The notes under the pieces are model-generated. The model was not told the origin of the DNA. It worked only from the letters and a program-made list of their open reading frames with translations, and did no database searches. Positions 1-64,000 of a DNA stretch of 64,000 nucleotides are shown here, one piece after another (position 1 is the stretch's first letter; each line of letters starts with the position of its first letter). A program made the position numbers and the translations under genes. Source of the stretch: Heptranchias perlo (Eukaryota); assembly GCF_035084215.1 (NCBI RefSeq), contig NC_090361.1:6820001-6884000 (forward strand), in the 5' to 3' direction.

Positions 1-1551
1 GCTACGAGATTACATGTCCTTGGACTGGTTTTTAATGACTGCTTTGTACTCAGAAACATGCATCAGTAAATGACTGGGATTTAGTTGATAAACTAGCCCT
101 TAATCCCTGTGCTACACAGTGGAATCCAGCTGAGGGCAACTCAGTAAGCGGATTAGTGGGCTGCTGAAGGTGTGCAGTACAATCTGCGTGCACAATGATT
201 GGATGCTGAAAACCTCATCCAATCCCGTTTTACACAGAGGTGGATGAATGGCTGTTGCTTTTGGCAAGTTACGAATGTACAAGTTCCACAAGGCATTCAG
301 TACTCAAAAGAGTTAATCTGCGTCATTTCATTTCAGTGATGTGTGCTAGTGGCAAAATACTTGCTTTAGGTGTTTTTTTTTAAATTGGGGTACACTGTTG
401 TTGCGACTAGTTTACTTTGAACATTCAAGGACTAGCACTTTCCCCATAGGGGTCACAATCAGGAACAGGAACCCAGGCCAATTGTCCCCTCCCTGTCCCA
501 GGGGTGTGCCGAGACTAACTGGAGCGCCCCTACCACCACCCCAGTTGAGATTAGCTAACCGGGGACTGACGTGTCCTGTACAATTCAGTTACTCACTGCC
601 TTAAACAGCTGGGCCACCAGGAGAACACTCATTGGATTTTTAAGCAGCTGGATTTCTGCAAACAACAGTCAGCACTCTGCCAGGTGACACAACGGGTGTG
701 AAAGGCTATCAGCTGGTTCGACTCCAGCAGCTGTACTGCAAGTGCTAATGTGTGTCTGTTTCCAAACAGCTTTGTTGAGTACCGAAATAAAACTGCTAAA
801 TCCCATCAGCTGTTCTAACTTGTTTCTCCCCCTGGGTCTTTCATTACCACTTGATAAAGATTTAAACCGCACAAGAATGTTTGCCTGGCCCCATAGGAAC
901 ACGTAATCCCACACTGGTGCACAAGCTCATTTGGTGCTCAAAAGTATCCCGGAGCTTTTTCGTCTCCCCTCTGACCAGCAATCAGGAGTGCAATCTGCCC
1001 GATTTTTCCCCTTTGCTAACCCAGGGACATTTTCTCCCTTTCTCTCCTGAAGGCATTGACTCATGCTGGAGTACCAGTTCCACAGATGCTTCTGCCACTC
1101 TTCAGGTGCCAACCTACGCAGCAAGGTGTCAGTACGATACTGGGGAGGAATGACAGCTTTGTCTTCACCAGAGACCCGCACTTTCCAGCAGGAGTCACCA
1201 AATAAAAATCAGGAACAGGAACCTGGTTGACTTTATACTGGTGAAGCACATCTACAAATAGCCGGGCTGAGACCAGCCAACTCAGCACAGATACAATTGA
1301 TTTGGAACCATCTTAATTCCTACATTACAGCAGCGACTACGCTGCAAAAGTACTTCGTTGGCTGTAAAGCGCTTTGGGACGTCCCGAGGTTGTGAAACGC
1401 GCTATATAAATGCAAGTTCTTTCTGAATCTCTACGGCTCACTGGATAACCTTGTTGAGTCAGTGCAGGAGGTGCTCTGATGGCGGTGAACACATTCCCAA
1501 TAGGGTCTCCAATCAGCCTTCTAGGTTGTGCCAGTCCAGGCAGCCACTTAC

Positions 1552-1666
1552 CGCTCAAGAGAGAGACCCCACGCGATCACAGTCACTCCTTCCGGCAGAC
1601 CCATCGGGAGCAGCATTTCAGGACGGAAAACCCCGGAATTTCCAACTTCCACCCACTTCTTCAATC
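1552..1666 (-). CDS. FARSA: FARSA coding exon 12 (final exon not found in the window)
   Basis: ctccag|(G)[37 protein letters not shown](R)|gtaagt; motif 3; 115 nt. Confidence 0.97.
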
Positions 1667-4287
1667 CTGGAGAAAGCAGAACATTTATTTCTCTTTAAAT
1701 GCAACTCCAGATCCTTTGACCAGAGACCAATTCCGGCATTTGAAAAGCTCCAGTGTCTGTTGCCAACAACAATTCAGTAAGGACGAAATAAAACGGACAC
1801 TACCTAAATCATCCTGTTCATCAGCCAGTTATGGGATTTAGTACAGCATCACACACATGCTAGATCTATTTGTTCAAATCCTGTGGTACAGAAGCCCATC
1901 AATAAATAAAACCCGTGAAACGGATTTACAGTCTGGTTTAAGTCAGCCAAGCTATGGGTATGTAGATTAAAGAAAGGCAAAGCCATGCATTTTACAGCAC
2001 ATCACGTTTCGCATGATGAACGCTGAGCCAAACGCTGAGAGATTAGGAGGGGTGACCTAAAGCTCAGTCAAAGAGGTGGATTTTAAGGAGGGTCTTTAAG
2101 GAGACAGAAGCCGAGTAATATTCGGGGTTTCAGGAGGGAATTCCAGAGCATCGAGTCTAAGCAGTTGAAGGCATAAGAGGCCAATCAGGAACAGCATGTT
2201 TGCGGAGGTGGGGGGGTCCTGGGCTAGGGGGAGGGAAGGTAAGAGTTACCAATGAGGCAAGGCCATGGAGGGATTTAAACACAGATAAGAGTTGTGAAAT
2301 TTGAGGTGTTGGGGAACCAGGAACCACTGTAGATCAATGAGGGCGGATGTGATGGGAGAGCGCAACAGGATATGGGAACGGGGCTTTGGTTAAGTTGAAG
2401 GTGGAGTCTCGGAGGCCAGCCAGGAGGGCACTGAAGTAACGGAATCTGAAGATGCTAAAAGGCACGTTTTGGCTGCAGATGAGCGGAGATGGGGCATTTT
2501 TAGAGGTGGAAGTTGGAAGTCTGTATGATGGAGAGGATATTTGTAGAGGTCTCCTACATGGAAGAGTTTGAAAGGCACTCCCTTACTTATACCTCTAGAA
2601 ATTGCCAGTCAGCTGTAGCTGATTTTCCCCTCCCTAGCCCAGGGGTGCAGAGGCGAACTGCCATCCACATCCGAGATTGGCTAATTCAGCACAGGCCTGG
2701 GATTAAACCTGGGACCTTCTTAGCTTGTGTGGGTCTGTACCACACCCGACAAATCCTTCTCCACAAAACTGTCAGGCAACTCTATTTCTACTTCCTTGAG
2801 CCACAGGTTTTATTTCACAAGATGGGCCTTCATCTGATCCCTTCCTACCATCTTGTTCCTACCGTGCAGCAGATGTAGGCTCAAAGCACTGCAGAGGAAA
2901 TTAGCAACACCCTCACACATTCAAAACATATCTCATGGTCCAGTCTTACTGGGCGATGTCCATCAAGAGAGCCAAAACCAACCAATGAATCAATGTGGAG
3001 CTAAACCCACTTTATTGGGTGATTGGGCTCCTTATGGAGAGCCCCCTTGATCCTAACATGGGTCTCCTAGTTGGAGGCATATCAGAGTCATGCAGTTCCA
3101 GAGGGAGATCCAGCAAGACCCACCTATATGTCAGAACATAAGAAACAGGAGTAGGCCATATAGCCCCCCGTGCCTGCTCCGCCATTCAATAAGATCATGG
3201 TTGATCTTCGACCTTAACTCCACTTTCCCGCCCGATCCCCATATCCCCTGATTCCCCTAGTGTCCAAAAATCTATGAATCTGTGTTGAATGTACTCAAGG
3301 ACTGAACATCCACAGCCCTCTGGCGTAGAGAATTCCGAAGATTCACAACCCTCTGAGTGAAGAAATTCCTCCTCATCTAAGTCTAAATTGGCTGACTCCT
3401 TGTCTTGAGACTATGACCCCTAGTTCTAGACTCTCCAACCAGGGGAAACAATCTCTCAGCATCTACAAGCCCCCTCAAAATCTTATAAGAATGTCAGTGT
3501 GCGAAGTAAAGCACTATATAAAAGTACCGCTATTACTGAATGCTCTGGTAGGTCAGAGAAGATCAGGCACACCCTCCATCTTAATTAGAAACCACTATAG
3601 AGTAGGACTCCCTTCCTGAACTATAGCGAGTAATGGAACAGCAATGTCCAGAGATGCAGTGGGCAATTTCAACAGAACCCTGTGCAAGAGGTAGCCCCAT
3701 GGGAATGGGATCTTCTGCCTCTCCCTCTAAGGAATAGCTGAATAACCAAGTTCAAAGCCAGTCACCCCCACCCAGTCTTTTTTCCTTCTCCCCTGCTGCA
3801 ATATCCCATGTGCAAACCCCCAATTAAAATCCACCATCGCGCATTCTGATTTTGCAGTAACACCATGTGTAGCTTCACTTGATAATGTACCTGCGTCTCT
3901 CTCCCCTTCTCTCCTGGAGGTATCGAGTCACACTAAGGTGAGGCTCCTCATGCATCAGCAGCCCTTGCCCAGCTGCTCATTCTTTGTGCGTGACTACAGT
4001 GTTGGCAGGTTACTCGGCTATGGGGCCCATCTCTTGTCCTCCTCAGACATCCCCACACTCATCACAGCAAGCTCACTCGATAGTAACCCCTGCCTGATTT
4101 GCTCTTTGGAGCCCGGTGGTGGGCAGAGCAAATGCAGCGCCCCTTGAATCCGCCCAAACTGAGATCAGCTAACCCCAAAAAATAATAGGGATTGAAGCAG
4201 GATTTCTGGCTCTGTGCGCGTCAGTACCACACAAAGTATTGCAAACATCAACAGAGTCACCAGGGGAGCTTACCAACAAGAGAAAAA

Positions 4288-4725
4288 CAAGACTTGCATT
4301 TATATCGCTACTTAGTACATCTCTGCAAAATGTCTCAAAGAGCTTCACGTACAATTAATTAGTTTGAATTGAAGTGCCTTATGTAGGAAAACACAGCAGC
4401 CATTTTGCACACAGCAAGATCCCAGAAACAGTACTGTGGTGAAGGACCAGTTAATTAGTTTTGGGTTGAGAGAGGGAACATTGCCCAGGATAGCAGACCT
4501 CCTTGCTCTTCTGAACATACGAACAGGAATAGGCCATTCAGCCCCTCAAGCCTGTTCCGCCAGATCATCGCTTCCTTGAACGGTGACAGGGAATCTTGAG
4601 GGTCCACCTGAACAGACAGACTTGGTTTAACGGCTGACCCAAAGAATGGCCCGCTACAGTACAGCAATGGATTGCCAGCCTAGGTTCTGTGCTCGAGTCC
4701 TGCTGTGGGGCTTTAACAACCTTCA
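4288..4725 (-). mobile_element. DeuSINE-like copy interrupted by a short CR1 3' tail (about 4514..4570)
   Basis: Same family motifs; embedded gaacaggaataggccattcagcccctcaagcc. Confidence 0.7.
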
Positions 4726-5146
4726 ACAACTGCTCATCAGTTTGTAATGTTTTTAATTTCTCAAAAAGGGAGGGAAAAAAACCCAAAGCAGTTTGAAAAG
4801 TTGACGTAAGTATCACAGTTTTTAAAGAGAATTAAAAGTGCAATCTGCTTTTAGCACGGGATTTGTGACAGATTTAAAAGACCATATGGAGATGGGTAAA
4901 AGCTTAATTGCCCAATTACTGTATTAGCTTGACAGGAGCTGCTTTATGCTTGATCGGGCCCTATTCAGCTTATTAAGAAGAGACCCTTTCATCCATTTGG
5001 CACAAATTACACACAAAAAAAAGTGAATCTGTCTCAATCAGCAAAGTAACAAATAGACAGATTTGACTCTTGCACCTTCAGTCTGAAAAACAATTCTATT
5101 TTGAAAAAGTGGAGGCTGTGGATTAAATAAAAAGGTTATGCAAATC

Positions 5147-5505
5147 TGGTAACGCTCTCACCTCCCGAGTCAGAAGGTTGTAGGCTCAAGCCCCATTACA
5201 GACTTGAGCACGTAACCTTGGCCGTGCAGTACTGAGGGAGTGCAGCGTTGTTACAGGTGCTGTCTTTCAGATGTTGAACAGAGGCCTCGTCTGCCTGCAC
5301 AGGTGAATGGAAACAATCCCATGGCACTACTTGAAGAGTAAGGAGGGTCATTCATTCATTTACCGTTTGTGGGATCTTGCTGTGCATTAAATGGCTGCCA
5401 TGTTTGCCGACTTAACAGTGACAGTGCTTCAAAAATAATCGATTGGTTGTAAAGTGCTTTGAAATGTCCTGTTAAGTCACCATATAAATGCAAATTCTTT
5501 CTTCC
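5147..5505 (+). mobile_element. DeuSINE-like copy
   Basis: Colinear with the reverse complement of 14061..14495. Confidence 0.75.
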
Positions 5506-6128
5506 TTTCAATCTACCGTTTACATTTTGTGCTTAGTGATGGTTCTGCATGAAACAGAGAACATTCCACTGCCTCCTCACCCCAAGGATCTTAGTCGAAG
5601 CAGCAGTGGTGATGCTACATTTGGCCTCTGTGCTCCCGAGATAAGGGCTCCTGCTTCTGATCATCATTCAATGACTACTCCTGGATGGGGAGGGAGGGCG
5701 GGGGTGTGTGTGCGCAAGAGAGCGAGAGATAAATCAGCCTTCACGGTGATGCCCCCCATAGATATACAACCTGCTTACGCACACACAGTCTAGGTTTCTA
5801 CATGAAGAACTTGAGAAAGGTGCTGGATGGGGGAACTGCCACTCACGAAGCCCCTACCTCAGCAAGAATCAGTGCCATAAGGAGGGGCCATAAAGAGCTA
5901 TATAAATTCAACCTGGGCAAGTGGCATATAGACATTGCAGTGATGGATTATAATATTGAAATAGAGGCTCTTGGATGAGACAATAAAAGGGTTATTAAAG
6001 AAAATGAGTACCCCCAGGAGGAGGAGGAGGCATTCCCACCCCAGTCATTGCATGAACTTCAAACAGTTTGTGATCTACCACATCAGGCTTTCTCCAGCCT
6101 TAACACTTAGTCCCCATTTCACTCATAC

Positions 6129-6206
6129 CTTCATGATAGCTGAAGATCTCCATACTTGGCTCAGTGTAAGGGTTGAAGGCTGGCTTATAACGCAGTTTGG
6201 TTATAC
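6129..6206 (-). CDS. FARSA: FARSA coding exon 11
   Basis: gacag|(G)[25 protein letters not shown]|gtatga; 78 nt. Confidence 0.96.
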
Positions 6207-6349
6207 CTGTCAACAGGAAAAACAGAAAAAGACCCTCAAAAACTTCACATTTTTAAAGATTTTATGGGAAAATTAAAAGCCCACTTTTTATTAATAAACC
6301 TCGATTTTCAATAGGAGGCCAAGAAACAGTAAGTGAGAAGACAAGATAT

Positions 6350-6740
6350 ATCATAGCATAATGGTTGTTACCGGACTAGCAATCCAGAGGCCTGGACCAA
6401 CAATCCAGAGAACGCAAGTTCAAATCCCACCATAGCAGTTGAAAATTTAAATTCAGTTAAAAGAAAACGTGAAAATAAAAAGCTAGTGAAAAACTGACCA
6501 CGTAGCCAACTGGCTCACCAATGCCTTTTAGGGAAGGAAATCGGCCATCCTTACCCAGTACATGTGACTCCAGACCCACACCAATGCGGTCAACTCAACT
6601 GTCTTCTGAAGCGGTCTCGCAAGCCATGCACAGTTGCATCAGACCGCCATCAGCAGTTCAAGCCTTCCCGTGGTGACTAGGGAACTGTGCGATAAATCCC
6701 AACCGTGCCAGCGATGCCCACATCCCGAGAATGCATGAAT
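6350..6740 (+). mobile_element. tRNA-derived SINE with a LINE-derived 3' tail
   Basis: B-box GTTCAAATCC near 6418; tail gcagttcaag...gatgcccacatccc shared with 20800..21120. Confidence 0.65.
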
Positions 6741-7226
6741 TATTTTTTTATTTTTTTTAAAGGACCAATGATTAGGTGGCTTTAAGCTTTGGGTTTTAAA
6801 AGCCTGTGGATTATAGGAATGAGGGAGATGAGTTTCACAATTTTGACATTATTGAGTTGGATGTCATGAGAGCTGAATTAACATGGTCACTTGAAGCATC
6901 CATTAGTGACTATTTCTACCGATGTTAAAATTCAACTTCATCATTTCAATCCCAGCAGCTCCCCTTAAGCCTCGTCCCTAACAAGGTCTTCCACACTGAA
7001 ACAGCAGTGGAGAAAAATAAACTGGTAAAGCAAAAAAAAAATACATTAAACGTAATATAAATTCTTTATAAATGGGTTTATTACCTTCCAAAAAACAGTA
7101 TTATTCCTCAAATCTTTCAAAGAGAGACACACGTCACAATATATGGGCAGGAGCGATTTTTCCCCTGGCTCAAGTGTCAGTACTTACAGGAGAGAACAGA
7201 AAAGAACCATAGAGATAAGGTCTCAC

Positions 7227-7395
7227 CTAGTTTAATGAAGAACTGCTGAAGAACACCCATCAGGTCACCCAGGGTCAGATTGTAATCTGCTACCACCCCC
7301 TCAATCTGGTGAAACTCCGCCAAGTGAGTGGCGTCCAGCGATTCGTTGCGGAAGACTCGATCGATGGAGAAATACTTCACGGGTGTGAACACTTC
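7227..7395 (-). CDS. FARSA: FARSA coding exon 10
   Basis: tacag|[56 protein letters not shown]|gtgaga; class II aaRS motif 2; 169 nt. Confidence 0.97.
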
Positions 7396-8895
7396 CTGTA
7401 CAGTTCGGGGAGAGGATGACAGAAAACATTATTGTATTGGGTAGGCTGGACAGGAAAAAAAGAGAACATGCTTTGGACACAGTGTGAAGTCTATTGTGGA
7501 AGTTGCACCTCGTTGTAACTCTTTCTTTGCATTTTGTATCTTTGTTTCCCGCCCCCCTCAAAGCTACGGCTGGCCTCCAGAAAGACCCATTTAACCAGAT
7601 CTTCTTGCAGGCCTGCCTAAGTACACCTAGCAAGTTAACATTAGGGTTACCAGCAGTTGGGAGAGACCCCTCCACATTGGGAGTAGGAGGCCACAGTACC
7701 CCACTACTCCAGCAGCTAGGAGAGATCCACGCGTCAGGAGCCAGCAACTCCAGCACCCCGCAGCTACGAGATGCCTACGTCAGGGTGACTCCAGTGCCCT
7801 ACTACACCCCATATGATGACAGCTTAATACTCCATTTTTACTGTTTGTTAAGAGTTCCCTGACCCCATCGGATCACTCAACACTAAAACCTAACTGGCAT
7901 TCGGAAGGCAGTGAGCGGAGCTCTGCTATACACACGACGCCATTCTCCTTGGGCAGGGCGCGTTGCAAGAGCTGGCAGTATAATTCAGGTCTGGCAGTCT
8001 CACACCAGACTCCACAGCCCAGTACATGAACATACACTTGAGGTACATCAAGACCGTATCTATTGTCCAAAGACCCTCTTTCATTATTTTTTGCACCTGC
8101 TGGAGATTATGCTATTCCTTCTAATTGCCCACTTGACTGGAGAAAGTATTATCTCTGTAGCTAGAGGGCAATAACCAAAAGGTCAGTCAACACTTAGTGA
8201 GCTTCCAATGCTCACAATTTTGTCTTGTATGTTGGGTTAGGGAAGGAGAGAAAGGCAAGAAAAATCAGATCTCACCATTTACTGGAAGTGACATTCAGTC
8301 ATCTTAGTTCAGAAAATGCAACCCATTTTAACGTATTGCACTCAAACACTACAAAAAAGAAGTTTAAACGGTATATCCAAATGATTACTCTTATCAACTA
8401 TAAATGTCACTCCCTAATATGAGCAGCCACCTTTTCATCCCCATTGAGAACTTTAAAAAAAACCCTTTCACATGTGGTAAGGAAACATTAATACTTTGTG
8501 GACATGAGCACTACCAAGATTAAGGCATAGTGTGCTGTTCTGTCCTGTGACTGCTATATCCACACACGTACCAACATATTAAAGGCTTGTGGAGGTGCTG
8601 TCCTGATGACTTTAGCTGGTTAAAGTAGGGAGTAGCTGAACTGCACGCACCCTAGGCTTGATCCCTGACCTGTGCTGAGTTTGCAGTGAGGAATGTTAAC
8701 AGTTTAGTGCCCTGGGGACAAGGAGGATAAATCAAATGGGCCTAGGATTCGCCATCCCAATTACTGCTGTACAATGCATTTACCCAGGGCTGGGGGAAGG
8801 ACTCACACGTGAAGAGCAGTCACTTGGATGAAGCACTGGAGACTGCGGCACCTGTGAATTCATTCCCTCGCAGGGGAAGGGAAAAATCCACTCAC

Positions 8896-8995
8896 CTCTC
8901 GGGCAAGCTTGTACAGCATCCGTGCACTGACAGCTGTTGTGTGCGTTCGCAAGAGATTCTTTTGCGCTTCTTCAATCTTCCAGTCGTATTTGTAT
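8896..8995 (-). CDS. FARSA: FARSA coding exon 9
   Basis: ttcag|[33 protein letters not shown]|gtgagt; LRTHTT motif; 100 nt. Confidence 0.97.
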
Positions 8996-9778
8996 CTGAA
9001 TACGTACACAAACACTAAACATTACTGACGCCACGAGGAACTAAAAAGAGTGCAACTTTTTGCACAACTTTACACATGGCACACTTCTCTTCAACTTGAA
9101 ACAGAAACCCCTTTTAAAAGATCTTGTCATTTGCAATAGTCTTCTCCCCCTCCTGGTTCTCTTCCCTGCCCCCATCCCCATCAAAAGCAAACTGAGTATC
9201 ATCCAAACAAGGGGCTGCTTTAACCAGCAAGAGGTAGAAGCAGATAAACAGCGTCTAAAGTCTAACAGGCCTTGCTGTGATACAATTATAATTCGTGCAC
9301 TCTCTAGAGAATTGTTAAATCTAGTGTACGAGTTGCACTGTCCCTTGAATTTGAAAGCAAAATACCGCAGATGCTGGAAAATCTGAAACAAAAACAGAAA
9401 ATGCTGGAAACACACAACAGGTCAGTCGGCACCCGTGGAAAGAACAGACAAGTTAACATTCAGTTCCGAAAAAGGGCTGCTACTGAATTGTAAACTGTCT
9501 TCTCCACAGATGCTGATGGACCTGCGTTTTACTTTTTCTTTCACGGACTCAGGACGTCCTAAAGCGCTTTACAGCCAATGAAGTACCTCTGAAATGCGGC
9601 AGCCAATTTGCACATAGCAAGGTCCCACAAACAGCAATGTGTTAATGACCAGATAATCTATTTTTAGTGGTGTTGGTTGACAACATTAGAAATCCAAATG
9701 TAAAAGCTCTGCACACTATACAAAGACAAATAAAACACACAACTCCTAACCGAACACAAGTAATTGGTGCTCACTTAC

Positions 9779-9863
9779 CCCTGGGATCCATATCCTCCCT
9801 CTGAATGGACCTTCTTTACTCTTTCGAGATAATCCATTGGAAATTGTGTCGCAATGGCAGGTT
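9779..9863 (-). CDS. FARSA: FARSA coding exon 8
   Basis: cccag|(E)[27 protein letters not shown](G)|gtaagt; 85 nt. Confidence 0.96.
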
Positions 9864-10769
9864 CTGGGATTGGTTAAAAGAGAAAGAACGGGAATAATTA
9901 ATAAGCAAAATTCCAAAAGGGAAGTTTTCATTATTGCCCATCCCACAGAACATAACATGGCACGACCTAGTGTGTCCTGTACAGATGTGGTTAATATCAC
10001 TTCTCCATTAAACCACTGCAGGTTGGTTAATTGGAGTCAGTTCATTCCATGTACAGAAGGGCGTAATACGGGGTTGGAACGAACAAAAATGGGAGACTTG
10101 CATTTATCTAGCACCATGTCTCAAACTTCTCAAAGTGTTGCACATGGATTACTTTAAAGTGCAGTCACTATTAAGGAAGCAAACGTGCAGCCATTTTCCA
10201 CCCACCAAGATTCCACAAACAGCAATGAGATGAATAACTAGAAAATCTGTTCTTTAGTTGGAGGGATTTTGACGCACACAAGGCGTGATTGTGGAGTTAC
10301 AAATTTAGATCTTGGGTGCTACCAAGAGAGACGTGCGTGTACAAGGGCGCGCACACACACAGTTCACAATCTCAGCCATACAAACCAGTCATTTCCCTAG
10401 GGTGGGAGAGGGCAAGAGAAGGGGAAAATCAACTGAGAAGGAAGAATAAAAAAAAATCACCCCAGGTGACTCTTGCTCTCCTCCCAGCAGGCTGTTGTGA
10501 AGCAGATGGACGAGGCTTGGCAGCAGGGAAAGAGGTATTAGGGAGCATCAGATCTAAAAAAAGGTAAAAATCTCAGGCCACTCTCGTGTTCCTCCTATCC
10601 ATGAATTAGAGGAACAAGGCCTGGGAGCAGGTTGCCAGTCAGCCCCTTGACAAAGGAGGGGTGCATGCATGGGAAGGGATGAAATAAAAAATAATCAACG
10701 GATCAAGGCAACATTTGCTAACTACAGCTACTAAACGTTCTCTCTCCCCCTTGGACCTCATTCTATCTT

Positions 10770-11100
10770 GGCTCCTTTTCTCATCTGAAGCCCTGACTCA
10801 TGGTTTCACAAGTGCAGATTAACCAAGTGCTCATTACCTACACGTGAGCCTAGACAATGACTATCAACAGGCCACAGCTGAACCCAATCCCGTCCTCACC
10901 CCACTCGCATGCACTTTCCAGTCGGGGTCACTGGACAGCAACCAGGCAGAGAAACCCTGGCTTTCCCCTCCCTGGTACACTGGCACCAAATAGTGCCTCT
11001 CGGGGAGACCAAGGAACTAATCACAGATCAGAGAACAAATTGCAACCTTCTAATCTTTTTGACTCAGTATTGCGCCATGCGACCCACTGAGCCATCGGGG
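10770..11100 (-). mobile_element. LF-SINE-like element. Further copies near 446-622, 1030-1310, 2615-2750, 3895-4270, 5600-5890, 8600-8890, 13120-13400, 34830-35200, 39700-40095, 42860-43230, 55715-56020
   Basis: Recurrent motifs ctgtgctgagttagctgatctcag, ccagggttcctgctcctgat, cagtgacccc..ctggaaagtgc and tgtctaggctcac. Family name recalled from memory of the LF-SINE consensus. Confidence 0.6.
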
Positions 11101-11160
11101 AGCTTAAAAGTTGGCGTTTAAACTCACTGTTACCCATTCCCCCCTCCCCAACCCACCTCA

Positions 11161-11316
<156 letters not shown>

Positions 11317-11774
11317 TTACACACCCCTCGAGGGACTGCAGTAATTTTCCTCCCCTTCACTATGTTCTGTGAAAAGTGACATTCTAATAAAAACACTTTG
11401 ACAAGAGTGTAGCCACACCTGTCCTCTTATAGCGGTCTCAAAAATAAATAAAACTCCAGCGGAGATTCACCAACACGATGCACAAATGTTATTGTACACA
11501 AAAAGCGCAAATAATAAGGGCTGCATGTCTTGTCTCGAATTGGCTTAAAACATTTCCAAAAACAAAGAGAAAACGCTGCAGGGAAATGGCAGGCTAACAT
11601 TTCGGGTGTTGACCCTTCAGTTCTGATCACTTGGGTCCTTAAAACTGGGGAAAGTACTGTACTGTCTTTCGGGTTAGACGTTAAAGAGAGGTTCCCCCCC
11701 CCCACCCTCGCCAGGCTGATGGGGATGGAGGTCCAAAACCCAGCACAGCAGTAAGTGGTGTACAGCCACAGGAA

Positions 11775-12191
11775 AAAGACAAACTTAGAGCAGAGAAGGT
11801 TGAGAAGGGATTTTGACAGACGCATTCAAAATCATGAAGGGTTTAGATAAAGTAAATGAAGAGAAACTGTTCCCATTGGCAGAAGGGTCGAGAACCAGAG
11901 AACGCAGATTTGAGGCGATTGGCAAAAGAACCAGAGGCGACAGGAGGAAAAACTTTTTTTAATGCAGCGAGTAGTTATGATCTGGAACGCGCTGCCTGAA
12001 AGGGTGGTGGAAGCAGATTCAATCGTGGCTTTCAAAAAGGAATTTAATAAATACTTGAAGGGAAAAAATTTGCAGGGCTACGGGGAAAGAGCAGAGGAAC
12101 GGGACTGACTGGAATGCTCGTACAAAGAGCCGGCACGGGCTTGATGGGCCAAATGGCCTCCTTCTGTGCTGTAACCATTCTATGATTCTAT
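11775..12191 (+). mobile_element. CR1 3' fragment with (ATTCTATG)n tail. Related copies at 27540..27938, 56055..56537, 62640..62878, and on the minus strand at 15793..15990, 50812..51345, 59683..59900
   Basis: gagtagttatgatctggaacgcgctgcctgaaagggtggtggaagcagattc; CR1 octamer tail. Confidence 0.88.
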
Positions 12192-12650
12192 AAACCGAAG
12201 CTTCCTTCATAGTGTAGCTGTAGAAACGAAGCCCCAACAACACCAGCTCAGGTTCCGAGGGAGGGAGCGGGGATAAGAACAAGGGCACGAAGATAAGCAC
12301 CTGCTTTATTTGGGGGGGGGGGGGGGGGGGGGGTGGCGGGAGAGGAAAGAAGTGGAAGGGAAGAAAAGTAGAGACTCTGACCCCGCTGAGGGCCTACTGT
12401 CCAGCCTCAGGGTAGTGATACACAACAGCTTTTTACTATACCATTGTAACACAGAACAGGAGCACAAACTCCCTTCATACACATTAGTTAAATACAACTG
12501 AATAATCAGTGCATTTCCGATTAGTGTCCTCGGAATGCAATCAGCTGACATGATCATCAGCTACTTTTCCAATTCTTTTCCTCTCCTCTACAAAAAAAAA
12601 CATGGTTAATCGCAGATCAATTTAGATTTAATAAAATAAACTCCACTCAC

Positions 12651-12779
12651 CCCATTTCCAGGAATATCTGTCGGAACTGTGTTCGGACCTTCATCAAGGG
12701 GTGCAAGTGGCCACAGTCCGGAATGATGCCCAGGGCGTCAAAGTTGTACGGCTTGAACTGCTTCCCCTGCCATGAGCCA
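12651..12779 (-). CDS. FARSA: FARSA coding exon 6
   Basis: gacag|[42 protein letters not shown](G)|gtgagt; contains the conserved GHLHPL segment; 129 nt. Confidence 0.97.
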
Positions 12780-13747
12780 CTGTCAACAGAATTCACACGG
12801 ATGTGGCTTAGGGACCTCAGTGCTGCTTTCATTAACAATAACCCTCTGAGCTGATCAGGCGCACAGGCTCAATTCATTTAGGGAAACTTAGTTATCTCAT
12901 AATTTGTGTTTTACCATGGGTACAACAATTAGTAGACAGTCCAGTTTAAAATGGGAACAAAACTGGATTACGGTGGATCAGCAGGTTATGTCAAGAACAA
13001 GAACAGTCACAAATTCAGACTGCTGTTTGTAGGTGTACAATGGGGTGTGGTACTGAGCCACACAGGTTCCAACTCCAATGCCCATTTTAAGATGCTGGTC
13101 TCCCCCAGAGCATCGGACGGAGTATTACAATAGCCTTCAGCACTAAAGGGAGAGGAAAAATGAAAATCAACCAAGGTTTCTACTCCCAATTACCATCCAG
13201 CGACTCTGCTATAGAGCGTGCCTGACTGGAGACTGGGCACGAACAGCATCGGGGCTCAACTGTGCTGCCTTTCTGTACTTGAATAGCACGCCGACACTCA
13301 CCATCCGGCGAATAGCCACTTTGACCGCGTACTAAAGACCCACTGGATCCCACGGAGCGGTTTCCCGCAAGGGTCAGCGCTTCTCAGGGGAAGGAAGAAT
13401 GAAAAACTGAAAACACTCCCATTTAAACTCAAACTAACGGTCCAGTACTTGTCATAATTGCAAGTTTTGTAACTGCTTGATTTAGGTCTCCTGTTCATTA
13501 GCAGCCAGGCTGCTAGGGGAATGCTTGCTCAGTGTTCGGTTTGCCGCAGTATGATCCACTACCCCTACCCGTCATGGCTGCCACCTTCATGGTGCGTGAG
13601 CCTGAGGCACAAGCCCATTAAATTCCATCAGAGCTGCAGCCACTGCTGTTGGTGTTCAATGCAGTAGGTTTCTCTTTAAGCCAAAATGCCTTTAACACTT
13701 ATTTACTGTGAAGTCCTTATGCCTGTTTGAGAGTTGTTAAATCTTAC

Positions 13748-13840
13748 TTGGCGATCATCTCCGGGGTGAGCTCAGTGTCTTGTTTAACCACCGTGGTGCT
13801 GAACAAGTTTCCTTTGGTGATCCAGTAGGTCTTCACCGTC
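13748..13840 (-). CDS. FARSA: FARSA coding exon 5
   Basis: ctgtag|[30 protein letters not shown]|gtaaga; 93 nt, phase 2-2. Confidence 0.95.
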
Positions 13841-14060
13841 CTACAGAAAAGGAACATCAATTCGATTATGCGTTACTCGCAGCGAAACGGTCAGCTCATA
13901 GGAATGTAGGGGACTTTCGTTTTCTGTATTTTTCCCTTCCCCTTTCCCCCCCCCCCCATTTTCAGTCTGCCCACCGTAGCAGGGCCTAGGCTGAGGGGCA
14001 GGCAGGTGACGTTTGGCCTCTGCTTGATGCCATTCTGCAGCCTATCTCCAAGAGCAGCAT

Positions 14061-14495
14061 GAAGAAAGAACTTGCATTTGCCTTTCATGACCTCAGGATG
14101 TCCCAAAGCGCTTTATAGCCAACGAGGTACTTTTGAACTGTAGTCGCTGTTGTAATGTAGGAAACGCAGAAGCCAATTTGCACACAGCAAGATCCCACAA
14201 ACAGCAATGTTATAGTGACCAGATGATCTATTTTAGGTGTTGATTGAGGGATAAATATTGGCCAGGACACCGGGGAGAACTCCCCTGCTCTTCTTCGAAA
14301 TAGTGCTGTAAGATCTTTTACGTCCACCTGAGAGGGCAGTCGGGGCCTCTGTTTAAAGGCTCACCCGAGAGACGATACCTCAGACAGTGCAGGACTCCCT
14401 CAGTGCTGCACTGGAGTGTCAGCTTGGATTTTGTGCTCAAGTCACTGTAGTGGGACTTGAATCCACAATCTTCTGACTCAGAGGCATGAGGGCTG
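14061..14495 (-). mobile_element. tRNA-derived DeuSINE (SacSINE1/AmnSINE1-like), near full length
   Basis: B-box-like head; central ggatcttgctgtgtgcaaattggct domain; ...aaatgcaagttctttc tail. Many copies in this window. Confidence 0.8.
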
Positions 14496-16401
14496 CAGTG
14501 AAGCCGCCCAATGCGACCGGCATCTCAGCTTTCCTTCCTAGTCTGGGGACTATGGGGTTGGGAGGTCCCTGGCTGCTGCTTGCCACATACCGCCATACCC
14601 AAGAATGACTGAGAAAAAGTTCTCACTGTACAGGTGTGGGAGCTATAGGAACAAATGCACAGTCACAGGTATAGCCTGGGGCTCTACTTATTATGAAGTA
14701 GTTTCAGTGATGCTCCTCTGTTTGACACAAAGTGTCTTTACTCATAAGTTTGAGCAGCCTCTCAGGCCAATAATTAAAACGCATCACAGAAAACTATTTA
14801 CCCACTTAAGGCAAAGTATTTCAATGTTGTGAGATACTCTTCATTCATCACCTCAAATTGCTTTCATCGCTAGTGACAGAACTGTTTAAAAAGGTGTAAT
14901 TTTGAGCTTGCAGATCACATAAATCCCCAAAACCAACAAGCTCAACCTAAGCAAACGTGGCATGACAAATTAAAAGGCTTGTACAAATCCTGCAGAGAGG
15001 AAGGACAAGGGGCTCACTGGGACAAATACAAGAAATTGTAGATGCATGGGACAAAGAGTGATCAGAGGGAGAGAGAGAGATCCGGAAAGAGGGATAGGGG
15101 GAGCTGAGGCTAAGCATAACGGTAAAGGTTCTCTTAGTACCACAATGGTAAGGGCAGTCAGAGCAGAGGCGAAAACCATAAAATATTTGAACAGGCTTGA
15201 GACTGAGGGGTAATACAAAACAGTAAATATTCTGAATCAATACCTCCTCCAAATATTCACAAGGGGAGACAAGAGCAACATGGCCTCAACAAACAAAGAT
15301 ATCCAAATTAAAATCAATGACTCTTATAAATAAAGACAGAGGTCCTAGAGAGGCTAAAGAACTCACCTCAGCCTGACCGGCATCAAGAAGCAGCAACAAC
15401 AGAGCTCACCACAAGTGTGGATAGACACATGTAACGCTCCATTCCCCCCCCAGCGGTTAAGTGGTAATGTTAGGAGAGAGGGTGGGGAGGCTGCATTCTT
15501 TCACAAGACCCACATGAGGTTTTAAAAGTTCCCTGGTGCTTTAATAGACCTGTTAACCTGATAAAATGCAGCTTTGCACCAGGAGAGAGTTATACCGTAG
15601 CCGCTGGGATCTCAGGCCAGCAGGAGGTGTCCGCCTGGAGGACACCTCGCATCACTTAGTTGCAGTGCACTGGACATCAGACCTGCCGCTCGGTTTCAAT
15701 GGGCAGCTAAAGCCACTGTTTTGATGCAGGGGCAGTAGAACTACACTGTATAAATGTACTAGTGGGTATTTTTCCATAGTATGGTATTTCACTGAATCAT
15801 AGCATCTCACAGCACAGAAGGAGGCCATTCGGCCCATCGTGCCTGTGCTGGCTCTTTAAGCTATCCAATTAGTCCCAATCCCCTGCTCTTTCCCCATAGC
15901 CCTGCAATTTTTTTTCCTTTTCAAGTATTCCCTTTTGAAAGTTACTATTGAATGCGTTTCCACCACCCTTTCAGGCAGCACATTTCCACTGAAATCCTAA
16001 TGATCAGCACCCTACATGGGACCACCAGTTATGAATGGGAAATTTATAAGATTTTCTCCCTGCCATGCAGTTTTCTAATTTTTTAAAGATAGAAATTTTA
16101 ATTCACGGAAGAGGTCGTGTGCGCCACCTGCTGGTCAAATATTGGTCTAACACCGCAAATCTACAGTACCGACTGCCATCTACAGAAATGAACTTGCAAT
16201 TACAGCTTCTTTCTCTGTTTCAAGTCCCTCTTTTTTTCCCCCCCACTAATTCCTCTGGCCTCACAAGGCAACACATCAGTGGCAAATAATCTACTCCAAT
16301 AACCCACTATCAGTGCAGGCTGCTTGACATGCAACAGCAGCCAGCTGTCCCTCCTGGATGGGATGCTCACGGTGCACAGACAGAACCAAAAAGAAAAAAA
16401 T

Positions 16402-16630
16402 ACTTGAATTTATGTAGCACCTTTCATGACCTCAGGACGTCTCAAAGCACTTTACAGCCATTAAAGTACTTTTGAAGTGTAGTCACTGTTGTAATGTAGG
16501 AAACCCACCAGCCAATTTACGTCCACCCGAGGGGGCAGATGTGGCCCTCAGTTTAACGTTTCATCCAAATGTCAGCACCTCCCTCAGTGCTGCACTGGGA
16601 GTGTCAGCCTAGATTTTGAGCTCAAGTCCC
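16402..16630 (-). mobile_element. DeuSINE-like copy with an internal deletion
   Basis: Tail and head-proximal parts joined at gccaattt|acgtccacc. Confidence 0.7.
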
Positions 16631-17344
16631 ATTAATGCTGGGTGATGAGCATGCAGCGAGGAAGTACTAAATTCAAGGAGTCTTGGTGGAGCAAACAGCA
16701 ACGGCAAAGCTAGAGTACAGTCACACAGCACAGGTTAACAAATCTGAGCACTGGTTGGCCGATTTACTTCTGGTACCCTGTCCAGGTAGCTATTTTTCAT
16801 GCACGAGCAATCTAATGTGACTGCACACATATGAACTCCTGGTTAGAATAGGATTGGACTTGGCTCTGATGGTTTCAGCTGCCCATTGAAACCTAGTGGC
16901 AGATCTGACGTCCAGTGCACTGAAGCCAAGAGATGAGAGGCAGCCATCTCCTGGTGATCTGAGGTCGCAGTGCCTAGAGTATAACTCTCATCTGGTGCTA
17001 AGCTCCAATTTAACATGCTGAAATGGTCCATTAAAGCACCTGGGAATTTTTAAAACTTCATACGCGTTTTGTGAAAGAATGCAGCCTCTGCATCCTCTCT
17101 CCAAACATTACCACCTACCTGCTTGGGGGGGGGGGGGGGGGGGAAGCGTGTCCTCCCACACTTGCGACGAGCTCTGTTGTTGCTGATGCTTCTCGGTGCC
17201 GGTCATACTGAGGTGAGTTTAGCTCACATCATGGCTCTGATGCCTCCCATGGTCAAATAGCTTGTTGACAATTTTAGGCAAAAGGCGGGGGGGGGGGGGG
17301 GGTAGAATAAACACACAAGGAGGCAAAGCGTTTGGAAGACTTAC

Positions 17345-17463
17345 ACCTCGCTGAGCAGCTTTCTCTTTTTCAGTTCGTTCTTCTCTTTGTCGTCCAGGTC
17401 CCTGTCCTTCCCCTGTTGGACCAGCAGCAACTTTGTTTTGACAGAATCTTCAATGCAATCAGC
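17345..17463 (-). CDS. FARSA: FARSA coding exon 4
   Basis: gacag|ADCIEDSVKTKLLLVQQGKDRDLDDKEKNELKKRKLLSE(V)|gtaagt; 119 nt. Confidence 0.94.
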
Positions 17464-17952
17464 CTGTCAGAGGAAGGCATGTTATAGCTGAGCGTTAGAT
17501 GTTAGGAAAGCAGGCAAAAACAAAAGGATTCATTTAATTTGGACTCTCTGGACAACGAGCACCAAACTTGAGGGCACAATACAAAATTTCACAAAATTGG
17601 TTATTGGAAGCAATTTTTTCACACTGGGTGTTCGATATTGGACCAAAGTATCAGACAATGTAGTTAACGCCAGGTTAATTAACACTTTTGAAAATGAAAT
17701 GGATGGACAGGTGTGTCGAAAGGGGATCGAGGGTTGGAGGCATTACTGGATTGAATTGATTCACGCGTGGCTTAAAAAGAAAATATAGAGATCTGTTTGG
17801 GGGTGAGGGGAAAGAGACCCTGACTGAGGTAATCCAGTGTAGAATGTAGGAAGAGTGAGTTTGATGGCTGAATGGTCTTTTTTTTTTAGTTCCAAGCTGT
17901 ATGTTCCAATTCGTAATTCAGAAAAACTAATTGTTTGCAAACAGGAGCCAAT

Positions 17953-18128
17953 TGTGATAAATGGACCGCCATATGGTGATGGGTAGAATACTAGAGCCTG
18001 GACGGACGGACGGACACATACATACCCCTATATAAGCTCTCCTATATGAAGCATACAAGAGTGTCTCCAATTGATATCCAACACCTCAATACAATTAACA
18101 CTCTGCTATAAATCATACAATGAACACA
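17953..18128 (-). mobile_element. Second solo LTR of the same family (FARSA intron 3)
   Basis: Reverse complement shares agtgttaattgtatt.aggtgttg..tatcaattgg and ccaggctctagtattcta with 31380..31585. Confidence 0.7.
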
Positions 18129-20126
18129 AATCCCCCTTACCGCCCTGTTTTTGAACTTTTTTGCTCCCCTTCTGCCCCAACTGAGAAGATAGATAAACAG
18201 CTGGCTCTCAGGCTCACGACTAAACCACCTGCTGAGAAGACAGAGAGGACTGAGAGTTGGAACCCCCTGACTTTCCCTCCCGCCCTGTGGGGAAATGCCT
18301 GATCTAAACTCAATTCCCCTCCAGAGGACACAGGTAGTGAGCGAGATGGAGAATTCACCACCCTGGGAATTGCAGGTAGAGATTTCACATCTCACCAGCT
18401 TTGGTTCAGGTTCAATCACCATGTTTGCCAAGCTAGGTGCTGTTAGCACGAGGTCCTCCAATGCATTTCTCTACATTAATCATGTCTGGGAGATTAAGCT
18501 GTTGAAATGACACTGTGAATATTAGCACACTGTGTGACAGGATTCAGACTTGTACCGCGATGCTTGCCAAGCGAGGCACTTGTGTGGCAAGATCCTTATC
18601 TTGACTGTACCATCAGGGGACGGCACTGAGCCAGGTCAGGTACAGAGCGGCACCAGCAGAGAAACTGACCCGCTCGGCGGGAAATGGTGTTGGTGACATA
18701 ATCCATTGGTGCACGGACATTGACCAACAGAACACGTGAAAAGAAGGGACACAACATAAAAGGAGCTGGCTGACAATTAGGATCAGGCCAAAAAACATGC
18801 ACCTCAATCAAGCAAGAGTTATTTACCTCATCAGATCATGTGACTAATTCTGTGTTGCAATTGGTCTGCAGTTACATCATGCAATACCAACATAAACTTC
18901 ACTGCTATTTTTCCATTCAGAGTGTCTATACATATTCAATGGTTTTTCAAACTCTATCGTTATGTTGTAGGATTTATAGGTGTGCAAGAAGAAAGGCCAT
19001 TTGGTCGCTTCCTTTCAGAATACAAACCCACAGTGTCTTCCTAGACAGGACCTTGGAATTCGACATTTCAACTGAAGGACGACACCTCTGACAATACAAT
19101 ACCGCACTGGAGTGTCGGCCTTCATTCTGCACTCAAGTCCTGCGTAAGGTTCCAACTCTCATCCTTCTGACCCAGAGGCGGGCGTGGAATAAGGAACTGT
19201 TCGAGGGCCAATAGGTTAAACCATCACAACGTTTAAACTCAGTTCTGAGGAAGGGTCCATATACCCAAAAGTGTCTTGTCTATTCCCTCCACAGATGCTG
19301 CCTGACCTGCCGAGCGTTTCCAGGATTTTCTGTTTTTATTCCAGCACTTTGCTTTTTCTACAACATTTAAACTTAGTTCTCAAAAAAAAAATTCCCTTCG
19401 CTCAAGTATGGCTGTCATGGGTATATCCAAAGATACGAGCAGGAGTATACTATGACTCCATACAATGTATCCTCCTGCACAAGTATACTTGATAATTTTA
19501 CAATGAATGCTGGAGTGATAAATGCGTGCACAAGCACATACAAACAATTTTTTTCTTTTAAATAGCTTCAGCACTCCTGGTTACCTTCCAGCACACCCTG
19601 CAATATCCCCACCACCGCCCATGGGAGAATGATCTGCAGCAGAGGTAAGTATTCTATAACTTGTGATTTGAAAGACAGACATTAACTGAAAAGATTCTCT
19701 CTACAAAAGTGAGGTAAGGTGAAAAGAAAAACTGCAACTACTGAAAATTTGAAATACACCAGAAATTGGTGGAAACACGGAGCAGGTTGGTCACACCTGG
19801 GAAGGCGGGTGTGGGGGGGAAAAGAGAGAACAATAAAAAAGGCAGGTCATTGTTGGGTAGACACCCTGGAAACATCTCCACCTGAAGCCAGGACATTAAT
19901 CTGTCTGGTCTGTTTTCCCTTGCTGATGGACCTGCTGAGCATCACTGGCATTTTTTTGATTTCATCCCTCGACAAAGATTACAGTTCTGGGAGGGGGAAA
20001 TCCGAGTTCCAAAAGAGAATATTGCCTTCAGCTGATTAAATCTGGATAGCTCTGCACGGGTTAAGAGATTCAAGTTATACAGATACCAGGGAGTTTGGGG
20101 TCGACTTGGATCACTCGTCTACCTAC

Positions 20127-20225
20127 AGCCTTATAGATCCGAGGTCCCCCTTCAGCCTTCTTGTCTATGCGGATCCACTTATTAGACATGGCCTTGCTGA
20201 ACCCGACTTTTCCACTTGGGAGTTT
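20127..20225 (-). CDS. FARSA: FARSA coding exon 3
   Basis: cacag|[33 protein letters not shown]|gtaggt; 99 nt. Confidence 0.95.
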
Positions 20226-20396
20226 CTGTGCAAAAGTCGGAAAGAAAAAAGGTTAGTTTTTGAAAACAGCATTTAATCCTATGCAAATAATGCTGTTAAA
20301 TCGCATTTTTTGCAGATCTAAATACGGCATTAGAGGCTGACTCAAGACAGGCCCAAGACTTTTAAAACAGTACAGTAATCGTCGCAACGTGCTCAC

Positions 20397-20534
20397 CATC
20401 AGATCACCCTGAGTAATTCCATTTGGTGGAATGGCATCGAAGACTTGGGCTTCATGGCTGCCTTTCTCCACGATTTCTTTCCCTTCGTCGGTCAGCTCCC
20501 AGTGCTTGCTGGATCGCAACTCTGCCTCAATCAT
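20397..20534 (-). CDS. FARSA: FARSA coding exon 2
   Basis: ctgcag|MIEAELRSSKHWELTDEGKEIVEKGSHEAQVFDAIPPNGITQGDLM|gtgagc; 138 nt, phase 0-0. Confidence 0.96.
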
Positions 20535-20799
20535 CTGCAGCGAGAATAAACCCGAACATCAGCATTTTGTTTTTTGTTTGTGGTGTCTCGCTTTGCTCAA
20601 CAGGAAATAGAGAAACAAATAATAAAAAAGGATCCAACATTGATGCAGAAACCAATATTCAATGTCGAGCACCTCCACTGGCTCCAGTTGGTAATAGTAG
20701 AATGTAATGGAGGCAGAAGACTAGAAGGTCCTTATGGTGCTTGTGATTCTGAGCCCGTGTAAACCCACCATACCGTGGCTGCAGGGTGCACTATACAGG

Positions 20800-21120
20800 A
20801 TGCAACTCGCTAAGACTTCCTCGGCAGCACCACCCAAACCTGCAACCTCCACCTAGAAGGGGATAAGGGGAGCAGGTGCATGGGAACACCACCACCACCA
20901 CCTCCAAGTCACCATCCTGACCTGGACATACGATCGCTCCTTCCTTTGTGGTCGCTGGGTCAAAATCCAGCAACCCCTCTCCCTAGCAACACTGCAGGAG
21001 CTCCTTCACCGCACGGACTGCTGTTCAAGAAGGCGGCCCAGCACCACCTTCCCAAGGGCAATTAGGTAGAGATGGGCAATAAATGCCAGTGATGCCCACA
21101 TCACAAGGGATGAAATGAAA
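20800..21120 (+). mobile_element. LINE 3' end fragment (CR1/L2 group)
   Basis: ttcaagaaggcggcccagcaccacctt...gggcaataaatgcc...gatgcccacatc tail. Confidence 0.6.
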
Positions 21121-21248
21121 TAAGACCCTCCTTGTAATTACAATGCAGCTCCCTGCTGGGAGCCTCCTGTCAGACACTGACACTGCTCCAGTTGTGTGCA
21201 TAGTTTGGGACATTGTGTCTATCTATTACCTGCCAACCTGAATCTGGC

Positions 21249-24200
21249 ATTAAGGGCGCCCTCCCCCCCCCCCCCTTAAAGCGGGCGTTAAGGGCGCCCT
21301 CCCCCCCCCCCACCTTAAAGCGGGCGTTAAGGGGCGCCCTCCCCCCCCCCCCCCACCTTAAAGCGGGCGTTAAGGGGCGCCCTCCCCCCCCCCCCCCCAC
21401 CTTAAAGCGGGCGTTAAGGGGCGCCCTCCCCCTCTCCCCTTAAAGCGGGCGTTAAGGGGCGCCCTCCCCCTCTCCCCTTAAAGCGGGCGTTAAGGGGCGC
21501 CCTCCCCCTCTCCCCTTAAAGCGGGCGTTAAGGGGCGCCCTCCCCCTCTCCCCTTAAAGCGGGCGTTAAGGGGGGGCCCTCTCTCCCCTTAAAGCGGGCG
21601 TTAAGGGGGGGCCCTCTCTCCCCTTAAAGCGGGCGTTAAGGGGGGGCCCTCTCTCCCCTTAAAGCGGGCGTTAAGGGGGGGCCCTCTCTCCCCTTAAAGC
21701 GGGCGTTAAGGGGGGGCCCTCTCTCCCCTTAAAGCGGGCGTTAAGGGGGCGCCCTCTCTCCCCTTAAAGCGGGCGTTAAGGGGGCGCCCTCTCTCCCCTT
21801 AAAGCGGGCGTTAAGGGGGCGCCCTCTCTCCCCTTAAAGCGGGCGTTAAGGGGGCGCCCTCTCTCCCCTTAAAGCGGGCGTTAAGGGGGCGCCCTCTCTC
21901 CCCTTAAAGCGGGCGTTAAGGGGGCGCCCTCTCTCCCCTTAAAGCGGGCGTTAAGGGGGGGCCCTCTCTCCCCTTAAAGCGGGCGTTAAGGGGGGGCCCT
22001 CTCTCCCCTTAAAGCGGGCGTTAAGGGGGGGCCCTCTCTCCCCTTAAAGCGGGCGTTAAGGGGGCGCCCTCTCTCCCCTTAAAGCGGGCGTTAAGGGGGC
22101 GCCCTCTCTCCCCTTAAAGCGGGCGTTAAGGGGGCGCCCTCTCTCCCCTTAAAGCGGGCGTTAAGGGGGCGCCCTCTCTCCCCTTAAAGCGGGCGTTAAG
22201 GGGGCGCCCTCTCTCCCCTTAAAGCGGGCGTTAAGGGGGCGCCCTCTCTCCCCTTAAAGCGGGCGTTAAGGGGGCGCCCTCTCTCCCCTTAAAGCGGGCG
22301 TTAAGGGGGCGCCCTCTCTCCCCTTAAAGCGGGCGTTAAGGGGGCGCCCTCTCTCCCCTTAAAGCGGGCGTTAAGGGGGCGCCCTCTCTCCCCTTAAAGC
22401 GGGCGTTAAGGGGGCGCCCTCTCTCCCCTTAAAGCGGGCGTTAAGGGGGCGCCCTCTCTCCCCTTAAAGCGGGCGTTAAGGGGGCGCCCTCTCTCCCCTT
22501 AAAGCGGGCGTTAAGGGGGCGCCCTCTCTCCCCTTAAAGCGGGCGTTAAGGGGGGCCCTCTCTCCCCTTAAAGCGGGCGTTAAGGGGGGCCCTCTCTCCC
22601 CTTAAAGCGGGCGTTAAGGGGGGCCCTCTCTCCCCTTAAAGCGGGCGTTAAGGGGGGCCCTCTCTCCCCTTAAAGCGGGCGTTAAGGGGGGCCCTCTCTC
22701 CCCTTAAAGCGGGCGTTAAGGGGGGCCCTCTCTCCCCTTAAAGCGGGCGTTAAGGGGGGCCCTCTCTCCCCTTAAAGCGGGCGTTAAGGGGGGCCCTCTC
22801 TCCCCTTAAAGCGGGCGTTAAGGGGGGCCCTCTCTCCCCTTAAAGCGGGCGTTAAGGGGGGCCCTCTCTCCCCTTAAAGCGGGCGTTAAGGGGGGCCCTC
22901 TCTCCCCTTAAAGCGGGCGTTAAGGGGGGGCCCTCCCTCCCCTTAAAGCGGGCGTTAAGGGGGGGCCCTCCCTCCCCTTAAAGCGGGCGTTAAGGGGGGG
23001 CCCTCCCTCCCCTTAAAGCGGGCGTTAAGGGGGGGCCCTCCCTCCCCTTAAAGCGGGCGTTAAGGGGGGCCCTCCCTCCCCTTAAAGCGGGCGTTAAGGG
23101 GGGGCCCTCCCTCCCCTTAAAGCGGGCGTTAAGGGGGGGCCCTCCCTCCCCTTAAAGCGGGCGTTAAGGGGGGGCCCTCCCTCCCCTTAAAGCGGGCGTT
23201 AAGGGGGGGCCCTCCCTCCCCTTAAAGCGGGCGTTAAGGGGGGGCCCTCCCTCCCCTTAAAGCGGGCGTTAAGGGGGGGCCCTCCCTCCCCTTAAAGCGG
23301 GCGTTAAGGGGGGGCCCTCCCTCCCCTTAAAGCGGGCGTTAAGGGGGGGCCCTCCCTCCCCTTAAAGCGGGCGTTAAGGGGGGGCCCTCCCTCCCCTTAA
23401 AGCGGGCGTTAAGGGGGGGCCCTCCCTCCCCTTAAAGCGGGCGTTAAGGGGGGGCCCTCCCTCCCCTTAAAGCGGGCGTTAAGGGGGGGCCCTCCCTCCC
23501 CTTAAAGCGGGCGTTAAGGGGGGGCCCTCCCTCCCCTTAAAGCGGGCGTTAAGGGGGGGCCCTCCCTCCCCTTAAAGCGGGCGTTAAGGGGGGGCCCTCC
23601 CTCCCCTTAAAGCGGGCGTTAAGGGGGGGCCCTCCCTCCCCTTAAAGCGGGCGTTAAGGGGGGGCCCTCCCTCCCCTTAAAGCGGGCGTTAAGGGGGGGC
23701 CCTCCCTCCCCTTAAAGCGGGCGTTAAGGGGGGGCCCTCCCTCCCCTTAAAGCGGGCGTTAAGGGGGGGCCCTCCCTCCCCTTAAAGCGGGCGTTAAGGG
23801 GGGGCCCTCCCTCCCCTTAAAGCGGGCGTTAAGGGGGGGCCCTCCCTCCCCTTAAAGCGGGCGTTAAGGGGGGGCCCTCCCTCCCCTTAAAGCGGGCGTT
23901 AAGGGGGGGCCCTCCCTCCCCTTAAAGCGGGCGTTAAGGGGGGGCCCTCCCTCCCCTTAAAGCGGGCGTTAAGGGGGGGCCCTCCCTCCCCTTAAAGCGG
24001 GCGTTAAGGGGGGGCCCTCCCTCCCCTTAAAGCGGGCGTTAAGGGGGGGCCCTCCCTCCCCTTAAAGCGGGCGTTAAGGGGGGGCCCTCTCTCCCCTTAA
24101 AGCGGGCGTTAAGGGGGGGCCCTCCCTCCCCTTAAAGCGGGCGTTAAGGGGGGGGCCCTCCCTCCCCTTAAAGCGGGCGTTAAGGGGGGGGCCCTCCCTC

Positions 24201-24420
24201 CCCTTAAAGCGGGCGTTAAGGGGGGGGCCCTCCCTCCCCTTAAAGCGGGCGTTAAGGGGGGGGCCCTCCCTCCCCTTAAAGCGGGCGTTAAGGGGGGGCC
24301 CTCCCTCCCCTTAAAGCGGGCGTTAAGGGGGGGCCCTCCCTCCCCTTAAAGCGGGCGTTAAGGGGGGGCCCTCCCTCCCCTTAAAGCGGGCGTTAAGGGG
24401 GGGCCCTCCCTCCCCTTAAA
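21249..24420. repeat. GC-rich minisatellite, 34-36-bp unit, about 90 copies, in FARSA intron 1
   Basis: Unit CCCCTTAAAGCGGGCGTTAAGGGGG(C/G)GCCCTC(T/C)CT repeated head to tail. Confidence 0.99.
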
Positions 24421-24465
24421 ACGAACGCCGCTCCCCTCTAAATTATTTACACCACCAACACTTAC

Positions 24466-24609
24466 ATCGCCCAACGTCTGCAGGCTTTTGACGGCCCCCA
24501 CCACCAGCTGGTGATCGAGGCCCAGGGCGACGGCCAGGTCCCCGCTGTCGGCGCCGCCATCCGCCTTTTCCAGCCGCAGCAACAAAGCCTCGAGCACCGG
24601 CTCCGCCAT
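24466..24609 (-). CDS. FARSA: Phenylalanine-tRNA ligase alpha subunit, coding exon 1
   Basis: caagATGgcg start; MAEPVLEALLLRLEKADGGADSGDLAVALGLDHQLVVGAVKSLQTLGD resembles the vertebrate FARSA N-terminus; donor GAT|gtaagt; 144 nt. Confidence 0.95.
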
Positions 24610-24972
24610 CTTGCCGCACCAGCCCTGACCTCTCACCCCGGCGACAGGCAGCTGCTGGAGAATAAAACAAATATATATAGATCATAAAACTTTTCTCACA
24701 GCGCCAAATAATCATCCCTTTCAAATCATTCTATAAAATCTACACCATTTAAAATATTTTATTTCTAATTGGTTTAAATGTGATCACGTGTCACAGCTCA
24801 CTATCCCAGAGATTCAACATAAGCCAATTTGGATAATATTTTCTAGTTTCTATTTTTAATCTTATTGATAACGTGGGTTTGATTAATTATTAATTATCAT
24901 ACACTATATATATTGTTTTCTTTTAAAGAACTTTCTTCCTGTTCAATAATTGCAATAGAATTTTCATCCAAA

Positions 24973-25072
24973 TCTATCTATCTCTCAACATCTCTATCTA
25001 TCTATCTATCTGTGTCACTATCTATTTCTATCTCTCCATCTATTTCTCCCTATCTCTATTTATCTATCTATC
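24973..25072 (+). repeat. Degenerate (TCTA)n microsatellite
   Basis: tctatctatc runs with interruptions. Confidence 0.85.
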
Positions 25073-25074
25073 AT

Positions 25075-25280
25075 TAGGTTTTCCAACCCTCCAGGATTGT
25101 CCTGGAATCTCAAGCAATTAAATATCAATCTCCTGGACACCACTGCGAGCAACCCGGGAGAAACAACGTAGGGGCATTAAAAAACATTGTGCACTTTTTT
25201 TCATGTTCTTTAAACACTTTCATTTACGAGTGTGGCCGTCAAGTCCGGTCGGATGTATTCCTGGAGGTTTGATCGCATGC
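25075..25280 (+). mobile_element. Possible hAT-type non-autonomous DNA transposon fragment
   Basis: taggttttccaaccctccagga terminus resembling TAGGGTTGCCAAC-type TIRs; internal ctcctgga/tccagga motifs. Confidence 0.4.
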
Positions 25281-26078
25281 CATTTGATCATGTGATGTTT
25301 GCCCACAGTTTGCAAATCTTATTGCGCTGAGCAGCCTGTTTGTTACTGCACTCACTGAGCAGATGTGAGAGGCTCTATTGACCATCATTCCTGTTCCAGG
25401 GTCCTGGGACTCTTGTCCTGGTTGACAAACCTTTCAGAACGCTTGCAGGCCAACACAAAGGGAGTGCGCAGGAGGCTTCAGTCTGACCCCTGACAGTGCC
25501 TTAGCTTGAGTTGTGAAAGAGAAAAAAATTCAAAATGATGGAGCGAGAAGTCCCACACATGCAAAACAGACCTTTAAACACCAGCACCTTCATTTGCAAA
25601 TACCGAGTCAGCCATTTCGTTTACATCCACGTGTATGACCATAAACCTATTTAAATAATCCTTAAATACAACAATAAAACAAACCTCAAGCTCTAGCTTC
25701 TCATAGATACAACTTCTCGAAGCTCAGATATACAATACAGTCAATGGCTCAGAGGTAACTATTAAACTATAAATACTATCAAATCAACATATATGAAAAT
25801 AAGGACTGAGTGTATGAGTTGAAAAATGGGAAGTAAATTATATCTGTGCAAGCTGATCCAATTATCCCCTGCCCTATAACCCCACTTCACCTTAAGATTA
25901 CACCTAGCCTTGGCTCTCTGTGTGCAACACCACAGGAGATTTAATAACGAATTATTAAAATTTTTGTGTATGCGTGCACTTCTTGTCCAACTTTCTGATT
26001 TTTGGTCATGCTTTTAAGTCAACATTTAACATTGAAATTGTCTGTATAAACATTTAGAATGGAAATCCTGTATGTAAA

Positions 26079-26520
26079 CAACATTTATATAGCTCCTTTA
26101 ACATAGTAAAACATCCCCAAGGCACTTCACAGGAGCGATTATCAAACAAAATCCAACACCGAACTATGTAAGGAGATATTAGGACAGGTGACCAAAAGCT
26201 TGGTCAAACAGGTAGGTTTTAAGGAACATCTTAAAGGAGGAGAGAGAGGTAGAGAGGTTTAGGGAGGGAATTCCAGAGCTTAGGGCCCAGGCAGCTGAAG
26301 GCACGGCCGCCAATGGTGGAGCGATAGAAATCGGGGATGCGCAAGAGGCCAGAATCGGAGGAGCGCAGAGATCTCGGAGGGTTGTAGGACTGGAGGAGGT
26401 TACACAGATAGGGAAGGGCAAGGCCATGGAGGGATTTGAAAACAAGGATGAGAATTTTAAAATCGAGGCACTGCTGGACCGGGAGCCAATGTAGGTCAGA
26501 GGGAAAAGGGGTGATGGGTT
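26079..26520 (-). mobile_element. L2-type LINE 3' fragment. Related copies at 1990..2560, 30690..31000, 40325..40500, and on the plus strand at 35500..36000
   Basis: LHWLPVQQCLDFKILILVFKSLHGLALPYLCNLL...GGRAFSCLGPKLWNSLP, typical of the L2 ORF2 C-terminus. Confidence 0.88.
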
Positions 26521-26567
26521 GCCTGTAACAATGTAGTTGCAGGCTCTGGCCAGTAGGCAGTGCTATG

Positions 26568-26995
26568 AACATAAGAATATAAGAAATAGGAGCAGGAGTA
26601 GGCCATGCGGCCCCTCGAGCCTGCTCCGCCATTCAATAAGATCTTCGACCTCAACTCCACTTTCCCGCCTCATCCCCACATCCCTTGATTCCCCTAGAAG
26701 TCAAAAATCTATCTATCTCAGCCTTGAATATACTCAACGACTGAGCATCCACAGCCCTCTGGGGTAGAGAATTCCAAAGATTCACAACCTCTGAGTGAAG
26801 AAATTCCTCCTCATCTCAGCCTTAAGTGGCCGACCCCTTATCCTGCGATTGTGCCCCCTAGTTCTAGACTCTCCAGCCAGGAGAAACAACCTCTCAGCAT
26901 CTCCCCTGTCAAGCCCCCTCAGAATCTTATATGTTTTAATGAGACCACCTCTCATTTTTCTAAACTCCAGAGAGTATGGGCCCAATCTACTCAAT
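26568..26995 (-). mobile_element. CR1 3' fragment (related copies at 3135..3490 and 58450..58870)
   Basis: YSLEFRKMRGGLIKTYKILRGLDR...RRNFFTQR; aacataagaa tail. Confidence 0.88.
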
Positions 26996-28409
26996 GAATT
27001 GAGTTTCTCTCTCCCAACTCTATCACTATACTTAAAGTCATCAACTGACAGTGGGTAATGCCATGGCAATTTACTAGTATTTACAGAACCCTTTGATATT
27101 CTTCCTTACGTATGCTGCAATCCTAATCTCATTAACTATTTTGATTCTACCGATTGATTTTTTTAATGCCTTTTATCCTGTCTTTAATCATACCTGTAGT
27201 TTTACACTTAAGGGATTGTTTTGCAAAGTTCCACTCCTGGTGAATACAGGTCAGAAAGTTGGGGCTCATTGACAGTGAGGCTCCTTGCTCGGACCAGAAC
27301 ATTGCAAGATCATTCCTTCAATGTAAGCCCCTTTTTTTTTGCATCCCTTATGCCCTGAATTACTTCTCTTGTTCCCACATTGGTTTCCAACCTCCTCTTA
27401 CTGTACTTTTTACCCTGATGGGATGTTTTGCAGTCCCTTCTTTGTGTCTCTGAGTTTTTTTCCATTTTTTCCCTACTGCTTCCTGCGATTCCTGTGCTCA
27501 GTGGGACAGATAAGGCTGTGCATTGGATTTCTTCTGCGGCTGCTGGGATTGTTCTCCTTAGAGCATAGAAGGTTAAGGGGAGATTTGATAGAGGTGTTCA
27601 AAATCATGAAGGGTTTTGATAAAGTCAATGAGAAACTGTTTCCAGTGGCTGAAGGGTCGGTAACCAGAGGACACAGGTTTAAGGTAATTGACAAAAGAAC
27701 CAGAGGTGCGATGAGGACAATTTTTTCTACGCAGCGAGTTGTTATGATCTGGAATGCGCTGCCTGAAAAGATTCAATAGTAGCTTTCAAAAGGAAATTAG
27801 ATAAATACTTGAAGGGGCTACGGGGAAAGGGCAGGGGAGTGGGACTAATTGGATAGCTCTTTCAAAGAGCCAGCACAGGCTCGATGGGATGAATGGCCTC
27901 CCTCTGTGCTGTATCATTCTATGATTCTATGATTGTATGACATAGCTGTACGTAAGGTAGGAGTTATGACTTAAAGGTTATGTCATCATTTGGCTAAATT
28001 TATCAGCTTTCGGGTCTATAGTTAGAAAATATGCAAAAATATACATGTATATCATTTGTAACTTTTGCCTGACAGGTGAGGTGTGACTTTTGGACCTTGG
28101 TGCATGTGCTGTTTACATGGGCTTTCTACATGTCTTGGCTGTCAAGTAGCGGAGGATAATGCCAAATGGGTTGAAGGCGGAGATAAAAGCTGGGGAGGCA
28201 GACAAGTCTCCGTGGATCTCCGAGTGCTCATGGTGCGAGAACCAGGGCTTCAAGGGTGCAGCAGATGGGACAAATGGCATCCAACTGGCATTGGTGCTCA
28301 TGTGCCCAGTGCCATCGGATCACCGAGAACATAGGAACAGGAGGAGGCCATTCAGCCCCTCGTGCCTGCTCCGCCATTTGATAAGATCATGGCTGATCTG
28401 TGTACAAAC

Positions 28410-29245
28410 ACATTAATAAACTTACAGCATGGACTTGTAATATAGATAAATGTGAGGTGGTGCATTATTCTAGGAAGAATAAGGAGGCCACATACTCCTT
28501 GGAAAATAAGAGGCTAAATGGGATAGAGGATCAAAGGGATCTGGGGGTACAGATATACAAATCACTAAAAGTAGTGACGCAGGATAATAAGGCCAAAAAA
28601 ATAGCAAACTGTGGTTCATTCCTAGAGGGATAGAATTGAAAAACAGAGAAGTTATGTTAAACTTGTATGGAACCTTGATTACACCACACTTGGAGTATTG
28701 TACGCAGTTCTGGACTCCACTTTATAAAAAGGATATAGAGGCACTGGAGAAGGTGCAAAAAAGATTTACAAGGATGATAATAGAACTGAGAGCTTATACT
28801 TATCAGGAAAGATTTAACAGTCTGGTGCTGTTCTCTCCAGAAAAGAAAAGGCTGAGGGGTGACCTGAGAAAGGTCTTTGAGATTATGAAAGGGTTTGATA
28901 GGGTAGACGTAGAGAAGATGTTTCCACTTGTGGGGGAGACTAAAACTAGGGGCCATAAATATAAGATAGTCACTAATAAATCCAATAGGGAATTCAGGAG
29001 AAAAATTAGAGAGTGGTTAAAATGTGGAACTCACTACCACAAGGAGTAGTTGAGGCGAATAGCATAGACACATTTAAGGGGAAGCTAGATAAACACACGA
29101 GGGAGAAAGGAATAGAAGGATATGCTGATAGGGTTAGATGAAGAGGTGATGGGAGGAGGCTCATGTGGAGCATAAACACCGGTATAGACCAGTTGGGCCG
29201 AATGGCCTGTTTCTGTGCTGTACATTCTGTGTAATTCTATGCAAT
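28410..29245 (+). mobile_element. CR1-type LINE fragment
   Basis: PHLEYCTQFWTPLYKKDIEALEKVQKRFTRMI; attctgtgtaattctatg tail. Confidence 0.9.
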
Positions 29246-31344
29246 GAATCAGGGCTGGCTGGCTCTCCACTAAGGGAAAACAAGGAAAAGCATCTGTAGT
29301 CGGCCACCTCCGGCCCCTGGAGCAGTTCCCAGCTGGAGGGGGTTACCACTCTCCCTACCCCTGGGTGCCAAGCCGAGGTGGGATGATGGGGAGAGAAAGG
29401 AGAGTCTCCCTACCTACATACTCCATCCGCCCGCTCATTTTTAGCAGGAAACACTCAATAAAATAAATATTTTTGGTACTTTTTTCCCAACGTCTAATTA
29501 GATTGGCTGCAAATTGTAACAAAAATATTGGATAGACAGCAATATTTTTGTATATACTGGTCGATCTCCCGTGGCATTGCCCACAGAAAGTCAAGAGCAA
29601 GTGCAGTCCTCAGGTGGAGCAGGGTTAGAGGGCAGGGGATAATTGGACCAGACGTAATTCAGACCCCATTTTAAAATCATACTTTCTGTCCTTATTTTTA
29701 TATTTCTATTACGAATTCCTATATGCACTGGCAGGAGGCTTTAATTAAAGCGTGGCAAGTTTACAGAGATAATTTCCATTATAAATGCGGACGTAGAAAT
29801 TTACAACAGAAAAAGTTGGCAGGAAATGCTCGCGGAAGTAACACCTTTTTAATTTGCGTGTACCCGTCGTTTCAGAGTGCCTCTTGTATCGCTTATAATG
29901 TAAAATATTTGGGACTGTCATGAAATGTTCGTATTATATGGTTGTCCGTCATTTGTGAGTTTCCGTAGTCTAATGGTATATGATACTATACCTGTATCAT
30001 AAACCATTGTATATGATACAGGTATAGAGATATTTAAAAACTGCTTGTACTTAAGCTTTTTAACTTTTAAGTTAATAGCTATTCTTTTTGCAGACAAAAT
30101 ACTACTCCTACCAACATCCTGAATCCAGTTCCAATAGTACAGGTTAAACAGCATTCTCATAGCTGCTGGATTGTGAAGGTGCATTTTGAGTTTGTTCGAT
30201 TAATTATATGCCACACTCATTATAAGGCTCTCAATTATAAGCTTATCTCCATCGGCTAACAAACTTTGCTACTTTTGCATTTTGGACTTCAAGTTTTGTT
30301 AATTGCAATTCAATATAGCATCCAGCTTGTTATCACATGCAAAATGCTCCCAATGACGATGTTCTGATGATTGCAGAGTGTACTTTACAGTTTATGAACA
30401 TTAATTGTAATAAAGAAAGGTAATACAATATTACTGAGACCATTTGTAAACCTAGTATTAAGTGTCATATATTTAATTACTCGCTTGGATGCTGTCTAAT
30501 TCCCCAAGCCAATAAAGAACCGCCTTCACTCCCTCTTGTACTCCACTCTTCTGCCTATTCTCTCTCAACATCCTTTCTCCTCATCCTCAATAGCATCCTT
30601 TCTCTCATTATTTGACTGTTTCCTTCCCATATAATTGTTCCCTGGATCAGGCCCTCCCTTAAGACATCCCTCAACCAAAAGTTTTTTTTGCCAGTCTATT
30701 TTAAGGAACATCTTAAAGGAGGAGAGAGAGGTTTAGGGAGGAAATTCCAGATCTTAGGGTCTAGATGGCTGAAGGCACAGCAGCCAATGTTGGGGTCAAA
30801 GGAAGTCAGGGATGTACAAGAGGCCAGAATTGGAGGAGCGCAGAGATCTCGGAGGGTTGTAGGGCTGGAGGAGGTTACAGAATTGGGAGGAGCGAGGCCA
30901 CGGAGGGTTTTGATAGCAAGGACGAGAATTTTAAATTTGAACAGTTTGCTGACTGGGGGCCAATGTAGATCAGGGAGCAAGGGGTGATGGTTGAACAAGA
31001 CTTCTTTGTAAACTCATCATGATGAATGGATTTGCAACTCTGCTGGATTGACTATAGAGTGGAAAGAGAGTCTCATCAGACGAGTGTAACTCCAACTATT
31101 TTTGTTTGTTTATTAGGTGGCATAATTACAGCCATCTCATTGTTGCTGTGAGCACAGAAAGGGGTGAAGAATTCTGTGCAGCACCAATGGACAACTCACA
31201 GATTTCCCACAGCCCACTGGCAGTGGTAATATGGCCTGTCGGCCATTTATAATGGTGCCTTCCAGATACATGTGACAGTCAGCAGTCCTGCTGCTCCGTG
31301 TTACTCTGGACCTTCATTCATGGTGCCATTTGATCAGAATTTAC

Positions 31345-32200
31345 ATAGAATTACACAGAAACAGGCCATTCGGCCCATCTGTTAATTGCATCCATACCAA
31401 TTAGTGTTAATTGTATTCAGGTGTTGTGTATCAATTGGGGATTATCTTGTATCCATTCATATCAGAGCTTATCTAGGGCGTGCACCGGTGGGCAATGTGG
31501 ATCTCTGTGAATAAAGGCTTGGAAGCAACTGGAGACCAGGCTCTAGTATTCTATCCTTCACCACCAGGCTATGCAATTTATGACATCATCTGGTCTGTGC
31601 CAGTGTTCATGCTCCACACAAGCCACCTCCCACCCTACTTCATCTCACCCTATCAGCATATCCTTCTATTCCTTTCTCCCTCATGTACTTATCTAGCTTC
31701 CCCTTAAATGCATCCACTCTATTCGTCTCAACTACTCCATGTGGTAGCAAGTTCTACATTCTAACCACTCATAGGGTAAAGAAGTTTCTCTTGAATTCCT
31801 TATTGGATTTATTAGTGACTATCATATATTTATGACCCTTAGTTTTGGACTCACCACAAGTGGAAACATCTTATCTACGTCTACCCCATCAAATTCCTTC
31901 GTAATTTCAAAGATCTCTATTAGGTCACCCCTCAGCCTCCTGTTTTCTAGAGAAAAGAGCCCCAGCCTGTTCAGTCTTTCCTGATAGTTATAATCTCTCA
32001 GAACTGGTATCATCCTTGCAAATCTTTTTTGCATCTCCTCCAGTGCTCGATATCCTTTTTGTAATATGGAGACCAGAACTGTACCCAGTACTCTGAATGT
32101 GGTCTAACCTGGGTTCCACACAAGTTTAACATAACCTCTCTGCTTTTCAATTCTACCCCTCTAGAAATGAACCCCAGTGCTTTTTCTGCATTTTTTATGG
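31345..32200 (-). mobile_element. CR1-type LINE fragment, same subfamily as 28410..29245, opposite orientation
   Basis: QFWSPYYKKDIE; QKRFARMIPVLRDYNYQERL. Confidence 0.88.
31380..31585 (+). mobile_element. Solo LTR inserted into a CR1 3' tail
   Basis: TG...CA ends; internal AATAAA near 31510; CCATC/TCATC flanking duplication; interrupts cggcccatc|tggtctgtgccagtg. Confidence 0.7.
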
Positions 32201-32317
32201 CAGCACTGAGCCTGTGACAGGCCTCCTGAAACAAGAAGGCTACCTTTACCTTATCAGAGCCCACTGATAAGATAGGGAAAAGTTTCAGTACAAAGGCCTG
32301 CTCATTTACATTGTAGT

Positions 32318-32705
32318 CATGATGTGGAGATGCCGGTGATGGACTGGGGTTGACAATTGTAAACAATTTTACAACACCAAGTTATAGTCCAGCAATTTTA
32401 TTTTAAATTCACAAGCTTTCGGAGGCTTCCTCCTTCGTCAGGTGAACGATGTGAGATGTCACACTTTAGTCAATTCACTGACTCACTGTGAGCAACACCG
32501 CGGGAAATCTGCTAGTAATAGATGAAAAGTTTTATGTACAACAGCATTTTCTGTAAGTGTCACACTTAACTTCTGTAACACTTTCCCTGTCATACTTTGA
32601 TGATAACACATCGTTCACCTGACGAAGGAGGAAGCCTCCGAAAGCTTGTGAATTTAAAATAAAATTGCTGGACTATAACTTGGTGTTGTAAAATTGTTTA
32701 CAATT
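32318..32705 (-). mobile_element. Non-autonomous Penelope-like insertion: inverted terminal repeats around a captured local segment
   Basis: Perfect 99-bp inverted arms at 32355..32453 and 32607..32705; an extra ~37-nt tail on the left arm only; 16-bp direct repeat ATTTACATTGTAGTCA at 32304..32319 and 32703..32718; hammerhead motif in each arm. Confidence 0.85.
32614..32652 (+). ncRNA. Minimal type I hammerhead ribozyme motif (mirror copy on the minus strand at 32408..32446)
   Basis: Stem I TTCAC/GTGAA, core CTGACGA, stem II GGAGG-aag-CCTCC, GAAA, palindromic AGCT stem III. Confidence 0.75.
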
Positions 32706-33405
32706 TACATTGTAGTCAGTGGAGTGCAATGCAAAATAGTTCAAATGGTCTATCTTGTAAAATTTGCAAGTTGCAAGGATACACCTGACATTTTTGCTAT
32801 TGCCTGTTCTGTGTACAGTTTTAATGCAGGTCAGGAAATTGCTACTGTTGATGCCACATCCTGCTCTGCATAACAAATAAAGTGCAATATTTCAGCAAAG
32901 TTCCAATATCACAGGTATGGTTATTTTTAAGTTGAAACACATGCACACACATATATCTATACAATATTTTGAAATTCTTGTATACAACTAGACTTCCAGT
33001 TTCTGGCACACTTACGTCCTGTCACACTTTAGCCATCACACTTCAGATGTCACACTTTAGTCAATTCACTGACTCACTGTGAGCAACACCGCGGGAAATC
33101 TGCTAGTAATAGATGAAAAGTTTTATGTACAACAGCATTTTCTGTAAGTGTCACACTTAACTTCTGTAACACTTTCCCTGTCATACTTTGATGATAACAC
33201 CCCTATCACGCTCTCCAACCCCATGGGAAATCTGCTACATGTGTGTTATATCTGCATTAGACTTGATGACTAAGATGTTTATTCCATTTGTGAAGAAGCC
33301 CTCTATAAGTTTTACATCAATAAATAAAGATTTTTTTTTATTACCTTTCAATTTTCTCTTCTCTCCTGAAAGTGCTGATTCATTCTGGTGTATGATTCCA
33401 CTGTC

Positions 33406-34825
33406 ATAAGAACATAGGAACAGGAGTAGGCCATATAGCCCCTCGAGTCTGTCCCATCATTCGGTTCGATTATGGCTGATCTGTAGCTCAACTCCACTTA
33501 TCTGCCTTTGCTCCATATCCCTTGATACCCTTACCCATCAAAAAATTATGAAATCTCCAATTGTCCTGGCATCCACAGCCTTTTGAGGGGATTAATTCCA
33601 CATTTCCACTGCCCTTTGTGTGAAAAAAATGCTTCCTGATTTCAATCCTGAATGGCCTAGTGTTAAGATTACATTCCCCTTGTTCTGAATTCCCCCACCA
33701 GAGGAAATCTCTCTCTTTGGCAGTCCCTCAGGGTTGAGGATGACTTGGTGGAAGATGCCTGTGTGATGGATTATTTTGAATGTGGGAGTGGTTGTTGCAC
33801 ACCAACCACCACACAGTCCCAGTGGAGCAAAGTCTTGGCCTAATAGCTGTAGGACAGGGACAGTGTAGCACTTCACTGGAGTACCAGCCTAGATTTTTGT
33901 GCTCAAGTCTCTGGAGTGGGACTTTGAACCCACTACCTTCTGCCTTGAGAAGGTTAGAGGCAAGGAGTGCTACCCACTGAGCCACGGCTGACACTACCAG
34001 AGGCAATAGATTCTCTGCATCCACCCTATCGAATCCCTTTCTCATTTTAAAGACCTTGTTTAGATCACCCCTCAAACTTCTAAACTCAAGGGAATATAAA
34101 CCAAGTTTATGCAACCAGTCCTCATAATTTAACCATTTAAGCCCTGGTATAATTCTCGTGGATCTGCGCTGCACCCCTTCCAAGGCCAATATATCCTTCC
34201 TGAGATTCCGTGTCCCAGCTGAACACAATACTCGGGTGGAGTCTGACCGAGGCTCCGTACAACTGAAGCATAACTTCCTCACTTTTGAATTCCAACCCCC
34301 TTGAGATAAAGGCCAACATCCCATTAGCCTTTTTGATTGCTTTTTGTACCTGTGTGATTTTTTTGGTGATTTGTGTACATGGACACCTAAATCCTTTTGT
34401 TTCTCCACAGCTGCTAATCTCTCACTATTAAGAAAATATTTTCCGATTTGTCTTTCTCACATCCAGAGTGGATGACCTCACACTTCCCCACATTGAACTC
34501 CATCTGCCATAGTTTTGCCCACTCACTTAGTCTGTCTATGTCCTTTGTAACTTCCTGCTCCCATCTACACAACTTACTGTGCCTCCTAAATTTGTGTCGT
34601 CTGCAAATTTGGATATACAACTCTCTATTCCTTAATGAAGTCATTAGTATATATGGTGAAAAGCTGAGGCCCCAGTACAGATCCCTGGGGAACACCACTT
34701 GTCACATCCCACCAAACAGAGAACCTTCCCTTTATCCCTGCTCTCTGTCTCCTACTTCCCAGCCAATTAATGACCCGTCTCACAAGGTTACCTACAATTC
34801 CATGCGCTCTAATTTTTGCTAATAA
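33406..34825 (-). mobile_element. 5'-truncated CR1-type LINE (RT C-terminus, frameshifted)
   Basis: Remnants WQMEFNVGKCEVIH, KDLGVHV, LEGVQRR, GLYSLEFRSLRGDL; cataagaacatagg tail. Confidence 0.9.
33709..33993 (-). mobile_element. Chimeric SINE (DeuSINE-type tRNA head, different body, RTE-like tail) nested in a CR1
   Basis: Flanked by ACCAGAGG(A/C)AAT at 33697..33708 and 33996..34007; 3' end caagtcatcctcaaccctgagggactgccaaagagagag. Confidence 0.65.
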
Positions 34826-36430
34826 TCTCCTGTGCCATCTAGTACCTCACCCAAATGATCATCGTCATGTATGAGCTTAGGCAATAAATGATGGCAGGTT
34901 TTCCAATCATGGATGGCCACATAGTTGAGCTCAATCCCTTCCTCACTTGATGTCAATACGTGAGCACTTCAGATATGGGAGGGGGTTCACTGGACAGTGA
35001 CCATGAGAGGACTGCTAATTGTTTCCTTTCCCCCTTCCTTGCCCAGGGGCACGCAGGCCGATAAAAGCAACTACACCAACACCCAACTTGACATCAGCTA
35101 ACTCAGCACAGGCCAGAGTTCAAACCTGGGATCTTCTCTTGATCTGTACGGCGCAGTTTGGCACTTTGCATTGAATTTAGAAACTGAGTCTCGAGGGGAA
35201 CTTGGCATATTATATTGATCAACTCCATGCGCCGTTTCCTCTAATTCACATACCAGCCATCCTTGTGACTTCTCTTGCCAGTTTGGCGAATATATGGTGA
35301 ATCTCGTTTCATACTGTAGATTCATGGCCATGAAGAATTGGGTTGAAATTGACAAAATACATTTAATTTAGCACCCAGCAGAGAAAGGAGACTTTCATCC
35401 CATTAACCTCACTATACCACCCAGCCCTACTTTTTCCTATCATTCCCAGAGTTACTACTGTGGCAGGTGACATGAGAGTGTGATATTTCTCCAATGCCTT
35501 CTCTGCTGGCCTCCTAAGTTCCAACTTGTTCAAAATTTAGCCACCCACACCCTACCACGCACAACTTCCTGTTCACCTTTGTCCTCACTGTCTTCCTGTC
35601 CTCCAATGCAATTAATTCATATCCTTGTCCTTGTTTACAAATCTGTCCATGGTCTCGCCCCATCCTACCTCTGCAACCTCCTCCAGCCCTACGTCCTAGG
35701 TAATGCCCATTAATCCTCTGCCCATGTCCTCCTGCGCAACCCCCCAACCCCCTGTTGCTGCTCCTTTAGTGGAAAATCGTTATTTATTATTAGCTATCTC
35801 AGTTCCACTCTCTGGAACTCCTTCCTAACCCTTCCACCTTGCTACTTCTCTCCCTTTAAAAGTCTCCTCAAGACCTACCTTTGGAACCATGCCTTTGGTC
35901 ACCTCTCCTAACTCTTGTATTATTGCTTGGTGTCTGCAATCTCCTATAAGGAGCACATTGGGAGGTTTTATTACATTAATGACTCTATAAAATGCTAGTT
36001 GTCATTGTTGATATTGTCCCTTTGGGAAAAAAGTGAGTTATTGCGTACTGTGCAATTTCTCCTTTTGCATCGGATACTTTGTATTTTTTATTAAAAAATC
36101 TGGATGCTGCCCAAATTTATAGCTTGCAAGCACAAAATGTTGGACCCTGGAACATCAGAAGTCTGCTTCCATTACAGGCCATCACAGTGTCATTTTGACA
36201 ATGCTTGGCACAGTGAAAAAATTTGCTGATGTTTTTCGTAAAATGAAAAGCTGTCAAGTGTGTGCCTGCGCATGTGTGCATGAATCTCAGTTGTGATGTC
36301 TTCCATAGTAAAATAGCTTGCTGAAAGAAAAATAACTTGCATTCATATGGTGCCTTTACAACCTCATGATGACCCCAAAGCACGTCACAGCCAATGAATT
36401 ACTTCTGAAGTGTAGTTACTGTTGTTATGT

Positions 36431-37320
36431 ACATAAGAACATAAGAAATAGGAGCAGGAGTAGGCTATACGGCCCCCCCGAGCCTGCTCCGCCATTCAAT
36501 CAGATCATGGCTGATCTTCGACCTCAACTCCACCTTCCCGCCCGATCCCCATATCCCTTGATTCCCTTAGAGGCCAAAAATCTATCCACCTCAGCCTTGA
36601 ATATATTCAATGACTCAGCATCCACAGCCCTCTGGGGTAGAGAATTCTAAAGATTCACAACCCTCTGCGTGAAGAAATTCCTCCTCATCTCAGTCTTAAA
36701 TGGCCGACCCCTTATCCTGCAATTATGCCCCCTAGTTCTAGACTCTCTAGCCAGGAGAAACAATCTCTCAGCATCTACCCTGCCAAGCCCCCTAATAATC
36801 TTATATGTTTCAATGAGATCGCCTCTCATTCTTCTAAACTCCAGAGTGTATAGGCCCATTCTACTCAACCTCTCTTCATAGGACAACCCTCTCATCCCAG
36901 GAATTAATCTAGTGAACCTTTGTTGCACCGCCTCCAAGGCAAGTTTATCCTTCCTTAGATAAGGAGACCAAAACTAAATCTCACTGAAGCCCTGTACAAT
37001 TGTAGTAAGACGTCCTTACTCTTGTACTCTAACCCCATTGCAATAAAGGCCAACATTGTATTTGCTATCCTAATTGCCTGCTGTACCTGCATACTAACTT
37101 TTTGTGTTTCTTGTACGAGGACACCCAAGTCTCTCTGAATACCAACATTTAATAGTTTCTCACCATTTAAACAATATTCCATTTTTCTATTTTTCCTGCC
37201 AAAGTGAATAACTTCACATTTCCCCACATTATACTCCATCTGCCATGTTCTTGCTCACTCACTTAATCTGTCTATAACCCTTTGCAGACTCTTTGTGTCC
37301 TCCTCACAGTTGCTTTGCTA
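36431..37320 (-). mobile_element. CR1-type LINE fragment splitting a DeuSINE (36330..36430 plus 37325..37570)
   Basis: MEYNVGKCEVIHFGRKN; QQRFTRLIPGMRGLSYEERL; the SINE continues on both sides. Confidence 0.9.
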
Positions 37321-37849
37321 CCATGTAGGCAAACATGGCAGCCAATTTGCTCACAGCAATTTCCCACAAACAGCAATGTGATAGTGACCAATTAATCTGT
37401 TTTGGTGGTGTTGGTTGAGGGATTAGCTCCCCTTGCTTTTCTTCGAATAGCGCTATGGGATCTGTTTCGTCCACCTGAACAGGCAAACCTGGCTTAACCT
37501 CTCACCCGAAAGACGCCACCTCTATCACAATGCGGCACTCCCTCAGTACTGCCCTGGAGTGGCAGCCTGGCGTTCGCAGGTACCATTTACTGTCCAGGCT
37601 GACACTTGAAGAATGCAGAGGTAGCGGGATGGTGGCCAGCGCCCATGGAATTGTACCCCAACATGAATCAGTACCTTTAGGAAAATTGTTCTTTTAAAAT
37701 GCAATGCTGGAAAATGTAGAAAAATTACTTTGGTGGGTTTTCCAGCATGTTTTTACATTGCTACGGTGCAAAATATATTTTGATGTGCATTTTGCTTTCA
37801 TATTTTCTGCAAATCATAGCATTGCAAGTTAAAAAAAAACCCTCTGTGA

Positions 37850-38250
37850 CTCGGTGTGATTGACAGGTGCGGCGACCATTCAGGTGCGAAGGGCATGGGA
37901 AGGAGGCGGAGACTCCCCTCCTGCCACCGTCTGAACATGTGGTCGTCACCCATTGGCCAGAGCCCGTCGCCATGACGTTTCGCCCAGCCAATAACCTTCA
38001 GCCATCTGGGCAGCTGCGCAACCTAGCGTGCTGGCGGAGGCGGCGTTGGAGTGACGGCGGCCCCGACCAATGGCGGAAGGGGAAATCACCCGCAGTGCGA
38101 GACGCGGCCAATCGGGGCGGCTGGCGCGGGGGGGGCGGGACTGACGGGCGCAAGTTTGGCTGACGCGGGCTGTATAAAGCCTCAGCGGGAGCCGCTTCAG
38201 TCCTGCTGGTCTCATTTGTGTCAAGCGTGCCTCAGTCGGTGTATTTTTTT
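37850..38250 (+). promoter_or_regulatory. CALR CpG-rich promoter with ERSE-like elements, CCAAT boxes, GC boxes and TATA
   Basis: Minus-strand CCAAT-gggtgacga-CCACA at 37938..37956; plus-strand CCAAT-aaccttcag-CCATC at 37988..38006; further CCAAT at 38067 and 38108; GGGGCGG boxes; several TGACG; TATAAA at 38173..38178. Confidence 0.88.
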
Positions 38251-38343
38251 CCCCCATACAATTAAACCAGAGAAAAAAAAAAGTAGACCGAATAAAGTCA
38301 ATTTGTAAAAGGGAGGAAAAAAAAAATCAACCCAAGGAAAAAG

Positions 38344-38431
38344 ATGAAAACTAGGTTGCTGCTTTGCCTGCTAGTTGCTTTGGCAGCTGCAGATCCAACA
38401 GTTCATTTTAAGGAGGAATTTCCTGATGGAG
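38344..38431 (+). CDS. CALR: Calreticulin coding exon 1 (signal peptide)
   Basis: aagATG; MKTRLLLCLLVALAAADPTVHFKEEFPDG, then G|gtgagt; 88 nt. Confidence 0.95.
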
Positions 38432-52490: not shown

Positions 52491-53672
52491 AGATTGTAGT
52501 AGAATGAATGTTGGGAGAATGAATGGCAGCTGGGCAACGTGCAGAAAAGAACCTTTACACAAAGCAATTGGGACCCCTTATTGGAATGTGCTCATTTTGT
52601 TTATGAACAAAGATTAGAAAAATACAGCTTGGGGGGCAGGAAGAAGGAAAGGGGATGAGATTTAATTCCCATTTGAAAATACACCCACTGAGGAAGTGAG
52701 TAATAAAATATATTCATCTCACTAAACTTACCACCTTTTTATAATTTGGGCGGGGGGGGGGCAAGGGAGAATGTAACCTGATATTGGAACTCTGGCTGTT
52801 GTGTTTTGCACTCTGAACACATCACCCTAACATGACCCATCTGACTGGATGCAATGAAATGGCCACCTTGAACCTGGAAATCACCTGAGCAATGTTCATG
52901 TACAAACAGGCTTGCATCAAATTACTTTTTCTGCTGTTTTAACAGAGGTGTTCACTTTTTTAAAATAAAATGTTTAAATGGGTCAACCCCTTAGTTTAAA
53001 ATTTGGTACAAGCCCTCAAGCATTGTACAGTAACATTACTGCCAGTAATTTCCAGGATTGGGTGCCCATGCTGTTAGCTTGTTTAACACATTTATCTAGA
53101 TAAGTACACTGTTCAGTGTATTATAAGTGTGAATGAGATTTTACAGTTGATGCCAGTTAATGTCCAGGGGAGCACTGCTTTATAAGTTTTTTGAGAACCA
53201 CTCAATTCCCAAGTGTAATTTAAAATCTGGTGAAGGGATTTTACATAATGGGGATGATCTGATTTAAATTCGAACAATTTCACTTCCATCAGGGGTTTTC
53301 CAATTAACAGGCTTCAACTGTAAGTGTAATTGTACAACTGCCTTTATTCATTCGAAGAAAACAATTAGGTCTAGCAGGACTGCACTGGTTATACACATGG
53401 ATGTTTATTGGCTCTTTCCAAATCCAGGGTCAACTTTGCCTTTGTATTTTCCATTCTTTATATAGGGGTTTCAAGAAGAGGGGGAAAAAAAACTTTATTT
53501 CCAACAAAAATTCAAAAGGAAACTTCAAATTTCTGTACAGACCAAGACTAAAGTTTGTCATTTTAATCTGTTATTTAAATGTTGTAAATTGGTGATTTAA
53601 TCGATGACCGTGTTTTTGGAAAACTTAAGTTCTCTGTGTGCAATACAGAAATACGTTTGAACACATTTCTAC

Positions 53673-53678
53673 AATAAA
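53673..53678 (+). terminator. Probable CALR polyadenylation signal (3' UTR about 1.2 kb)
   Basis: AATAAA followed about 20 nt later by a GT/T-rich tract; more proximal AATAAA near 52702 and 52964. Confidence 0.6.
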
Positions 53679-54504
53679 TACCAATGGAAGTGAAATGAGT
53701 CTTGGTTTTTTTTGTTTCTTTTGGGTCTCTTTCCCCTGGCTTGTAACTCATCGTCCCTTGAGTTTCTATAGCTGAGGTATTCTGTGAATTGGAGTGCAAG
53801 GTCAGTGAACTCTGGTTCATTGCTAAGTCTTTCCTATACTTGCCATTGTGCTGCTCCCCTTTGCTGGCTTCAGCATCTGCTTTCTTCTTCCCTTAGATCT
53901 CTTTATATCTACTGTAGTCTTTTCCCCAGGTTGGCCCTATTGGGTATGCTCTGATCAATCATTCTCTTTACTTTCTCCACATGTTTGAGGGTGTGGAATC
54001 ATTGAATCAGTATTTTACAGCACTGGCTGAGTTAACACATTTAGTCCTATTCCCCTTGCCCCATGCTGTTTTAATTTATTTTTAAAATATTTATCTACTT
54101 CCCTATTGAGCTATTGTGGATTCTGTTTCCACCACTGTTTTTGGTCAGCCAGATCCTAACTATGCTCTTTTGTATTAATAAAAAACCAATTCTGCTTTTT
54201 AAAAAAATTAATGGAGGGTTGCACTTAGTAAACATAAACTCATAACCCCCTCTCCCTTTTTGTTATTTTGGTGATTCAATTTATGCCCTCTAGTCACTGA
54301 AATAACAGTGAAAATAGTTTTACCTGATTCATCTTTTCAAAACTCCTCCGTTTTGAACTATCTCTTAATCTCACTTTTAAATGGAAAGAGCCCCAGATTC
54401 TCATCATCCTGGGATGATTGTTTCCCAGTCATCCAACATCACATCCAGGCTATTTAATTGAGACATAAGAGCCCTATCCTGTCCATACAACACATTTCGG
54501 AGTA

Positions 54505-54935
54505 AAGAAAGAACTTGCATTTCATATAGTGACTTCAGGGCATCCCAATTGCATTTCACAGCCCACTAAGTACTTTTGGAGTGTAGTCACTTTTTGTGGG
54601 AAATGTGGCAGCCAATTTGTGCACAGCAAGCTCCCCCAACAGCAATGGGATAATCCATTTTAGTGATGTTGGTTGAGGGTTAAATATTGGCCAGGACACC
54701 TGGGAGAACTCCCCTGCTCTTCAAAATAGTGCCATGAGATCTTTTACGTCCACTTGAGAGCAGGTGGCCTCGGTTTAACATTATCTGAAAGACTGCACCT
54801 CCGACAGTGCAGCATTCCTTCAATACGGCACTCGCGTGTCGGCCTGAGACTTGTGCTCAAGTTTCTGGAGTGGGACTGGAACCTACAACCTTCTGCCTCA
54901 GAGGCAAGACTGCTGTCCACCGAGCTACAACTGAC
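54505..54935 (-). mobile_element. DeuSINE-like copy, near full length
   Basis: Colinear with 14061..14495. Confidence 0.8.
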
Positions 54936-57900
54936 ATCACTGGGCAGCGACTGAAATGAGAACATTGGAAATTCTTCTTTCTCCATAATCACCCAGAGAA
55001 GTTGAGCCCAATTTTAACCCACCACCAGCCTGGTTAAAATTGGCAAACAGCACCAATCAGGAATTGAGTTCAGGACCTACTTTGTCTGTATGGCTCAGTT
55101 TTACATGGTGGCAGGAAATGTACTTTTGACCATGTAATTTTGGAATGTTGAGTCTAATTACCAGAAGTTCTCTATTGTAAGATTAATGCTATACAAATTA
55201 TGGATGCTGTCTTGTGCCTTTTTCCAAGCACTGGAGTCATTCCCAAACAGAATGTTGATGCAGTCACTTGCTTCCGAACAGAAGCACCACTGCTTGGGTA
55301 AAGTGCTGGAGTGTAGCTACAGTGCTCGTCAAATCCCAATGTAAGTTCTTGTCTAGTCCTGAGGGGCCTGACACTGTGTATCCTCAAAATAGATCAGGGC
55401 CTCAACAGGGAGATGATAAAATTGTGGACACAGGTGCAACTGAAGTTTACAGTGCTAGAGCATAATTGCACAACACAAAGTCAATATGCTCTGAATTGTA
55501 GTACATTGACTCCATAAGATTGCTCTACTTGTGTCAGTCTGTTGCGTCAATGGTTGTTGGAACCTTCAAGTGGAGAAGTTGTCCTCATGGTAATGATGGT
55601 AGTTGATTTAAGAACAGTGTCACATTTCGGTAGTTGTTAGTCTATTCTGAACCATTGCTTTATTTGTGAACACTGCACGGAAATATTTTAAGTGTGTTTT
55701 TCTCTCTCTCTCTCTCTCTCCCCTGAAAGTGTTAATTATTGGGCTGTAATTGGTGCCCTCTGACACCCAGGCTCAATGATGGATTTGGGGGGGGGGGTAA
55801 TATCACAACTAAGAATGATCCTGTCCTTACACAACATGCACTTTCACCAGTGGGTAGTAGTGAGTAATCAGGAGCAGGAACCCTCTGGAGGCCTTTCCCA
55901 TCCTCCTTCCTAGCTCAGGGGCACTGAAGGCAATTGGAGAACCCTGATGGGATTAGCTATCTCAGCATGAACCCAGACGTTGATCCTGTGGGCTGTATGG
56001 CTCAGTTACGTCATCTTCACTAACAACCATTTGGGGGTACCTCAGCATCTAAACTCTTGGAGAGGGTGCAGAGGCAATTTACCTGAATGCTACCAGAGAT
56101 GAGGGACTTCAGTTTTGCAGAAGAGACCAGAGAGCTGGGATTGTTCTTAGAGCAGCGATGGTTAAGGGGAGATTTAATAGAGGTGATCAAAATGATGAGG
56201 GGTTTTGATAGAGTAAATGGGGATAAAGTGTTTCCACTAGTGGGTGGGTCAGAGGACACAGAATTTAGATCATTAATAAAAGAACCATGGGGGTGATGAG
56301 AATTTTTTTTTTACACAGCGAGTTATGATCTGGAACGTACTGGCTGAAAGGGTGGTGAAAGCAGATTCAACAGTAACTTTCAAAAGGGAATTGGATAAAT
56401 ACTTGAAAAGGAAAAAATTAGAGCTATGGGCAAAGAGCAGGGGAATGGGACTAATTGGACAGCTCTTTCAAAGCGCCAGCACAGGTACGATGGGCCGAAT
56501 GACTGCCTTCTGTGCTGTAAGATTCTATGATTCTATCTAACTTTATGCAGAATGTCCTCAGGTAGGTATATAGTACAGGATATACTCGTAGCTGTCCTGT
56601 TTTCACATGCCATTATGGTTAAACGTTTCTTGCCTCGCAAAGGTACAGCCAAGCCTGGTTTTGAGATTTTCATCATGAACCTTGTACACCTACAGAAGAT
56701 GATATCTCCTCGGAAGCGAGTTTAAAGAAACTTAACTTTTATAGTTTCTCTTCTTTCAGGAATATGCCTCTGGCCAGTGCTTACTGACTGACCGCTTTTC
56801 TGAGATTTGAAAGTGACTCCCTCATGGGATCTTACAGCCCCAGCCTCTCCGTTTTCCCCCTTTAAACAGGACAGTTCTGAGCGACGAGCATAGTTGCTAA
56901 CTTCAACATATAACATTTGGGAAAATACGAGATTTTAAAATCCCAACAGCTAAGGAATTTGGAAAAGTAGAGACTGAGGTGACCTAATTCAGGAGTGTGC
57001 GAGCATTTGATCTCCTTGGACCAGTTCTGTGCCTATCACAGAGCCACACATAGAGTTTAAATGCACATTCCATTAATGTGCACATGTCCCAAGCTGCAGA
57101 TGCTAACAGATCTTAGTGTTCTGATTTAGAATTTACCCACCAATGCAGCAACAACCTTTCCCCAACCCCTGTGCTCACTAAGTTTATTTAAACAGGACAA
57201 ATCGGTGAGTAACGGATGACTAGGACTGAGTGGCCTGAGCTTCGTGGGCCAGATCGGCGCGGCTTCCGGTGCACGAAATGTCCTACGGGCTGCGGTGCGG
57301 ACACCTTGATTTAATTGAAGTTTTCAAGATTGTTAAGGAATTGACAATATCGCTCAGGCAGAATACGGGTTCAAAATACCAGAGGACACGAGTTTAAAAA
57401 TTAGGAATTTAGGAGTGAGAAGGGAAGCCAGGTACACACAGGCTAATAGAATTGTGGAATCGGTTAATAGGGAAGACCATGGAAGCTGACAGTACACCTG
57501 GGTTCAAAAGACAATTGGATGCATTTCTGTTGAGGCGGACAGGTGGGCTTATTCTCTGAACAAGAGACGGGCTTGTTTGGGACTGATGGCGTAATCCTGT
57601 TCCTAATTTACCCCCTGTACAAGACGACAACCCTCACTAAATTCCACCCCCCGAAAAATCCATGACTTCTGTAATAAGACGACGTTACAGCATTTCTCTC
57701 CACCCAAATGTTCATCTTGCTGTTGGTTAGTACTCACAAATTCATTTTTTCTCTGGTCGTTCTCATTTTACCGATAATCCACTGGTGCACCAACCCTTCA
57801 GCACTGGGATACTTAACTGGTAATTCTGCCTCCTGGGCCTGGCTGCTGATTTTAAATCTAATAGAAGTTTTCAAAATTATGAAAGGTTTTCAGTGGGCAA

Positions 57901-60597
57901 ATAGTGCAAAATTGTTTCCACTGGTTGGGGAATTGGTAGCAAGGGGACATAGGCTCATCATTATCAAAAGAAAAATGAATCAGGAAGTTAGAATTTTTTT
58001 TCTACACAGAGGGTTATTAGAACATGGAATGCTTTGCCATTATGTCCCAAACACTTTATAGCCAATGAATTATAAACATAAAAAAATGAAGGACAGGGAA
58101 AGACCATTTGGCCCATCGAGCCTCTCCTATAGTGTCATGGTGTAGCTTTTGCACAGAATAACGTTCCCTCCCTCCTCCCAAACGCCCCCCTTCCATGGCC
58201 ACACAATCTGGGAGAAGTAAAATCCAAGAGGAAAAATCATAGGCCGGTTTAAGAAAAATTACTTTTGAAGTGTTGTTTTGTAGATGAATTTGCACACAGC
58301 AAGGCCCACTCACAGCAATGAGATGAATGACCAGTTAACCTGTTTTTGATGATGATGCCAGTTGAGGGATGATCTTTGGCCAGGGCACCAGGAGAACTTG
58401 CCTGTTCTCTTCAAAATAGTACCATGGGATTTTTTGGCACTCACCTGATCATAGGAACATAGGAACAGGAGTAGGCCATTCAGCCCCTCGTGCCTGCTCC
58501 GCCATTTGATAAGATCATGGCTCATCTGTGATCTAACTCCATATACCCGCCTTTGGCCCATATCCCTTAATACCTTTGGTTGCCAAAAAGCTATCTATCT
58601 CAGATTTAAATTTAGCAATTGAGCTAGCATCAATTGCCGTTTGCGGAAGAGAGTTCCAAACTTCTCCCACCCTTTGTGTAGAAATGTTTTCTAATCTCGC
58701 TCCTGAAAGGTCCGGCTCTAATTTTTAGACTGTGCCCCCTACTCCTAGAATCCCCAACCAGCGGAAATAGTTTCTCTCTATCCACCCTATCTGTTCCCCT
58801 TAATATCTTATAAACTTTGATCAGATCACCCCTTAACCTTCGAAACTCTAGAGAATACAACCCCAATTTGTGATCAGGCTCCCTGGTTTAATATCTCATC
58901 TGTAAAATAGATTAATGGGGAAATTAGAACACACAGGTTACATTTCTCTTCAATAAAGGAAGTTTAGGTAACTTGAATTCCATTTTAACTATAAAGCTGT
59001 ATTTCGTTTGGAAGAGTGAGACATGAACCCAACTGTTGTTTATTAAGAGTGACAGTCACTCAGTTTCGTTTAAAAATGTAACTTATTTTGATACAGGTAA
59101 TTCTTAAAAATAAACACATGTTCAAATGGGTTTTCAAACTACAGTATGTCACTCCTACTGATCAGAACTGTCGCTCCTAACACATCTGCAGCCCTCACAG
59201 CTCTGTTTCAAACAGCGAAATCTTCCTGCTGGATTGGCAAATTTTCCTGGTATCATGGGCTCAATACCCCGGTGCTGCTTTTGAAATATGGCAGATTTCA
59301 ATGAGTGCTTGTCATTTATATGAGCCATTAACCTCAATTTTTCACTGATAAATAGATGGTGCAGAGCCTATTATGAGGTAAATTACATATGATGCATGGA
59401 AAGAGAATTAATGTGCCACTTGTTGTTTTCTTAAATAATTATTTCAGCGAGGAGACATCCAACACAATAAGGGTCCTCTGAGTAGTAATTTATTTCTCAG
59501 ATTTCAGTTTACTTGCACAATCAACACTAATAATGCAAAACCTGCTCTAAGGAACATACAGATCTTAAATAGAGCTCAGCCCCATTTCAGTGGCACCAAT
59601 ATTTAATTTAAATAAACACCCTTACGACGCTATTTAAAGAGGCACCCTTTTATCCTATAACAGTCCAAATGGTTTTTTAATTATAGAATGGTAGAGCACA
59701 GAAGGCAGCCATTCGGCCCATCGTGCTGGCTCCTTGAATGAGCTATCCAATTAGTCCCACTTCCTTGCCCTTTCCCCACAGCCCTGAAAATTTTCCCCTT
59801 ATTTATCCAATTCCCTTTTGAGAGTTACTATTGAATCTGCTTCCACCACCCTTTCAGGCAGTGCATTCCAGATAACTTCCTGCATTAAAAATGTTCTCCT
59901 CATGTCACTGGTTGACAGCACAGTTTTTCTTTGGGTAATTGGGTAATTCAGCTTTTTCCCCCCGAAGGACAGGGGGTTCCCTGGGACAGTGGTCTTTGCA
60001 GATGGTGTCTCACAGGGAAAAAAAAGTTTAAAAACAAATATACCCGAGAACTTTAATTTAGTTATTTCTTTCCTTCTGTGATCGCCTTCTACCACACACC
60101 AACCACAATGAAGTGGCTAAACAAACTAATGGCATGTGCTTTCTTTATTTGATGCGCTTTGCCTATATAATAATTCAAAAGTAGTGTAGTAGTGCAGAGT
60201 GAAGCACTTTGGGACATTCTGAGGATGTGAAAAGGCACTTTTTAAATGCAAGTTGCTAGTGGCAATTGACAGAACTACGTTTGTGCATTTTCCACACACA
60301 AAGCTGTCAAAATTGGGGAACTTTAGGAATATATCACCATAAAGAGGGAGAAAAAAATGTTATGAGTGACTTAAATGGCACAGACTCGCATCTGGAGACT
60401 TATTTCACAGAAATGAATTAATACTTCAATGACCTGTTGGTACAAGGAGCCTGGAAAGAAATGGACAAACAGTTCAGCAGAGCAACTGATATGCAAGAAT
60501 TTTACGTTACAATAAAAATTGTTTTGATACACGAGAAAAAAAAAAGAGGGAGAAAGATATTGGACCCATTAAAACCAAACATGAAGCTGGGGGTGAA

Positions 60598-60895
60598 ATG
60601 GGGGGGTGGGGGGGGGGGAAGTCAGAGGATCTCCTCGTGGGTCTGCTCCTGGGCCTGGCCAAGGCAGCCTGTGGGGGTGGTCGCTCTGACTGCCTGCCTC
60701 TCTTCCGGGGCCGGGTGACCCTGCGGACAGAGCACGCGGTATCCGCCAGTACGCTTGAGGCCTTCCGTGACTGGTGGGCACCGCGGGAACTGGAATTCAT
60801 AGTGGACACTGGGAGCAACAGTATCATTTAATTTTATAAGTTTCCTTCGTTTTATGGTTTGGTTCCTTATTATTTGTGCCCCTCTAAAAAAGAGT
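60598..60895 (+). mobile_element. Tx1/L1-clade LINE 3' end
   Basis: EDLLVGLLLGLAKAA...DCLPLFRG...STLEAFRDWWAP, resembling Tx1-type ORF2 C-termini. Confidence 0.65.
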
Positions 60896-61149
60896 GCACT
60901 TTTGTTTTGTCTCCTCATTGGTTTTATTTAGAAAAGGCATGAAGTTGTGACTATTTTAAAGATATGAATATATATTTACATCTGAAAATAGGTTACACTT
61001 TTCATAATAAAAATAAGTGGCTATTGTAAATAAGTGAGGCCTTAAAAAATGAAAGATTTGGAAAGCACTTTTTTGGGGCAGTGACTTGTCACTTTTTCCC
61101 CCCCTGGAAAGACTCAAAGCTTCAGGTTGGTGGCCATTTTCCAGGCCAT

Positions 61150-61600
61150 AATAACGTGGTTGCTAGGGACCTGGCGCTCGTCTCCAGGCGATGACGTAGC
61201 GCGGCCGGTCTCCTGGCGACGACGTTGCGCGCTGACGCAGCGCTGCGTGAAGATGGCGGCGGTGTGAGACTTTGACACCTGTCGGCCTGGTGGAAATTTC
61301 CAGCAAATTCAAGAAGAAGCGGGATAGTCGGAGAGCCCCCCAGAGGGGGGGACCGGGCCGGCCGCCGCCATCATCATCAATCATCATGCTCATCACCGTG
61401 AAAACGCTGCAGCAGCAAACGTTCAAATCGAGATAGAGCCCGAGCAAACGGTGAGGCGCCGGGGGCCTCGGGGGAGCGGGAGCCCGGGGCGGGGCGGGGA
61501 GGGGAGGCGGTCAGCCCACCCACCGGGCCGCGGCTAATGGCCCCAAGTACAGAAAGGACATTAAAAGCCACCCGGCGGGAGAGTGCACAGAGAGCAGATT
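61150..61600 (+). promoter_or_regulatory. RAD23A CpG island / promoter
   Basis: High CpG density; TGACGT; GCTGACGCAGC; YY1-type AAGATGGCGGC at 61250..61260. Confidence 0.8.
61386..61450 (+). CDS. RAD23A: RAD23 homolog exon 1 (UBL domain start), with a 1-nt frameshift as assembled
   Basis: MLITVKTLQQQTFK, then (I)EIEPEQT|gtgagg in a shifted frame; matches the RAD23 N-terminus. The A paralog is assigned from its position next to CALR. Confidence 0.85.
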
Positions 61601-61605
61601 CACCG

Positions 61606-61960
61606 TGGGGAGGGGTGGGGGGAGAGAGGGGGGGGGGTGGGTGGGGGAGGAGAGGGGGGGGGGTGGGTGGGGGGAGGGGGGGGGGGGGGGGGGTGGGTGG
61701 GGGGAGGAGAGGGGGGGGGTGGGTGGGGGAGGAGAGGGGGGGGGGGTGGTGGGGGGAGGAGAGGGGGGGGGGGAGGAGGGGGTGGGGGAGCAGAGGGGGG
61801 GGGAGCAGGGGGGGGGTGGGTGGGGGGAGGGGGGGGGGGGGGAGGGGAGGGGGGGGGTGGGGGGAGGGGAGGGGGGGGGGAGGGGAGGGGGGGGGTGGGG
61901 AGGGGGGGGGGTGGGGGGAGGAGAGGAAGGAGGAGTGGGGGGAGGGAGGGAGGGTGGGAA
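61606..61960 (+). repeat. G-rich low-complexity tandem tract in RAD23A intron 1
   Basis: Imperfect repeats of GGGTGGGGGAGGAGAGGGGGGG. Confidence 0.95.
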
Positions 61961-61971
61961 GGTGCAGTTAT

Positions 61972-62378
61972 GAAAGAAGAGAATTTGCATTTAAATAGCG
62001 CCTTTCACCACCTCAGGACGTCCAAAGCCAATTTACAGCCAACTAAGTACTTTTTATTTTATGTATAGTCACTGTTGTAATGTAGGGAACGCAGCAGCCA
62101 ACTTGTGCACAGCAAGATCCAACAAACAGCAATTTGATAATGACTGGATCATCTGTTTTAGTGATGTTGGTTGAGGGATAAATATTGGCCAGGACACCGG
62201 GGAGAACTCCCCTGCTCTTCTTTGAAATGGTGCCATGGGATCTTTTACGTCCACCTGAGAGGGCAAACGGGGCCTCGATTTAAGGGTATCTCCGACGGTG
62301 CAGCACTCCCTCAGTACTGCGCTGGGAGTGCCAGCCTAGATTTTGTGCTCAAGTACTCCGAGGCGAGAGTGCTACCAC
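61972..62378 (-). mobile_element. DeuSINE-like copy
   Basis: Colinear with 14061..14495. Confidence 0.8.
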
Positions 62379-63407
62379 GAAAAACCCGAGACACTGAGAA
62401 TGTTTCAGCTGGGGCAGAGGCTTTTAAAATGATAGGGCAAATAGGGAATGTATGTTTCCTGAGGTTGGAGAGTCAGCGATGAGGGCTTATCAGTTTAAAG
62501 CTATCACTGAAAGTGAGGGGAGAGGTTAGGAGCAATGTCTTTACCCAGAGTGTCACTGGAGCATGAAATGCCTTGCCACAAGGATAGTTGGGACAGAGAC
62601 CATTGCATCTTTAGGGACAATTGGATAAATAATTCAAGTAGATGTGAGGAAAAACTTTTTTATGCAGCGAGTAGTTATGATCTGGAATGCGCTGCCTGAA
62701 AGGGCGTTGGATGAAGATTCAATTGTGGCTTTTAAAAGGAATTGGATAAATATTTAAAGAGAAAAAATTTGCAGGACTATGGGGAAAGAGCGGGGGAATG
62801 GGACTAACTGGATTGCTCTTACAAACAGCCGAATGGCGCCCTCCTGTGTTGTAACGATTCTATGATTTTATGATTCTAGAGGAAGATATAGGACTATGGG
62901 GGAGAAATTAATTTTGGATTACTCCAGCAGCATCGGCTGTAAATTTATGTATGGGGTGGTCTTTTGTGCTCGTTAAGCTGAGGAGCAACAGCCCCTGCAA
63001 TTGAGAGTAATTCACTCAGAGTGAATGCATGTTTCTGACAGATGTGATGGAGCCTCAGTTAACTGATGCCTTTTATTAAGATGAAAGATTGGGTTGTGGA
63101 GTAGCCCTGCTTGCACTTAATGGGTAGGGTGGTCTTAGTTGGACAATCAATGGGAAGCTTGCCAGTTCTCTGTGCTCGTAAGCAAACCTGCAGAAACCTT
63201 AATGTCCATTCATTACAGGAGCAGGTACCAATAATCTTCAGAAGTATGCACTTAAATGGGAGTAATTAGTATAAATCTATAGGACTTTTAATACTGGATC
63301 GAAGACAGCACTTAGCACCTTTCTGCATAAAATATATTGAGCTGTTGGAGTATTAACCTGTGTGTGATATGGCAGCAGTTCTTTAAGTGTTTTGGTGCCT
63401 CTGCTGC

Positions 63408-63800
63408 GATTAGTGTGACTCTCGCCTCTGAGTCAGAAGGTTGTGGGTTCAAGCTCTATTACGGACTTGACTACATAATCTAGGCTGACACTTGAGTGCA
63501 GTATTGAGTGCTGCGTTGTTCGAGGTACTGTTTCACACGAGACATTAAATTCAGGCTCTGTCTGCATGTTCAGGTCCCATGCCACTTTTTCGAAGAAGAG
63601 TAGGAAGTTTTCCCAGTGGCTTGGCCAACATTTATCCCTTGCTGAACACCACCAAAACACATTAATTACTCATTCACCCCATTGCTGTTATAGGATCTTT
63701 CTGTGCGCAAATTGGCTGCCACATTTGCCTACGTAACAACAGCGACTACACTTCAAAAGTAATTCATTGGCTGTGAAGTGCTTTGGGACATCCTTTCCGT
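63408..63800 (+). mobile_element. DeuSINE-like copy
   Basis: Head ctcgcctctgagtcagaaggttgtgggttcaag, central domain and tail. Confidence 0.78.
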
Positions 63801-64000
63801 CTTTTTTTGTCACTGATGTGCAAGATTATTCATATCATTCACAGTATTATTGCATGTGTTGTGTCATCATTTCTAATATATAGAGTGAATTATATATGTG
63901 CACTAATCACCTTAAATAGTGTTAATAACATATATGCCAGAAATATTTTTAAAAATGTATTCCTTAAATTATCATTCATAGAATTACCAATAGCACGACT

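Follow-up and report, generated by a model that had tools for sequence, protein, structure and literature searches.

The window, i.e. the 64,000-nt stretch of DNA analysed here, contains a young Penelope-like retrotransposon in the form of a truncated insertion: two halves lie head to head, and a 156-bp stretch copied from DNA nearby bridges them. Local filler capture of this kind is general across the element family, yet it is a minority by-product of junction formation, and the captures are mostly dead ends. The bridge is probably a repair patch that arose during integration, as two cDNA ends were joined to each other.

Structure of the insertion

Two inverted arms enclose the filler and are themselves flanked by an identical 16-bp direct repeat (Table 1). 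The arms are 100% complementary across 99 nt, and the filler matches its donor over 156 nt with zero mismatches at a start-to-start distance of 591. At the left join the filler shares 1 nt (A) with the arm, at the right join 3 nt (CAC). The predicted transcription start lies about 4 nt beyond the inner end of arm 1. A recheck of the sequence reproduced without a mismatch the coordinates that the initial annotation had given for repeats, arms, filler and donor, and the CAC overlap that it had described at the right junction is present. The tail is there as well, at a length of 35 nt rather than the roughly 37 nt first claimed.

The donor is part of an old dispersed repeat, whose other matches are 70–86% identical. 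It had been considered that the donor might be an element-derived fragment recurring in many copies; filler and donor were the only 100% copies among the 40 scored of 347 candidates in the 3.25-Gb genome. The last 7 nt of the target-site duplication (TSD), GTAGTCA, also match the continuation of the element into its own start codon, and its first 3 nt (ATT) also match the arm. The true stagger is likely 12–13 nt, and the 16-bp repeat, the longest of 81 parsed TSDs, overstates the cut.

Table 1. Coordinates of the window locus and of the two related loci that carry one captured segment.
Feature	Position	Strand	Remark
Left target-site duplication	32304..32319	+	Measured 16 bp; last 7 nt also match element (priming microhomology)
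Penelope tail	32320..32354	-	35 nt, between two putative reverse-transcription start sites
Arm 1	32355..32453	-	5' part of element transcript (pseudo-LTR), putative first cDNA
Minimal type-I hammerhead motif, arm 1	32406..32447	-	Predicted; mirror of 32613-32654
Filler	32454..32609	+	156 bp, exact copy of 33045-33200, same orientation
Arm 2	32607..32705	+	Inverted copy without tail, putative second cDNA primed from opposite strand
Minimal type-I hammerhead motif, arm 2	32613..32654	+	Sequence motif, predicted
Right target-site duplication	32703..32718	+	First 3 nt common to arm end
Filler donor	33045..33200	+	Retained in place; starts 326 bp past right TSD
Arm-filler-arm unit, L196	L196:3925-4333		G000 C2, 24.10 Mb; non-adjacent to donor
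Arm-filler-arm unit, L221	L221:3890-4302		G000 C2, 24.94 Mb; donor beside L221 only

Elsewhere in the window we noticed a GC-rich 35-bp minisatellite of about 86 copies with 99% matches (21400-24420), a G-rich low-complexity tract (61607-61954), an inverted repeat pair of 83% (28608-29195 and 31587-32178) and a 242-codon open stretch on the minus strand (33731-34456). The inverted pair and the open stretch we take to be, likely, CR1-type LINE fragments. The repeats here appear to be of the kind found in cartilaginous fish.

Short-read support

Assemblers have trouble with inverted repeats, and none of the unitigs listed covers the whole locus, so that the structure could in principle be an artefact built around the hairpin. 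Short-read contigs from two runs (X1, X3) of one sample, possibly the source sample, speak to this point. In both runs the filler, at exactly its limits, is one 156-nt unitig. Its depth in X1 is 15.4, about twice that of the flanking unitigs (7.7 and 7.5), and in X3 it is 25.3 against 15 and 21.7. The limits of this unitig together with its depth indicate two contexts for the 156-mer and thus argue against the misassembly that the initial annotation had named as a danger. The TSDs are intact, and at many other loci substitutions separate the filler from its donor. An artefact is therefore extremely improbable. The right arm, the right TSD and the donor are linked by one continuous 370-nt unitig; across this TSD it showed no branch for an empty allele in the one sample, for which 15 of 531 joints were listed. 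In runs of other organisms (X5, X7), coverage was confined to the repeat parts of the locus.

Hammerhead motif

Both arms contain, as read from the sequence, the parts of a minimal type-I hammerhead: stem I, CUGACGA plus an extra A, a 5-bp stem II, GAAA and a palindromic AGCU. The minimal hammerhead of Penelope-like elements (PLEs) is described as having a CUGANGA core, an extra base before G10.1-C11.1, GAAA, a palindromic stem III and stems I and II (PMC4209133, in part; here and below, "in part" marks sources represented by a portion of their text). Each arm thus appears to carry this motif, a candidate ribozyme that would cleave itself as a dimer or with the help of protein. Among 28 variants the core is invariant except for N7, and 95.5% of cells in the stems are paired, compared with 23–48% in slid controls; one pair has changed on both sides. 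Scanning the window against Rfam with E-values of up to 1 yielded no hammerhead family, and a mir-3718 match (E 0.97) was dismissed as chance. On the antisense strand at 32440-32447 and in the family variants, the stem I boundary resembles a splice donor in all subfamilies listed, which is probably a side effect of stem pairing.

The element family and its autonomous member

Family copies were located by sequence patterns. A 56-nt stretch of tail plus arm has 19,747 exact copies in the genome. At one locus, L126, 3,081-bp tandem units carry an intact 902-aa ORF. Arm plus tail are 96.7% identical over 123 nt there, and the start codon follows directly after the tail; in intact copies, too, the tail ends at the ORF start codon. 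The ORF matches RVT_1 above the cut-off (E 3e-10), and its C-terminus has a weak GIY-YIG match (E 7e-4; 20.3 bits, just under the Pfam cut-off of 22.6). The translation holds a CCHH motif whose two cysteines sit between GIY and YIG (VVYLIRCRKGC...YIG) and a DKG motif (ADKGG), both defined as features of EN+ PLEs (PMC8557442, in part). Between RT and EN lies a CX4CxxC linker, CHGNLCKTC. Since a CX2-5CxxC linker at this place is a mark of the Neptune and Nematis clades (PMC8557442, in part), the element would fit the Neptune/Nematis type better than Penelope/Poseidon. The tandem units (L126:1466-9742) are 100% identical over 5,130 bp and sit inside satellite, and an inverted 70-bp piece of the host satellite is found at the far end.

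The layout of EN+ PLEs is present, with tandem units as pseudo-LTRs, an inverted truncated copy, a one-sided tail and a TSD. Of 137 inverted insertions, 121 had a tail on one arm but not on the other, and 16 of 30 unselected tail-bearing loci had an inverted partner within 900 nt. The Penelope-like identity proposed earlier is thereby borne out, including an RT plus GIY-YIG ORF and a predicted minimal hammerhead in each arm, and the autonomous partner bearing the same arm, anticipated in the initial annotation, is found at L126.

Frequency and origin of fillers across the genome

To assess how common such fillers are, we counted head-to-head pairs of hammerhead anchors genome-wide. Among the total of 13,010 pairs, which include a few nested double counts, the anchor gap was 0–35 nt in 9,059, 36–109 nt in 2,297, 110–150 nt in 338, 151–210 nt in 421 and 211–400 nt in 895. 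Direct joining is thus the outcome for most pairs. Scaling from the first listed places per gap bin (9/49, 17/50, 4/50 and 1/50; contigs C1-C3, not random), we estimate about 300–320 fillers of at least 40 nt, or about 2–3% of pairs. An unselected set, comprising all 50 places of one listing, had a local filler at 10 places and a non-local one at 1. Among the 30 unselected tail-bearing loci there was no decisive long local filler; one of them, L032, has a 62-nt filler within satellite.

Of the 137 distinct inverted insertions that were parsed, 37 had at least 40 nt outside the element library. The long interiors of L055, L078, L104 and L177 were judged by eye to be element sequence of subfamilies missing from the library and were dropped; L217 and L234 were likewise set aside by eye as element sequence of other subfamilies. 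Among the 33 interiors kept, 29 (the window's and 28 others) are copies of their own flanks. Four further local cases were added; with them, 32 of 36 non-element interiors of at least 40 nt are local, besides the window. Part of the loci had been picked because their previews looked non-element, a choice that depends on the filler but leaves the donor free. Exact matches to the own flanks measured 47–187 nt, compared with a median of 11–12 nt (maximum 69) in the flanks of 95–96 other loci.

The four exceptions differ. L096 has a 356-nt filler in two pieces, which derive from places about 0.84 kb apart on contig C27 in opposite orientations, with no element at the donor. The filler of L185 is a common short repeat, with the nearest 98.6% match about 5 kb away. 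L183 yielded no clear source, and the fourth exception, L196, is treated below.

Two suggestions made from the window alone, that the interior comes from the target neighbourhood instead of the element and that it differs from locus to locus, thus extend to these other insertions; in the window itself the neighbour is the only identical copy found. The arms had also been described as constant, whereas they extend beyond the hammerhead by anything between a few and more than 400 nt.

Filler size, donor position and joins

Donor geometry was analysed in 35 cases (34 plus the window), a set selected for long fillers in which three are 29–36 nt. Fillers measured 29–249 nt and formed one continuous piece in 30 of 35. 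The donor lay 14–1,963 bp away (median 345), within 500 bp in 27 of 35 and under 100 bp in 2. In the 33 cases with a known tail side, it was on the tail side in the same orientation in 15 and inverted in 6, and on the far side in the same orientation in 8 and inverted in 4. A peak of Okazaki or nucleosome size in filler length was looked for and rejected; in this gap-selected set the density is roughly flat to about 190 nt and then falls.

Out of 70 filler joins, 37 were clean and 33 had extra bases; part of these are accounted for by mismatched ends or by subfamilies absent from the library. Microhomology of at least 2 nt was found at 28 of the 37 clean joins, compared with 24% in controls (p = 6e-11). 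At L143, L146 and L150 the head-to-head join itself contains 8–15 A or T. Such A/T runs at joins suggest slippage or untemplated addition at cDNA ends. At L161, L106 and L184, non-element or slipped sequence beside the filler is common to both arms, which implies that one arm was copied into the other.

Target cut and proposed priming from both strands

TSDs could be parsed in 81 of 97 tailed inverted insertions, and 62 of these are 12–13 bp. The positions of tail ends and of arm ends are confined to two narrow windows, separated by 35 nt. About half of the 81 insertions have at least 2 nt of microhomology with the target at the tail end (41, compared with 17% for random joins), and about half have it at the arm end (42, compared with 18%). 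In the 43 element-only joins with an arm of at least 40 nt, the two arm lengths correlate (rho 0.55). The arms were within 15% of each other in 47% of these joins, against 13% when permuted, and none of 5000 permutations was as high. Correlated arm ends, a fixed 12–13-bp TSD and microhomology at both target ends together point to priming from both strands.

A simple fold-back of the tailed cDNA cannot yield a tail-less arm that is the longer one. The tail-less arm was longer in 15 cases, the tailed arm in 6, and the two were within 10 nt in 18 (p = 0.08, not significant), which counts against this route. Agreement comes from a Poseidon-clade protein of Anolis, which in vitro cuts both strands and extends them, starting at two sites inside the RNA that delimit the tail (PMC11167929). 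There, however, the start site was reported to be non-homologous to the target, which counts against microhomology priming.

A TATA-like motif lies 27–32 nt from the end of the longer arm in 25 of the 35 insertions with filler and in 23 of the 40 direct joins, the latter selected for short gaps and with very short ends assigned ambiguously; this position tracks the spacing of the subfamily. Drosophila Penelope has a TATA-less internal promoter (PMC2377424, in part), which counts against reading the motif as a promoter, and the transcription start used here is a predicted one.

Three insertions, at G000:C1:15341356, 15356724 and 15372142, have an identical unusual join and are spaced by about 15.4 kb. 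They are probably a tandem segmental duplication.

Origin of the filler

We favour, with some confidence, a repair patch as the source of the 156-bp bridge. The endonuclease would cut both strands with a 12–13-nt stagger, and each 3' end would pair with a few bases of element RNA and prime reverse transcription. Priming would occur once per start site, at two sites 35 nt apart and probably on the same RNA, and both cDNAs would be completed by run-off at the 5' end of the RNA, which would lie some 30 nt downstream of the TATA-like box. The two cDNA ends would then be same-sense and unable to anneal, and would usually be joined via microhomology. In about 2–3% of cases, one end may first prime on DNA within about 2 kb and be extended by 30–250 nt, most likely by a host repair polymerase, before it releases and anneals to the other cDNA end.

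Several observations fit this less well. The fillers are far longer and more distant than typical polymerase-theta inserts, with 30 of 35 in one piece, which leaves the enzyme uncertain. The 4 of 36 fillers that are non-local and the 2 of 35 donors that lie within 100 bp were counted against a repair patch. Non-element sequence on both arms at L161 and L106 (prefixes of 43 and 28 nt) counts against a pure two-cDNA model and indicates some DNA-to-DNA copying from arm to arm.

Alternatively, in line with the template switching that the initial annotation had suggested, the element RT could, on reaching the RNA 5' end, move to a template close by, either single-stranded DNA or a nascent transcript; its product could then be joined to the second cDNA. 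The filler is attached mostly at the predicted RNA 5' end, as such a jump predicts, and fillers are long, accurate and mostly single-piece. Some cases (L182, L191) have A-runs between arm and filler. R2 proteins switch templates after full-length cDNA (PMC11371274, in part), and templated genomic DNA occurs in L1 ORF2p insertions (PMC11702581, in part). On the other hand, both joins have the microhomology and short extra pieces of host end-joining, the donors lie on both sides in both orientations, and L162 has a filler though both its arms pass the predicted start. We consider an RT jump a minority possibility.

The filler might also have been added after insertion, if a spacer-less palindrome broke at its centre and the gap was filled from nearby DNA, as in single-copy Pack-TIRs. 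Most family copies indeed have little or no spacer, and Pack-TIRs show the same cis bias and microhomology of about 2 nt (PMC8277862, in part); the non-element sequence common to both arms at L161 and L106 would fit as well. Between filler and donor we counted 30 differences in 4606 nt (0.65%), between the arms 26 in 2762 (0.94%; 34 loci, L188 being left out of the sum as nested). The nominally lower value for the fillers is in the direction that a later capture would predict, but the difference is not significant (p = 0.17). Moreover, filler copies are not older than the 40 direct joins (p = 0.40), 19 of 35 filler cases have no substitution between the arms, and the longer arm extends to the predicted start equally often in filler cases and direct joins. 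The comparisons of divergence and age favour capture at or soon after insertion, and we regard post-insertion filling as unlikely.

Onward movement of captured sequence

For eight of nine fillers searched genome-wide, a near-identical copy was found only at the insertion and its donor (for repeat fillers, among 40 candidates scored). The exception is the filler of L221, a single-copy 162-bp segment: L196, at a distance of 842 kb, has it too, and with the same joins. The flanks of L196 differ, it has a 13-bp TSD of its own, and its tail sits on the other arm. Twin priming on an L221 transcript would produce this arrangement. A new insertion that used L221 DNA as the template for its ends would produce it equally, and the short distance favours the latter.

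The pair bears on a broader possibility, that Penelope RT jumps from the RNA end onto DNA a few hundred bases off and that the resulting arm-filler-arm units are re-transcribed and twin-primed, forming a Pack-type retro-cassette that moves local DNA. L196, with the filler and joins of L221, an opposite tail and a new TSD, is the product expected from a second round of this kind, yet we hold such a cycle to be distinctly unlikely.

The initial annotation suggested that, if the pattern were general, the family would be a ribozyme-flanked cassette packaging host sequence; as a dedicated cassette, the arms would also spread this host DNA. The onward copy at L196 speaks for this, as does the L096 filler from another contig, and host DNA has been noted between the pLTRs of a rotifer element (PMC3846280, in part). 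However, 9,059 of the 13,010 pairs have a gap of at most 35 nt, local interiors make up only about 2–3%, and no third copy was found for eight of nine fillers. The arm-filler-arm units are mostly without a TATA-like box, and the single daughter lies near its parent and fits DNA-templated copying equally well. A dedicated cassette is therefore very improbable.

Discussion

Inverted copies, tails and hammerheads are already known for PLEs, and the window locus belongs to this known class of elements. EN+ PLEs of the Neptune/Nematis type likewise have a single ORF with RT and C-terminal GIY-YIG, tandem units, an inverted 5'-truncated copy, a one-sided 30–40-bp tail, a TSD and a minimal hammerhead (PMC8557442, PMC3846280, both in part). 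The origin of the tandem and inverted structures has been described as unresolved (PMC8557442, in part; PMC11167929). For the unrelated DNA between pLTRs in the rotifer, the available part of PMC3846280 traces no local source and gives no frequency, whereas both were determined here. The same source explains inverted joins by antisense self-priming, whereas our evidence points to two-strand priming. The Anolis Poseidon protein shares with our element the two-strand cut and extension and the two start sites that bound the tail, but belongs to a different clade without the zinc-finger linker. For that protein, target and start site were reported to lack homology, whereas here roughly every second genomic join has at least 2 nt, and the PAc hammerhead overlaps the ORF start, whereas ours is upstream of the ORF. 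Inverted joins and fillers are not treated in the main text (all PMC11167929).

L1 twin priming likewise involves two cDNAs from two nicks, and their length correlation has been examined (10.1101/2024.08.27.596794; PMC11702581; both in part). Its twin-primed parts are different segments, whereas here both arms are the same segment, which gives a palindrome. L1 insertions also contain templated genomic copies of less than 250 bp, 22 cases in 3,598 insertions according to the same sources, in part. Their templates are typically within 15 bp of the site (10.1101/2024.08.27.596794, in part); here the median is 345 bp, and 1 of 35 is at 14 bp.

Polymerase theta likewise copies flanks from microhomology primers and leaves extra short pieces, and 28 of 37 clean joins here have at least 2 nt, but its inserts are generally under 25 bp, compared with mostly one-piece fillers of 29–249 bp in our set, which was chosen for long ones (PMC12426944, in part). 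In the snap-back joins of R2, too, the cDNA 3' end primes on itself or on nearby DNA, there rDNA (PMC11371274, in part). Pack-TIRs similarly enclose nearby filler between inverted repeats, with short microhomology, and are mostly single-copy and rarely re-mobilised; they are, however, DNA transposons gap-filled after insertion, whereas here two retroelement cDNAs are joined and the capture appears roughly as old as the insertion (PMC8277862, in part). Pack-type amplification of captured sequence, seen as a third copy, occurred for 1 of 9 fillers searched.

Among the openly accessible main texts, passages and abstracts covered, none reported fillers of local origin in PLE insertions. The available part of a retrozyme preprint (10.64898/2026.07.22.740005) contained no match for capture or twin priming. 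The value of the present data lies in their scale, the donor distances, one onward copy and the support for two-strand priming. About 13,000 near-identical inverted insertions form a large natural data set on Penelope integration, which gives a fixed cut geometry, two microhomology priming windows, paired cDNA ends and several hundred patches. With it, the two-strand priming model becomes testable in vivo and with protein from the intact ORF. The patches themselves keep adding small duplications of local sequence, with donors at much greater distances than reported for L1.
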